Of a DNA stretch of 48,338 nucleotides, positions 1 to 48,338 are shown one piece after another. The notes under the pieces are model-generated. The model was not told the origin of the DNA. It saw only the letters and a list, made by a program, of their open reading frames with translations, and made no database searches. Location: the NCBI GenBank assembly GCA_047639395.1, contig JBLINR010000001.1:1-48338 (forward strand), given 5' to 3'. The number at the start of each line of letters is the position of its first letter. Position 1 is the stretch's first letter. Source of the stretch: Candidatus Woesearchaeota archaeon. GTDB taxonomy: Archaea; Nanobdellota; Nanobdellia; Woesearchaeales; DATGWN01. The position numbers and the translations under genes were made by a program.

Positions 1-416
1 AACAATTAGATGAAACGCGATGGACAGAACAAGAAATCCTTCATATGCAAGATGTTGCTATATTGTATGAAAAAGGACGATTCTTGTTAGCAATATTGAT
101 TTTGTTTCTCATTGGAATGAGTGTGTACTTGAACAAAAAAGAGTTGTTATCAGCATTTTTCAAATCAGCACGTCTTGGATTTCTTATAAGTCTCGTTGGA
201 GGCATTAGTGTATTTTTACTTTCATTTACAGACGTATTTGTTTTATTTCATGAAGTAGCATTCTCAAATGATCTATGGTTTTTCCCACATCCTGTATGGC
301 TAACAACCCTTTTTGACGATGCATTCTTTGTTGCAATCACATTTAGAATTTGGATTACTGCTACTGTTTTCTTCTTTTTATTATATGTCCTTACAAAACT
401 CGTACGAAAGGCTTAA
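1..416 (+). CDS. Integral membrane protein, 5'-truncated by the window edge (DUF1461/TIGR01906-like, tentative)
   Basis: The frame of ORF 45..416 stays open back to nt 3 (QLDETRWTEQEILHMQDV...), so the gene starts upstream of the window. The C-terminal part has about 3 hydrophobic helices. The family guess rests on the E-x-x-H-M-x-DV stretch recalled from memory. Confidence 0.45.
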   Translation, partial: QLDETRWTEQEILHMQDVAILYEKGRFLLAILILFLIGMSVYLNKKELLSAFFKSARLGFLISLVGGISVFLLSFTDVFVLFHEVAFSNDLWFFPHPVWLTTLFDDAFFVAITFRIWITATVFFFLLYVLTKLVRKA

Positions 417-443
417 GTGTAATCTGTTGTTTCTAAAAAAGAT

Positions 444-1478
444 ATGGTGACGCCTAAAGAGGTCTTAGATGCAACCAATGCAACTCACCGGAAATTACTA
501 GATACATTTGGAGATCATATTCCAATAGTAACTTCACCTACTGATCTTCCTGTAAATCCAGATCAACGTAGACTGTATGTTGCAAGTCACATTAGTCATT
601 TTGATTCTGTTGCTCTTTTGTATTCGATTATCACACAAGGACATCGAGCACCAAGAGTTGTTTGTGGTGAAAACTTATTTCATCCGATCGTTAGTGGTAT
701 GATGGAGAAATGGATCGGCATTCATCCAAAAAAGTACGGTGCAATAATGATACCACGGGATCCTAGAAAAGTTAAACAAGTGTTTCAAGATATACGTAGT
801 AGTTTTGAACAAGGTCATGATGTTCTTATTTTTCCTGAAGTCCATACTGTTGGTTCTCATAAAAAAACAGGACGTTCTTATTCCGGCTTGGTTGGTGAAG
901 TAGCATCATTAGCAACAGGTGCAATTATTGCAGCTAATGTTACAAATAAAGCAATTGTTCCAGTTCACGCATCTTACAGTTGGGTTCCGGAATCAGTGAA
1001 ATATCCGCGATTTCAGTCACGTGATAAATCAACTTTGTGTGGATGGGTAGCTCACAGTGTTGACGAACTCGCAACTTTTGTAACATTATATGATAACATT
1101 ACTTCTGTTCAAGTTGACATTGGTGCTCCGATTTTAGTGAATGGCGCCGATAACACCAAAAGAAAAAGTTTAACACTTACTGCGCAAACAACATTACGGT
1201 CACTTGTTCCATTTCATCCTGTGAATTCTTTGTGTTACTTATTACAATCTGGATCTCACTCTTGGGAACAGTTACGCGAACAACATGGTGAATTCTTAAC
1301 ACAAAAAGTATTTGCAGCTGGACATACATATATTGGTGACGAAGGAAATGGATTCGACTATGGTAAAATATTACTTAGTAAAAATGGAATTATAACTACA
1401 GATTCAAATAACATCACTGTTCTGAATCCTGCCGTAGTTCAGTATTATGCTAATCAAGTAGCACATCATTTTGATTAA
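444..1478 (+). CDS. PlsB/GPAT-type glycerol-phosphate (or DHAP) acyltransferase-like protein
   Basis: Acyltransferase blocks are readable in the translation: I VASHISHFDSVALL (H-x-S-H-x-D), II GAIMIPRD, III IFPE...KKTGRSYSG, IV AIVPVHASY. Confidence 0.6.
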   Translation: MVTPKEVLDATNATHRKLLDTFGDHIPIVTSPTDLPVNPDQRRLYVASHISHFDSVALLYSIITQGHRAPRVVCGENLFHPIVSGMMEKWIGIHPKKYGAIMIPRDPRKVKQVFQDIRSSFEQGHDVLIFPEVHTVGSHKKTGRSYSGLVGEVASLATGAIIAANVTNKAIVPVHASYSWVPESVKYPRFQSRDKSTLCGWVAHSVDELATFVTLYDNITSVQVDIGAPILVNGADNTKRKSLTLTAQTTLRSLVPFHPVNSLCYLLQSGSHSWEQLREQHGEFLTQKVFAAGHTYIGDEGNGFDYGKILLSKNGIITTDSNNITVLNPAVVQYYANQVAHHFD

Positions 1479-1610
1479 TTCAGAAGTCTACCAACTTGTG
1501 ACATCACTTATTTGTTTTCTCAAGTAGTAAATTTTAGTAACTTATATAAAGGAGTATTTGAAAAGTACTACTTAAGCGGATACATTGTTTGCTAAAAGAG
1601 GGGTTGTATA

Positions 1611-2438
1611 ATGATAATTAAAGAAGAATTTTTGAGTAAGTTACGACGGTATTTTGGATTAAATCTTTACGAAGTAAAAATCTGGACGGCATTATTATCA
1701 CGAGGCGTATCTACAGCTGGTGAATTAAGCGATATTGCAGATGTTCCAAGAAGTCGAAGTTATGATGTTTTAGAATCACTAGAAAAACAAGGATTTGTTA
1801 TAATGAAGATTGGGAAACCTATCAAATACATTGCAGTTGATCCTATGGAAGTTGTTGAACGTGTTAAAAAGAATGTTAACAAAAGTGCAAAAGACAAAGT
1901 TGATCGTCTTGAGAATCTTAAGAAAACAGATGTTCTTGCAGAATTAAATTCACTACATGATCAAGGAATTGAACTTGTTGAACCAAGTGACTTGTCAGGA
2001 TCCATTCGTGGCCGACATAATTTATACAGTCATTTAGAACTAACAATTTCACAAGCTGAAGAAACAGTTACAATGCTTACAACTACGCAAGGGTTTATTC
2101 GAAAATCGGAAGGATTAAAACCTCTTTTTGAAAAACTCAAAAAACGTGGTGTAACTATTCGTATTGCAGCTCCGTTAAACAAAGATTGTGCTGGCGCAGT
2201 TAAAGACTTAGCAGGTATTGCTGAAGTTCGACATACTGAAAAAGTATTAGGCCGATTCACACTTGTTGATGCAAACGAAATTGTGTTTATGATTATGGAT
2301 GACACACAAGTACATCCAACATACGATGTAGGTATTTGGGTTAACACTCCATTTTTCACACAAGCTATAGAAAATTTATTTGAACTAGCTTGGAATGAAA
2401 TGAAACCTGCAAAGGATGCATTAAAAATTAAGGCCTAG
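1611..2438 (+). CDS. TrmB-family transcriptional regulator
   Basis: N-terminal winged helix LYEVKIWTALLSRGVSTAGELSDIADVPRSRSYDVLESLEKQGFV matches the TrmB signature. The 275-aa length fits a TrmB N plus C domain. Confidence 0.8.
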   Translation: MIIKEEFLSKLRRYFGLNLYEVKIWTALLSRGVSTAGELSDIADVPRSRSYDVLESLEKQGFVIMKIGKPIKYIAVDPMEVVERVKKNVNKSAKDKVDRLENLKKTDVLAELNSLHDQGIELVEPSDLSGSIRGRHNLYSHLELTISQAEETVTMLTTTQGFIRKSEGLKPLFEKLKKRGVTIRIAAPLNKDCAGAVKDLAGIAEVRHTEKVLGRFTLVDANEIVFMIMDDTQVHPTYDVGIWVNTPFFTQAIENLFELAWNEMKPAKDALKIKA

Positions 2439-2465
2439 GTCTTTCTTTTCTTTATTATTTTTTGT

Positions 2466-2894
2466 TTAGTAAGTTTTTTCTTGTAATGTTTCTCTGACGA
2501 GATTTTTGAATATTTCATGTTCTTTATCTGGAGCAACGCTGCGGAATCTTTGAAATAATCTTGTTTCCTCTCTGTTAGGTACAAATAAATGATTACTCGT
2601 TCCATATACTCTAGCGTGATGTGAACCAAATTGTTTTACTGTTAAATCTACATATAACTCTAAAGTATCATCCCACGTCGCAACGTGTCCGTGTCCATTA
2701 TATTTTCCTGTAACTGGTACAAGACCGAGTTCAGATTTAATAACTTTAGCAACGTGAACGCAACATCTGTAAGGATAAATCGGAAATAATTCTTTACCTG
2801 CCCTGTCAATAACGTGAAGTGTTCGCGCGTAGGGTAATAAGTCAAGGAGTTCAATTTTTCTCTGTTCAGTTTGTTGATAAGGTTTTACAATCAT
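2466..2894 (-). CDS. Hypothetical Cys/His protein, tandem paralog A
   Basis: 142-aa ORF. It shares LPY..TL, C-x-H, H-x-x-W and D-(L/I)-x-(L/V)-T-x-x-QF blocks with the upstream gene 2891..3346, and its start overlaps that gene's stop by 4 nt. Confidence 0.5.
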   Translation of the reverse strand: MIVKPYQQTEQRKIELLDLLPYARTLHVIDRAGKELFPIYPYRCCVHVAKVIKSELGLVPVTGKYNGHGHVATWDDTLELYVDLTVKQFGSHHARVYGTSNHLFVPNREETRLFQRFRSVAPDKEHEIFKNLVRETLQEKTY

Positions 2895-3346
2895 CTTTTC
2901 AACCTTTCACTCTGAGCAAAGTGTGCTTCATATTGCCTTACAAGAGCGACAATACCGCTCACTTGGAACCGAAAGAAAACTTTATTGTGTTCTTTTTGCT
3001 CTTGTGTATATCCGGATGCTCTTACATACAGTTCATCTTTTTTAGTAACAAGAATTTCAGGATATTTGTGATCAAACTGTTGTGCTGTCAAACAAATATC
3101 TATACCTCTTTGCGGATCATAATTCCAAGCATGCCACTCGTATTTGGGATGTTTAAGACCTTTGCGAGTTGTTATTTTTTCATACCATCCTGCAACTTCT
3201 TCTAATTCAGGAATTACGATATGACTCGCACGTGTTGCATGCTGACATTTTCCTTTTGGAAATCTAAGCCCTGTGACTAATTTAGTAGAGTTACGAATAG
3301 CAACAAGTGTTGTATAATAAGGTAATGTAGAAGGATCGATAAACAA
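2891..3346 (-). CDS. Hypothetical Cys/His protein, tandem paralog B
   Basis: 151-aa ORF with TLPYYTTL, KCQHATRASH, WHAWNYD and IDICLTAQQFD blocks that align with paralog A. Confidence 0.5.
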   Translation of the reverse strand: MFIDPSTLPYYTTLVAIRNSTKLVTGLRFPKGKCQHATRASHIVIPELEEVAGWYEKITTRKGLKHPKYEWHAWNYDPQRGIDICLTAQQFDHKYPEILVTKKDELYVRASGYTQEQKEHNKVFFRFQVSGIVALVRQYEAHFAQSERLKR

Positions 3347-3352
3347 AGAAAA

Positions 3353-4108
3353 TTACCTCTTTGTTTTTTTAGTGGCTTTTTTTGTAGTTTTCTTGGCAGC
3401 TGTTTTTTTCACTGCCTTTTTTACTACTGTTTTCACTACTCTTTTTGTAACTTTCTTCACCACTTTTTTAGTTACAGTTTTTTTCTTAGCTACTACTTTT
3501 TTAACAACAGCTTTTTTCTTAACAGGTGCTTTTACTGCAACTTTTTTCTTAATTACAGGTGCAACCTCTTCAGAATGTATTTTACTTTGAACTGGTTTGA
3601 TTGATTTCTTCTTAAGTTCTTTTTCTAAATCGTTCATTTCAGTTTGAAGTTGATTAATTGTGTGACTGTTGTCTTGTTGAGTAATCATTTCTCCACATTC
3701 TGGGCATGAATAGTCAAATGAAATTGCTGTTTCGAAGTCAAGTCGAATACATGAACTTACACAGTGGAAAAAAACAGACTGTTTTTCTCGATGTAATCGA
3801 TCTTTAAGATTGTCAAGGCGTTTTTCTTTAATTTGCCAGTATAAATGTGCAATATTGTTAGTGTTAAATGTCCAGTAATAGATGTACCACCCTTTTTGTT
3901 TGTCTTTTTTACGATTAAAGCTAACTAAATTTGCATTTAACAGACGATAAAGTCGATTTCGAATAGTTTGAATTTCAAGTTCCATCTCTTCAGCGATAAC
4001 AAACTCAGATGTATTTTCCTTATCAGTAAGATAATCTACAAGGGGCAAAGTATCTTCGCCAGAGACTTGCGTTATTACATATTCCGTGAGTTTTTTTGTC
4101 ATCTTCAT
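3353..4108 (-). CDS. tfe: Transcription factor E (TFE alpha) with a long Lys-rich C-terminal tail
   Basis: TFE/TFIIE-alpha winged helix (SEFVIAEEMELEIQTIRNRLYRLLNANLVSFNRKKDKQKGWYIYYWTFN) and Zn-ribbon cysteines (HCVSSC...CPEC), followed by an ~75-aa K/V/A/T tail. TATA-like ATTTAAAAGG lies ~35 nt upstream on the minus strand. Confidence 0.8.
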   Translation of the reverse strand: MKMTKKLTEYVITQVSGEDTLPLVDYLTDKENTSEFVIAEEMELEIQTIRNRLYRLLNANLVSFNRKKDKQKGWYIYYWTFNTNNIAHLYWQIKEKRLDNLKDRLHREKQSVFFHCVSSCIRLDFETAISFDYSCPECGEMITQQDNSHTINQLQTEMNDLEKELKKKSIKPVQSKIHSEEVAPVIKKKVAVKAPVKKKAVVKKVVAKKKTVTKKVVKKVTKRVVKTVVKKAVKKTAAKKTTKKATKKTKR

Positions 4109-4329
4109 GGTGCGTGAAAGTTATTTAGGGGTTCTGTTCCTTTTAAATGTGATCTTTGTTTGTAAGGGATGTTCTCGTCGCTTTGCGTGTGTTTTTGTGT
4201 GCACCACGACGAGACCCTTTATGAGGGGCAATATTTGTAATTACTTTAGAGGGACACTAGTATTTAAATGTTTCGGTGCTGTAGTTACTTAATAGTGAGT
4301 ACATTAGGACACTTTATACATAAAGTATA

Positions 4330-4632
4330 ATGCCTTTAGATATGGATTATAATTTTAGTATAACTGTAGATGATTTGAATACAATTGTACCTGCATTTCG
4401 CCAGGAAAGACGTCCTGCTGTTCGCGCAGTGGCTTTTGGTTTAACGTGTGCCCTTGAAATTATAACAACAAATCCTGACGGAAAACAGAGAGTATTAGAG
4501 GATTTGGTTCAAAGACAAAGTTTGTCTCACCCGGTTGCTAGAGGTCACCATCTAAGAAAGTATCTTACTGGAAGCTACAAACCTGAAGAACTATCTGATG
4601 TTTTACGTGCATACGTTAAAGAACAATCATAA
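4330..4632 (+). CDS. Hypothetical protein
   Basis: 100-aa ORF with no recognisable motif. It overlaps the hjc 3' end convergently by 6 nt. Confidence 0.35.
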   Translation: MPLDMDYNFSITVDDLNTIVPAFRQERRPAVRAVAFGLTCALEIITTNPDGKQRVLEDLVQRQSLSHPVARGHHLRKYLTGSYKPEELSDVLRAYVKEQS

Positions 4633-5007
4633 ATCAGCCAAATCAATACCTTTACGCTCAACTAAATCTCGATTAAACCCAAAATTACCTGGCGTTTCAT
4701 GTAAATCTTCACATAACATGAATTTCCATGGTTTTCTACTAAAACGCACTGCGATGAATGGTTGTGCACCAAATTTACGAGAAAATACAAGAAAATCTGC
4801 AATTTGACTCTTAGAAATATATCGCGAGTTACCTTTGACACTTTTACACTCAAAGGAATACACGCTACGTGTGTTTCCTGCCAAGATATCCGTAGAAGGT
4901 GTTTGTGTGGCACCACTTGCCGCAACACGTACTGCAGAGAACCCATGGTCTTGTAAGAGGTGTACTAACTCTCTTTCTAATGCAAGTCCTTTGCTTTTTA
5001 GTGACAT
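4627..5007 (-). CDS. hjc: Holliday junction resolvase Hjc
   Basis: KGLALERELVHLLQDHGFSAVRVAASG...DILAG...YSFECKS...GAQPFIAVRF matches the archaeal Hjc pattern. TATA 5031..5038 lies 24 nt upstream of the ATG. Confidence 0.85.
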   Translation of the reverse strand: MSLKSKGLALERELVHLLQDHGFSAVRVAASGATQTPSTDILAGNTRSVYSFECKSVKGNSRYISKSQIADFLVFSRKFGAQPFIAVRFSRKPWKFMLCEDLHETPGNFGFNRDLVERKGIDLADL

Positions 5008-5030
5008 ATAGTCATTTTGGCAATATTTGT

Positions 5031-5038
5031 TTATAAAT
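5031..5038. promoter_or_regulatory. Palindromic TATA box (TTTATAAA) serving hjc and possibly the + strand sRNA candidate
   Basis: TTTATAAA lies 24 nt upstream of the hjc ATG (minus strand). On the + strand it lies ~45 nt upstream of the stem that starts at 5081. Confidence 0.5.
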
Positions 5039-5080
5039 AAATGGAGCAGGGTTGTCTAGTGAGACAGTATATTACTTTAA

Positions 5081-5178
5081 AGAACTCATGCGGTGATTCC
5101 CCAACAGTTGTTGCTATGCGTCGAGAGGGCTGCATGAATCACCCTCTCTCCTGATCTTACACCAAGGCATGAGTTCTT
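5081..5178 (+). ncRNA. Candidate structured small RNA (unclassified)
   Basis: 12-bp closing helix AAGAACTCATGC (5081..5092) / GCATGAGTTCTT (5167..5178). Inner 8-bp helix GGTGATTC/GAATCACC competes with GAGAGGG/CCCTCTC. The region looks GC-richer than its flanks by eye and is followed by TTTTCTTGGTTTT. It lies between the hjc promoter and the next gene's own TATA (5216). Confidence 0.3.
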
Positions 5179-5215
5179 TTCTTGGTTTTATATAAAAATA
5201 AAGGAGAGGCGAAGG

Positions 5216-5222
5216 TTTATAA
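5216..5222 (+). promoter_or_regulatory. BRE/TATA promoter (AAGGTTTATAAGG) of the 5248 gene
   Basis: TTTATAA ends 26 nt upstream of the ATG at 5248, the same spacing as other genes in the window. Confidence 0.5.
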
Positions 5223-5247
5223 GGACAATTTTCACCCTTAGTACACA

Positions 5248-6744
5248 ATGAACACGTTTTTGAAATATGCGCTCCTTGTGGCAATTTTACTTTTGTCTCT
5301 TGGTACTCAATTTATTTTTACTGGTGCGCAATATACGGATGAACAATCTTATCTTACATTTCGTCTTATTGATATAACGCAAGATTCTTTTTCTTTCTCA
5401 TATCAAGATGACTTAAGTTTTCAAGGCAGAGAATTATTTTTGAATCCGCTCTTATACAAATTTTTAGGAATTATGCAACAAGATATGCCTGATCCTATTT
5501 TTGCATATATGTACACTGCAATAATGCTCTTAGGTGCAATCGTACTTGTGTTTTTAATATCTGATAAACTCACAAAATATTCTTGGCATGTAATTGGTGC
5601 AACACTTCTCGCAGCATTTTTACCCATAACTGCGATTAATATATTCAATACGTTTACACTCATTCCATTATTGCTTGTTGCAATGCTTATAGGCCTATAC
5701 GTATATGTTCAGTACTTACAAAAAGAAAAGTACGCAGGGTACTTGTATGTCACTTGTATTATTCTTAGTGTTATACATCCATTGATGGTTTTATTTGTAT
5801 TAGGATTACTTACATACCATGGGCTTGCAACTTTAGAGAAAAAGCGTACACTTCTTGTTGAGAGGGAAGTTTTATTATTTACTATTCTATTTTCATTTGC
5901 AGTTAATTACATTATATATTTTCAAGCGTTTAAAGTTCATGGGAGCTCGTTACTGTGGGATATTGTCTCAGTAAGACCATTCATTAACTTTGTAGAGTTT
6001 GTTCCTCTCGCGCCAACTATGGGCTTCTTAGTGCTTGCTGCAACAATTTACATAATATATACATCTATAGCACAGCAACAACCCAATTTTTTACTCATAG
6101 TAAGCAGTTTCACCATTGTACCGGGTCTGTTAAATATCTTTGGAATACTCTCTGCAGATACAAGTATGATCTTCATAGGATTTTTTGGCTCAATTCTGTG
6201 TGTAGCATTTTTTGATATTATACGAACAATACTTTTTGAAACAAAAGCTGCCAAAAAAAGACGAGGGCTTTTAATCACTATAATTATACTTCTTGCTGCA
6301 ACTCAATTTTTGTTTTTTGCCTACTATGGCACAATTTCAAAATCGGCATCACAAACAACACAAGTTGATGACGCATTAGATTGGATACAAACATATACGG
6401 AACCAAATGCAATTATTGTAACACCTATTAAATTTTCACAAAAAACAATGTACAAAACAAACAGGATGACACTTGCAGATACGCAAGTATTAGGACTGGT
6501 TGATTATAAAAAAAGAGTTTCAACAATTGAGAAGATATACACAAGTTTGTTTGAATCACAATTACTTGATCTCACAACACAGGCAGGGTTGTATTCTGAA
6601 CAACCAGGATACATTGTTGTTTTTGCAAATACGCAGTTATGGGAATCAAATGCCCTTAAGACAACATGTATGGACGAAGTGTATAGGCAAGACTCAGTTG
6701 CTATCTATAATGTGACATGCCGTGTACTGGAGAAATCAACATGA
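5248..6744 (+). CDS. Polytopic membrane protein, GT-C-like (ArnT/PMT-type) glycosyltransferase, tentative
   Basis: 498 aa with more than 10 predicted TM helices followed by a ~130-aa soluble C-terminal domain. YTDEQSY after TM1 resembles the first-loop DE motif of GT-C enzymes. Confidence 0.45.
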   Translation: MNTFLKYALLVAILLLSLGTQFIFTGAQYTDEQSYLTFRLIDITQDSFSFSYQDDLSFQGRELFLNPLLYKFLGIMQQDMPDPIFAYMYTAIMLLGAIVLVFLISDKLTKYSWHVIGATLLAAFLPITAINIFNTFTLIPLLLVAMLIGLYVYVQYLQKEKYAGYLYVTCIILSVIHPLMVLFVLGLLTYHGLATLEKKRTLLVEREVLLFTILFSFAVNYIIYFQAFKVHGSSLLWDIVSVRPFINFVEFVPLAPTMGFLVLAATIYIIYTSIAQQQPNFLLIVSSFTIVPGLLNIFGILSADTSMIFIGFFGSILCVAFFDIIRTILFETKAAKKRRGLLITIIILLAATQFLFFAYYGTISKSASQTTQVDDALDWIQTYTEPNAIIVTPIKFSQKTMYKTNRMTLADTQVLGLVDYKKRVSTIEKIYTSLFESQLLDLTTQAGLYSEQPGYIVVFANTQLWESNALKTTCMDEVYRQDSVAIYNVTCRVLEKST

Positions 6745-8003
6745 AGACGGCGATAATTTTTGTAGGGATTCTTGTAACAATACTTGCATTGACTGCGCAA
6801 TACGTACCGATTCTTACACCTTCAACGTTAGAACTTCTTGATCCTGCAACATACAAAACGCCACTAGAAACACTACTTATTGAAAGCTTAACTTGGGCGA
6901 TTCCATTTTGGGTATTTACAGCACTATCTTGTGCGTTTTTACTATTTGCAATATACCATACGCTAATTCCGTTAGTTAAACAGAAACGACGTATATTACT
7001 CTTTTTGTTTTTTATTATATCACCTGCATTCATTTACGCACATGCAACAGTTTCAACACTTGCAATACAAGTGGGAATATGGTTATTTCTTTTTTCCTTT
7101 GTAAGAGAAAAACACTGGTTGATGTATCCATTGAGCGTCTTGATTAGTTTTAATTCCTTTGTAGATTTTTTAATTGTGTTTGCAATTTTTATCGTTCGAT
7201 TTAATAGTAAAACAATCTATATAATTGGAGCAAATCTTCTCGCATTACTTGCATCTATGTATGTGTACGCGAAACAAGGATTTCTTATCGAACAATACGT
7301 ATCTTTACATACGCCAATATTACCTATTACATTATTTGGTGCACCGTATGGATTATCGTTAGTATTAGCAATTTTAGGAATAATTGGAGCAATTCTTATG
7401 TACAATTCAAAAAACGCACGCCGTTTTTATTTTGGTGCATTCCTAGTTGTTGCAAATTTATTCTTCTTAGAATTCTCATTGGCACTTACACTTATTGTAA
7501 GTATTGTTTCAGCAATTCTTTTTGACAATCTACTATCAACACCATGGACCATGCGGTGGAGCAAATATGCGGCAACAAGTCTTATTATCATTATTGTACT
7601 CATTGCTGCAATATTCTATACGCAAGGGCTAATGCAAGAAGGTCCGTCTAAGGAGAGATTACTTGCCTATAATGAGATTCCGGCACAATCTGTAGTATTA
7701 GCACACCCGGCACTAGCACACGAAATTTCTTATATTAATTTAGTTCCGTTTGTAACTACTGATAAACAACTTGTTGACTATGAACAAAGAATTGAGCTTG
7801 CCAAAGTATTATTTAATACAACACATATCGAAGAATTACTCCCATTATTAAAAGAGCAAAAAATATCATACATTGTTGTTACAAAAGATCTGCAGGAAGA
7901 TTATTGGCCAAGTGACTCTGGGATGAAAGTTGCATTAACAAATAGTGTGTTTGAATTATTGTATACAAACAAAGATGTAACTGTATACCGAGTCGTTTCT
8001 TAA
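6741..8003 (+). CDS. Polytopic membrane protein, same architecture as the preceding gene (GT-C-like, tentative)
   Basis: ATG 6741 overlaps the upstream stop (ATGA). Multi-TM N-part plus a soluble C-domain whose end (IVVTKDLQEDYW...VTVYRVV) resembles the upstream protein's end (IVVFANTQLWE...VAIYNV). Confidence 0.45.
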   Translation: MKTAIIFVGILVTILALTAQYVPILTPSTLELLDPATYKTPLETLLIESLTWAIPFWVFTALSCAFLLFAIYHTLIPLVKQKRRILLFLFFIISPAFIYAHATVSTLAIQVGIWLFLFSFVREKHWLMYPLSVLISFNSFVDFLIVFAIFIVRFNSKTIYIIGANLLALLASMYVYAKQGFLIEQYVSLHTPILPITLFGAPYGLSLVLAILGIIGAILMYNSKNARRFYFGAFLVVANLFFLEFSLALTLIVSIVSAILFDNLLSTPWTMRWSKYAATSLIIIIVLIAAIFYTQGLMQEGPSKERLLAYNEIPAQSVVLAHPALAHEISYINLVPFVTTDKQLVDYEQRIELAKVLFNTTHIEELLPLLKEQKISYIVVTKDLQEDYWPSDSGMKVALTNSVFELLYTNKDVTVYRVVS

Positions 8004-8227
8004 GCATTGAATATTTCTATAACAGAAAAGAAAAGCATTACAATACTAATTATGACTGCAAGCACAACATACCCAAACCCACCATATTCTTTAGGTTCGG
8101 CACGAATCTTAATAATCTGATGAACACTTGCTATAATGATTAAAGGTGCGATAAAATAATTAATATAGGGTATAAAACTACCTAGACTACAAAGGAAAAT
8201 AAGTTTAGAATCGGCTTTAGATTTCAT
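8000..8227 (-). CDS. Small two-TM membrane protein (DUF4190-like), last gene of the GT2 operon
   Basis: 75 aa with two hydrophobic helices. Its start lies 1 nt after the stop of GT2 gene 8229..9554. Confidence 0.45.
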   Translation of the reverse strand: MKSKADSKLIFLCSLGSFIPYINYFIAPLIIIASVHQIIKIRAEPKEYGGFGYVVLAVIISIVMLFFSVIEIFNA

Positions 8228-8228
8228 A

Positions 8229-9554
8229 TTATAATCGTTGCTCGTTTCCTTGCTTCTTTAACATGAACCACTTCATTGGTTGACCAGTAAGTGATTTGTA
8301 GATGCCGATGTTGATGTAGTAGATAACTACAAGGCCAATACTTAATGAGCTTATCATAAGCTTTCCAAAATCTTTTAAGTTATTCTTTGCAATATATGCG
8401 CCTGCAAATGATGCTGCAAGTAATCCGCATGTTAGCAAAACATTACGTACTGTTTCATAAATAAATAAAGACCATTGAATTGGTTGTGGCGGATGTGTAG
8501 CCACACTTAAAAATCCAAAGATTGTCATAAAAAAGATAAGCGATGTCATTAAGTATCCGCTTGAAAAAATAACAATCATGTTTTTCACTTTAAGTGGTAT
8601 TTTTCGTGAAAAGAACAATGATGGCCCATGTGTTGTTAGTGCTTTAATTACACCGTAAGCCCAACGCATTTGCTGTTTAAACAGATCTTTTGCTCGTTGA
8701 GGTACTTCGCACTCACATTCTAAATTAGGAAGGTACTTGATTGATTTACCCGCCTTTACGAGTCGCATTGTATAATCGATATCCTCAGTTAATGTTCCTG
8801 ATGTCCATCCGCCTAAGTCTTTAAGTGTTTTAACTTCAACTGCTTCTGCAGATCCACAAAAGTTAATTGTTGGACTGATTCTTTGAACAAATGGTAAAAT
8901 GATTCTATGAAATGTATTTACGATTCCTGTCCCTTGGGCAGTTACCATATTAACTCTTGGATTAAATACTTTCCAACGCGCCTGTGCACCACCTAATGTT
9001 GGGTCGTGCACGAAGGCACTCATAATATGACGTAAAAATGATGATGTTGGTAAAAAGTCAGAGTCAAAGATAACTATATAGTCAGTATCTGTAACTTTTA
9101 ACATATGATTCAAATTACCTGGTTTAAATCCAATATTTTTTCCTCGGCGCGTTACACGAATTTGTTTGTGTGCTTTTGCAAACGAATCAATCTTAGCCGA
9201 AATTTCTTTTTGATTACTATCGTCTCCAATAATAATGTTAAACTTCTCTGAGGGATAATCAAAATCAAGACATCTTCTTGCACAGTTTAATGCTGCAAGT
9301 TCATTATATGTTGGAATTTGAATTGTTACTGTTGGTAATTTACTGTTATCTGTAACAATGTGATCTTTTTGCTCTTTAACTCGAAAAATGACATATAATG
9401 AAATAACAAAGTAGAGAACTGACCCTAAAAGTGTAATAATAAGAAGGACATCAAATATGTTTGAGAAGCCAATGTGAAAGTAATCCAAAACTGTTCTGCC
9501 GTAATTGACATATATAGTTCGAATCGCGTCTATTGCTGGTTGAATAGTTACCAT
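8229..9554 (-). CDS. Processive family-2 glycosyltransferase (cellulose/chitin/PNAG-synthase-like)
   Basis: D,D,D,QxxRW pattern: IIGDDSN, IFDSDF, TEDIDYT, QQMRWAYG. One N-terminal TM and about 4 C-terminal TM helices. Confidence 0.8.
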   Translation of the reverse strand: MVTIQPAIDAIRTIYVNYGRTVLDYFHIGFSNIFDVLLIITLLGSVLYFVISLYVIFRVKEQKDHIVTDNSKLPTVTIQIPTYNELAALNCARRCLDFDYPSEKFNIIIGDDSNQKEISAKIDSFAKAHKQIRVTRRGKNIGFKPGNLNHMLKVTDTDYIVIFDSDFLPTSSFLRHIMSAFVHDPTLGGAQARWKVFNPRVNMVTAQGTGIVNTFHRIILPFVQRISPTINFCGSAEAVEVKTLKDLGGWTSGTLTEDIDYTMRLVKAGKSIKYLPNLECECEVPQRAKDLFKQQMRWAYGVIKALTTHGPSLFFSRKIPLKVKNMIVIFSSGYLMTSLIFFMTIFGFLSVATHPPQPIQWSLFIYETVRNVLLTCGLLAASFAGAYIAKNNLKDFGKLMISSLSIGLVVIYYINIGIYKSLTGQPMKWFMLKKQGNEQRL

Positions 9555-9556
9555 TG

Positions 9557-10786
9557 TTATTTAATGAAGTATTTTTTATTATTTTTAAGTACACTAACAA
9601 TGACAATACCGGCCAAAATTAATGTGTATGGAAAGTAAAAAACAATCCCGATAATAGTCTTAAAGTTAATTCTTGCTTTATAAAGTTTTAGTGCATATGC
9701 TATGAGTGTAACACTGATAAATCCTGATAGGACTCCAAATATATTTGTATAATTCACGCCCCATTCTGGAATTTTGTATAAAACATACACTGGTCCCCAA
9801 AGGGAAAACCATCGAACAAGGTATAAAATAGACTCAATACCGCCAGGCCACCAAAAATGAACCTGATATATAATAAGAGGGATAGAAAGAAACGCATACA
9901 GTGTCCACCAGTATTGATTCACAAAGACAAATTTAATTGCAATATTTGATTGATGAGTAAATAACTGCTTATGTTTCTTTAACCCTTGTAATCCGCCTAC
10001 CCACCATCGTCTTCGTTGTTGAAACAATGCGTAAATAGATGTAGGCACAACTGTATATCCAATAGCATCAGGAACATTAATTGTTTTATATCCTGCTCCT
10101 TGAATTGCAAGTGCAATATCCATGTCTTCAGCAAGTGTGTCTTTACTAAAATGTGCAACTTTTTCTAATGCTTCTTTTCTATATGCTGTTACACTTCCAA
10201 AAAGCCAAATTCCCGTTTTGAATGTTTTAGAAAATATATATCTGATCAAATTATTGTAGTAATATTCAACTTCTTGAAACCAAGTAATAACATGTGTTGC
10301 ATTTCGTACATGTGGCATACCACTTACTGCACCTACTGTTTTATCTGCGAAGGGCCGAACAATTGCTGTAATAAATTCTCGCTCTACAACCGTGTCTGCA
10401 TCAATGTTTACAACAATCTCTTCTTTTGCGTGTTGTATTCCTAAGTTTAAACTATCAGTTTTTCCTTTATGTTTTCCTTTTACAAGAATGATGTTAGGAT
10501 ATAGTTTTTGCAATGTGTGAATTTGTTTAATTGTGCCATCAGTAGACCCATCATCAACAATAATGATATCTAATTGTTCGTATTGAGTATTAATGATACT
10601 TTCAATACAACTTACAATGTTTTTTTCTTCATTATATGCAGGGATAACAACCGAAACTGGTGGCTTGTGATTTTTGGTATAAGGATTTTTGAAAAAAAGT
10701 GATGTAATAAGCATTCCAAGCTGAAATACTAAAAATGCAAAGAGAATAAAAAAGACGACAGTTCCAAATTGCATAATGATATTCAT
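9557..10786 (-). CDS. Processive family-2 glycosyltransferase (PgaC/IcaA/NodC-like)
   Basis: VIPAYNEE, VDDGSTDGT, IDADT, AEDMD, QQRRRWWVGG (QxxRW). TM helices at both ends. Confidence 0.8.
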   Translation of the reverse strand: MNIIMQFGTVVFFILFAFLVFQLGMLITSLFFKNPYTKNHKPPVSVVIPAYNEEKNIVSCIESIINTQYEQLDIIIVDDGSTDGTIKQIHTLQKLYPNIILVKGKHKGKTDSLNLGIQHAKEEIVVNIDADTVVEREFITAIVRPFADKTVGAVSGMPHVRNATHVITWFQEVEYYYNNLIRYIFSKTFKTGIWLFGSVTAYRKEALEKVAHFSKDTLAEDMDIALAIQGAGYKTINVPDAIGYTVVPTSIYALFQQRRRWWVGGLQGLKKHKQLFTHQSNIAIKFVFVNQYWWTLYAFLSIPLIIYQVHFWWPGGIESILYLVRWFSLWGPVYVLYKIPEWGVNYTNIFGVLSGFISVTLIAYALKLYKARINFKTIIGIVFYFPYTLILAGIVIVSVLKNNKKYFIK

Positions 10787-10817
10787 GAAGAGTATGTGTA
10801 AAAGTCACTTTAAAAGC

Positions 10818-11249
10818 TTATTGTTGACTTTGTTTGAATAACGAATCAACACTTTTGTTTATTTGATCAGCAGGGCAGACTTGTGAGTGTAGATGCGGCT
10901 TAATAGACCATTTATTTCCTGTTTTTGTAATGAGAAATATGATAGTAACTTGATTTTTGTTATATGTTGCCCAGTGTTCTTTGAGAATTTTAACATTTTG
11001 CAGGATATTTTCACAAATACATACACCTGAAAAGTCTGCAGGCAACTCTTTTTGAATAATTCCTGCCATTTGTTTCTTTTTGAACCAAAACGAATCGTCT
11101 TTTTTAACTAAGGTGTCTTTAAGTCGCATAGCATGCTGTTTTAAGAGAAATTCACCTAGTTCCTCAAAATGTGTCATAGGCAATTTGTACCCAGATCTTT
11201 TTAAAAACTTTTTTATAGAGTCACGCGATTCTTTTTTATATATGAACAT
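10818..11249 (-). CDS. Hypothetical protein
   Basis: The ORF track starts at a GTG (11264). The first ATG is at 11249 (MFIYKKESRD...). No recognisable motif. Confidence 0.35.
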   Translation of the reverse strand: MFIYKKESRDSIKKFLKRSGYKLPMTHFEELGEFLLKQHAMRLKDTLVKKDDSFWFKKKQMAGIIQKELPADFSGVCICENILQNVKILKEHWATYNKNQVTIIFLITKTGNKWSIKPHLHSQVCPADQINKSVDSLFKQSQQ

Positions 11250-12324
11250 AAGTTCGGTTGACACCTACTATCTTGTAAAAGAATTACATGCTGCATTAGA
11301 ATCAAGTCGCGTTGATCAAATATATCAGTATGATGTAGATGAATTTCTTATTCGTTTTCATAAACCAGGCGCAGGAAAAGTTGAATTATACATTCGTGTA
11401 CCTCAAGCTATCTATATGATTAGCAAAAGACCAACTTCTGCTGAGAAACCGCAACATTTTCAAGCATATTTGCGTAAAACCATCAAAGGTATGATTGTTT
11501 CAAGTATAACTCAGCTTGGATTCAATAGAGTTATTTCAATCAACTTACAAATTAAAGATGTAAAACTCTCACTTATTATGGAACTTTTTGACAAAGGTGC
11601 ATTATTTGTAGCAAAAGCAGTTGATGATAAGTATGAAATTGTTCTTCCAAATAAAGTACAACGATGGGCAAATCGTACTATCCAAAAAGGAAGCATCTAT
11701 ACTATTCCTGAGTCTCCATTTCCGCAAGATGTGAATATAGCGGACATTTTTGAAAAAGAAAAAAACACAATAATCTCTAAATGTCTCGCAACAGCATTCG
11801 GATTAGGTGGATTTTATGCAAAAATTGTCTGTTCTCGATTAGGATATGATCCTTCAACACCAGTAAATGCTGTTGACGCTAAGAAACTACAAAAAGAATT
11901 ACAAGCATTATTCTCACATCCAATTGCAGCACATTTACTATCTGATAGAGTTGTTTCATTTAATATCGATGGGAGTGAACCTATTCCAACATTAAGTGCA
12001 GGATATGACGCATTACTAACAGAAGGGATAGTTTCACGTACGCAATTAGCAAAACAATCTGTACATGATAAAAAAATTGCAAAGTTACAAGCAATCGTTG
12101 ACACACAAACTGGAAGTGTACAGAAATTAAAAGATAATATTATTGCGTATCGTGAACTAGGTGAAGCAATTTATGCAAATCAGCATATATTAGAACCTAT
12201 TATTGGAACATTCCGCGAAGAAAAGAAAAAACATCCTGATAAAGAATTACAAAAAAAACTCTCTGACCTAAACATTGATTCTTACGACGCAAAAGAGAAA
12301 ACAATTGCGGTGACACTCAAATGA
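11242..12324 (+). CDS. NFACT-N domain protein (RqcH/Tae2/FbpA-like), short form lacking the NFACT-R part
   Basis: From ATG 11242: MNISSVDTYYLVKELHAALESSRVDQIYQYDVDEFLIRFHKPG...HFQAYLRKTIKGMIVSSITQLGFNRVISINL matches the NFACT-N pattern, followed by a coiled-coil-like C-terminus. Only ~360 aa. Confidence 0.6.
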   Translation: MNISSVDTYYLVKELHAALESSRVDQIYQYDVDEFLIRFHKPGAGKVELYIRVPQAIYMISKRPTSAEKPQHFQAYLRKTIKGMIVSSITQLGFNRVISINLQIKDVKLSLIMELFDKGALFVAKAVDDKYEIVLPNKVQRWANRTIQKGSIYTIPESPFPQDVNIADIFEKEKNTIISKCLATAFGLGGFYAKIVCSRLGYDPSTPVNAVDAKKLQKELQALFSHPIAAHLLSDRVVSFNIDGSEPIPTLSAGYDALLTEGIVSRTQLAKQSVHDKKIAKLQAIVDTQTGSVQKLKDNIIAYRELGEAIYANQHILEPIIGTFREEKKKHPDKELQKKLSDLNIDSYDAKEKTIAVTLK

Positions 12325-13169
12325 GAAAAGAGTTTCTAAAGCGGTATGAGAAATGGGGATACCCACAACAAACGACTACTACATTACCACGCGTAGTTCG
12401 AGTAAACACGCTTGTTGCGACAAAAGCAACTGTCTTAAAAAACAGCGACATGAAATTAAAAGCAATTTCGTTTTTACCTAATGGATTTGTTGCTACGTCT
12501 AAAAATAATATTGTTAGTTCTCCCGCATATTTGTATGGGCAAATCTATGTTCAAGAAGCAGCATCACAACTTCCTGCGCTTGTCCTAAATCCAAAAAAAA
12601 CAGATTCGGTTCTAGATATGTGTGCAGCACCTGGAAGTAAAACAACACAACTAGCTGCTCTTATGGAAAACGAAGGCACGTTAATTGCACTTGATTTACG
12701 AGCAAAACGACTAGAGAAATTATGTTTTAATTTAGAACGATGTGGTGTACAAAATACAACTGTTATCAAAAAAGATGCAGAGTATATTGAAGATTTTGAC
12801 GTATTGTTTGATAAGATACTATTAGACGCTCCTTGTTCTGGAAACTTTGCAGCTGATGCGAACTGGTTTGAAAAAAGACAACTTTCTGACGTGAAAACAA
12901 ACACAGAAACACAAAAAAAATTAATAGAAGCTGCAATCGAAGTATTAAAGCCAGGAGGAGTTCTGGTTTATTCAACATGTTCTTTAGAGATTGAAGAAAA
13001 CGAAGAAATTGTTGAATATGCATTAGAAAAATTCCCTGTTTCCTTACAAAAAATTGATATTTCTATAGGCGCTACAGGACTTACTGAGAAAACAAAGCTC
13101 TGTAAACGATTATGGCCTACTCAGCATAAAACGCAAGGGTTCTTTATTGCAAAATTTGTGAAAGAATAG
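12321..13169 (+). CDS. NOL1/NOP2/Sun-family RNA cytosine-C5 methyltransferase
   Basis: DMCAAPGSKTTQLA (SAM motif I), DAPCSGNF (motif IV Cys) and YSTCSLEIEENEE (motif VI Cys). The start overlaps the upstream stop (ATGA). Confidence 0.85.
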   Translation: MRKEFLKRYEKWGYPQQTTTTLPRVVRVNTLVATKATVLKNSDMKLKAISFLPNGFVATSKNNIVSSPAYLYGQIYVQEAASQLPALVLNPKKTDSVLDMCAAPGSKTTQLAALMENEGTLIALDLRAKRLEKLCFNLERCGVQNTTVIKKDAEYIEDFDVLFDKILLDAPCSGNFAADANWFEKRQLSDVKTNTETQKKLIEAAIEVLKPGGVLVYSTCSLEIEENEEIVEYALEKFPVSLQKIDISIGATGLTEKTKLCKRLWPTQHKTQGFFIAKFVKE

Positions 13170-13216
13170 TTTCTGTTCACATAACTTTTATATACCTCCT
13201 CTCCTGATTTTTAATT

Positions 13217-13960
13217 ATGAAATTAATTATTCTCGCAGCTGGTTATGCAACTCGCCTTTATCCGTTAACAAAAGATAGACCTAAGCCACTTTTGAGTGTT
13301 GCAGGTATGCCAATGATTGAACATGTGCTTGAAGCTGTTAATCATGTTGCTATTGACGACATTTATGTTGTAACAAACGAAAAATTTCATACTCACTTTG
13401 AAAAATGGGCTCAAGATTTCAAAAAGTCACCTGCTCCAATCACTATTGTTAATGATGGAACTATATCAAACGAAGATCGATTAGGTGCGATTGGTGATAC
13501 ACAACTTGTTATTGAAAAATTCTCAATCACAGACAACATTCTTGTTATCGCAGGTGATAATCTACTAAGTCAATCTTTAGAAAATTTCCATACATTCTGC
13601 CAAGAACATACTGGGCCAGTTGTTGGTGCATATGACGTTGGTACGCTTGAACTAGCTAAACAATTTGGTGTTTTAGAGTTAGACTCTGATAAACGAATTG
13701 TTGAGTTTGTTGAAAAACCAGAAGTGCCAAAATCTTCACATATTGCTGTTGCAATTTATTATTATCCTAAAGCAAATGTTCCATTAATTAAACACTATTT
13801 GAGTGAAGGAAATGATCACGACAAACCAGGAAGTTTGGTTGAATGGATGTATAAAAAAGTTCCATTCTATGCGTGTGAAATTTATGGAGAATGGTACGAT
13901 ATTGGTACTCACTCTGCTTTAGAAGAAGCAAATCAAGTATTTTCTGCAAAAAAAGAGTAA
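13217..13960 (+). CDS. Sugar-phosphate nucleotidyltransferase (NTP_transferase family)
   Basis: MKLIILAAGYATRLYPLTKDRPKPLL (G-x-G-x-R-L signature). TATA 13186..13194 lies 23 nt upstream. Confidence 0.8.
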   Translation: MKLIILAAGYATRLYPLTKDRPKPLLSVAGMPMIEHVLEAVNHVAIDDIYVVTNEKFHTHFEKWAQDFKKSPAPITIVNDGTISNEDRLGAIGDTQLVIEKFSITDNILVIAGDNLLSQSLENFHTFCQEHTGPVVGAYDVGTLELAKQFGVLELDSDKRIVEFVEKPEVPKSSHIAVAIYYYPKANVPLIKHYLSEGNDHDKPGSLVEWMYKKVPFYACEIYGEWYDIGTHSALEEANQVFSAKKE

Positions 13961-13979
13961 CTACATTCTAACGGTAAAC

Positions 13980-13987
13980 TTTATAAA
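13980..13987 (+). promoter_or_regulatory. BRE/TATA promoter (AAACTTTATAAA) of rpl34e
   Basis: TTTATAAA ends 23 nt upstream of ATG 14010. Confidence 0.55.
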
Positions 13988-14009
13988 CTGCCCGCAGTTC
14001 CCTCAAAGT

Positions 14010-14273
14010 ATGGTATCAGGAAAAACTAAAAATCATACTTTTCGAAAGATTTTCGTTCGAACACCAGGTGGACGTGTCACTATTCATAGACGATTACGAA
14101 AACCTAGTCGAGCAACATGCCCCGCTACTGGTGAAAAATTACAGGGCGTACAAGCATTGAGACCTGGAAAAATTGGAGCAAAATCTACACGTCGACCTAG
14201 TCGAGCGTTCGGAGGAGCTTTAAGTAGTAAAGCATCACGACAAATCCTTGTGGATGTAGCACGTTCATTATAA
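14010..14273 (+). CDS. rpl34e: Ribosomal protein L34e
   Basis: VRTPGGRVTIHRRLRKPSRATCPATGEKLQGV matches the L34e pattern. Confidence 0.85.
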   Translation: MVSGKTKNHTFRKIFVRTPGGRVTIHRRLRKPSRATCPATGEKLQGVQALRPGKIGAKSTRRPSRAFGGALSSKASRQILVDVARSL

Positions 14274-14274
14274 G

Positions 14275-14350
14275 GAATACCTCGTATTACAATTGGCTGA
14301 ACTGATTGCGGCGACGCATCACGGACACTGTAACACAGAGGCAGGTATTT
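14275..14350 (+). other. Structured spacer between rpl34e and rpl14e (candidate leader or processing element)
   Basis: Outer helix GAATACCT (14275..14282) / AGGTATTT (14343..14350). Inner hairpin 14304..14320 has a GCGA (GNRA) tetraloop. Second hairpin CTGT-AAC-ACAG at 14328..14338. No TATA lies before rpl14e. Confidence 0.3.
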
Positions 14351-14365
14351 CTGGAGTAATTAAAA

Positions 14366-14773
14366 ATGTTTGAAGTAGGAAGACTATGTTTAAAGATCGC
14401 AGGACGCGATTCAAATAAATTTTGTGTAATTGTTGAGGAACTCGAAGATAGATATGTTCTTGTTGATGGGCAAACACGAAGAAAGAAAGTTAACATCGCA
14501 CATATCGAACCTACGCAAACGGTTTTAGATATTAAAGCAAAAGCATCTCACGAAGACATTGTTGCAATTCTTGCAAAAGAAGACATTGTTGTTGAAAAAC
14601 GTGGCGCTGTTAAAGTTGCAAAAGCTAGATTAGTAAAGCAAAAAGCTTCAAAAGTTAAACCTGAAGACAAAAAGCCTGCTAAACCTGCAAAAAAAGCTGA
14701 ACCTAAAAAGGTAGAAGCTACAAAAGTTGAAGCTCCGGCAAAACCTGCTGAAGCGAAAGCTGATAAAAAATAA
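14366..14773 (+). CDS. rpl14e: Ribosomal protein L14e with a Lys/Ala/Pro-rich C-terminal extension
   Basis: MFEVGRLCLKIAGRDSNKFCVIVEELEDRYVLVDG...RRKKVNIAHIEPT matches L14e. Tail: KPEDKKPAKPAKKAEPKKVEATKVEAPAKPAEAKADKK. Confidence 0.85.
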   Translation: MFEVGRLCLKIAGRDSNKFCVIVEELEDRYVLVDGQTRRKKVNIAHIEPTQTVLDIKAKASHEDIVAILAKEDIVVEKRGAVKVAKARLVKQKASKVKPEDKKPAKPAKKAEPKKVEATKVEAPAKPAEAKADKK

Positions 14774-14784
14774 TTCTTACTTTT

Positions 14785-14809
14785 AGACGATTTTCGTCTT
14801 CTTTTTCTT
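14785..14809 (+). terminator. Hairpin plus T-rich tract after rpl14e
   Basis: AGACG-ATTTT-CGTCT followed by TCTTTTTCTT. Confidence 0.45.
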
Positions 14810-14836
14810 ATTACAATAATATATTCTAAATAATCA

Positions 14837-14993
14837 GTATACTGTGCCTTGAAGTAACATCAGGAAAATGGCTGATTACTTGTTGATCATAGGGATCCAC
14901 AAGTCCGTCGAAGTTCTTCGAACTTCAAGGTATGCAAGTCGTTTGACGTTAGTACTGCGATCAACGGAGCAGTATGTCTTCGCACAGTAATAC
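14837..14993 (+). ncRNA. Unclassified structured RNA, copy A (157 nt, carries a 56-nt insertion relative to copy B)
   Basis: Closing helix GTATACTGTGC / GCACAGTA(A)TAC. Hairpins ATCAG-GAAAATGG-CTGAT, CAAG-TCG-TTTG and TACTGC-GATCAACGGA-GCAGTA. Homologous to the reverse complement of 17742..17845, with compensatory changes. Confidence 0.45.
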
Positions 14994-15026
14994 GTTCTAG
15001 TTCTTAAGAATAAGTCCATAAGCCCA

Positions 15027-15039
15027 ATATATTTAAAAA
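15027..15039 (+). promoter_or_regulatory. TATA element upstream of the SRP RNA
   Basis: ATATATTTAAAAA ends 23 nt upstream of the first base of the SRP RNA closing helix (15062). Confidence 0.5.
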
Positions 15040-15061
15040 GCCATTCGTATTTCTATTTATT

Positions 15062-15330
15062 GCAGACTAGGTCCGGGGGTTAGTCCCCCCCGATAACCGC
15101 AAGCGGGCGATATGGCGGTACCGAAATCCTTTGGTGTTTGTATGTGCATTGTGTAAGTCCTTATGGATGCTGTTAACACTTTGTCCTAATTGATCGATAA
15201 CGTGTCGAACCGAGTCAGGTGGGGAACCAAGCAGCTCTAAGATTGTTTGTTGGTGTTTTTAGGGTTGCAAAGCCGAGGCCTTGTGAGGGTAACTTTACAA
15301 TGTGTGTGCGGGCTACGAAGGGCCGTCTGC
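15062..15330 (+). ncRNA. Signal recognition particle RNA (7S/SRP RNA)
   Basis: Helix-8 core GTCAGG-TGG-GGAA-CCA-AGCAGC (15214..15236) matches the universal GUCAGG-UCC-GGAA-GGA-AGCAGC motif, with the 3-bp apical stem covaried and the GGAA tetraloop kept. 5'/3' closing helix GCAGAC (15062..15067) / GTCTGC (15325..15330). GC-rich, followed by T7. Confidence 0.8.
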
Positions 15331-15337
15331 TTTTTTT
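15331..15337 (+). terminator. Oligo-T terminator of the SRP RNA
   Basis: TTTTTTT lies directly after the closing helix. Confidence 0.55.
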
Positions 15338-15349
15338 ATTTCTTTAGAA

Positions 15350-15893
15350 TTAATTTGTATTTGTTTTTAACCACGCGTTATCTGTTCCTAACAACTGTTG
15401 AATCCGCTTTTTTGTCCGTGACAATTCGAAGTCTGCATTCAACCATCTGTCTTGAAGTCCTCTTTGTAATGCGAGAAGATTCCGATCTACTAAATTTGTA
15501 AGGTTTCTTTCTCTGTAATCAGGATACACTTGTGCAACATACGCATTATATTTAATAACAAACAATGGTACGCTCTGTAAAACAGGAGCCAGTCTTGCAA
15601 CAGCATGTGTGAATAATAAATCAAAAGGATGCACACCTAATTCTTTTTTTGCATCTTTAATTCTTTGATGAGTGCCATCGCTAGGTGCTTGAACATCCGC
15701 AATAGTAAATGATTCTGATCCAAGAGGGTAGTATGTTAAACATGCAACTTTTTCCTCTTTCGAGTTAATGAGAACAAGTGCTTCATTTGATGATGTTTGA
15801 TGATTAAATGTATGTTGCCCAAAACCAAAAGAACTTAATTGTGAGCTATGAATTATTTTTTACTCTCCAACAGGCTGAATAAATCTCATACAT
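15350..15893 (-). pseudogene. Hypothetical protein gene interrupted by a +1 frameshift in an A6 run
   Basis: ATG 15893 opens MYEIYSACWRVKNNS-stop. The long frame (170 sense codons, 15350..15859) has no ATG/GTG/TTG until codon 76. The two frames join as ...CWRVKIIHSSQLSSFGFGQ... if one A of the A6 run (T-run 15856..15861 on the + strand) is removed. Confidence 0.5.
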
Positions 15894-16071
15894 CGATCTA
15901 TTCTTTTTTCTATAGTGGGAGCAGTTTTTGCACTAGCATATGCAAGTGGGCCTGTACAGTGTGTACGATACTTTGAAGCGTAATCAACTTTGTCCATTCA
16001 AAAAGAGGAGTTCGAACTGTAACTTAAACCTTTCGAGAACCATTATAAATGAATATGCTAAGAAAATACAC

Positions 16072-16593
16072 ATGCGTCACAAAAAACATCTCTTAGATAA
16101 GATGAAAGAAAAAGGCTGGGATTCTGATGAACTGTCGTATATGAACGCGGTTTTAGACCATAGTAAGAAATCAAAAAAACATAGAGTGCTTGACGCATTT
16201 ATACCCTGGTTTGTTTTTTCAGTTATGTTTTTATGTAATGTTGCAATAACATTAGTTTTTGTTCCATTATTTCTTGTGTTAACAAATTGGATTCTTTTTG
16301 TTATGTTAGCTTGTTTAGGATTCATATTCGGGCTTTTATTCAAAGTAATTCTTGATGACTTCCGAGCAAATCTTAACGCACATCATGAATATTTGATACT
16401 TATTATTATTCCGTTCATGTCACTTATCACAGCATACATTGTGCTAAATGCAACATTATTATACATTCCTACTTTGTTAGTTGAATTACGACATCCGCTA
16501 GGCATGGGATTTGTGTATGCGTTATTTTTCACTGCACCTGCACTTGCACAAGTGCTTCACAAATATAGAATTCGCCAGTATAGGGCGTACTAA
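16072..16593 (+). CDS. Membrane protein (4 predicted TM helices), unknown function
   Basis: Chosen start is ATG 16072 (MRHKKHLLDK...), which lies 22 nt after TATA-like CATTATAAAT (16041..16050). The track's longer N-terminus has no promoter support. Confidence 0.5.
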   Translation: MRHKKHLLDKMKEKGWDSDELSYMNAVLDHSKKSKKHRVLDAFIPWFVFSVMFLCNVAITLVFVPLFLVLTNWILFVMLACLGFIFGLLFKVILDDFRANLNAHHEYLILIIIPFMSLITAYIVLNATLLYIPTLLVELRHPLGMGFVYALFFTAPALAQVLHKYRIRQYRAY

Positions 16594-16596
16594 ATC

Positions 16597-16605
16597 TTTA
16601 TAAAA
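16597..16605 (+). promoter_or_regulatory. BRE/TATA promoter of tRNA-His
   Basis: TCTTTATAAAAG, with the TATA ending 30 nt upstream of the tRNA 5' end. Confidence 0.55.
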
Positions 16606-16634
16606 GCCGTCGCTTGCCCTTTCTCTAGTATTAT

Positions 16635-16707
16635 GTCAGATATAGTGTAGTGGCTAGCATAGGGGTCTGTGGAACCCCAGGTCTGGGTTCGATTCCCAGT
16701 ATTTGAC
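16635..16707 (+). tRNA. tRNA-His (anticodon GTG) with encoded G-1
   Basis: Acceptor TCAGATA/TATTTGA. Extra 5' G (16635) opposite discriminator C73 (16707). Anticodon arm GGGGT-CTGTGGA-ACCCC. T arm CTGGG-TTCGATT-CCCAG. Confidence 0.9.
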
Positions 16708-16715
16708 CTCTTTTT

Positions 16716-16970
16716 CTAATAAATAGTGTCATGATGATCTATATCGAGAAAGTATATACTATTCTTATGAATTTCAAAAAGAACAACAAAAGATGATTGA
16801 ATATGAACTCGTCTAATTCCCTGCATTGTACCACGCAACGGTTTAAATCGAGACGGGTTATGCATTATTTGTTCAACTTTACGATCAAGTGCGTATTTGA
16901 ATGTCGGGTTTTTATTACCAATCTTTATTAGTTTTTTTACAAATAGTTTTGAAACTTTTTTCTGATACAC
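16716..16970 (-). CDS. RelE/ParE-family toxin
   Basis: C-terminal RRVHIQSSFVVLFEIHKNSIYFLDIDHHDTIY fits the RelE pattern. The GTG start overlaps the antitoxin stop. Paralog of 47685..47969. Confidence 0.7.
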   Translation of the reverse strand: MYQKKVSKLFVKKLIKIGNKNPTFKYALDRKVEQIMHNPSRFKPLRGTMQGIRRVHIQSSFVVLFEIHKNSIYFLDIDHHDTIY

Positions 16971-17185
16971 TAAAAGTTATCAGCAAATGATCCTTTAATT
17001 GTTTTAAAGGGACCTTTCCGAATATTTTCCAATTTTTTCGCATATTCTTCGGAAATCTCAGGTTCTTCAATCATTGTTTTCATAAAAAATTCAACCTGCT
17101 TGCTCATACTTATCCCGTTTTCCTTACAGTGAGTAGAAAATTTAGTATATGTTTGTTGATCGATATTAAATGATTTAATCGCCAC
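16970..17185 (-). CDS. Ribbon-helix-helix-type antitoxin
   Basis: 71 aa. N-terminal beta-strand/helix pattern KSFNIDQQTYTKFSTHCKENGISMSKQVEFFM. Sits upstream of, and overlaps, the RelE gene. GTG start. Confidence 0.6.
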   Translation of the reverse strand: MAIKSFNIDQQTYTKFSTHCKENGISMSKQVEFFMKTMIEEPEISEEYAKKLENIRKGPFKTIKGSFADNF

Positions 17186-17197
17186 ATTATATAATGT
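17184..17197. promoter_or_regulatory. Palindromic candidate operator of the TA operon
   Basis: Perfect 14-nt palindrome ACATTATATAATGT abutting or overlapping the antitoxin start codon. Confidence 0.4.
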
Positions 17198-17270
17198 TAT
17201 TTAACTTTATATAAAAGTTACTCTTTTCTTTCTGAAACGTATATAAATAGTAAGTGGGTATTATAGAGTT

Positions 17271-17690
17271 ATGAAAACATCAACACTCATTATTATCGTA
17301 GTTGTCGCATTAGTAGTTCTTATACTTCCAGTGTTGCTTTTTATGATAGGGAGCCTAGCATATTTTGGAGCATTGGATCAAACAGATCTTCTTCCTGAGA
17401 GATGTGTTGCAGGAGCAACATTTTCGTGCGTAGATAAAGCCACATATGAATCCACTTCTATGGTACAATTAGAAAACAGCGCTCGAACACCCGTAACCGT
17501 CACAAATGTTTCAGGCACTAATTGTGGCGCATCTATTGAAGGATTACCAAGAACAATGGAAAGTGGTGAGAAATTTAGAATCAGTTTGGATTGTGGCGGG
17601 TTAGTTGAAGATACACTAGAACTCATATATACTCAAACCGGGGGGATTCAAAGATCCGCACCAGTATTAGTATATCTTAAACCAAATTAG
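17271..17690 (+). CDS. Membrane-anchored or secreted small protein, unknown function
   Basis: 139 aa. N-terminal hydrophobic helix (LIIIVVVALVVLILPVLLFMIGSLAYF), then a Cys-containing soluble domain. Confidence 0.45.
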   Translation: MKTSTLIIIVVVALVVLILPVLLFMIGSLAYFGALDQTDLLPERCVAGATFSCVDKATYESTSMVQLENSARTPVTVTNVSGTNCGASIEGLPRTMESGEKFRISLDCGGLVEDTLELIYTQTGGIQRSAPVLVYLKPN

Positions 17691-17741
17691 TTTTCTTTTT
17701 TAGAGAGAACTAATGAAAAAGGTTCTAAATTTTTAATTTTT

Positions 17742-17845
17742 TGTATACTGCGCGTAGAGTTACTGCTCCGTTGATCGCAGGTTTTACGTCAAGTGGCTTG
17801 CACAATCAGCTACTTTTCTGACATTACTACAAGGCGCAGTATACA
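17742..17845 (-). ncRNA. Unclassified structured RNA, copy B (104 nt)
   Basis: Perfect 12-bp closing helix TGTATACTGCGC / GCGCAGTATACA. Its reverse complement aligns with copy A, including the identical 20-mer CTGCGATCAACGGAGCAGTA (17761..17780 here, 14955..14974 in copy A). G:U pairs favour minus-strand transcription. Confidence 0.45.
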
Positions 17846-17885
17846 CTATAGTTACTATTTGTGTGAAATGGACAGTAGGAAAACT

Positions 17886-17894
17886 TTATAAAAG
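17886..17894 (+). promoter_or_regulatory. BRE/TATA promoter (AAACTTTATAAAA) upstream of the rps13 operon leader
   Basis: Consensus-like element ~155 nt upstream of the rps13 ATG, which implies a long leader or a separate small transcript. Confidence 0.45.
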
Positions 17895-17921
17895 GGCCAG
17901 CTCTCCCTGTTAATACAACCG

Positions 17922-17992
17922 CATAATGTCGAGGCTTACGAAGGTAAACTTGGATAATATGAAATCGCGGACAGTACTACCGTGACATTATG
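17922..17992 (+). other. Hairpin element in the rps13 leader (candidate regulatory or small RNA)
   Basis: 9-bp helix CATAATGTC (17922..17930) / GACATTATG (17984..17992) enclosing 53 nt. It starts ~30 nt after the TATA. Confidence 0.3.
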
Positions 17993-18049
17993 GGAAGCAG
18001 TGGCAATTGTTGCCAAGATAGACTTCTCAAATATGTTACGTTCACAAAA

Positions 18050-18517
18050 ATGACAGAACAACCAAAAGTAAAATACATTGTGCGAGTAGCTAATAACGAC
18101 CTTAACGGGAAGAAGCAACTATACATCGCATTACAGAAGATCAAAGGTATCAATGTATCTTTCGCACACGCAATATGTGCATTACTTAACCTTGACAAAC
18201 ACGCAATTACAGGAGCATTAGATGACGCATCAGTTGCTAAAATCGACGCTTTTCTTAAAGAACCAAAAGGGTTACCTGTTTGGATGCTTAATAGACAACG
18301 AGACTATGAAACAAATAAAGATGGTCACTTACTTGCAAGCACTTTAAAATTTACAGTTGAAAATGACGTTAAACGAATGAGTTCAACAAAATCATATGTT
18401 GGATTACGTCACGTATGGCACTTGCCGGTACGGGGACAAAGAAATCAGGCGAATCACCGGCCTACGAAGTCTAAGAATGCTAAGGCTGCAAAACGTGGAA
18501 AAAAGACGGCGGCTTAG
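18050..18517 (+). CDS. rps13: Ribosomal protein S13
   Basis: MTEQPKVKYIVRVANNDLNGKKQLYIALQKIKGIN... and conserved gene order. The start is set at internal ATG 18050. Confidence 0.9.
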   Translation: MTEQPKVKYIVRVANNDLNGKKQLYIALQKIKGINVSFAHAICALLNLDKHAITGALDDASVAKIDAFLKEPKGLPVWMLNRQRDYETNKDGHLLASTLKFTVENDVKRMSSTKSYVGLRHVWHLPVRGQRNQANHRPTKSKNAKAAKRGKKTAA

Positions 18518-18523
18518 AGGAAA

Positions 18524-19288
18524 ATGGGAGATCCAAGAAAACCAAAAAAAATGTACGATACTCCACGACACCCGTGGCAAAAAGCTCGTATTGACGAAGA
18601 AAAGACTATCACTTATGAATTTGGCTTAAAAAATAAAAAAGAAATCCAAAGACATACAACTTTCATCAAAACACTTATTACTCACTTTAAGCGATTGTCT
18701 TATCAAGAAACTGCTCAGGCAGAAATTGAAAAAGATCAATTACAAGCAAAAGTTGTCGCATTAGGATTAATCAAAGCAGATGATCCACTTTCAGCAATTT
18801 TAGACTTAAAAGTACAAGACATTCTTGCTCGAAGATTACAAACAGTTATTGTTAAGAGAAAATTGGCGCGAAGTACAAAACAAGCACGACAATTTATCAC
18901 ACACAAACATATTGTAGTTAACAATCAAATTATAGATTCACCAAGTTTCTTGGTACCAAAAGCATCAGAAAGTGCAATTTCATTTGTTGTAAAATCTCCT
19001 TTATTCCAAGAAGATCATCCAGAACGACATTTGGAACAAAAAGTTGCTGAATTAAAACCAGCAGATGCACCAGCTAAGGAACCAGTTAAAGCTGAAGTTA
19101 AAGCAGCTCCAGTAGTTGAAGAAAAAGTTGTAGAAGCTGTTGAAATTAAAGCAGACGCTGCTGAAGTAGAAGCTGAAGTTAAAAAAGTTGAAGCTAAACC
19201 TGTAGTAGAAGCGGCTAAACTTGAAGAAGTTGAAGCTAAACCTGTAGCAGAACCAGCTAAACCTGTTGTTGAGGAACCGAAAAAATGA
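18524..19288 (+). CDS. rps4: Ribosomal protein S4 with an ~80-aa Ala/Glu/Lys/Val/Pro-rich C-terminal extension
   Basis: [26 protein letters not shown]... plus S4 RNA-binding domain ([33 protein letters not shown]). Tail runs from ~residue 170. Confidence 0.9.
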
Positions 19289-19692
19289 GTGACGAGAAAC
19301 GAAAACCAATCAAATGGGCAGTAGCACATATCTACTCATCATATAACAATACTATCATCCACGTAACTGATGTAACTGGTACGCAAACACTTGCACTTGC
19401 AAGCGGCGGACAAGTTGTAAAGTCACACCGGATGGAATCAAGTCCAACTGCGGCAATGGCTGCAGCTAAAAAAGCATCTGAGATTCTTCTTGAAAAAGGA
19501 ATCACAGGTTTACATGTGCGAATTAAAGCGCCAGGTGGACATACACAAAATACTAGCCCAGGTCCGGGAGCTCAAGCAGCTGTTCGAGCTATTTCACGGA
19601 TGGGTTTACGAGTTGGCATCATTGAAGATGTAACACCAATTCCGCATGATCGTTGTAGAAAACGAGGCGGAAAACGAGGGCGACGAGTATAA
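19285..19692 (+). CDS. rps11: Ribosomal protein S11
   Basis: [25 protein letters not shown]...[30 protein letters not shown]. The start overlaps the rps4 stop (ATGA). Confidence 0.9.
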
Positions 19693-19693
19693 A

Positions 19694-20389
19694 ATGGAAA
19701 TCAAAAATGTACACACAGCAGAGAACTTGGCAACATTTACGTTGACAAAAACTACGCCTGCATATGTTAATTCATTACGTAGAGCAGTAATCTCTCTTGT
19801 TCCATCACTAGCAATTGAGGATGTACAAATTTATGAAAACAATTCAGCATTATACGATGAAATTGTTGCACTTCGATTAGGATTATTACCACTTACAACT
19901 GATTTGAAAAGTTACGAATTACCTGAAAGCTATGATACAACAACATTTACTGCAGCAAGCAGTGTGAAGTTGTCACTTGAAGCACAAGGTCCATGTACAG
20001 TAACTGCGGATCAACTTGTAACAAAAGATCCAAAAGTAGTATGTGCATTTCCAAAAATGCCAATTGTATTATTACTAAAAGGACAATCAATCAAACTTGA
20101 AGCAACAGCAGTTTTAGGACAAGGAAAAACTCATTACAAATGGGCTCCAGGAACTGCATACTATCAACACGTACCTGTTGTTAACAAAAAAGACGTATTA
20201 CCAAAAGACTTAGCTGAAAAGAAAAGTCAAGAAGTTTTGGACGAAGACGCAACAACAAAAGAAGACGAATTCATTTTTACAATTGAAAGTTGGGGACAAC
20301 TTTCACCAAAAGATATTATGGTTGAAGCATTAACTCAACTAAATACTGAACTAAGTAACATCAGCAAACTAGCTGAGGGATTAAAATAA
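19694..20389 (+). CDS. rpoD: DNA-directed RNA polymerase subunit D
   Basis: From ATG 19694: ATFTLTKTTPAYVNSLRRAVISLVPSLAIEDVQIYENNSALYDEIVALRLGLLPL. Its position after rps11 is the conserved archaeal order. Confidence 0.85.
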   Translation: MEIKNVHTAENLATFTLTKTTPAYVNSLRRAVISLVPSLAIEDVQIYENNSALYDEIVALRLGLLPLTTDLKSYELPESYDTTTFTAASSVKLSLEAQGPCTVTADQLVTKDPKVVCAFPKMPIVLLLKGQSIKLEATAVLGQGKTHYKWAPGTAYYQHVPVVNKKDVLPKDLAEKKSQEVLDEDATTKEDEFIFTIESWGQLSPKDIMVEALTQLNTELSNISKLAEGLK

Positions 20390-20390
20390 A

Positions 20391-20747
20391 ATGTTAGAAC
20401 AAAAACACCCACGCTTGAAAGCATTTATCATTGAACTAGAGCAAGCAGCTAAGAAGTCAAAAGCTCCAATTTGGAAGCGAATGGCAGACGAACTATCAAA
20501 ATCAACTCGTGCACGACGTACAGTTAACATGACAAAATTACAATCTGTTACAAAAGATGGAGACTCCATTATCGTTCCAGGAAAAGTTCTTGCAACAGGA
20601 GTACTCACAAAAAAATTAACAGTTGTTACATACGAAATCAGCGAAGCTGCTAAAGTTAAAATTACTGCAGCAGGCGGGAAAGTGGTATTACTTGCTGAAG
20701 AAGTACAAAAAAATCCTAAGGGATCAAAATTACGGATTATTGGATAA
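20391..20747 (+). CDS. rpl18e: Ribosomal protein L18e
   Basis: KSKAPIWKRMADELSKSTRARRTVNMTKL...IVPGKVLATG and conserved order. Confidence 0.85.
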   Translation: MLEQKHPRLKAFIIELEQAAKKSKAPIWKRMADELSKSTRARRTVNMTKLQSVTKDGDSIIVPGKVLATGVLTKKLTVVTYEISEAAKVKITAAGGKVVLLAEEVQKNPKGSKLRIIG

Positions 20748-20751
20748 GAAA

Positions 20752-21171
20752 ATGATTATTATAGACGCTAAAAATTTAATTGCTGGACGACTTGCAACAC
20801 AAGTCGCTAAGAAAGCACTACATGGTGAAGAAATCGCTATTATTAACGCTGACCTAGCAATTATTGTAGGAGCTAAAAAAACTACACTTGCAAAATTCAA
20901 GCAACGAGATGATCGAGGTGTTCCACTTCGAGGTCCATACATTCCAAAAAGACCACATTTCTTATTACGACGAATTATTCGAGGTATGCTTCCATACAAG
21001 AAAGATAATGGACGACGAGCATTTGAAAACATCAAATGTTACATTGGCGTTCCTGCAGCTTTTGAAGGAAAAGAAACAGTGGTTCTTGAAACTGCTCATC
21101 GAGACACATCTCGAGTATACCAACACCTTACTATTGGACAAATTTCAAAATTCTTAGGTGGTTCACAGTGA
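20752..21171 (+). CDS. rpl13: Ribosomal protein L13
   Basis: From ATG 20752: MIIIDAKNLIAGRLATQVAKKALHGEEIAIINAD...RRIIRGMLPYK. Confidence 0.9.
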   Translation: MIIIDAKNLIAGRLATQVAKKALHGEEIAIINADLAIIVGAKKTTLAKFKQRDDRGVPLRGPYIPKRPHFLLRRIIRGMLPYKKDNGRRAFENIKCYIGVPAAFEGKETVVLETAHRDTSRVYQHLTIGQISKFLGGSQ

Positions 21172-21176
21172 AAATA

Positions 21177-21569
21177 ATGCAAACATCCGGAACACGGAAA
21201 CGATCAGTTGCACGAGCAACAATTAAACCTGGAAAAGGAAGTGTTAAGATTAACAGTATCCCCTTACCATTATTCGAACCAGCGTACTTACGAATGAGAA
21301 TCAGCGAAGCATTACTTCTAGCTGGCAAAGCTTCAGAAACTGTAGATATTGCAGTTCGTGTAGCAGGCGGCGGAATCAATGGACAAGCTGATGCAACTCG
21401 CTTAGCAATTGGCCGAGCAATGGTTGCCTTTAGTAAAGACGATAAAATCAAAACTTCATATTTAGAGTATGACCGAACATTACTTGTTGCCGATGTGCGA
21501 CGAAAGGAAATGTCAAAGCCAAACTGTCGTGGTAAAGCGCGAAGAAAACGGCAAAAGTCATACCGATAG
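21177..21569 (+). CDS. rps9: Ribosomal protein S9
   Basis: MQTSGTRKRSVARATIKPGKGSVKINS...GGGINGQADATRLAIGRAMV...RRKEMSKPNCRGKARRKRQKSYR. An alternative GTG start at 21168 overlaps the rpl13 stop. Confidence 0.9.
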   Translation: MQTSGTRKRSVARATIKPGKGSVKINSIPLPLFEPAYLRMRISEALLLAGKASETVDIAVRVAGGGINGQADATRLAIGRAMVAFSKDDKIKTSYLEYDRTLLVADVRRKEMSKPNCRGKARRKRQKSYR

Positions 21570-21583
21570 AGGAATATAGCAAA

Positions 21584-21781
21584 ATGATGACTCCAATTAG
21601 ATGCCAAAGCTGCGGAAAACCAATCGGACACTTGTGGGCCCAATACGATGAGCGCGCAAAGAAAGGCGAAGATGCACAAAAAGTACTAGATGAATTGGGA
21701 TTAAATCGATTCTGTTGCCGAACATCCATTATTGGACACGTTAACTTAATCGAAGAAGTTGCTAAGTTCAAGAAGTTCTAA
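21584..21781 (+). CDS. rpoN: DNA-directed RNA polymerase subunit N (Rpb10)
   Basis: MMTPIRCQSCGKPIGHLW...LGLNRFCCRTSIIGHV, with the Zn-binding CxxC...CC pattern. Confidence 0.9.
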   Translation: MMTPIRCQSCGKPIGHLWAQYDERAKKGEDAQKVLDELGLNRFCCRTSIIGHVNLIEEVAKFKKF

Positions 21782-22165
21782 ATATTCTTTTACTTTTTTT
21801 ATAATTCTTTTTCCATTATCAAATCTTAAATAGTTCTCAACTTCAGAAAGTGGTACCCATTGGGCTATTGCTATTTCTTTTTCTTGACGGATTATTTTAT
21901 CTGTTTCTACAATCGCAAGAAAATAGTACACTGTTTTATCTACTGCTTTTCCAATATGAAATTTACTTACTTCGCAGAATCCTTTAATAATATTTATATC
22001 GAGTCCAACTTCTTCTTTTACTTCTCGAATCGCAGTTTGTTGAGGTGTCTCTTCAGCCTGAACTCTCCCCTTTGGGAAACTCCAATTATTTGCACGTTTA
22101 TCCTTAATAATAAGAATATTTTTTCCGTGAATAATTATAGCACCACAAGATGTTTGTACTTCCAT
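21746..22165 (-). CDS. NUDIX hydrolase
   Basis: Nudix box GRVQAEETPQQTAIREVKEEVGL. The 3' end overlaps the rpoN 3' end convergently by 36 nt. Confidence 0.8.
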   Translation of the reverse strand: MEVQTSCGAIIIHGKNILIIKDKRANNWSFPKGRVQAEETPQQTAIREVKEEVGLDINIIKGFCEVSKFHIGKAVDKTVYYFLAIVETDKIIRQEKEIAIAQWVPLSEVENYLRFDNGKRIIKKVKEYLELLELSNFFD

Positions 22166-22187
22166 AAATAAACGTATATGCTAATCC

Positions 22188-22196
22188 TTTTAAATA
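22188..22196 (+). promoter_or_regulatory. TATA element of dph5
   Basis: CCTTTTAAATAGG, with the TATA ending 21 nt upstream of ATG 22217. Confidence 0.5.
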
Positions 22197-22216
22197 GGTA
22201 TAGTCTCCTTTTTCTC

Positions 22217-23011
22217 ATGTTAACATTTATTGGATTAGGACTGTATGATAAGACTGATATTTCAGTTAAAGGCCTTGAAGCTATTAAGCAAGCTGATGTT
22301 GTATACGTAGAGCACTACACAGCCGTACTAGGTTGCTCTATTTCTGAATTAGAAGACTTTTATGGTAAAAAGGTAATCGTAGCCGACCGAAATCTTGTTG
22401 AGCAAGGTGTCGAAGATACGGTGCTTAGAGACGCTAAAGAAAAAAACGTAGTATTTTGTGTAGTTGGTGATGTTTTTGGTGCAACAACACATAGTGATTT
22501 ATTCTTACGAGCAAAAAAAGAAGGTATTCGAACTGCTGTTATTCATAACGCATCAATTCTTACTGCTGTTGGCGCAACAGGATTACAATTATATAATTTT
22601 GGAAAGACAACGTCATTAGTTTTCTTTGATGACAATTGGAAACCAGAAAATGCATACGATGTATTAAAGCAAAATAAAGAACAAGGGTTACATACAGTAG
22701 TGTTACTTGATATCAAAGTTGCTGAACCTTCTAAGGAAGACTTACTTGCTGGACGAGATACTCCACAAAAACCACGGTTTATGACAGTAAATCAAGCCAT
22801 ATCACAATTACTTGAATTAGAATCTATTAGAAAAGAAGGGGTATTTTCAAATGACACTGTTTGTATTGGAGTTGCACGAGTGGGTGCAGCTGATCAAAAA
22901 ATACAATCTGGATGTGCAAGTGAAGTACAAAAACAAGACTTTGGAACCCCGATGCATTCTTTAGTTGTGCCTGGAAAAATGCATTATCTTGAAGAAGAAT
23001 TTCTCAAATGA
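22217..23011 (+). CDS. dph5: Diphthine synthase
   Basis: From ATG 22217: MLTFIGLGLYDKTDISVKGLEAIKQADVVYVEHYTA...VVGDVFGATTHSDL...IHNASILTAVGATGLQLYNFGKT. Confidence 0.85.
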   Translation: MLTFIGLGLYDKTDISVKGLEAIKQADVVYVEHYTAVLGCSISELEDFYGKKVIVADRNLVEQGVEDTVLRDAKEKNVVFCVVGDVFGATTHSDLFLRAKKEGIRTAVIHNASILTAVGATGLQLYNFGKTTSLVFFDDNWKPENAYDVLKQNKEQGLHTVVLLDIKVAEPSKEDLLAGRDTPQKPRFMTVNQAISQLLELESIRKEGVFSNDTVCIGVARVGAADQKIQSGCASEVQKQDFGTPMHSLVVPGKMHYLEEEFLK

Positions 23012-23018
23012 ATTTAGC

Positions 23019-23053
23019 AAGCAGATTTGTACGTGATTTTCAGACTGCTTTTT
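23019..23053 (+). terminator. Hairpin plus T-run after dph5
   Basis: AAGCAG (23019..23024) / CTGCTT (23045..23050), running into TTTTT. Confidence 0.35.
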
Positions 23054-23186
23054 CCGGCAAGATTCCAAGTGATCCGCTATTTGTAAATGCGACTCAGCCT
23101 TCTTTTGGTAAGTTAGATGTGGCTTTGCTTGATGACTTAGGAGTTGATTGCCAAATTGATACTCTTGCATAATGTCTGAGTACAGT

Positions 23187-23525
23187 TTATCTAAATGTTT
23201 CAAAAAGAGGTCCTTTTTCTGGTGTTGGCATTCTTATTGTTGAAGTTCTGTATTTGGAATTTATAGTTCCTGTCCAATGTGGTGACGCTAGTGCTGGATC
23301 TCGTTCGTGAGCAATCCAATCAACGGACACTTGATGTTCTGGTGAAAAACTCCATGTGGCTTTTTCGTATGTTCCGTCAACAAGAACATGTCCTTGGATC
23401 TGTGGCATATCAAAAACTTCTTTGGCAAGCTGAGTGATCCAATAGTCAGGAACATCTGCTATTCTTGAAGCGCCATGGCAAGTGTGTAAGAATGCAGTGT
23501 GTGGTAACATTGCGTGCGTGTACAT
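23187..23525 (-). CDS. Hypothetical protein
   Basis: 112-aa ORF. TCHGASRIA and GHVLVDG stretches faintly resemble the Cys/His blocks of 2466..3346. Confidence 0.35.
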   Translation of the reverse strand: MYTHAMLPHTAFLHTCHGASRIADVPDYWITQLAKEVFDMPQIQGHVLVDGTYEKATWSFSPEHQVSVDWIAHERDPALASPHWTGTINSKYRTSTIRMPTPEKGPLFETFR

Positions 23526-23558
23526 TAAAGAAACTCTTGTTGAAACTTATTTATATGC

Positions 23559-24623
23559 TTATTGTAAGTGTGCAGGTAGAAACACTGGTTTCAGATTCAC
23601 ACCTAAAGATGTTAATGTTTTAATTTCTTCTAAATCTTCAACACAAATTTTACCAATGTAAAGCTGACGTATATCGCCGCCTTTTTTTACAAATTGTTTT
23701 ATTTGAAAATAGCCTTTAAGATATAAAATGTCTTTTGTAAATGCTCCTGGTTTACTTGTATCAAGCAATCCTCGTTTTGCTCGTAACGTTAGAATTTTAG
23801 CAGTTTTTGAGGCAAAGAATTTTAGCAAATATTTGTATGTTTCCTTAAACGAGTGTGTCAGTGCATACTCAACAGCAACTACTCGTCCTGCATATGCTCT
23901 CATAATAGAACGACTTGAACATCCTGCCATCTCTTCGTTGTATGATGCTAATCCTTCTTCTGTTGCTAAATAATGAGCAGTTCCATGTTGGAATATTTTG
24001 TATGGCTGTAAACGCCCATTCTCTGCACGTAGTGCATGTGTTCCTAGTTCGTGTACAATTAATCTCTCAACAAATCGTTTTGTGAACCGTGCTTTTTTCT
24101 TAAGAATGAGTGTTCTTGTACTTGGTGAGATAACTGCGCTTGCCATTCGTTGCTGCTTGACAAGTTTCCATTTTAGATTCATTTCTTTAAATGCTTTTTT
24201 TAGCATCTTTTCAGCTGATTTTGCGTCTATTTTTTCAGGAGGAACTTCTTTTTCTAGTTCGAGGATTTTGTAAGCTTTTGTTAAAAGTGTTTTACTTGGT
24301 TTCCCATATATCTTTATGGATTGTTTTGTGAAATTATCATTTGACCTATCTAATAACATCTTAATTTTAGTTATAAGCTCAATTCTTTTTTTATTAAGAA
24401 GTCGTTCAAGCGGTGTGTCTTGTAGTTGTATAACATCAAGTACATGTAAATACTCTTCCCAGACATCTTTGGGATTTTTGTATTCGAATGATGGGTTATG
24501 AATCCGTTTTCTTAACGCTTTTTCAATTGCAGTTAGATTTACGGGCGAAATATTGCTTAAAACCACTGTATCTTCAACAGTATGAAAAAAAGTATCAATA
24601 GCGAGAAGTCTTTTTTGATTCAT
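23559..24623 (-). CDS. DUF1704-type (MATCAP-like) zinc metallocarboxypeptidase
   Basis: HELGTH zinc motif followed by the TEEGLASYNE (QEGLA-type) motif. The 354-aa length is typical of this family. Confidence 0.6.
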   Translation of the reverse strand: MNQKRLLAIDTFFHTVEDTVVLSNISPVNLTAIEKALRKRIHNPSFEYKNPKDVWEEYLHVLDVIQLQDTPLERLLNKKRIELITKIKMLLDRSNDNFTKQSIKIYGKPSKTLLTKAYKILELEKEVPPEKIDAKSAEKMLKKAFKEMNLKWKLVKQQRMASAVISPSTRTLILKKKARFTKRFVERLIVHELGTHALRAENGRLQPYKIFQHGTAHYLATEEGLASYNEEMAGCSSRSIMRAYAGRVVAVEYALTHSFKETYKYLLKFFASKTAKILTLRAKRGLLDTSKPGAFTKDILYLKGYFQIKQFVKKGGDIRQLYIGKICVEDLEEIKTLTSLGVNLKPVFLPAHLQ

Positions 24624-24678
24624 TAGTGTGTTTTGGGCAGTCTCCTTAAAAAAGGTGATGTCTTTTTGTCACGTAACC

Positions 24679-24686
24679 TTTATAAA
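24679..24686 (+). promoter_or_regulatory. BRE/TATA promoter of tRNA-Gln
   Basis: AACCTTTATAAATC, with the TATA ending 26 nt upstream of the tRNA 5' end. Confidence 0.55.
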
Positions 24687-24711
24687 TCGTCTCAGACTTC
24701 CTCGAGAGTAT

Positions 24712-24784
24712 AGCCCCGTAGTGTAGCGGCCAATCATTTCGGATTTTGGTTCCGGAGACCTCGGTTCAAATCCGAGCGGGGCTA
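24712..24784 (+). tRNA. tRNA-Gln (anticodon TTG)
   Basis: Acceptor AGCCCCG/CGGGGCT (A1:U72). Anticodon arm TCGGA-TTTTGGT-TCCGG. T arm CTCGG-TTCAAAT-CCGAG. Discriminator A. Confidence 0.9.
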
Positions 24785-25216
24785 TTTATTATTCTTAGCC
24801 GGTATTTGTGAGTATAATTTTTTTAAACAGTTTTGAATATTTTCAAATTTTAGATACTGTAAGCTTTCTTCATAACTACACCATGCAAAACCGCAGTGCT
24901 CATGAGAACTAATCGGTTCTTGATTCGTTTCTCCTATAAATACTATGAGTCTTCTTGTATTACCAGAAACTGGACTTACATACTCAAAAAAGTCTGTAAG
25001 TGCATTCTCTTTTACATCTTTGAAAAGAACAATTTTTTCTTTTGGGATTTTAATTTCTTCTTCTGCTTCTCTAAAGACAGTCTCTAGGTGTGTTTCTCCA
25101 TTCTCAACATGTCCACCAACTATATCCCATTCAAATTCTGTCGCTAACTTTAAAATAAGAAATTTCTTAGTTTTAGAATGAATTAATATTAACTTGCAAG
25201 ATGTTTCAATTTCCAT
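24782..25216 (-). CDS. NUDIX hydrolase
   Basis: Nudix box GGHVENGETHLETVFREAEEEIKI. The stop codon overlaps the last 3 nt of tRNA-Gln. Confidence 0.75.
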   Translation of the reverse strand: MEIETSCKLILIHSKTKKFLILKLATEFEWDIVGGHVENGETHLETVFREAEEEIKIPKEKIVLFKDVKENALTDFFEYVSPVSGNTRRLIVFIGETNQEPISSHEHCGFAWCSYEESLQYLKFENIQNCLKKLYSQIPAKNNK

Positions 25217-25299
25217 ATGATGAGGAATTACTACATATTTAAAAAATTGTAGCTTGAAACATTGTTATATAATTAAAAAGTTATTTAAGGGGATTTCAT

Positions 25300-25851
25300 T
25301 TGAGTATTGATATGACTCGAAAGATAATTTTAAATTTAGCAATTAGTCTAGATGGTTTTATTGCTGATTCTGAGGGTAGTTTTGCCTGGATCAAAGGAGA
25401 TGGTGATACATCTTACGATACTAAGAAAAAGTTCAATTTTGAGGCATTCATGAATACTGTTGATATTGTTGTTATGGGCAAGCTTGCTTTTCTAGATTGT
25501 CCAAAAGAAACGTTAGATACGTTTAAAGACAAGGCGATTTATGTTGCAACTAATGGTGAATTAGAGACAGAGTATACTAATGTTAAATTTATCAAAGGAG
25601 ATATAGTTTCTCAGATAACTACCTTACAAAAAGAAGACGGGAAAGATATATGGTTATTTGGCGGCGCAGGCTTAACTGACTTTTTTATCAAAGCTGATGT
25701 TATTGACGAATATGTTATTGGGTATATTCCCATCATCTTGGGAAAAGGTCGACCTTTGTTTTTGAAAGATAATCCTACTTTGGACTTACATTTAGAAGAA
25801 GTCACTTCGCAAGAAGGTATTGTTATTATGATATATACGAGAAGATCTTAA
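25300..25851 (+). CDS. RibD C-terminal / dihydrofolate-reductase-like reductase
   Basis: KIILNLAISLDGFIADSEGSFAWI...IWLFGGAGL...YVIGYIPIILGKGRPLF. The track start is TTG. ATG 25312 (MTRKII) is an alternative. Confidence 0.7.
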   Translation: MSIDMTRKIILNLAISLDGFIADSEGSFAWIKGDGDTSYDTKKKFNFEAFMNTVDIVVMGKLAFLDCPKETLDTFKDKAIYVATNGELETEYTNVKFIKGDIVSQITTLQKEDGKDIWLFGGAGLTDFFIKADVIDEYVIGYIPIILGKGRPLFLKDNPTLDLHLEEVTSQEGIVIMIYTRRS

Positions 25852-25894
25852 CTTTTTCTAAACACTTAAATATGAATAAGTTACGCCTACATAC

Positions 25895-26654
25895 ATGTTT
25901 ATTCAAAATCGAAAAGGCCTTAACATCTCAGTTGATGTAACTGTCAACGGTAAAGAAGTAGTTTTCATCATGCATGGTTTGGGTGGGTCAAAAGCACAAC
26001 TGCAAGTACAAGCATCTGCACAAGCACACCAGGAAAGAGGATATACGACTGTTGTCTTTGACACAACAAATTCTTTTGGTGAAAGTGGTGGAAAGTATGA
26101 AGATGCTACGTTAACAAATTATTATCATGATTTACAAGACGTTATTTCTTGGGCAAAAAGTCAACCATGGTATCAAGAACCATTTTCTTTATTAGGACAT
26201 AGTCTAGGTGGCACTAGCGTTGTATTATTTGCCGAAGAGAATCCGACATTAGTGAAACAACTAATTCCTGTAGCGCCTGTTGTATCTGGTAAAAGAAATA
26301 TCAGTAAATACTCATCAGAAGTATTAACAGAGTGGGAGAGAACAGGTTTGGCTTATCAAAGGTGAAAGTGATACAAAACCAGGAATGATAAAAAAGTTAC
26401 CTTGGTCGCATGTGGTTGATAAGTTACCGTATGATCTATTACCTCGTGCAGATAAATTGACTATGCCTGTGTTAATCATAGTTGGTGAAGAAGACACTTC
26501 GTGTCCTGTTGCAGATCAAGAAGCGTTGTATGATGTGTTACCGGAATCAAAGAAACTTTTGGTTCTAGAAGGGTTACCACATACATATAAGAAAAAAGAA
26601 GATATTGCAAAAGTTAAAAAAGTAATATTTGATTGGTTGGGTGAGGTTAATTAG
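25895..26654 (+). pseudogene. Alpha/beta hydrolase split by a 1-nt insertion
   Basis: The N part has FIMHGLGGS and nucleophile elbow GHSLGG. The C part has IIVGEEDT and EGLPHTY. The frames join as ...TEWERTGWLIKGESDTKPGMIKKLPW... if one T of TTT 26347..26349 is removed. Confidence 0.65.
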
Positions 26655-26728
26655 TTTTATTTAAATACCGAAAACATTTCGACTTTTTGTACTGGATATA
26701 ATTAAACTTTCTTTAATTCTTACATTTT

Positions 26729-26980
26729 ATGATACACAATCGCTCAAAACATTTAAATACGCAAACTGCACATATTGTAAGTATGGCACAATTAATGACC
26801 AAACGAATTCCTGTCTCTGAAGACATGTGGAAACGACTCGGCAAGCTTAAAGAAGCGGGTCAAACATATGATGAACTTCTTGAGAGATTATTACAATCTC
26901 ATAATCGAAGAGAGCTCGCTGTTAAACTAGATGCTGCGAAAAAAGGAAAAAGTAAGTGGACTAATCTAAATGCTGTTTAG
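26729..26980 (+). CDS. Antitoxin-like small protein (MTKRIPVSEDMWKRLGKLKEAGQTYDELLERLL type)
   Basis: The pattern is typical of small archaeal antitoxins. The true start may be internal (ATG 26783 or 26795). It lies directly upstream of a RelE-like reading frame. Confidence 0.55.
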   Translation: MIHNRSKHLNTQTAHIVSMAQLMTKRIPVSEDMWKRLGKLKEAGQTYDELLERLLQSHNRRELAVKLDAAKKGKSKWTNLNAV

Positions 26981-26983
26981 ATA

Positions 26984-27268
26984 GTGTACGGTGTTGTACT
27001 TTCTGATGATGTACTTAGATTTCTACGATCAGTATCAATCAAAAGCAAATCTATTTGTAAAAAGAATCTGCGGAAATTAACTTCACCTTATCCGGGCAGA
27101 GGAAATGGCGATAAAGAGCGATTAATTATTAGCGGAGAGGATTAATATCGGTTACACATTGGACGATCTTACACTGCTTTTTACATTATTGCTGAAAAAG
27201 AAAAATTAGTGAGAGTTGTTGAAATTCTTTCTATTAAAGACGCTCATAAGAAATATGGGTTTAACTAA
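26984..27268 (+). pseudogene. RelE/ParE-family toxin interrupted by an in-frame TAA
   Basis: A single frame reads VYGVVLSDDVLRFLRSV...PYPGRGNGDKERLIISGED-TAA(27143..27145)-YRLHIGRSYTAFYIIAEKEKLVRVVEILSIKDAHKKYGFN. The second half carries the canonical YRxRxGxYR...V..I..R RelE core. Confidence 0.6.
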
Positions 27269-27273
27269 ATCAC

Positions 27274-28257
27274 CTAAGCAATATGTTTTGCAATCTCGGC
27301 TGCAAGATCCCCAAATGTTGTTAACTGAGATTCATATTGATCGATATCTTCTTTATGTATAGTTGTATCAAATGCTTTTGTTTTAAGGCTGGCAAGTAAC
27401 TTTCCAGAAAAGAAACACAGCATCGTACTTCCTACGAACTCTATACGAACATCGCTTTTTAATTTAGCAATATCAAGTAATGTTGTTTGTACAACTGGTG
27501 TAATCATTTGCATAGCTGCTTGTTTGTCAACTTTACCTGTATACTTAATGATAAATTTATCATTAAATTGAACCGATTCAACATTAACATCTTTTTTTGA
27601 GAAAAAGTTTGTAATTTTGTTTCCTATATTCTCAGGAACAATTTGGATATTTTTTAGTGCCTTTTTTGGTAATTGAAATGCAATAATTGTAAATGGATAA
27701 TAAGATGTTGAATTGTTCTTCCCACCTGATTTTATAACTTGTGTGTAGAGAGCAGTATAAAAATTCATTTTATTTAATTTTCCCCAGAATTGATCTTCAA
27801 CTGTTTCATATGTGCCTGTTGGAAGTGTACGAAATGTAGTATTCAAAAGACTTGCTTTGGGTCTTTGATCTTTTGGATCATATAACCACCCATTTTGTTT
27901 TGCAATTTGGCCTTTTACCATATCGATAATCATTTTTTTAAGAATAAATAGCAAGCTAAATGGCGAGATAATCATTAATATGGCAACAATCACAAGGGGG
28001 CCAAAAAGAAGGAATGGTAGAAACAAAACAAAACCCAAAACACAAAGAATTGTGGACCATTTTTTGAGGTGATCACGCCGAAGGTTTGCAAATTCCCATT
28101 CTAATTCTTCTTGTCGGCGTCCGATTTGATTATCATATACATTTGCAGGATCCCATGTAGGTGTAGAATATGTTTCTTTGGATGGTGTAAATGTACCATT
28201 AAAAACCCATTTGTTGAAGGCTTTTAATCCTTTGAGTGCTTCTATTTTCGAAACCAT
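27274..28257 (-). CDS. Membrane protein co-transcribed with LemA (DUF3137-like, tentative)
   Basis: 327 aa with two central TM helices (ILCVLGFVLFLPFLLFGPLVIVAILMIISPFSLLFIL). Its start overlaps the lemA 3' end by 16 nt. Confidence 0.45.
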   Translation of the reverse strand: MVSKIEALKGLKAFNKWVFNGTFTPSKETYSTPTWDPANVYDNQIGRRQEELEWEFANLRRDHLKKWSTILCVLGFVLFLPFLLFGPLVIVAILMIISPFSLLFILKKMIIDMVKGQIAKQNGWLYDPKDQRPKASLLNTTFRTLPTGTYETVEDQFWGKLNKMNFYTALYTQVIKSGGKNNSTSYYPFTIIAFQLPKKALKNIQIVPENIGNKITNFFSKKDVNVESVQFNDKFIIKYTGKVDKQAAMQMITPVVQTTLLDIAKLKSDVRIEFVGSTMLCFFSGKLLASLKTKAFDTTIHKEDIDQYESQLTTFGDLAAEIAKHIA

Positions 28258-28748
28258 TTTTTCTCGTTAATGCCAGCAACTTTTGCAAATAGATTATTCG
28301 GAAACACTTGGATTTTTGTGTTATAGAGTGTAACGTTCTCATTATAGATACGTCGAGAAGCTGCAATTTGATTTTCAGTTTGACTTAATTCTTCTTGAAG
28401 TTTAATATAATTTTTATTTGCTTTAAGATCTGGATAATTTTCAGCTACACCAAAGATTGTTTTCATTTGTCCGAGTAGTTGTGTGTTAAGTCCAGCTAAT
28501 ACTTGTGCATCTGTTGCTTGTGTCATTTGGGTACGGAGTTTTGCTACATTTTCAAACAATGTTTTTTCATGTTTAGCATATCCTTTTACTGTTTTAATGA
28601 GATTCGGAATAAGATCTGATCGTCGCTTAAGTTGAACATCTATTCCTGACCATGAATTCTCAACACCGTTCTTGAGTCTAATTATACCATTGTAGATAGC
28701 AATTACCCAAATAACGATAACTGCAAGGATAATAAATATGAATACCAT
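28242..28748 (-). CDS. lemA: LemA family protein
   Basis: N-terminal TM then YNGIIRLKNGVENSWSGIDVQLKRRSDLIPNLIKTVKGYAKHEKTLFENV, the LemA signature. Confidence 0.85.
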   Translation of the reverse strand: MVFIFIILAVIVIWVIAIYNGIIRLKNGVENSWSGIDVQLKRRSDLIPNLIKTVKGYAKHEKTLFENVAKLRTQMTQATDAQVLAGLNTQLLGQMKTIFGVAENYPDLKANKNYIKLQEELSQTENQIAASRRIYNENVTLYNTKIQVFPNNLFAKVAGINEKKWFRK

Positions 28749-28793
28749 GTGTGATTTTTGTGTGTAAATGAATATAAAGTTATCGTAAACTAA

Positions 28794-29069
28794 TTATTGT
28801 GTTGTTACAATATCTTTTTTATCATTGATCCACTTTTGAAGGCCACCATTAAGAATTTCAACACTTTTGTAGCCGAGTGATTTTAAGATAGTTTGCGCAC
28901 GGATTGCTTCACTTGAAGCATTGTTCCATCCATAAACAACAATTTCTGTATCTTTAGGGATGCTTTTTTGAATATCATCTGCGAAATCGATCTTGCTCAC
29001 ACTAAAATTAACAGCATCTTTGATATGCGTCTGTGCGTACGAATCCGAAGGGAGAACATCAATTATCAT
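28794..29069 (-). CDS. Rhodanese-like domain protein lacking the catalytic Cys
   Basis: IIDVLPSDSYAQTHIKDAVNF...VVYGWNNASSEA...LNGGLQKW. The position of the active-site Cys reads G-W. Confidence 0.65.
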   Translation of the reverse strand: MIIDVLPSDSYAQTHIKDAVNFSVSKIDFADDIQKSIPKDTEIVVYGWNNASSEAIRAQTILKSLGYKSVEILNGGLQKWINDKKDIVTTQ

Positions 29070-29258
29070 GGGTTTTTACCTATATAGTCACAAATACTCC
29101 AAGTCTTTTTAAGTGTTTGTGTTTTTGATTTATGGCAACATCTGTAAGTTTAGAAAAGTTAAATAGAAGCTTTTTAGGTTTGATTAGGAAAACAAAAAGT
29201 TTAAAAATGGCGTTTTCACTTTTTACAGTATTATTACATATGGAGGTATGCAGTTAAA

Positions 29259-29522
29259 ATGATAGGGAGTTCAACAAAAGCAACAGGATGGCTATTTTTA
29301 ATATTAGGTGTTTTGCTTGTATTACAGGATTTAGGTAAAACAGAATTGTTTGGTCTAAGCGCAGCAACATTATTCTTTTTGATCGTTGGAATTGCTTTGG
29401 CATTCGGATGTTCTGGGTCTTGTTCATCTGGTAAAACAGAAAAAGCAAAACCAGTAGCAGCAAGAAAAGCAGCACCAAAGAAAGTCGCAGCAAAGAAAAA
29501 AGCAACTAAAAAGCGAAGATAA
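29259..29522 (+). CDS. Small two-TM protein with a Lys/Ala-rich tail
   Basis: 87 aa: two hydrophobic helices, a CSGSCSSG stretch, then KAKPVAARKAAPKKVAAKKKATKKRR. Confidence 0.45.
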   Translation: MIGSSTKATGWLFLILGVLLVLQDLGKTELFGLSAATLFFLIVGIALAFGCSGSCSSGKTEKAKPVAARKAAPKKVAAKKKATKKRR

Positions 29523-29527
29523 TTTTT

Positions 29528-31015
29528 TTATTTTAATGCGTGTAAAATGGCATGCATTCCTTTTTCTATACTACTTATTGGAAAGTTTTCTCCAGGACCA
29601 TGTGCCTTATTATTCGGTGGCATTAGTCCTAAGAATAAAATTGACTTGGAAATATGATCTGCAAATGTTGAACTTATAGGAATAGATCCGCCAGATGCTA
29701 TTGTATGTACAACTTGTTGATCAGTTATTTTCTTGACAAACGCTGCAACTAGTGGGTCATTCACATCCACTGCATAAGGTGCAGCACAAGCAGTTATGGT
29801 TGTATCTGCAACTGTGATAGGTAATTTTTGATTGGCTACGAGACGAAATGTTAGATGTGTCATTGAAATTTTAGGTTTGAGTTGTACTTCTTGCTTTTCA
29901 ATTGTGACTGGTAATCCGCATGATTCTAATAATTCTTTCTTTGGCGTTGGGTCTTCTTTTACAAACATGTACCCATTAGGGAAAATTGCAGTTGTTATTT
30001 CTTCACATCCATATTGAACGCTGAGTATTTCGTTATCAAGTATATGTGCGATATGAGCTAGTGTTAAACCAGGTTCAATAACTGGACCACCAAATGATCC
30101 TGAGTGTAAACAGTGCAAAGGTCCTTTGACAGATATTTTATACGCTTCTCCTGCATATTCTTCAGTTCCACAGATTTGTACAGGTGTGATTGTTGGTCTG
30201 TACCATGCGTGTTGGACTGCTGTATACCCTTGTTCTGGTTTGATATTAATTCCTGCTTCTTCAATTTCTGTTTGTGTGATTTTTTCAATCTTTGGATCAA
30301 TTGGAAGAGGTTCCAATACATCGTCATAGAAGCCATCCAAGAGTACTTTATTTGTACTGGGGTCGTGAAGGTTGTGAATTTGGTTAAGAAGCTCTGTTGG
30401 GTTTTCTGCTACCATACGTGAGACTACAATCCCCTTCAAAGTAGATGTAAGTGCAATTTCTCCTGCAATTGGTGTATCAGTATCTGTAATAACAATAAGG
30501 TTTGTTTTGAGAAGTTCTTTATTCTCTTCGACAAATGTTTCAAAAGACTCACTTCCATATTCTTCATTACCCTCAATAATAACTTTAATGTTGTAGCTTG
30601 AAGTTGTGAGTTTTGAAAGTGCGTACATAACATAGGCAATTTGGCCTTTATTGTCCGCTGCGCCTCTTGCAATAAGTGAGTCTCCCTTGATTACTGGTGT
30701 GAAGGGGTCAGTTTCCCAATCACGAACAGGTTGCACATCATAGTGTCCGTAAAAAAGTACTGTTGGGTTATTCGGATTAAATTCTTTTGAAGCAAATACA
30801 ACATCATTTCTAGCTGTTGGGTGTCTTGTTACTTTGAAATCTATATTTTTGAAATAATCAACAAGAAATTGAGCACAGTTGTCACAATCCTCTTTATGAG
30901 ATTCATCTGCGCTGATACTAGGAATCTTTAGAAATGGGATAAGAACCGTATCAATAAATGTCTGTGCGTCACTCATGACTTTAAGATAGTAGCTGCTTTT
31001 AAAAACCTTACTCAA
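29528..31015 (-). CDS. M20-family metallopeptidase (dipeptidase/ArgE/DapE-like)
   Basis: FYGHYDVQP, ARGAADNKGQ, EGNEEYGS. Confidence 0.8.
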   Translation of the reverse strand: MSKVFKSSYYLKVMSDAQTFIDTVLIPFLKIPSISADESHKEDCDNCAQFLVDYFKNIDFKVTRHPTARNDVVFASKEFNPNNPTVLFYGHYDVQPVRDWETDPFTPVIKGDSLIARGAADNKGQIAYVMYALSKLTTSSYNIKVIIEGNEEYGSESFETFVEENKELLKTNLIVITDTDTPIAGEIALTSTLKGIVVSRMVAENPTELLNQIHNLHDPSTNKVLLDGFYDDVLEPLPIDPKIEKITQTEIEEAGINIKPEQGYTAVQHAWYRPTITPVQICGTEEYAGEAYKISVKGPLHCLHSGSFGGPVIEPGLTLAHIAHILDNEILSVQYGCEEITTAIFPNGYMFVKEDPTPKKELLESCGLPVTIEKQEVQLKPKISMTHLTFRLVANQKLPITVADTTITACAAPYAVDVNDPLVAAFVKKITDQQVVHTIASGGSIPISSTFADHISKSILFLGLMPPNNKAHGPGENFPISSIEKGMHAILHALK

Positions 31016-31952
31016 AAATCCCAGGACTTACATACGTATGTTTGAGAATCTTTTCAGAATAGACTAATTTGTAGTTTGCAATCTTACAATGTGTTCGTAG
31101 ATCGTTAATGATCTTTTTACCTTCGGGCTTTTCTATAAGTGCAATCAACTCGTACTGCCCAATTGACTTGGTTACTCTAATAACATTTGGATGGATTTTC
31201 ATATACTCAATAACTTTGTCAATAGCCTGCGGATCATCATAATCTAGTTCTAAGAGTAAATATGATCTTGTTAAATTTAATAATTCAGTATCAATTCCAA
31301 TAGTGTATCTCCTGATCACTTTTTGCTGTTCTAAGTATTTTTTAATACGTAATATTGCTTTTGGATCAAGCCCACATTTTTCACTCATTGTAGTTATTGG
31401 TGTTCTTGGATTTTCCCATAGTAGTTTGAGAACAGCCTTTTCTTTCTCTTTAAGCGCAATAACATCTCGGTCTCCTGCAAGAATTATACCATGATCATTT
31501 CGACTTGTTGTAAAGTAGTTTCTAGTGAAAAGGTGTTTTACAATGACTACATACACTTCACTCATACGAATATGTCGTTTAAATGTATGTAAGAATGCTC
31601 TATTTTCTTTATTAAATAAGGATAAGTTAGGGACACAGAATTCAACCAGTAAGTCGCTCCCTTCTGTTAATTCTTCAACAAGGCTCGTATAGTGGTGTTT
31701 TACTAAATGGTCTTTTATTTGCTTTGTTTTCTCTAACTGCATATAGTTGTAAAATACCATGACTGAAACAAATCCAAATCTTGCCGGATCAATGATAGTT
31801 TGAAAACTTGTGAGAATACCTTGATCTTGAAGATGAGAAATACTGTAACTTGCAGCTTGTTGACTAATTCTGATTTTCTTTGCAAGCTGTTTTGTGGTGA
31901 TTCTGCTATCTAAGCCAAGTTCATAGAGTACTTTGGATGTGTTTTTATTCAT
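31008..31952 (-). CDS. Lrp/AsnC-family regulator with duplicated HTH-plus-ligand modules
   Basis: Two HTH segments (ITTKQLAKKIRISQQAASYSISHLQDQGIL and PITTMSEKCGLDPKAILRIKKYLEQQKVI), each followed by a RAM-like segment. The 3' end overlaps the M20 start by 8 nt. Confidence 0.7.
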   Translation of the reverse strand: MNKNTSKVLYELGLDSRITTKQLAKKIRISQQAASYSISHLQDQGILTSFQTIIDPARFGFVSVMVFYNYMQLEKTKQIKDHLVKHHYTSLVEELTEGSDLLVEFCVPNLSLFNKENRAFLHTFKRHIRMSEVYVVIVKHLFTRNYFTTSRNDHGIILAGDRDVIALKEKEKAVLKLLWENPRTPITTMSEKCGLDPKAILRIKKYLEQQKVIRRYTIGIDTELLNLTRSYLLLELDYDDPQAIDKVIEYMKIHPNVIRVTKSIGQYELIALIEKPEGKKIINDLRTHCKIANYKLVYSEKILKHTYVSPGIFE

Positions 31953-32028
31953 AGTAGTATCTGCTTAAAATTGTATAAAAAGAAAAATAAACAAAGAAGT
32001 TTAAAAAAGTATTGTTGCAAAATCTCGT

Positions 32029-32739
32029 CTATGAGATTAATGCAACAAAGTCATCATAATTTCTTGGTTGAACCTTTCGCCCATTATAATAAAATGTGGG
32101 TGTTGATCCTACGCCGAACTTAACTGCGCTTTGGTATTGATGTTCAACAATTGCTGCGGCTGCATCATCTGCCATATCAATTTTGAATTGATCAACATTC
32201 ATTCCTAACTCTTTAGCGTACGAAGCAAAGATTGTTTTTGGACTTCCAAGTGTTCCCCACTCATCTTGTTTTTCGAAAAGTGTGTCATGCATTTCCCAAA
32301 ACATACCTTGTTTTGCTGCTGCTTCACTTGCGATTGCTGCAATGTTTGCATTTTTATGAATATTTTTTAATGGCAAGTGTCTGTAAATAAATTTAACTTC
32401 GTCACTATAGTCTTCTACAAACTGTTTTGCTATCGGATAATATGATCCGCATGCTGGACATTGAAAGTCGCTATATTCTATGAAAACATGCTGTGACTGT
32501 TGTGCTCCTTTTACATGGTCAATAGTTGATGGTGTAGTTAATCCGAGTACGGGTAACCCTGTTGTGTCAACTTTTGCTGATTTTAGAAGCAGAATGAAAA
32601 AGACAATGATGATAATACCTATGATAGTACCAATTACATATCTACGCGCTGTTCGCATACGGTTACTATTTCGGTGATGTGAGCTTTGTTTCTGCTTTTC
32701 TTCGTCTTTGTCAGACTTGTTATTGTGATGTTTTGCCAT
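32029..32739 (-). CDS. Membrane-anchored DsbA-family thiol:disulfide oxidoreductase
   Basis: His/Lys-rich N-tail, one TM, EYSDFQCPACGSYY (CPxC). Confidence 0.8.
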   Translation of the reverse strand: MAKHHNNKSDKDEEKQKQSSHHRNSNRMRTARRYVIGTIIGIIIIVFFILLLKSAKVDTTGLPVLGLTTPSTIDHVKGAQQSQHVFIEYSDFQCPACGSYYPIAKQFVEDYSDEVKFIYRHLPLKNIHKNANIAAIASEAAAKQGMFWEMHDTLFEKQDEWGTLGSPKTIFASYAKELGMNVDQFKIDMADDAAAAIVEHQYQSAVKFGVGSTPTFYYNGRKVQPRNYDDFVALIS

Positions 32740-32856
32740 TTTTTTATCTTGTAGATGGTTTGAGAATCTTTGTATATAAAGCTTACTCTTTATGGTGGGA
32801 GTTGTGGCTGAGTCTGCTTAGAAATGATAAATTCAAATAGCTAAGTTCGTTAGTAG

Positions 32857-33408
32857 TTATAATTCCTCTAATTTCCGAAGTGCGTCTGTATACATTGGTT
32901 TGGCAATCGTCTTTGCCTCTTCTAATGTAATACGATCAAACATCCAATCAAATTTATCTTGTATTACCTTTTCCCCCATTACGGGTGCTTTTTCTGAAAC
33001 AAAGTAAGCGGCATTGGTTTCAAAGAAACTAATACTATCGCAGTCTTTTAGTAGGTTTTGATCATCATCTCCACCAACTTCATGTTTTGATACGAGATGT
33101 TTAACTCTGGTGATAAAATTATTATCAACACCTTCTTTTTTTAGAAACTCACCAATTATTCTTGCTCCTTCTTCTTGATGAAAGGTAAGGAACTCTTCAT
33201 CTCTAAATTCATCTTTCTTTTTTTTGGATACTTGCGGAGTTTCAGGTTTTCTTAAAGCCCTTTCAATATCGTGAGAATATGCTGCTATAATTAAGGCATC
33301 GTCTGCGTCTGGTTTTAGAACTTTTATCCAATGAACAGTTCTATCAAAATGTTTGATATTCTTGCCCTTAAAAGCGTCATTGACAAATGTGATTACTTTG
33401 TTATACAT
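32857..33408 (-). CDS. HD-domain protein
   Basis: From ATG 33408: MYNKVITFVNDAF...IIAAYSHDIERA...VSKHEVGGDDD. The upstream extension in the track has no support. Confidence 0.6.
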   Translation of the reverse strand: MYNKVITFVNDAFKGKNIKHFDRTVHWIKVLKPDADDALIIAAYSHDIERALRKPETPQVSKKKKDEFRDEEFLTFHQEEGARIIGEFLKKEGVDNNFITRVKHLVSKHEVGGDDDQNLLKDCDSISFFETNAAYFVSEKAPVMGEKVIQDKFDWMFDRITLEEAKTIAKPMYTDALRKLEEL

Positions 33409-33491
33409 ATAGAATTGAAGTTGGTTGATTCTTAAAAAGTTTATGTAAACTAACTGGGGAGATAAGAAGACAGTGTGAGCCATAATATTTT

Positions 33492-33869
33492 CTAAACAAG
33501 AATAATCTTCTCTCTAATCGCAAATGGTGCTTTGCCTTTTTTGTGGATCTTCATATGATTATCACTAAGAACTTGGGATTTATCAAATTTAAAAGTTTCA
33601 ATGAAACCCTCAGGTTTTTTGTCAATCCATTTTTCAATTATTCCATAATAAACGACTTTAAAGCTTTTGCGAGTTTCTTTTTCTTCTGACCAGTTACCAT
33701 CGAGTTTTTGATCAAGCAAGTCAAAAACGATGTGTTCATACCATTGGAATGTTCCCAGTAACTCATCTTTAATATCAATCTTGCGTGCGAGGAGAAATTT
33801 TTCAGTTTTAGGCAGGATATAGAATTCTGTCTTAAATCCTTTGTATTCTTTGACATCAACAAGTTTCAT
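33492..33869 (-). CDS. Hypothetical protein
   Basis: 125 aa from ATG 33869 (MKLVDVKEYKGF...). No recognisable motif. Confidence 0.35.
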   Translation of the reverse strand: MKLVDVKEYKGFKTEFYILPKTEKFLLARKIDIKDELLGTFQWYEHIVFDLLDQKLDGNWSEEKETRKSFKVVYYGIIEKWIDKKPEGFIETFKFDKSQVLSDNHMKIHKKGKAPFAIREKIILV

Positions 33870-34013
33870 ATGTATTTGAATGAATAGAAGTTTAAGTGTT
33901 TTTTGAAATATAAATGTAAGTAACATCTTCAGTTATTATTGTGGTAGCAAGTTATACTTGTACGTGCACAAATAACCGAAACATTTAAATACATCTGTGC
34001 CCATACACACACT

Positions 34014-34958
34014 ATGACCTATGTAGAAACCATAAAGAGAGGAGATAAAGAATATTATTACCTCACAAAGAACATAAGGGTGGATACTAACAAATGGAAG
34101 AAGGTACGAGTTTATGTTGGGGATAAGAAACCAAGCAAATTAGATGTTAAGAAGTACGTTTGTGAGATTGAGAAAAGAGTTGAAAAAGAAGGTCTTACAA
34201 AATCTGAATATTCTCTTCTTTCAAATGAAGATACGGAGACACTCCAAGATCTAAAAGAAGGTTACAAGGAATGGTTGAAGAAAACTCCTGAAGGCTTAAG
34301 AAAAAAACTACATGATGAGTTTGTAATTAGATTTACGTACAACACTAATGCTATTGAAGGAAACAGATTGACTTTACGACAAACTGCTCTTATTCTCAAA
34401 GATAAAGTTATTCCCTCTGGAATTAGAACTTCTGATTATCATGAAGCTATTAATGGAAAAGAATGTTTAGAATTTTTTAAATCATATAGTGGAGGTCTAA
34501 ACAACACCTTTTTGGAAAAAGTTAATGCTATTTTAACAAAAAATACAGATGTTTTTTATAGTGGTCAAATAAGATTTTTTGATGTTACAATAATTGGTTC
34601 GAAACATGTACCTCCGAAACATGAAGAAGTCAAGGGTCATCTGTTGAATATGTATAAATGGTATAGTGCCAATAAAAATAAACTTCATCCTTTTGAATTA
34701 GCAACAATGATTCATGCAAAGTTAGCATGGATTCATCCATTTGAAGACGGAAATGGAAGATCGGCTCGTGCGATAATGAACTGGCTCTTGATTAAGAAGG
34801 AATATCCTATGTTTTTTATTCCGTTTGATAACAGAGAGGACTATTATTTGACTTTAGAAGAAGCAGATAAAGAAAATTATAGAAACTATGTTTCCAAGAT
34901 GTTAGGATTAGTTATTGACCAAGTTAGAACTTACGGGCACAAAGAAAAGAAAGATTGA
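34014..34958 (+). CDS. Fic-family protein (AMPylase type) with an N-terminal inhibitory helix motif
   Basis: Fic motif HPFEDGNGRSARA. Upstream TNAIEGN fits the (S/T)xxxE(G/N) inhibitory motif. TATA CATTTAAATA (33982..33991) lies 23 nt before the ATG. Confidence 0.9.
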   Translation: MTYVETIKRGDKEYYYLTKNIRVDTNKWKKVRVYVGDKKPSKLDVKKYVCEIEKRVEKEGLTKSEYSLLSNEDTETLQDLKEGYKEWLKKTPEGLRKKLHDEFVIRFTYNTNAIEGNRLTLRQTALILKDKVIPSGIRTSDYHEAINGKECLEFFKSYSGGLNNTFLEKVNAILTKNTDVFYSGQIRFFDVTIIGSKHVPPKHEEVKGHLLNMYKWYSANKNKLHPFELATMIHAKLAWIHPFEDGNGRSARAIMNWLLIKKEYPMFFIPFDNREDYYLTLEEADKENYRNYVSKMLGLVIDQVRTYGHKEKKD

Positions 34959-35042
34959 TTTGTACGGGCACAAAATTCTTTTTACAAAAATTATTGTGAG
35001 AAGATCTTTGTTTTGTATATGGCGCTACTAATAAAAAACACC

Positions 35043-36806
35043 TCACCCCTTAGGATGTTCATGTCCAAATTCTCGTCGCTCTCGCAATTCATCAAGATGT
35101 TTAAGCTTCTCTTGAATAAGGGAATTCGGATCTTCATTTAATTTCTCAACTAACGTACTCACATAATGCCCACCTAAGAAGTGAGGCAATATAACATAAT
35201 CTGCACCTTTCTTATATAATTCAAACGCATCTTCAACTCGCTCTGCAGTTAACATAATAACTCCCTTTTCATTCTGAGCACGCATATTGTCAAGTAATAA
35301 TGAACTTACTTCAAATTCAGGAATTGTACTAATAAGAAGTTTGATATCTTTGAGGTCGAACTCGCTTATGAATTCAACACTACTCGCATCACCATAAATA
35401 CATTCTACATTTCGACGACGAAGTCTGTCGATGATTTGTGGATTATGATCAACAACCAAAAATGATTCGTTTTTCTTTTGTAAATCTTCAAGTATTTTGA
35501 AACCCATTCGATTTAATCCGAACACAACAACTGCATGTTTTTTACCTTGTAATCCTTGTCGTGCGTCTCGTACATGTCTTCGTTCAAATCGACGAAGTGG
35601 TTTTTCAACTAGTTTGTAGATTTCTTCATTGTATTTAATGAAGTATGCACTAACAGTGATCGTGATGAGTGCAACGATGGTGACAAGTGATACTTGTAAT
35701 GGCCCTAGGAGTCCTAAATTTAATGCTAATAATGCAACAATCATACTAAATTCGCTAATTTGACTTACAATAAGTCCAACAGAAAAGGCGGTTTTTGAGG
35801 AGTATCCTACTCCCATAATAATTGCGCCAACAATTATTGGTGTTCCAATAAGAATAAATGCTGATACAACTAATGCGTCAAAAATAACTGGTTGTAATGT
35901 TGTCCACACAAGTGCAAATCGCTCTATAAGTCCTAGGTCTACTAATCCAGGAATATGAGGGATAATCTGATATCCTAAGAAAATAAAGAATAATACTAAA
36001 AAGAAATCCTGTAATGGTTTTACTCTTGAACTGATTTCATATTGATACTGGGTTCCTGCAAGTGCAACACCTGCAAGCAATGCTCCAACTTCAAGTGTAA
36101 ATCCTGCTAATTCAAACACAGTTGCAATACCAAAACACCATGCTATGATAAAAATAAACAATAACTCACTGCTTTTTGCCACACGTTCAAGAAGCGGAGG
36201 AATAATGTATTTGGATATAAGTACTGTTGCTGTAAGTGCAATTGCACCAAGTATAAGTGTTCGAGCAACAATAGTAAATACTGTCTCTGATCCGATTTTT
36301 GATATTGCACTTAAGACCATAAGTAATACAACTGCGACAATATCTTGTACAATTAAGAATCCGAGACTGATTTTCCCATATAATTTGTCCATTTTGTTTG
36401 TATCGGAAAGCATTTTTACAATAATAATCGTCGAACTAAATGATATGGCGATTGCAATAATCAATGCCTGTCCTACTTCGAGTCCAAGTGCTGTAAGAAT
36501 AAATGTACCTAATAAAGATGCAAAGAATATTTGTCCTAATCCTGTAAGTAGACTTACGGGACCGACTTCCTTTATCATATTAAGATTCAAATGCATTCCA
36601 ACAATGAATAGAAGAAGTGCAATTCCAATATGAGCGAATGATTCATACCCACTTGTGCTCACAAGTATGTTAAGAACTAAAGGCCCAACAAGTAATCCTG
36701 TAAGAATATACCCTATAATTAAAGGCTGTTTAAGTCTCTGCATTATGTAGGAAACACCAAAGGCAAGTATGGTTACTAAGCTGAGTTCTACAAAAAACGA
36801 GGACAT
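35043..36806 (-). CDS. CPA2-family monovalent cation:proton antiporter with a C-terminal RCK/TrkA-N domain (Kef-type)
   Basis: About 12 TM helices (QPLIIGYILTGLLVGP...), then a Rossmann-like segment VVVFGLNRMGFKILEDL. Confidence 0.85.
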   Translation of the reverse strand: MSSFFVELSLVTILAFGVSYIMQRLKQPLIIGYILTGLLVGPLVLNILVSTSGYESFAHIGIALLLFIVGMHLNLNMIKEVGPVSLLTGLGQIFFASLLGTFILTALGLEVGQALIIAIAISFSSTIIIVKMLSDTNKMDKLYGKISLGFLIVQDIVAVVLLMVLSAISKIGSETVFTIVARTLILGAIALTATVLISKYIIPPLLERVAKSSELLFIFIIAWCFGIATVFELAGFTLEVGALLAGVALAGTQYQYEISSRVKPLQDFFLVLFFIFLGYQIIPHIPGLVDLGLIERFALVWTTLQPVIFDALVVSAFILIGTPIIVGAIIMGVGYSSKTAFSVGLIVSQISEFSMIVALLALNLGLLGPLQVSLVTIVALITITVSAYFIKYNEEIYKLVEKPLRRFERRHVRDARQGLQGKKHAVVVFGLNRMGFKILEDLQKKNESFLVVDHNPQIIDRLRRRNVECIYGDASSVEFISEFDLKDIKLLISTIPEFEVSSLLLDNMRAQNEKGVIMLTAERVEDAFELYKKGADYVILPHFLGGHYVSTLVEKLNEDPNSLIQEKLKHLDELRERREFGHEHPKG

Positions 36807-36878
36807 GGTAGTGTTTTGAGTTATTTTATTTATAAAATTAGTTTAACACCAAGTGGTAGTTCAGTTATTAATGTTATT

Positions 36879-37373
36879 TTATTCAAGATATGTTATAACG
36901 TATTCTAAACTTTGTTGATGGAATTTTACTGAAAACCCATCATATTGGAGACTGACATCTGGGTTTATTTCTTTGCTTATTGCGCGTGTACTAAATTGTT
37001 GATTAGGGTGTGCTTTCATGAACATTTCAAAATCAGTATCAATTACAAACTCAACATGTTCAAATCCTGTAGCATAAAACTTCTCTTCTTTTGGTGATGG
37101 TAATTCTACACACCATATTTCTCTATCCTTGTAGATGATAGGTTTTGTTAATTTGAATGTACTAATTGGTCTTCCTCCAATTTGTTCTTCTGAGAGAAGT
37201 TCACCTAACTTACCAAGTTCATTTTTTAATTGTTGATATTGAGATTGTCTTTCAACTCGATAACAGACATGGTCAAGTTCATATGTGGATATATCTATTT
37301 TCTCGTCCACTAATTTCAAGAATACGGTATCCAAAAAAGAATGTACATTTCCTAATAATGTTTCAATTGACAT
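36879..37373 (-). CDS. YecM-like VOC-fold protein
   Basis: LDHVCYRVERQSQYQ...IGGRPISTFKL...CVELPSPKEEKFYATGFEHVEFV resembles the YecM family pattern, recalled from memory. Confidence 0.5.
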   Translation of the reverse strand: MSIETLLGNVHSFLDTVFLKLVDEKIDISTYELDHVCYRVERQSQYQQLKNELGKLGELLSEEQIGGRPISTFKLTKPIIYKDREIWCVELPSPKEEKFYATGFEHVEFVIDTDFEMFMKAHPNQQFSTRAISKEINPDVSLQYDGFSVKFHQQSLEYVITYLE

Positions 37374-37403
37374 TGTAAATAGAATAAAAATAAAAAAAGG
37401 AAA

Positions 37404-38396
37404 TTAATCCCAATCCAAATTACCTGCAGTTTGATATTCAGTTACCCGTGTCTCGAAGAAATTTTTCTCCTTAGATAAATCAGTAGACTGGCTCATCCAC
37501 TGGAATGGATTTTCTGTATTGTATTGTTTAGTAAGTCCAATTCGTTCAAGTCGACGATCTGCGATATACTCTACGTATTTACAGAATTGATCTGCGTTGA
37601 TACCTAATACTCCTTGCGGACAAGCATCAGTTGCATATTGCTGTTCAAGCACAACTGCTTCTACAATAAGTTTTGTAATTTCGTCTTTAAATGCAGGTGT
37701 CCAGATATCAGGATTTTCAGCTTTGATTGTGTTAATTAAATCGCATCCAAATGCTAAGTGTACACTTTCATCTCGCATAATAAATTCGAATTGTTCACCA
37801 ATACCTACCATTTTGTTTTCACGTTTTAAGGCAAGCATCATTGCAAATCCTGCGTAGAAGAAAATCCCTTCCATTATTACATAGTATCCAATCAAGTCGT
37901 GTAAGAATTTTTGAATATTTTCTGAACCTTCAGTTGAAAAGTGAGGGTCAAATACAGACTTTGTAATATTAAGAACAAAATCATCTTTTTCTTTGATTGA
38001 AGGAATAGTTTCATACATAGTATAGACTTCATCTGGGTCTAAGGCTAATGTATCACAACAATAAATGAATGTATCTGTGTGAATTGCTTCTTCAAACGCT
38101 TGTCGAAGTAAGTACTGTCGGCATTCTGGGTTTGTTACGTGATTGTATACTGCAAGAACAATATTGTTTGCAGTAAGACTCTCGGCAGTTGAGAAGAATC
38201 CTAAGTTCCACATAATCATTCGACGCTCTGATTCGGAAAGAACATCTCCTTTCCATTGCTCAACGTCTTTTTGCATTGATACTTCTTCAGGAGTCCAATT
38301 GTTTGCAACTCCGCTTTTGTAATGTTCTCGTGCCCACTTGTAAGTCATAGGCAAAATCTTATTTGGATCTGTTTTCGAATTGTTAATAATAGCCAT
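37404..38396 (-). CDS. nrdB: Ribonucleotide reductase class Ia beta subunit
   Basis: Di-iron ligand blocks EEAIHTDTFIY, FFYAGFAMM and RDESVHLAF. Confidence 0.9.
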   Translation of the reverse strand: MAIINNSKTDPNKILPMTYKWAREHYKSGVANNWTPEEVSMQKDVEQWKGDVLSESERRMIMWNLGFFSTAESLTANNIVLAVYNHVTNPECRQYLLRQAFEEAIHTDTFIYCCDTLALDPDEVYTMYETIPSIKEKDDFVLNITKSVFDPHFSTEGSENIQKFLHDLIGYYVIMEGIFFYAGFAMMLALKRENKMVGIGEQFEFIMRDESVHLAFGCDLINTIKAENPDIWTPAFKDEITKLIVEAVVLEQQYATDACPQGVLGINADQFCKYVEYIADRRLERIGLTKQYNTENPFQWMSQSTDLSKEKNFFETRVTEYQTAGNLDWD

Positions 38397-38408
38397 TTTT
38401 CTTTTCCT

Positions 38409-41237
38409 CTATTGACATGCTTCACAATCTGGATCTTCAATTAAACACGCTTTTGGCATAGGTTTCCCTGCAAGTGAACCACTTCCTGCAACAACTTGTA
38501 CTGTTGGTTTAGATGCTGCTTGCGGAGTTGGAGCTGGCTGTGTTGTTTGTGTGTTTGTATATTCACGTTTTTGTGTGAATCCAAATTTGTTTGCATCTAA
38601 TGTTGATTTTTCAATTTGTGTTGCTGCAAGTGATCGTAGGTAATACGTTGTTTTTAGTCCCATTTCCCATGCGTACATGTATGTTTCACTAAGTAACGTT
38701 CCATTTGTCCCTTTCAAGAATACATTGTGTGATTGACTTTGATCAATCCATTTTGCACGAAGTGCAGTATGTTTGATTGCAATTTTTGCGTCAATGTCAA
38801 ATGCTTCTTTATATTTTGCTTTTAATATTTCAGGAATTCCTGCTATCATGGAAATGTTTCCATCATAATATTTAAGTTGTTCAAACATTTCATCGTTCCA
38901 TAAGTTCAATCTTTTTAAGTCTTGAACTAGGTATGAGTTAATGATTGTAAACTCGCCGCTCATATTTGCTTTCACATAGATGTTTTTGTATATTGGTTCA
39001 ATACAAGGGAAACATCCACTGATTGTTGAAATAGTTGCAGTTGGAGCAATTGCCATCAAATTTGAATTTCTAATACCATGTTGTTTTACCGAACTTCGAA
39101 CAATTGTCCAATTAAGTCGTTCATCTTTTGGTATTGCGATTGTTTTCCCACGTTCTTTTTCAAGTAAGCTTAACGTATCTAGAGGGAATATTCCTCTGTC
39201 CCATTTTGAACCTTTGAATGATTCATATGGTCCTTTTTCTTTTGCTATTTCACTTGATGTAAGGATTGCATGGTAAGAAACTAATTCCATTAATGTATCA
39301 GTTAATTGTAACGCTGCTTGTGATTCGAATGGTAAGTTTGTTAAGAAGAATAAATCTTGTAGACCCATAATTCCTAGTCCTACTGGTCGATGTCGCATAT
39401 TAGAGTTTTGCGCTTCAATTGTTGGATAGTAGTTCAAATCAATAACATTGTCAAGCATACGCATTGCAGTTTTTGTTGTTCTTGCAATAAGTTCTTCATC
39501 TAATTTTCCATCTTTTACGTGTCTTGAGAGATTGATTGAACCTAAGTTACATACTGCTGTTTCATCTGCTGATGTATTAAGTGTAATTTCTGTACACAAG
39601 TTTGAACTGTGGATAACTCCGCAGTGATCTTGTGGTGATCGAATATTACATGGATCTTTGAATGTAAACCAGGGATGTCCTGTTTCGAATAACATTGATA
39701 ACATTTTTCTCCAGATTTTTTTAGCTGGAACAACTTTGTGTTTTCGAATTTCTCCATTTTGTGCTTTGATTTCATACGCTGCGTATTTCTCTTCAAATTT
39801 TTGTCCGTAGCTTTCGTGTAAGTCTGGTACTTCGTCTGGTGAGAAGAGTGTCCAGTTTTCGTCAGCTTGTACTCGTTTCATAAATAAGTCTGGAATCCAG
39901 TTTGCTGTATTCATATCATGAGTTCGTCGACGGTCATCACCTGTGTTTTTACGTAAGTCTAAGAATTCTTCAATATCAAGGTGCCATGTTTCTAAGTATG
40001 CACATGTTGCTCCTCGTCGTTTACCACTTCGGTTAATTGCTGCAGTTACATCATTTGCAATTTTTAAGAAAGGAATAACTCCTTGGCTTTCAACACCTGT
40101 TGATTTAATCCAAGATCCAGTTGATCGAATGTTTGTCCAATCGTTTCCAATTCCACCGCTCCATTTTGATAACTGTGCGTTATCTGAGTAGCTTTTGAAA
40201 ATATGTGTTAAGTCATCAGAGACAGTAGTTAAGTAACAGCTACTTAATTGTGGCCGCATTGTTGCTGAATGGAATAATGTTGGTGTTGATGGAACATATC
40301 TCATTCTTGAGATAACATCGTAAAATTCAAGTGCCTTTTCTTCTTTATCTTTTTCGTTAAGTGCAAGACCCATAGCAACTCTCATCCAAAATGCTTGTGG
40401 TAACTCGATTCTGTCACCTGAAAGTTTCATGAAATATCGCTCGTAGAGTGTTTGGATTCCCATATACTGGAATAAATCATCTCGTTCAAGTTTTAGCCCA
40501 TAAGACATTTTATCTAAATCATAATCTAGAAGCTCTTTTGTGAAAACGTTTTCTTTTACTCCTCGTTTAATATTGTCTACAAATGTTTCTCGGTAAGAAA
40601 AGCCTAACATGTCATTTGTCATAGATTGACCAATAACTTCTTTGTAAAGTCGTTGCATGAATAATCGTGCTGAGATGAATGTGTATGCTGGTTCTTTTTC
40701 AATAAATGAATTACATGAAAGAATAAGTGACTTTTCAATGTCAACAGTAGTAATTCCATCATACATAGTATTGATAACTTGTTTGATAACTTGCTCTACG
40801 TTAACTTCGTCTTCGTACCCTTTGCTAACTCGACGCATAGTATCTTGAATTTTCTTTAGATCAAAGAGAACTTTTCGACCATCTTGCTTTTGGATGACTA
40901 ATTTTCCAAGCATAGATTTTTCGACATTTACTTTTTGTGTTTCTTCACGTTCTCTAATTCTTTCGGCTCGGTATAATATATATGCTTTTGAGATTTCGTA
41001 TAGTCCACGTTTAACTAGGTGCTTTTCTATGATATCTTGGATATTTTCAACATTAGGGTACATATCAGTGAATCGATTTTCCACTTCTGTACTTATGTCT
41101 ATTACAAGATCATCAAGTAAGGTTTTTTCAATTGTTGCTTTGGAAGCTCTAACTGCTTTTGAGATTGCGTTGTTAAGTCGACTCTCTTCAAATGCGACAA
41201 CGTCGCCATTTCTTTTGATTACATACATCTTAGCCAT
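38409..41237 (-). CDS. nrdA: Ribonucleotide reductase class I alpha subunit with two N-terminal ATP-cone-like segments
   Basis: From ATG 41237 (AGGTGA lies 6 nt upstream): VIKRNGDVVAFEESRLNNAISKAV and VIQKQDGRKVLFDLKKIQDTMRRV (cones). Catalytic blocks SNLCTEI, CNLGSINL, PTATISTISG. C-terminal CLIEDPDCEAC. Confidence 0.9.
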   Translation of the reverse strand: MAKMYVIKRNGDVVAFEESRLNNAISKAVRASKATIEKTLLDDLVIDISTEVENRFTDMYPNVENIQDIIEKHLVKRGLYEISKAYILYRAERIREREETQKVNVEKSMLGKLVIQKQDGRKVLFDLKKIQDTMRRVSKGYEDEVNVEQVIKQVINTMYDGITTVDIEKSLILSCNSFIEKEPAYTFISARLFMQRLYKEVIGQSMTNDMLGFSYRETFVDNIKRGVKENVFTKELLDYDLDKMSYGLKLERDDLFQYMGIQTLYERYFMKLSGDRIELPQAFWMRVAMGLALNEKDKEEKALEFYDVISRMRYVPSTPTLFHSATMRPQLSSCYLTTVSDDLTHIFKSYSDNAQLSKWSGGIGNDWTNIRSTGSWIKSTGVESQGVIPFLKIANDVTAAINRSGKRRGATCAYLETWHLDIEEFLDLRKNTGDDRRRTHDMNTANWIPDLFMKRVQADENWTLFSPDEVPDLHESYGQKFEEKYAAYEIKAQNGEIRKHKVVPAKKIWRKMLSMLFETGHPWFTFKDPCNIRSPQDHCGVIHSSNLCTEITLNTSADETAVCNLGSINLSRHVKDGKLDEELIARTTKTAMRMLDNVIDLNYYPTIEAQNSNMRHRPVGLGIMGLQDLFFLTNLPFESQAALQLTDTLMELVSYHAILTSSEIAKEKGPYESFKGSKWDRGIFPLDTLSLLEKERGKTIAIPKDERLNWTIVRSSVKQHGIRNSNLMAIAPTATISTISGCFPCIEPIYKNIYVKANMSGEFTIINSYLVQDLKRLNLWNDEMFEQLKYYDGNISMIAGIPEILKAKYKEAFDIDAKIAIKHTALRAKWIDQSQSHNVFLKGTNGTLLSETYMYAWEMGLKTTYYLRSLAATQIEKSTLDANKFGFTQKREYTNTQTTQPAPTPQAASKPTVQVVAGSGSLAGKPMPKACLIEDPDCEACQ

Positions 41238-41631
41238 TTTTTCACCTAGAATTTTTTTACAATCTAATTTCCTCTCGTTTGCTTTATATAATTTATGATA
41301 ATCCAGAATATACAATACACAACATTTTGTGTCACTGGGGGGTGCGGAACACAACATCTTGTGGTTTTTGGAAAAACTCACTTTTCTTGTTTTTTGCGAT
41401 ATTTGCTAAAACAATGTAATCAGTTTAGAATATTTTTGTCTAATCTACTATGTTTATTTGGTGCTTCATAGTTAATAAGGACATTTAGAATATATGTTAT
41501 AAAAATTACACATACGTATGCCTTGAAGTTCGATTAGAAAATTTGCCGATTGTTTGTAGGCGAATTTTTGTTTAGTTCCCACCGGGAAGCTGGGAAAAAA
41601 TCTTCGCATACGTGAGAGATATTTACCTCAT

Positions 41632-42627
41632 TTACAATGCTTTCTTAAAATCTTCAATAACTTGCACAGGTGTTGGATCAATACCTGCTGCTAATGCACA
41701 ATAATAAGATACCCAATCTGCGAGATAACTTGCTGAGAATAACTCACACAGTGTTTCTTCACCACGTATTGTCATTTCAAGACATTGATTTCCGCTTTTT
41801 TTGATTGCAATTTTAAGTGCGTCCATTCTTTGTTTGATTTGCGGATGGTCATTTGCACTTTTGAGGATGATTGTGTAGTAGTGGTTATTTGCCGTCTGAT
41901 ATGCTGCTAACTCATTATGTGCAACTTCAGGAACAACATTACAAAATGCCATTCTCTTTGCATTTTCATTAAAACTGATTTTCCATTTGTAACCAACAAA
42001 GCTATATTTAGGAGATGTATAGATAATTGGTGTCTTGTTTCCAATCTTTTCAGCGAGTTGTTTTGCTAAATCATCGTATGTATCTTTGTTTAGTACACTT
42101 TTAACTTGCTCAATTGCTTTGTCTTGCTTTTGGATGATTCCCGTATTTTGTAATACACCAATCATTGCAAAGAACATATGAGTTAACGCCATTCGAGGTT
42201 GTTCCCCTGTTGGGATTTTGATATAAGGACTTTTATACATAGGAGCAAGTATTTCTAATTTTCCACCGCTACTGATAACAATAGTTTGGATTCCTGTCCG
42301 TCCGATTTTTCTATAGATATCAACAGTTTCTGCTGTATTTCCACTATAACTAATTATGAACACAAGTGATTCTTTAGTAATGAACTCTTGCATTGCAAAT
42401 TCTTGTACCACATAGACTGGGATGTTTTTGATATAATTCTGTAATAATCGTCCAGGTAAGCCGCTGCCACCCATTCCTACTATTACGATGTTTTTGAACT
42501 CGCCATGACCTTTCTTTTCAAATGAAAGTTCAATTCCTTCTTCAACTTGTTCGTGAACTGATCTGAGAATTTCTTTGAAGTTACTTTTGTCCATAGTAGT
42601 GTCAAATTCCATGTTTTTAAGAAACAA
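41632..42627 (-). CDS. Bifunctional phosphoglucose/phosphomannose isomerase (SIS domain)
   Basis: VIVGMGGSGLPGRLL, SYSGNTAET. The 331-aa length is typical of archaeal PGI/PMI. Confidence 0.8.
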   Translation of the reverse strand: MFLKNMEFDTTMDKSNFKEILRSVHEQVEEGIELSFEKKGHGEFKNIVIVGMGGSGLPGRLLQNYIKNIPVYVVQEFAMQEFITKESLVFIISYSGNTAETVDIYRKIGRTGIQTIVISSGGKLEILAPMYKSPYIKIPTGEQPRMALTHMFFAMIGVLQNTGIIQKQDKAIEQVKSVLNKDTYDDLAKQLAEKIGNKTPIIYTSPKYSFVGYKWKISFNENAKRMAFCNVVPEVAHNELAAYQTANNHYYTIILKSANDHPQIKQRMDALKIAIKKSGNQCLEMTIRGEETLCELFSASYLADWVSYYCALAAGIDPTPVQVIEDFKKAL

Positions 42628-42656
42628 GTTCTTGTTTAAAAACCTATTGTGTTAGG

Positions 42657-42664
42657 TTTAAAAG
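42657..42664 (+). promoter_or_regulatory. TATA element (TAGGTTTAAAAG) of 42688 gene
   Basis: Ends 24 nt upstream of ATG 42688. Nearly identical to the element at 43467. Confidence 0.5.
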
Positions 42665-42687
42665 CAACTGCGATTTCCCTTTTAGAT

Positions 42688-43446
42688 ATGAAAATAGTTC
42701 CTTATGCACGTCCTATGAAACGAGCCACTGTGAGTTACAGTGGTAGACTACTTCCTTTCAAAATTCGAGAAGATAAACTATTACGTGCATATGAGCTTGG
42801 AAATTATGCGATTCCTTCATCTGCCGCATGCATTCTTCTTCATCGATTAATAGATCGCGTTGACACTTCTAATATACCTGGAGAAAACAGAATAGTGATA
42901 GGGAATGGAAGTGAACAGTCCGCTGTAGACGCGATAGCTAAGTCATTAGAAGCAACTCCTGTATACTCAACTGTAGATGGCGGAGTAAGTGATCCTGAAG
43001 TTTTACTGAATGCGAGATTTACGTTTGTGTTTTCTTTATTCGGGACATCTGTTGTTAATTTTGGAAAAGATCCTCAGAAAAAGTTAGGTCAAGAGTTAGC
43101 ATTATATAATTTTGAAGATCCTGTTGATACAAGGTCAAACACCTTTCAATATGCAGTTAGAGTTGGGATAAAAGAAACACTTTCTCATATTACTGGATAC
43201 AATTCTGTTTTAGAGTGGGAAGTCGATCAACTGAGAACACATCCTGCGCATATCATCACACAAATTGAAAGTCCTATAGTAGCAAATATTTTTTGTAATA
43301 GATATAGTTCGTTGATTAATGACTTAGGTATGTCTGACTTGTATAGTAGGGCATTTTTAGATAGGAACTGTACTGAAAATGATATTGCTTCTTTACTTAA
43401 AAAAGAACCGCCTGAAGAACCAATTGAATGGTCTTTCCCGGCATAA
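42688..43446 (+). CDS. Hypothetical protein, paralog 1 of a tandem pair
   Basis: 252 aa from ATG 42688. The N-terminal SGRLLPFKIREDKLL aligns with NGELFPICIDDKYLL of the next gene. No known motif, no TM. Confidence 0.45.
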   Translation: MKIVPYARPMKRATVSYSGRLLPFKIREDKLLRAYELGNYAIPSSAACILLHRLIDRVDTSNIPGENRIVIGNGSEQSAVDAIAKSLEATPVYSTVDGGVSDPEVLLNARFTFVFSLFGTSVVNFGKDPQKKLGQELALYNFEDPVDTRSNTFQYAVRVGIKETLSHITGYNSVLEWEVDQLRTHPAHIITQIESPIVANIFCNRYSSLINDLGMSDLYSRAFLDRNCTENDIASLLKKEPPEEPIEWSFPA

Positions 43447-43466
43447 TTACGATCTGTTATGATAGG

Positions 43467-43474
43467 TTTAAATA
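43467..43474 (+). promoter_or_regulatory. TATA element (TAGGTTTAAATA) of 43499 gene
   Basis: Ends 25 nt upstream of the TTG start at 43499. Confidence 0.5.
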
Positions 43475-43498
43475 CATTGTATCATTCCCTCTAATAAA

Positions 43499-44308
43499 TT
43501 GGACATTACTGACGTATTAAGAAAATCATTACTTGTAACTACTGCTCCTGGAGTTCGCCCTAATGGTGAACTATTTCCTATTTGTATTGATGATAAGTAT
43601 TTACTTGGCGATTCTTTATCTGCTGAAGAAACAAAAGCCATAGAGGAACCAGACTTTTTGGATGTATTAGTAAAAAATGAAAGATATCACGCTATTCAAT
43701 TGGAACTCATTAGAGCAGCTGAAAATTTTCCAACTGAGTCTTCTTTTTTTGTTGATGAGGATAATTTACTTTTTGGACTTTTATTACATGCTCATTTTAA
43801 TAGACCATTACAAATAGGATATGATGATTGTTTCAAGACATATAATCCTTCCAATCATCCAACAACATCTCAGTCACCTGTCATAGGAGTACAAATATTC
43901 CAAGATGAACAACAGCCATTAGTACAAGGGCTGTACCACGATGCTGATGCTAAGATTGAATTAGCGGGAAGGATATCTTTATTTTCAGCAGAAGATTTAT
44001 CTGAGAAAAGAGCTTCAGCATTTCCTATTACAAACGATCTTGTTACACAACTTGTTCGAGAACAACATGGTATGACTCTCTCACAATACCGAAAAATGAT
44101 TTTTAAAAGGTTCGCACCATCATTTACACGAAAGTCTTTATCTAGATGTAAAAAAAGTGAAGCTAATAACTTTCTAGAACGATATGAATCAGAAATCCGT
44201 GCTGCAAAAGCAGGAGAAACAATTGTAAGCCGTCTCAGAACAACTGGACATGAATCATATAATTTTGCACGATCATTATTACTAGAATCTCGTTCTTTTG
44301 GTGCATAA
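43499..44308 (+). CDS. Hypothetical protein, paralog 2 of a tandem pair (TTG start)
   Basis: 269-aa ORF. The only start codon at promoter-compatible distance is TTG 43499. No known motif. Confidence 0.45.
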   Translation: MDITDVLRKSLLVTTAPGVRPNGELFPICIDDKYLLGDSLSAEETKAIEEPDFLDVLVKNERYHAIQLELIRAAENFPTESSFFVDEDNLLFGLLLHAHFNRPLQIGYDDCFKTYNPSNHPTTSQSPVIGVQIFQDEQQPLVQGLYHDADAKIELAGRISLFSAEDLSEKRASAFPITNDLVTQLVREQHGMTLSQYRKMIFKRFAPSFTRKSLSRCKKSEANNFLERYESEIRAAKAGETIVSRLRTTGHESYNFARSLLLESRSFGA

Positions 44309-44312
44309 GCTT

Positions 44313-45098
44313 CTAGAAGTCAGTAAGTGATACTTGTCTAACTTGTTTTGGCATAACATTCCATTCTGGACAAAGTGACTTATACGAACACCAGTTACAT
44401 AATTGAGTTTTAGTAGAAGGATAATGCGTGGTATCTTCAATTGTTGCAATAATACGAACAGTGTCGTCTTCAAGTGTAGTAAGCTCATCATCACTTCGAG
44501 TTGAAACCATTTGTGTATTGTGCGCTAAAAAATCCCAAACCAGTTTCACATCAGTACATTCAGGGTATCGTTTCTTGACCCAAATTGAATACAAAGCTAA
44601 CTGTCGATCTTTATCAACTTCATCTTGTGTTTTGAGTGCATTATTTGTTTTATAATCACACACATAATATGTTGTGTCTTTCTTTGCAAGTTTGTCAATA
44701 CGCACATAATATTTATTTCCGTCTTTTAATTCAAGTCGATCGTTTGTTTCTAATCCTAAGATTTCAAGCTGATCAAATGGATGATAAGATTCATAGTATT
44801 GTGTGAGGAATAGTCTGCCTTTGATTACGTATTCTTCTTTTGTGCCTCTATTAATAACGATGTCATCAGTCCACTGCTTCCATAAGAACACATATTTTTC
44901 AATTAAAGCTTCTTTTGTTGGGATACCTATATGAGCAATCTGTTCAAAAAGCCAGTGTAATGCCTGGTGCACAATATCACCTAAGAATAGTTCAACTGTA
45001 GAAGGAAGATCAACGCGAATTCTATCAACGTATTGAAATTTGTATTTGAGTTTACATTGTTTGAATGTTTCAATTCTTGAATGTGAATAAACTGCCAT
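44313..45098 (-). CDS. Cas4-like PD-(D/E)XK nuclease with a four-Cys cluster (stand-alone)
   Basis: N-terminal FKQCKLKY Cys, VCDYKT (D-x-K), RQLALY (QxxxY), C-terminal CNWCSYKSLC (CxxCx5C). Confidence 0.75.
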   Translation of the reverse strand: MAVYSHSRIETFKQCKLKYKFQYVDRIRVDLPSTVELFLGDIVHQALHWLFEQIAHIGIPTKEALIEKYVFLWKQWTDDIVINRGTKEEYVIKGRLFLTQYYESYHPFDQLEILGLETNDRLELKDGNKYYVRIDKLAKKDTTYYVCDYKTNNALKTQDEVDKDRQLALYSIWVKKRYPECTDVKLVWDFLAHNTQMVSTRSDDELTTLEDDTVRIIATIEDTTHYPSTKTQLCNWCSYKSLCPEWNVMPKQVRQVSLTDF

Positions 45099-45129
45099 TT
45101 TTTGTTTTTAATAAAATAAAAAAAGAAAA

Positions 45130-46572
45130 TTACTTTTTATCGTAATTTTTTAAACAATTTTTAACTTGATTTACTTCTAGGAAGTTTGTTGATCCTGATT
45201 CGTGTTCTGGAGTTCGTCCAAGAATAACAACAGTATCATCTAATTCTAGTTTTTTATCATCAACAAGTGCTTGTAGACTTTTACAGACAAGTTCTTCGAC
45301 ATGTTTGACTTCTTCAATCATAGATGCTCGAACATTGTACGCTAGTCCTAATTCTCGCATAACTCCTGAGTCTGTACATTGCGCATAGATTGGTATCTTT
45401 GGTCGAAATGTTCCTAACATTCTTGCAGTAATACCTGTTACAGATGGAACAATAATTGCTTTTGCTCCTAATTCTTGAGATGCTGAAATAGCTGCTTTAA
45501 CTAATACTCCTCGTGAATCACTTGCTTTAGTTTCCATTGCGTGATATTTAAATTCAGGTTTCTTTTCTTCGATTGTTTGTGCAATTGAAGCCATTGTTGC
45601 AACAGATTCTTCTGGGAAGTCTCCGCTTGCAGTTTCTCCTGATAACATCAGACACCCAGTACCATCAAGTACTGCATTTGCCACATCACTTACTTCCGCT
45701 CGTGTTGGCCGAGGGTTGTTACACATACTTTCAAGCATTTGTGTTGCTGTGATAACCATTTTATTCTTTCGAATACACTTTTTGATCATCATTTTTTGAA
45801 TAGTAGGAACTTCAGCTGCCGGTATTTCAACACCTAAGTCACCACGTGCAATCATAACTCCGTCACAATGTTCAAGAATTTCATCTAGATTATCAACACC
45901 CATTTGACTTTCAATTTTTGAGATTAATTTAATAGGGCTTTTATGTTCATCTAGAATTTTTTGAATTTGTTGTAGATCACTTGCATGTTGAACAAATGAA
46001 TGTGCAATAAAGTCGATTTTCTCATCAATTGCAAGTTTAATGAATTCTTTATCTTTTTCTGTAAGAACAATTAAGTTTAAGTCAACATTTGGAATGTTTA
46101 CACTTTTTTTGTTTTTGATTGTTCCTTCATTATCAACAACTGCAATTAATGAGTCTTCTGTAATTTTTTTAACAGTAAATTGAATATATCCGTCATCTAC
46201 AAGAATATTTGCTCCAACTGGAACTTCTTTTGCAATATTTGGGAAATTCACATAGATTGTTTTTTCATCACTTGTTACGTTTGTATCGTCTGTTCCTTTA
46301 AATGCAACTTCTGCACCTGTCGGATAAGTAACTTCTTTTTCATATCCAAGTGTTCGTACTTCTGGACCTTTTGTGTCCATAAGAATTGGAATTTTATCAC
46401 TAACCGCTCTTGTATTTTGAACAACTTTCAAAATACCTTCGCGGTCTTGGTGTGCAGTGTTCATTCGAACACAATCTAGGCCATTATCGTATAATTTTTG
46501 TAAAAATTCCTTGCTACACCGTCTATCTGAAATGGTTGCAACAATTTTAGTTCGTTTATCTCTTAAGTTCAT
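45130..46572 (-). CDS. pyk: Pyruvate kinase
   Basis: TKIVATISDRR, MDTKGPEVRT, MIARGDLGVEIP, ATQMLESM. Confidence 0.9.
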   Translation of the reverse strand: MNLRDKRTKIVATISDRRCSKEFLQKLYDNGLDCVRMNTAHQDREGILKVVQNTRAVSDKIPILMDTKGPEVRTLGYEKEVTYPTGAEVAFKGTDDTNVTSDEKTIYVNFPNIAKEVPVGANILVDDGYIQFTVKKITEDSLIAVVDNEGTIKNKKSVNIPNVDLNLIVLTEKDKEFIKLAIDEKIDFIAHSFVQHASDLQQIQKILDEHKSPIKLISKIESQMGVDNLDEILEHCDGVMIARGDLGVEIPAAEVPTIQKMMIKKCIRKNKMVITATQMLESMCNNPRPTRAEVSDVANAVLDGTGCLMLSGETASGDFPEESVATMASIAQTIEEKKPEFKYHAMETKASDSRGVLVKAAISASQELGAKAIIVPSVTGITARMLGTFRPKIPIYAQCTDSGVMRELGLAYNVRASMIEEVKHVEELVCKSLQALVDDKKLELDDTVVILGRTPEHESGSTNFLEVNQVKNCLKNYDKK

Positions 46573-46626
46573 GTTTTCACATAAAAGGTGAGTTTAAGTC
46601 GACTTATAAAGCTTCTCGTGGAGAAA

Positions 46627-46812
46627 TCAAGGATTTTGCGGGGTATTTTGAGTTACAGATTGCACAATATTTTGCGTTTCTATGATAATCTGTTGGGCTT
46701 CTTTAAACTGCTCATTTTGTGCAAAGTTCTGTGCCTGTGTAAGCTGCGAATAGAGCCGATTTGTCTCATTTTGATCAGGCATACCAGTTAACTCATTGGT
46801 TACTACTTGCAT
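46627..46812 (-). CDS. Small Gln/Asn-rich protein (doubtful)
   Basis: 61-aa ORF with low-complexity Q/N composition. No motif. Confidence 0.2.
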   Translation of the reverse strand: MQVVTNELTGMPDQNETNRLYSQLTQAQNFAQNEQFKEAQQIIIETQNIVQSVTQNTPQNP

Positions 46813-46844
46813 TTCTTGATTTAATTGATCGATAATTTTTTGTG

Positions 46845-47144
46845 TTAGTGTTTCTTTTTGTTAAGTACTTCTCCTACTATAGGCACAAAACTCTTACCGA
46901 AATTTGCTGCTTCTAGTGCAACAACAACACCTGTTATTTTTCTTTCTTTAAGCATAATAATGACACTTGCAATCCAGTCACCTATATCAAATTCGAAGCC
47001 TCCTCCTACAAATATATCTAAAAATGAAAGAAGCCCGTCTACAAAATAATCCTAGAAGAGACCTGCTAAATATTTCCTTGCTGCAAATGCAACTATAACA
47101 AATACAATCGCTGCTACAATAAGAAGTATAAGCCACGTTTTCAT
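46845..47144 (-). pseudogene. Small membrane protein reading frame interrupted by an in-frame TAG
   Basis: ATG 47144: MKTWLILLIVAAIVFVIVAFAARKYLAGLF-TAG(47052..47054)-DYFVDGLLSFLDIFVGGGFEFDIGDWIASVIIMLKERKITGVVVALEAANFGKSFVPIVGEVLNKKKH-TAA. This is one continuous frame of 100 codons. The + strand ORF 46858..47049 is its antisense shadow. Confidence 0.4.
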
Positions 47145-47185
47145 AAGGTTTATTTTGGTTAACTTTGTTTAAAAACTTGAGCGTT

Positions 47186-47677
47186 TTATTGATATTTTGA
47201 GAATTCTTGTTCTTTTTTTAGTACTGTTGGAATTGTATCATGAATATTGTTCACAATTACAGGGACATGTTTATCAAAAAACGGTAGCTGTTCTAGTGGT
47301 GACATAAAGAGTGTTTGCGGGTATGCGTCATCCAGATCTTGTACGAGAACCTTTTTTCCAGTTGCAAGTTCGTTGTAGAGCACACTTGCTTTGTTATAGT
47401 GTTCTCTGATGTAGCGTTGATGAACAGGCGACATACAAATAATAATACTTGCAGTATCACAGAGTTGTTGAGAAATGTGTTTTGACTTATGTGTAAACTC
47501 TCCTACATACTTTTTGAGTTCATCCATAGTTGTTTTGTTTGGATAATTTTTGTGTTCACTTGTTCCTGCTGAGTCTATTGTTAAGTTAAGATTGTTATCT
47601 TTACAGCATTTTTTTGCAAGTTTTTCTGCAGACATACTTCGAAATACATTTCCTGAGCAGACGAATAGGATGTTCAT
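47186..47677 (-). CDS. Low-molecular-weight protein-tyrosine phosphatase / ArsC-like
   Basis: From ATG 47677: MNILFVCSGNVFRSMSAE (C-x5-R-S P-loop). TATA TTTTTATAAAC lies 22-30 nt upstream, inside the relE 3' end. Confidence 0.8.
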   Translation of the reverse strand: MNILFVCSGNVFRSMSAEKLAKKCCKDNNLNLTIDSAGTSEHKNYPNKTTMDELKKYVGEFTHKSKHISQQLCDTASIIICMSPVHQRYIREHYNKASVLYNELATGKKVLVQDLDDAYPQTLFMSPLEQLPFFDKHVPVIVNNIHDTIPTVLKKEQEFSKYQ

Positions 47678-47684
47678 AGTATAA

Positions 47685-47969
47685 CTATAAAAAATATTGT
47701 TTATAAAAATGATTCTTCTCATAAACTTTATCATGGTGTTCATAATCGATAAAATGTATTACGTTAGATTTATCCCTGAACAAAATAATGAATGATTTAT
47801 TCACATGAACGCGTTTAAACTTTTTCAACTCATATTTTAAATTTTTATAGTGGTTAATATCTTTGCAAAGAAGAATTTCTTTAATTTTCAAATAGACAGT
47901 ATTTCTTTCTTTTCCTTTTAGCCTTGATATCTTTTTTGCAAATAAGGCACTATTTTTGAACTCTCTCAT
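47685..47969 (-). CDS. RelE/ParE-family toxin
   Basis: KRVHVNKSFIILFRDKSNVIHFIDYEHHDKVY aligns with the toxin at 16716..16970. The start overlaps the antitoxin 3' end by 20 nt. Confidence 0.7.
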   Translation of the reverse strand: MREFKNSALFAKKISRLKGKERNTVYLKIKEILLCKDINHYKNLKYELKKFKRVHVNKSFIILFRDKSNVIHFIDYEHHDKVYEKNHFYKQYFL

Positions 47970-48201
47970 GTTTTAATTTTTCTAATTGTTTGAGAGATTC
48001 TTTTTTACTATAATATGTGTTTGCTTCTTTACTCCGCAAGATTTTCGAGTATTCTGGTTTTACATCTAATTCATCAAATATTTTTTCCCTTAAAGCTTCG
48101 CGAATAAGTTCTTGAACACTCATATAGCCTTTAAGATTTGCATACTCTTGGGCGAGCAAGAAAAAATTGTCTTGAAATTTTAAATTAAGTTGAGTTGTCA
48201 T
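47950..48201 (-). CDS. Ribbon-helix-helix-type antitoxin
   Basis: 83 aa with QLNLKFQDNFFLLAQEYANLKGYMSVQELIREALREKIF. Sits upstream of and overlaps relE. Confidence 0.6.
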   Translation of the reverse strand: MTTQLNLKFQDNFFLLAQEYANLKGYMSVQELIREALREKIFDELDVKPEYSKILRSKEANTYYSKKESLKQLEKLKHERVQK

Positions 48202-48225
48202 ATAGCTAAAGATATCTTTAGCTAT
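48202..48225. promoter_or_regulatory. 24-nt perfect palindrome, candidate operator of the RHH-RelE operon
   Basis: ATAGCTAAAGAT|ATCTTTAGCTAT lies between the antitoxin ATG (48201) and the TATA-like TTTATATATTTTA. Confidence 0.5.
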
Positions 48226-48286
48226 TTATATATTTTATTGATTCTTATACAAAAACTATATAGGTGTTGTCTGTGTATGCTCTTTT

Positions 48287-48338
48287 ATGAACAAGGAATT
48301 GCTTTTAAAAAAAGCTCAAGCTGTCTGTGCAAAGGACG
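48287..48338 (+). CDS. Start of an unidentified gene (3'-truncated by the window edge)
   Basis: ATG 48287 (MNKELLLKKAQAVCAKD...) lies ~25 nt after TATA-like AAACTATATAGG. Confidence 0.3.
   Translation, partial: MNKELLLKKAQAVCAKD

Follow-up and report, generated by a model that had tools for sequence, protein, structure and literature searches.

An uncatalogued multicopy structured RNA family of Woesearchaeota, present in four copies within one genome window

The genomes of DPANN archaea are among the smallest and most streamlined of cellular life. In one such tiny genome, that of Nanoarchaeum equitans, 27 C/D box sRNA genes have been described, and their mobility has been proposed (PMC3491384). 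The RNA family reported here, found in a window of 48,338 nucleotides (the whole stretch of DNA analysed) from a Candidatus Woesearchaeota archaeon, resembles these genes in being multicopy, at a similar density, among or beside housekeeping genes of a tiny DPANN genome, in showing signs of duplication or mobility and G·A-containing motifs, and in its mixed transcription contexts, some members seemingly having a promoter and terminator of their own and others abutting mRNAs. Unlike the C/D box sRNAs, the family has neither C (RUGAUGA) nor D (CUGA) boxes, carries no guide segments, and has as its variable parts the paired stems of a three-way junction of about 100 nt.

Other described systems share parts of this architecture. 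Specifically, the SRP RNA S domain and Y RNA also combine, in about 100 nt, a long terminal helix, a conserved bulge, a hairpin-bearing junction, non-canonical steps and conservation in loops instead of stems; the family differs from SRP RNA in having no sequence or covariance-model similarity to Archaea_SRP and in having many paralogues per genome. REP/REPIN elements and MITEs are likewise multicopy, intergenic, found in either orientation, hairpin-bearing and subject to lineage-specific expansions, but the family has no common terminal inverted repeats, its flank listing contains no target-site duplications, and its stems change compensatorily within an asymmetric three-helix fold with conserved loops. 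Hammerhead and twister ribozymes are comparable, from sequence alone, in their junction-centred fold, invariant unpaired nucleotides, covarying stems, tolerance of optional stem extensions and many copies in varied contexts, but their known consensus cores are absent from the family and it has no Rfam match. No counterpart was found in Rfam 15 or in the literature searched, where neither the family sequences nor the topic gave a match. The family is uncatalogued, multicopy and restricted to one group of DPANN archaea, a Woesearchaeota clade.

A preliminary description of the window had placed two diverged, inverted copies of an unclassified structured RNA, A and B, on either side of a segment holding the SRP RNA, tRNA-His and toxin genes. 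Both copies were confirmed at these positions, with the following organisation.

14837-14993, + strand: copy A, 157 nt (sequence, covariance-model matches, fold)
14837-14847 with 14982-14993, + strand: P1 of copy A, with A14990 bulged
14848-14850, + strand: CUU bulge of copy A
14851-14854 with 14978-14981, + strand: helix H of copy A, 4 bp
14855-14860, + strand: J1/2 of copy A
14861/14863-14873 with 14937-14948, + strand: P2 of copy A, with tandem G·A at 14864-65 / 14945-46
14874-14877 and 14933-14936, + strand: GAUU and UGCA of the P2 loop of copy A
about 14878-14932, + strand: insertion of copy A, two hairpins at the P2 loop apex (alignment, fold)
14955-14958 with 14969-14972, + strand: P3 of copy A, loop GAUCAACGGA
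15060-15332: genuine SRP RNA, 103.3 bits
17743-17844, - strand: copy B, 102 nt (sequence, alignment, 20-mer, fold, covariance model, nearest-neighbour analysis)
17844-17834 with 17753-17743, - strand: P1 of copy B
17833-17831, - strand: CUU bulge of copy B
17830-17827 with 17757-17754, - strand: helix H of copy B (GUAG/CUAC)
17780-17761, - strand: P3 20-mer of copy B

Copies A and B are diverged paralogues. Copy A aligns with the reverse complement of B at 75% column identity over the flanked stretch, and the alignment bears out the common blocks GTATACTG(T/C)GCCTTG and GCAAG..TTGACG as well as an identical 20-mer, CTGCGATCAACGGAGCAGTA, which occurs exactly twice in the window (14955-14974 on the + strand and 17761-17780 on the - strand); allowing up to 3 mismatches adds no third match there, and the number expected from shuffles is 0. 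In a repeat search the two copies stand out as the longest inverted repeat of the window, 57 nt at 81% complementarity with 2756 nt between the arms, and nearest-neighbour analysis gives B as the closest paralogue of A, at 77% over model columns. The homology ends where the RNA ends. In addition, shuffled sequences fold less well than either copy (z -3.9 and -3.4 for the copies), the closing helix shows the compensatory change reported earlier (..UGUGC/GCACA.. in A against ..UGCGC/GCGCA.. in B), and covariance-model scores reach 61.6 bits (R1) and 75.4 bits (R2) for A and 112.1 bits (R1) and 93.6 bits (R2) for B.

Members share a fold of about 100 nt, a three-way junction built from a closing rod and two hairpins, P2 and P3. 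The terminal rod consists, in order, of P1 (9-12 bp), an invariant 3-nt CUU bulge and the 4-bp helix H; the sequence of P1 differs in nearly every copy, and the helix is sometimes lengthened by an outer one. P2 is a hairpin of 10-12 bp, often with a tandem G·A/A·G step at its base, capped by a loop that hardly varies, (Y)GAUU-NN-UGCA(R). The short P3 hairpin usually carries GA...GA (tandem G·A pairs). About 25 near-invariant nucleotides are concentrated in the junction, bulge and loop, the stems covarying freely; loops and junctions show an identity of 0.60, stems one of 0.52. The P2 loop reads GAUUCAUGCA in 63 of the 81 distinct members, a count inflated by the metagenome scan, whose pattern demanded GAUUCAUGCA.

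Covariation is very strong, with 91% of cells paired against 62% in shuffles. Among 20 members aligned with MAFFT, paired cells make up 91.1% against 65.2% in shuffles, slid controls reach 33-50%, double changes occur in 21 of 30 pairs, and the covariation score is 0.685 against 0.164, a value that none of 500 shuffles attains; P2 is 99% paired in spite of deep divergence within one genome. In P1, double changes affect 8-9 of 10 pairs. The alignment of 81 sequences, whose pair counts are biased towards the structure because it was fitted to the model, agrees with this result, and RNAalifold independently recovers P1, H, P2 and part of P3. The earlier proposal of an unclassified structured RNA under RNA-level selection is thereby upheld, with 81 distinct homologues and no Rfam match.

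The details of the fold had to be revised. The closing helix described previously stands; two hairpins accompany it in the consensus, not three, and two extra ones lie within the insertion of A. Of the four helices proposed earlier, two fail: neither the CTGATT hairpin (AUCAG/CUGAU) nor the CAAG/YTTG helix is supported across 20-81 homologues, and the G:U argument that rested on these helices therefore fails. In copy A the second helix is in fact formed by AAAUGGC/GUCGUUU, whose loop is CUGAUU...UGCAAG. The insertion and its two hairpins are seen in both alignment and fold. It is absent from the other copies of the window, but a two-hairpin P2 loop of 57-65 nt at the same site is found in 6 of the 81 distinct members, and the insertion is a recurrent optional domain.

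The G·A steps vary among lineages. The step in P2 is present in 15 of the 20 members and replaced by Watson-Crick pairs in 5, and the stem-GA...GA-stem arrangement of P3, found in most members, gives way to Watson-Crick pairing in the L057 group; this weakens a strict K-turn/K-loop reading of the L7Ae-binding kind, for which tandem sheared G·A pairs beside a 3-nt bulge or loop would have to be conserved throughout.

The preliminary description knew two copies only. The window carries four, A to D, and A and B are not a special pair.

41510-41617, + strand: copy C (repeat family D8, sequence, covariance model)
41513-41521 with 41606-41614, + strand: P1 of copy C
41522-41524, + strand: CUU bulge of copy C
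41525-41528 with 41602-41605, + strand: helix H of copy C (GAAG/CUUC)
within 41510-41617, + strand: P2 of copy C, AAAUUUGCC/GGCGAAUUU, loop GAUUGUUUGUA
5080-5178, - strand: copy D, between the Hjc gene and a divergent ORF (covariance model, sequence)
5177-5167 with 5091-5081, - strand: P1 of copy D
5166-5164, - strand: CUU bulge of copy D
5163-5160 with 5095-5092, - strand: helix H of copy D (GGUG/CACC)
within 5080-5178, - strand: P2 of copy D, GAGAGGG/CCCUCUC, loop UGAUUCAUGCAG

Copy C has diverged more than any other member of the window. It scores 97.7 bits in R1, the seed of which contains it, and 64.7 bits in R2, and has a P3 unlike the others (UCCCA..UGGGA). Copy D was detected by the covariance model only: absent from the R1 seed, it scored 32.7 bits (E=3e-5), and after its addition to the R2 seed 83.5 bits. 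Copies in other genomes, at 67%, resemble it more closely than A and B do; C has diverged further, and the divergence of both probably reflects old paralogy with retention.

The covariance model recovers 89 members (81 distinct) at 44-115 bits from Woesearchaeota MAG loci and metagenome loci, the best background score being 19.6 bits in 306 kb of unrelated loci. There are at least 10 copies per roughly 1-Mb streamlined genome, 4 in 48 kb here and 2-3 per 8-14 kb in other genomes. Placement is strictly intergenic, lineage-restricted and among housekeeping genes, with orientation close to random relative to the flanking genes, and adjacent copies are direct as often as inverted. Hence the earlier idea that A and B specifically bracket the SRP RNA/tRNA-His/toxin segment does not hold, and their inverted arrangement around SRP RNA and tRNA-His looks incidental.

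We compared the family with known RNA classes. Rfam 15 at E<=10 returned no relevant match for A, B, C or the prototypical member L035 (0 matches for A and B, the check proposed in the preliminary description), and none of the known self-cleaving ribozymes or riboswitches reached the gathering threshold in 18 loci. Transfer RNAs, intron-containing ones included, gave no match at E<=10 for these four sequences, ARAGORN and Rfam yield only tRNA-His and tRNA-Gln in the window, and a D arm would not enclose both hairpins as the 4-bp helix does; a circularly permuted tRNA was considered on sequence alone. 5S rRNA (RF00001), considered for a loop-E-like AGU/GAA in copy C only, gave 0 matches at E<=10, A and B have the strands in the wrong order, and at least 10 diverged copies per genome are incompatible with it. 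The archaeal SRP RNA model (RF01857) matches no family member, and an SRP-Alu-like origin, suggested by a GCCU(U)GUAGU resemblance, is unsupported by the model.

The same holds for the small guide RNAs. The consensus of 81 members has no C, D, C' or D' box in register, CUGA being confined to a minority with U at the start of the P2 loop; snoRNA-type Rfam families gave no match for A, B or L035 at E<=10, and the sole CD-box match of copy C is snoR13 on the opposite strand (15.2 bits against a gathering threshold of 60, E=9.9). An H/ACA sRNA is built as one hairpin with a pseudouridylation pocket, its upper stem holding a K-turn or K-loop, and has ACA placed 14-16 nt 3' of that pocket; here two hairpins occupy the 'pocket' position, and ACA follows P1 in some copies only, where it would lie about 19-20 nt from the junction. 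In a BHB motif two 3-nt bulges lie on opposite strands with a 4-bp helix between them, each bulge 3' of its 4-bp strand. The succession of 3-nt bulge, 4 bp and 3 nt recalls such a motif, or a circular RNA, but on the sense strand CUU precedes the 4-bp helix, the mirror arrangement, and just 16 of 81 members have a second 3-nt bulge with at least 2 flanking pairs. More generally, a guide RNA is disfavoured: the complement of the P2 loop is not enriched in the window, and the variable single strands measure just 4-6 nt.

Additional pairings were also assessed. A pseudoknot AUC:GAU between J1/2 and the P2 loop, which corresponds to the hairpin of the preliminary description, shows no covariation and is precluded sterically by the 11-bp P2 and the 1-nt linker. 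Pairing of CUUG with CAGG in the P2 loop is compatible with 97% of cells, but the changes are one-sided only and it conflicts with the covarying pairs 39-53 and 40-52. A small ORF starting at the loop AUG was discarded, since AUG is absent in B and C and the stems covary as RNA.

As to the strand, stem cells contain 68 G·U against 39 A·C, plus 99 G·A/A·G, which favours the assignment already made, plus for A and minus for B. This bears on whether the family could be a DNA-level element, a protein-binding or recombination site that adopts its fold as ssDNA, like attC, REP or a rolling-circle origin. The combination of variable stems and conserved loop recalls attC sites and rolling-circle origins, and placement is independent of orientation; we nevertheless hold such an element to be very improbable, as so complex a three-way junction, with a G·A and G·U content that depends on the strand, is commoner in RNA, the vicinity is free of integrase and HUH genes, and the copies form no cassette arrays, having ribosomal-protein, RNR and PGI genes as neighbours.

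We infer the transcription, ends and strand of the family RNAs from sequence features. The duplicated unit of UBA10207-type copies takes in a TATA-like, A/T-rich box some 26 nt ahead of P1 and, just downstream, a covarying GC hairpin with a T-run. All members taken together show no fixed-distance TATA box and no downstream oligo-T enrichment. Many copies start 1-30 nt from an upstream same-strand ORF and may therefore be co-transcribed or act in cis, and the three copies of L142 all lie between genes co-directional with their strand. A cis-acting element of the adjoining transcripts (one that stabilises 3' ends, marks processing as 'punctuation' or insulates genes from each other) would suit these three copies, the many that lie within tens of nucleotides of a same-strand gene end, such as A after L14e, and the lack of a general promoter signal. 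We consider it improbable, because 15 of the 65 copies with two called neighbours, B and C included, are antisense to both, where a fold tied to one strand by its G·U and G·A pairs could not work, and because promoter-like and terminator-like signals exist in the UBA10207 lineage.

The distribution of the copies also recalls a selfish, non-autonomous mobile element of the SINE, MITE or REPIN kind, in which the folded RNA or ssDNA would be the substrate of its own spread and the fold would be kept since only folded lineages propagate, not for any service to the cell. The family is multicopy, intergenic, lineage-restricted, in either orientation and locally clustered; homology between the near-identical L015 and L045 begins and ends at the P1 ends; genome-specific expansions occur, as in the JAGWAF copies with a common P1 and outer helix; and there is the Nanoarchaeum proposal. 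On the other hand, common terminal inverted repeats are lacking because P1 differs in almost every copy, target-site duplications are not seen in the flank listing, and none of the neighbour genes examined is a transposase, integrase, reverse transcriptase or HUH gene. The core pattern gave 0 matches in 2.9 million viral contigs, a seed search of which returned one unconfirmed match. In addition, diverged copies within one genome pair almost perfectly, which in a streamlined genome implies their retention, and the promoter and terminator in some duplicated units indicate DNA duplication, not retroposition. The preliminary description had associated a MITE with many copies flanked by target-site duplications and devoid of compensatory substitutions; the copies are many, but such substitutions are abundant, almost everywhere in P1. 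We regard a selfish element as rather unlikely.

All together, these data lead us to prefer, with a probability of roughly 0.45, the reading that A and B are recently duplicated genes of a lineage-restricted small RNA family that would be transcribed independently and bind protein in trans. The genes would be transcribed on their own, or at some places with the adjoining gene and then trimmed; the TATA-like box and the GC hairpin with T-run inside the duplicated unit, the near-random orientation and the antisense position of B and C argue for independent transcription. The RNA would act as a sequence-specific protein-binding scaffold (RNP), with putative contacts at the G·A steps, at the bulged CUU and in the conserved apical loop of P2, and not as a base-pairing guide, as suggested by the greater identity of loops and junctions, the recurrent P2 loop sequence and the lack of an enriched target complement in the window. 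The family would grow by DNA-level duplication of a small gene, the inverted A/B pair being one such event with no bracketing role for the SRP RNA/tRNA-His block. Against this reading, at least 10 seemingly equivalent copies per genome are hard to explain by dosage, and in a streamlined genome a selfish or cis-acting element fits that number better.

The invariant junction, bulge and loop, the covarying stems, the optional tip insertions and the many copies in varied contexts and orientations would also suit a catalytic small RNA of a new kind, in the first place a ribozyme that cleaves itself, with the three-way junction as candidate active site, and one that matches no known family would be a new class. 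The resemblance is circumstantial, neither a cleavage-site signature nor tertiary covariation was detected in the family alignment, and no association with mobile or viral genes was found; a ribozyme is quite improbable. A new functional class in the wider sense, either a catalytic three-way-junction ribozyme or a DPANN-specific RNP subunit with mobile-like small genes, is unlikely. As an RNP subunit or a ribozyme, the family would add a new RNA class to archaeal biology; were it a selfish element, genomes thought nearly repeat-free would harbour a structured mobile small gene of a new type. Either way, the covariance model is a usable marker and annotation for Woesearchaeota MAGs.

Finally, loci were compared for orthologous sites, which gave pairs only within the same populations. 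A synteny scan of genome contigs with S13 gave no match. In L001, a second assembly of the same organism, the A/B arrangement has the same orientation. Relatives reached through L14e (L003-L008) have little of the locus in common and contain one diverged copy. In the window, copy A lies 63 nt after L14e.

Two diverged, inverted copies of an unclassified structured RNA had been described around the segment that carries the SRP RNA, tRNA-His and a toxin–antitoxin module. Both copies were found in place, at 14837-14993 (+) and 17742-17845 (-), with sequences matching that description, and copy A can be aligned with the reverse complement of copy B except for an insertion of ~55 nt in A. The window has exactly two occurrences of the 20-mer CTGCGATCAACGGAGCAGTA, one on each strand; tolerating up to three mismatches gave no third, and the chance expectation is zero. 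By the NCBI name of its L14e protein, the source organism is a Candidatus Woesearchaeota MAG. In a repeat search, A/B emerged as the longest inverted repeat of the 48-kb window, and the 5' part of A was linked to 41519-41557, where reading of the region revealed a third copy, C, with a closing helix unlike that of A and B, yet with the same GCCUUGAAGU...GAUUGU... core. A first covariance model, made from A (insertion removed), B and C, detected a fourth copy, D (32.7 bits, E=3e-5), whose closing helix is again new (GAACUCAUGC/GCAUGAGUUC). The two copies first described are thus real, but the window total is four:

5178-5080, - strand: copy D
14837-14993, + strand: copy A
17844-17743, - strand: copy B
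41510-41617, + strand: copy C

The structure was tested on a MAFFT alignment of 20 members, unfitted to any structure. The tested fold is a three-way junction composed of a closing helix, P1 (10 bp), a CUU bulge, the helix H (4 bp), P2 (C28-G63, G30-C62, a 2-bp G·A step and then 8 bp) and P3 (4 bp). Specifically, 91.1% of the cells pair in this fold compared to 65.2% in shuffles, changes on both sides are seen in 21 of 30 pairs, and the covariation score was 0.685 against 0.164, being reached by 0 of 500 shuffles. Pairing falls to 33-50% when the 3' partners are slid by 1-3 columns, RNAalifold independently predicted the same helices, and an alignment of 81 sequences, fitted to the model, agrees with the 20-member result. 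Within the window, H is compensated among the copies (GGUG/CACC in D, GAAG/CUUC in A and C, GUAG/CUAC in B), and the folds of both A and B are more stable than shuffled controls. In a mutual-information scan the assigned pairs rank highest, and no convincing additional tertiary pair appeared.

Of the helices put forward in the preliminary description, two were confirmed: the closing helix, and the hairpin of the 20-mer, which corresponds to P3. For the 'CTGATT hairpin' (AUCAG/CUGAU), 79% of cells pair, but with zero double changes; 16 of the 20 members break the fourth pair of this hairpin, and it competes with the strongly covarying P2. Likewise, the sequences are compatible with the CAAG/YTTG helix, but it has zero double changes and clashes with the covarying pairs 39-53 and 40-52. 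Since both are unsupported, the G:U argument for the transcribed strand rested on the wrong helices; its conclusion nevertheless stands on the correct ones, in which stem cells contain 68 G·U versus 39 A·C, and 99 G·A/A·G, which the other strand would present as pyrimidine mismatches.

Unpaired conservation concerns GCCUUG at the P1/bulge/H transition, UCAG 5' of P2, CG 3' of P2, and the P2 loop (Y)GAUU-NN-UGCA(R), which is GAUUCAUGCA in 63 of the 81 members; the metagenome scan pattern, however, itself demanded that sequence. At the P2 base, A-U/A-U takes the place of the G·A/A·G step in between a quarter and a half of the members, and GA...GA in P3 becomes G·U/A-U in one lineage; with such replacements, these are not obligatory K-turn-type sites. 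Six of the 81 members, including A, carry a two-hairpin expansion of 57-65 nt exactly at the P2 loop apex, and one has a similar expansion in P3. These data show that a three-way-junction RNA, or less likely single-stranded DNA, is conserved, with selection acting on stem pairing and on loop and junction sequence; a site operating at the DNA level appears highly improbable.

The family extends well beyond the window. One genome per GTDB species was scanned with a fixed-spacing pattern common to the four window copies, giving 63 loci, about half in Woesearchaeota MAGs (10 loci in one genome, 7 in another, 4 in a third), and the closing helix is present in the Woesearchaeota MAG matches and absent from the bacterial ones. 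A second covariance model, R2, based on 20 sequences, added copies at distances of 1-3 kb from those in the seed, some direct and some inverted, as well as a diverged one in the nearest relative to which L14e led. With 57 members contributed by a metagenome scan for the P2 core pattern, the family amounts to 89 matches at 44-115 bits, 81 of them distinct, while no score above 19.6 bits was obtained on a negative control of 306 kb of unrelated loci with chance seed-pattern matches. The scanned viral contigs contained no match to the core pattern. The family is shown to be multicopy and lineage-restricted, its paralogues being older than the species compared. A selfish, structured mobile element is an alternative reading that we consider doubtful.

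Rfam 15 detects the SRP RNA (15060-15332) and two tRNAs in the window and nothing on A or B, even at E<=10; the prototypical member (L035:7339-7443) likewise has no match at E<=10, and 18 loci searched at the gathering threshold gave two tRNAs and nothing else. Candidate assignments to tRNA, 5S, SRP, C/D or H/ACA RNAs, known ribozymes and riboswitches, and MITE/REP elements each failed on defining features. An RNA flanked by BHB motifs, considered for its bulge-4 bp-bulge resemblance, failed as well: on the sense strand, the 4-bp helix has the conserved bulge on its wrong side, and just 16 of 81 members have another bulge flanked by pairs. The feature is real and more substantial than first reported: a structured RNA family of DPANN archaea that is new, abundant and well supported, and for which neither Rfam 15 nor the literature searchable by sequence and by topic offers a counterpart.

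The inverted arrangement of A and B recurs in L001, a second assembly of the same organism. Because A and B are mutually nearest relatives (77%), whereas D lies nearer to copies of other genomes and C has diverged furthest, A and B look like a local duplication. A special role for the bracket found no support: A/B homology stops at the RNA ends, neighbouring copies in other genomes are direct or inverted with no preference, and orientation with respect to the flanking genes comes close to random (24 same/same, 15 opposite/opposite, 13 convergent, 13 divergent). The bracket is thus probably not meaningful. Inversion of the 2.7-kb block through A/B recombination is conceivable in principle, with no sign that it is selected or takes place.

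All four window copies are intergenic, between housekeeping genes; nearby genes include Hjc, TFE-alpha, L34e/L14e, S13/S4/S11, ribonucleotide reductase and phosphoglucose isomerase. B and C run antisense to the genes on either side, and the UBA10207-type copies form a repeated unit with an A/T-rich box ~26 nt upstream of P1 and, ~10 nt downstream, a covarying GC hairpin with a T-run behind it; both observations support independent genes. Against a uniform picture of transcription, no fixed-distance TATA or oligo-T signal exists across all members, and many copies adjoin the end of a same-strand gene. The same heterogeneity has been described for the C/D sRNA genes of Nanoarchaeum, some with their own signals and others adjoining genes (PMC3491384). 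A cis-acting element of the adjoining transcript, set beside the antisense copies and the unit with its own signals, seems rather improbable.

Because invariance falls on the unpaired parts and variation on the helices, the RNA would more likely be a protein-binding scaffold than a guide. We tentatively favour the scaffold (probability roughly 0.45); a new ribozyme is improbable.

Several variants were also observed. In some subfamilies P1 is extended past an asymmetric internal loop by an outer helix of 7-13 bp (e.g. GUAAAGUCAAGUU/AACUUGACUUUAC; L035 7320-7460, L043 4240-4380, flanks of L038/L055/L068), giving a terminal rod of ~25-28 bp; P1 often starts with AAGU and ends with ACUU. An AT-rich diverged subfamily on AT-rich metagenome contigs (L098, L132, L140, L077, L109, L078, L146) lacks the CUU bulge and H, with GCUACGAACU in place of GCCUUG-H; it retains P1, P2 and the loop of P2, while its P3 differs (GCGCG-CCAGGUAGGA-CGCG); L140 and L146 carry two copies head-to-head within ~100 nt. 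In the UBA10207-like population (L017, L025, L028, L060, L087, L106; alignment A8) the repeated unit measures ~230 bp and comprises a TATA-like box, a conserved 18-nt TACCTCGTGCTTCAGCTC 5' of P1 and, 3' of the RNA, the GC hairpin and T-run, with GAUUCAUU after the hairpin echoing the P2 loop motif. Two good members (82-101 bits) lie on contigs of MAG CAZGJY01, labelled Methanosarcinales (L029 278-381, L051 6725-6828; L148 is identical to L051), which could be mis-binned Woesearchaeota or reflect a transfer involving a DPANN symbiont and a methanogen that may be its host.

Within the window, the SRP RNA scores 103.3 bits, just over the Rfam gathering threshold of 96.5; with ~273 nt against a 317-position model, and a 38-nt model segment reduced to 2 nt, it is a reduced SRP RNA. 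Between tRNA-His and copy B, 16716-17185 (-) encodes a putative antitoxin of 71 aa and, after it, a ParE/RelE-family toxin of 84 aa, annotated as Pfam ParE_toxin in the identical contig L001. Ahead of the S13 gene, the leader of the S13-S4-S11 operon (17900-17990, +) contains a long-range inverted repeat, CAUAAUGUC ... GACAUUAUG, enclosing smaller hairpins, and may be a ribosomal-protein autoregulatory leader; a hairpin-rich leader occupies the equivalent place in the relative L003 (5150-5260). Finally, L14e (14687-14769) and S4 (19148-19272) have unusual, long low-complexity C-terminal tails rich in Lys/Ala/Glu/Pro/Val, encoded by related 21-nt-periodic repeats (repeat family D1).

Follow-up and report, generated by a model that had tools for sequence, protein, structure and literature searches.

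Genes A, B and C, which lie between pgi and pyk in a Candidatus Woesearchaeota genome, are likely to be three independent transcription units rather than a functional module. Gene C codes for an ordinary solo Cas4-like Fe-S nuclease of the PF12705 type, of a kind already described in DPANN archaea, while A and B, genuine genes whose codon usage matches that of the host, appear, in the sampled data, as strict, species-specific orphans. The analysis covered a stretch of 48,338 nt from contig JBLINR010000001.1 (hereafter, the window), for which an earlier sequence-only reading had proposed that A and B are tandem paralogs forming, together with the nuclease, an uncharacterised nucleic-acid-targeting or defence module. 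The features of the region are listed below with their coordinates in the window and strand.

41632–42627 (−), pgi, bifunctional PGI/PMI-type SIS protein (PF10432, 4.4e-45)
42644–42662 (+), promoter of A, repeat copy 1, CTATTGTGTTAGGTTTAAA, with TATA box TTTAAA at 42657–42662
42688–43446 (+), gene A, orphan of 252 aa counted from the ATG, family not assignable
43454–43472 (+), promoter of B, repeat copy 2, CTGTTATGATAGGTTTAAA, with TATA box TTTAAA at 43467–43472
43499–44308 (+), gene B, orphan of 269 aa counted from a putative TTG start on a leaderless mRNA
43502–43538 (+), strain-level SNP cluster in codons 2–14 of B, with 7 differences in 37 bp
44313–45098 (−), gene C, 261 aa, stand-alone PF12705-type Cas4-like (RecB-family) PD-(D/E)XK nuclease with a 4Fe-4S Cys cluster
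45130–46572 (−), pyk, pyruvate kinase (PF00224, 4e-112)

The profile matches of the two flanking genes bear out their earlier identification as PGI/PMI and pyruvate kinase, and the stop codons of the convergent genes B and C are indeed separated by only 4 nt. Because A and B converge on C, they are not co-transcribed with it; pyk is located directly upstream of C, in the same direction and after a gap of 31 nt. The start of pgi is probably the ATG at 42612, rather than the TTG at 42627, because a TTTAAA at 42635–42640 is situated 28 nt upstream of the former, which is the genome-wide spacing for leaderless genes. The impression that the block differs in composition from its neighbours did not survive measurement: the GC content of A-B-C (0.32–0.38) is within the range of the flanks (0.30–0.39), codon scores are within that of the genome, and the change in AT skew across the region reflects only the switch of strand. 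Searches for insertion signatures at the locus (flanking direct or inverted repeats, tRNA, integrase) found none, and there were no matches to Rfam families within 41.5–46.7 kb.

Both A and B have positive codon scores in their own frame (+0.19 and +0.31, respectively), with the other five frames at or below approximately zero (best 0.004, the rest negative). These scores place A, B and C in the 7th, 42nd and 36th percentiles of the genome, and the GC3 values of A (0.22) and B (0.16) compare with a genome value of 0.22 ± 0.03. Public gene callers start A at the GTG at 42649; this codon is an unlikely start since it lies upstream of the TATA box of the gene, and A most likely starts at the ATG at 42688. 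The first in-frame ATG of B does not appear before codon 192, and B probably starts at the TTG at 43499 on a leaderless mRNA, although a TTG with a properly spaced TATA box is found in only four candidates genome-wide, versus 211 for ATG.

Each gene has its own promoter, as the sequence-only reading had stated, and both transcripts would be leaderless. A survey of 707 long ORFs in the genome situated the start of the TTTAWA motif at −31 to −28 from the ATG, and the normal leaderless layout of this genome has its TATA box some 30 nt ahead of the start codon; the TTTAAA preceding A starts at −31, the genome-wide mode, and that of B at −32. The near identity of the two promoters stood up, with an exact TAGGTTTAAA in both (42653–42662 and 43463–43472), although the distances to the start codons are 25 nt for A and 26 nt for B instead of the 24–25 nt given originally. 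The window has no further exact copy, and the 1.01-Mb genome has six in all, these two included. The twin promoter is mostly the standard TATA box of the genome at its usual position, but there is some likeness beyond it. A TTCCCT is found 13 nt 3′ of the TATA box in both promoters, and a repeat search recovered the pair as a 19-nt direct repeat with 84% identity. After alignment on the TATA box, 25 of 46 positions outside of TTTAAA are identical (background, 14.2 ± 3.4), a value reached by 0.3% of 4656 promoter pairs in a test that was run once the similarity had already been noticed. This likeness hints at common ancestry or co-regulation and is not explained by the independence of the units.

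The alternative that fares best is a tandem duplication of gene and promoter, after which A and B diverged past recognition at the protein level; this is a claim on origin that is compatible with three independent units, and we regard it as possible but rather unlikely. Its support comes from the promoters (the 19-nt repeat including the exact 10-mer, and the 25/46 identity with equally spaced TTCCCT, p ~0.003), from the similar length and pI of the two proteins, and from collinear blocks. The peptides on which paralogy had been proposed are present, SGRLLPFKIREDKLL as residues 18–32 of A and NGELFPICIDDKYLL as residues 22–36 of B, and there is a further collinear block, ANIFCNRYSSLI in A and ANNFLERYESEI in B. 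In a post-hoc test restricted to the collinear N-termini (A 15–32, B 19–36) the similarity reached p ~0.014. Against this, none of the unbiased comparisons of the two proteins was significant: blastp gave E = 12 in an alignment that does not contain the N-terminal block, the full Smith-Waterman score was 35 versus 32.5 ± 4.9 in shuffled sequences (p = 0.26), the best ungapped 18-mer had p = 0.21, global alignment did not exceed z = 1, hhalign returned a probability of 0.3%, and phmmer --max with A did not recover B even at E ≤ 20. Additionally, the order of secondary structure elements differs in low-confidence predictions, and the promoter test shares its post-hoc character with the restricted N-terminal test. 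The claim of paralogy had been made dependent on a statistical alignment of the N-terminal block, and no such alignment backs it.

As first described, A and B code for two unassignable proteins, and these are expected to be soluble and cytoplasmic. Protein A (pI 5.5) is basic in its N-terminal 60 aa, and protein B is acidic along its first 200 aa and very basic (pI 10.4) in the last 70 aa; from these basic ends one could guess at binding to nucleic acid or protein. We found no matches for A in Pfam, NCBIfam, PHROGs or PADLOC, and no family match for B. Among 5.8 billion proteins A matched only itself or a near-identical strain, and an exhaustive phmmer search with B of 1.84 billion representative proteins retrieved only itself. 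Homologs of A were likewise absent from 40 relatives, 400 genomes of the phylum, genome contigs, viral contigs, phages and plasmids; for both genes, scans of metagenome, genome and viral contigs and tblastn against phages and plasmids were empty, there was no homolog in billions of proteins or in 440 related genomes, and no paralog was found in their own genome. Part of this orphan status may reflect sparse sampling or undetected fast-evolving homologs, because the nearest sampled genomes are only ~50% identical even in PGI, PK and C. AlphaFold2 single-sequence models had mean pLDDT values of 36.2 (A) and 36.6 (B), which are too low for fold comparison, and the lack of homologs leaves no alignment to build on; either protein may thus have a known fold. 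In their host-like codons, lineage-variable slot and want of detectable homologs, A and B resemble the taxonomically restricted genes of DPANN archaea; unlike these, they fit no described orphan family and define none.

The ORFs of both genes are intact in three other assemblies. The cluster of seven SNPs at the start of B comprises four synonymous and three non-synonymous changes; the alternative haplotype is identical in three independent assemblies (L003, L004, and L005), and L003 shows just two SNPs over the remaining 7.4 kb. Gene conversion was rejected as the origin of this cluster, since neither haplotype has a second copy in the genome.

A possible relationship of B with family-4 uracil-DNA glycosylases (UDG; PF03167), as a degenerate member, was also discarded. 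Residues 61–131 of B matched the UDG that adjoins pyk in G003 with 7.4–8.3 bits in phmmer, and this UDG, searched back against the genome of the window, found B alone (E = 0.59). A profile of 13 DPANN UDG4 sequences gave B no score, and placed A at −0.9 bits with other ORFs ranking above it; a search of the genome with PF03167 yielded no matches. By eye, B also bears a likeness to these enzymes in APG, G.LFP and NHP; the motifs expected of the family include GEAPG and HPA.

That an integrated virus or another DPANN mobile element left A and B behind as remnants is quite improbable. Both are orphans missing from the pyk-pgi interval of the relative G004, and DPANN viruses are poorly sampled, so that absent database matches weigh little against this origin. 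Nevertheless, the locus lacks an integrase, tRNA or flanking repeats, IMG/VR and the phage and plasmid collections contain no match to either gene, their GC content and codon usage are those of the host, and they run up to the promoter of pgi at one end and to the stop of C at the other, without any spare DNA.

Gene C is the sole PF12705 gene in the genome and its product matches this profile with 86 bits (4.9e-24; cut-off 22) along positions 3–247 of 247, whereas it only marginally exceeds the cut-off of PF01930 (23.3 bits versus 22.7) and, at 34.6 bits, remains below that of TIGR00372 (65); its best score is with PF12705 and not with models of bona fide Cas4. It carries the RecB-type motifs (D, (D/E)xK and QxxxY) and a 1+3 Cys cluster (C15 plus CxxCx5C), and residues C15, C234, C237, C243, E117, D135, D148, K150, Q166, and Y170 are invariant in an alignment of 11 orthologs, in agreement with its initial description as a PD-(D/E)XK nuclease with a Cas4-type Cys4 cluster. 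Within PADLOC, only the generic Cas4 and DruK nuclease models were matched. A profile of C orthologs retrieved, among solved structures, just the nuclease domains of the helicase-nuclease entries 6ppu and 7sjr, with the segment containing DxK, QxxxY and CxxCx5C (profile positions 135–248; E 0.0025 to 0.0046). Entry 6ppu is mycobacterial AdnAB, which makes both of the AddB/AdnAB type; in contrast to them, C is not fused to a helicase, nor does its gene neighbourhood conserve one.

The product of C belongs to a short-form minority: approximately 60 of 72 complete orthologs (among 80 loci) have a C-terminal domain of ~140 aa that is missing from it, and it ends instead in the PIP-box-like peptide QVSLTDF. 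All seven complete short-form proteins with tails (C and six orthologs) end in Q/E-x-x-L-x(1,2)-[FWY] (QVSLTDF, QSVLGDF, QESLFRY, RTLDEWI, QTTLQF, QKLNFF, and QTKLNF), although the second aromatic residue of the reference PIP box, Qxx[LIM]xx[FYW][FYW], is often missing from them. The candidate explanation that A or B is the detached C-terminal domain of the long-form orthologs was rejected, as a profile of this domain had no matches in the genome.

We identified at least 521 C-related loci in genome contigs, almost all of them labelled as MAGs of DPANN archaea; in a set of 41 genomes, made up of G000 and 40 relatives, C occurs in 21, with strong orthologs in at least 14 of the relatives. The earlier remark that the window contains no CRISPR array or other cas gene can be extended, since neither an array (crude scan) nor Cas1 was found in the whole assembly (genome 88.5% complete), nor were other cas genes among the ORFs of 39.5–48.3 kb. 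Therefore, although its motifs and Cys cluster match those of CRISPR-associated Cas4, C lacks the neighbourhood of cas1/cas2 or an array. Solo-cas4 and pfam12705 Cas4-like genes, for which uncharacterised roles in defence or repair have been suggested, have been described as common and vertically inherited in small-genome archaea free of CRISPR-Cas (Hudaiberdiev et al., 2017; PMC5704561), and the same pattern is documented for DPANN, as in Nanobdellota YN1 (PMC11420986). Gene C resembles these solo Cas4-like nucleases (PMC5704561) in its RecB motifs and 1+3 Cys Fe-S cluster, in standing alone in a genome without Cas1 or a CRISPR array, and in its wide, apparently vertical distribution in DPANN with a non-conserved context; it differs in being a short form, with the PIP-box-like peptide in place of the C-terminal domain.

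Synteny in relatives separates C from its neighbours. In G003 and G008, which belong to the same family, pyk is followed by C with conserved order and orientation, and C accompanies pyk and not A or B. The sequence-only reading had suggested looking for relatives in which pgi and pyk are adjacent without the insert, and this arrangement occurs in G004, also from the same family, where pyk-pgi-nrdA are contiguous without A, B or C; orthologs of pgi with 47–50% identity occur in all three genomes. As far as the adjacency can be judged from a single lineage, A and B are an addition specific to this lineage and probably not partners of C. In G003, an unassignable 243-aa ORF is situated downstream of the C ortholog.

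It is thus very doubtful that A, B and C constitute an uncharacterised nucleic-acid-targeting or defence module, a proposal that draws on the tight packing of the three genes, with convergent stops 4 nt apart, and on the roles suggested for solo Cas4-like nucleases (PMC5704561). The co-occurrence that had been put forward as its test was absent, which largely refutes it: the ±4 kb around the C orthologs of 80 loci contain no ORF resembling A or B, and the commonest neighbour family appears in only six of these loci, so that C has no conserved neighbour. Furthermore, C is paired with pyk in relatives lacking A and B, convergent orientation rules out an operon, A and B have no match in PADLOC, and neither the composition nor the codon usage of A-B-C is island-like. 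We give equally little credence to A and B being young, fast-diverging tandem-duplicated orphans that act as accessory factors of C (e.g., specificity or inhibitor subunits), and it is just as hard to credit the corresponding picture of a retained promoter and short N-terminal block with strain-level diversification at the start region of B (7 SNPs in 37 bp). Least probable of all is that A and/or B are spurious ORFs without a protein product, since, in spite of the lack of homologs, the very low AlphaFold2 confidence and the TTG start of B, nearly unique on a leaderless mRNA in this genome, their frames stay open for 252 and 269 codons in 35%-GC DNA, unbroken in three other assemblies, with codon scores positive only in frame, correctly spaced TATA boxes and, for B, four synonymous changes among seven strain SNPs.

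With the region read as three independent units, C would be inherited with the chromosome, sitting in this family just downstream of pyk, and would most likely act as a DNA-end-processing or repair nuclease, possibly held on PCNA by its C-terminal QxxLxxF peptide. Genes A and B would be species-restricted orphans lodged between C and pgi, each with a standard archaeal TATA promoter of its own that yields a leaderless mRNA, and their placement beside C would be positional and not functional. The outcome is a clean negative for the idea that an orphan pair plus a solo Cas4 make a module. As unassignable orphans lacking a signal of co-occurrence, A and B offer no handle on the function of solo Cas4, and little is gained from C itself, since the solo Cas4-like gene of DPANN archaea has been described before. 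Two start sites were corrected by the analysis: A most likely starts at the ATG at 42688, and pgi at the ATG at 42612. As a side lead, the PIP-box-like tails of the short-form solo Cas4-like nucleases are a candidate link to PCNA, and hence to replication or repair.

The open reading frames that the sequence-only reading had placed between pgi and pyk were borne out by the ORF calls, and the locus is organized as follows.

Gene layout between pgi and pyk
41632..42627, minus strand: pgi, flanking the A-B-C block
42688..43446, plus strand: gene A, ORF
43499..44308, plus strand: gene B, ORF, putative TTG start
44313..45098, minus strand: gene C, ORF for a 261-aa Cas4-like nuclease
44313-44345, within C: PIP-box-like C-terminus, with orthologs in short-form loci L028, L029, L045, L050, L053 and L055
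45130..46572, minus strand: pyk, flanking the A-B-C block

Only 4 nt separate the stop codon of B from that of C, and since A and B run convergently toward C, a transcript shared with it is impossible.

The product of C matched PF12705 from end to end (86 bits), was marginal against PF01930 and fell below the cut-off of TIGR00372. Across 11 orthologs there is no variation in any RecB-family catalytic residue or in the four cysteines and, among solved structures, a profile of C orthologs matched only the nuclease domains of helicase-nucleases 6ppu (mycobacterial AdnAB) and 7sjr. C is the sole PF12705 gene in its genome, where neither Cas1 nor a CRISPR-like array was found. Relatives of C are encoded at no fewer than 521 loci of the GTDB species set; the 80 loci kept for analysis are almost all labeled as Woese-, Pace-, Nano-, Aenigm- or Iainarchaeota or as unclassified archaeon MAGs, the few under other labels being probably misassigned. 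Solo-Cas4 and pfam12705 Cas4-like genes are over-represented in small-genome archaea without CRISPR-Cas; they are mainly inherited vertically, with a putative function in repair or defence (PMC5704561; PMC11420986). C matches this published situation (PMC5704561; PMC11420986), and its predicted product is an ordinary solo Cas4-like nuclease.

Approximately 60 of the 72 complete orthologs from the 80 loci measure 370–406 aa and carry an additional C-terminal domain of ~140 aa. The complete short forms with tails (n = 7, including C itself) all terminate in a PIP-box-like peptide (QVSLTDF, QSVLGDF, QESLFRY, RTLDEWI, QTTLQF, QKLNFF, and QTKLNF), which suggests that short-form solo Cas4-like nucleases may be tethered to PCNA. 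The idea that A or B might be the detached domain of the long form was rejected, since a profile of that domain matched nothing in the genome.

The proposal that A, B, and C form a functional module found no support in the neighborhoods of C orthologs. Using phmmer (--max), we found no A- or B-like ORF within ±4 kb of C orthologs at the 80 loci (best E-values 0.19–0.31), and the commonest neighbor family of C occurs at only 6 of them. In two relatives from the same family, G003 and G008, pyk is immediately followed by the C ortholog (52–54% identity), with both gene order and orientation matching this locus; unrelated genes come next, and pgi is on a separate contig. A third relative, G004 (100% complete), carries pyk-pgi-nrdA on one strand, with ~290 bp from pyk to pgi; A, B, and C are absent from this interval, as anticipated for an insert, and there is no match to C anywhere in that genome. 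From these arrangements, C belongs with pyk, and the interval between C and pgi has gained A and B as a lineage-specific addition. Neither repeats nor a tRNA or integrase that would mark an insertion were found at the locus, and there were no Rfam matches in the region. In G003, the C ortholog is followed by a 243-aa ORF without a Pfam family (L027:5589-6317), so unassignable genes occupy the slot after C in a second genus of the family as well.

The neighborhood of pyk also bears on uracil-DNA glycosylase (PF03167), present in 9/9 same-family relatives, adjoining pyk in G003 and G008 and at ~3.6 kb from it in G004, and not detected in the 88.5%-complete genome studied here. Because the contig, all of which is covered by the window, ends (48338) 1.8 kb beyond pyk, the gene may sit in an assembly gap, or may be truly lost. 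B was rejected as a candidate: its single-sequence similarity to the G003 enzyme encoded beside pyk was lost with a 13-sequence UDG4 profile.

A compositional deviation of the A-B-C block was not confirmed. GC content stays level throughout the region, GC and GC3 of A and B are ordinary for the genome, and the change in AT skew follows from the strand switch alone. Codon log-odds were positive in the annotated frame only, with scores of +0.19 for A (7th percentile among ORFs ≥ 200 aa) and +0.31 for B (42nd percentile). Both resemble resident coding genes rather than recent imports. Their products had no match in Pfam, NCBIfam, PHROGs, PADLOC, or PDB sequences, and a 5.8-billion-protein index yielded nothing beyond the same protein as encoded on this contig and on near-identical strain contigs. 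An exhaustive phmmer search of B against 1.84 billion cluster representatives retrieved only itself, and nothing credible appeared for A or B in 40 relatives or for A in 400 genomes of the phylum. No match emerged from JGI metagenome contigs, GTDB genome contigs, or IMG/VR, nor from phages and plasmids by tblastn. Since PGI, PK, and C are only about 50% identical to the nearest sampled genomes, homologs of A and B could escape detection if fast-evolving. AlphaFold2 without an alignment gave a pLDDT of 36 for each. With GRAVY values of −0.17 (A) and −0.35 (B) and no long hydrophobic stretches seen by eye, both proteins appear to be soluble; the first 60 aa of A are basic, and B (pI 10.4) combines an acidic body with a very basic C-terminal 70 aa.

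A and B had been read as paralogs with twin promoters. Their duplication is possible, in that the promoters are similar and the proteins share two short collinear blocks (p ~ 0.014 in a post hoc test limited to the collinear N-termini), but every unbiased protein test failed to support it: blastp (E = 12) left the N-terminal block unaligned, the Smith-Waterman score was 35 vs. 32.5 ± 4.9 for shuffles (p = 0.26), the best ungapped 18-mer had p = 0.21, global alignment gave z ≤ 1, hhalign a probability of 0.3%, and phmmer (--max) with A against all ORFs from its genome did not match B even at E ≤ 20. As for the promoters, the window contains only two exact copies of the 10-mer TAGGTTTAAA (42653-42662 and 43463-43472), 25 nt (A) and 26 nt (B) upstream of the start codons; the 1.01-Mb assembly has 6 copies vs. 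~8 expected from a rough composition-based estimate. Among 707 long ATG-initiated ORFs, TTTAWA hexamers concentrate at −31 to −28 relative to ATG, with an A-rich stretch at −35 to −33, pointing to predicted leaderless transcription from a TATA box ~30 nt upstream as the rule for most genes in this organism; weak AGG/GGT enrichment at −12 to −10 indicates Shine-Dalgarno-like leaders in a minority of genes. TTTAAA starts at −31 from ATG 42688 in A and at −32 from TTG 43499 in B, so the twin promoters largely reflect generic genome architecture. Still, their similarity is above chance: aligned on the TATA box, 25/46 positions outside the hexamer are identical (background 14.2 ± 3.4 over 4656 pairs; 25 reached by 0.3% of pairs), TTCCCT lies 13 nt after the box in both, and a repeat search picked up the two regions as a 19-nt direct repeat with 84% identity.

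This layout also bears on start sites. Public gene calls extend A to GTG 42649, upstream of its TATA box; from the position of its TTTAAA, ATG 42688 is most likely the start. Likewise, the most likely start of pgi, which has its own TATA box at 42635-42640 (−28), is ATG 42612 rather than TTG 42627. The divergent pgi/A spacer (75 bp; 42612-42688) contains two TATA boxes 22 bp apart. A predicted leaderless TTG start is nearly unique in this genome, with only 4 TTG candidates having a well-placed TATA box vs. 211 for ATG, and the other three show by eye an ATG in or beside the start region of the printed sequence context. The putative TTG 43499 is still plausible, because no codon of B ahead of codon 192 is an ATG.

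At strain level, codons 2–14 of B (43502-43538) differ at 7 positions within 37 bp, of which 4 are synonymous and 3 non-synonymous. The variant haplotype, with TTG at codon 11, is identical in three other assemblies, and no donor copy was found in the genome. Outside this cluster, strain contig L003 shows 2 SNPs in 7.4 kb, and strain contig L005 has a second cluster, of 9 SNPs, in C (44877-44927), exactly at the end of the L003 contig.

The sequence-only reading was therefore correct as a description and unsupported as an interpretation: the locus is an ordinary solo Cas4-like nuclease beside an unassignable, unrelated orphan pair, in a slot that is variable.
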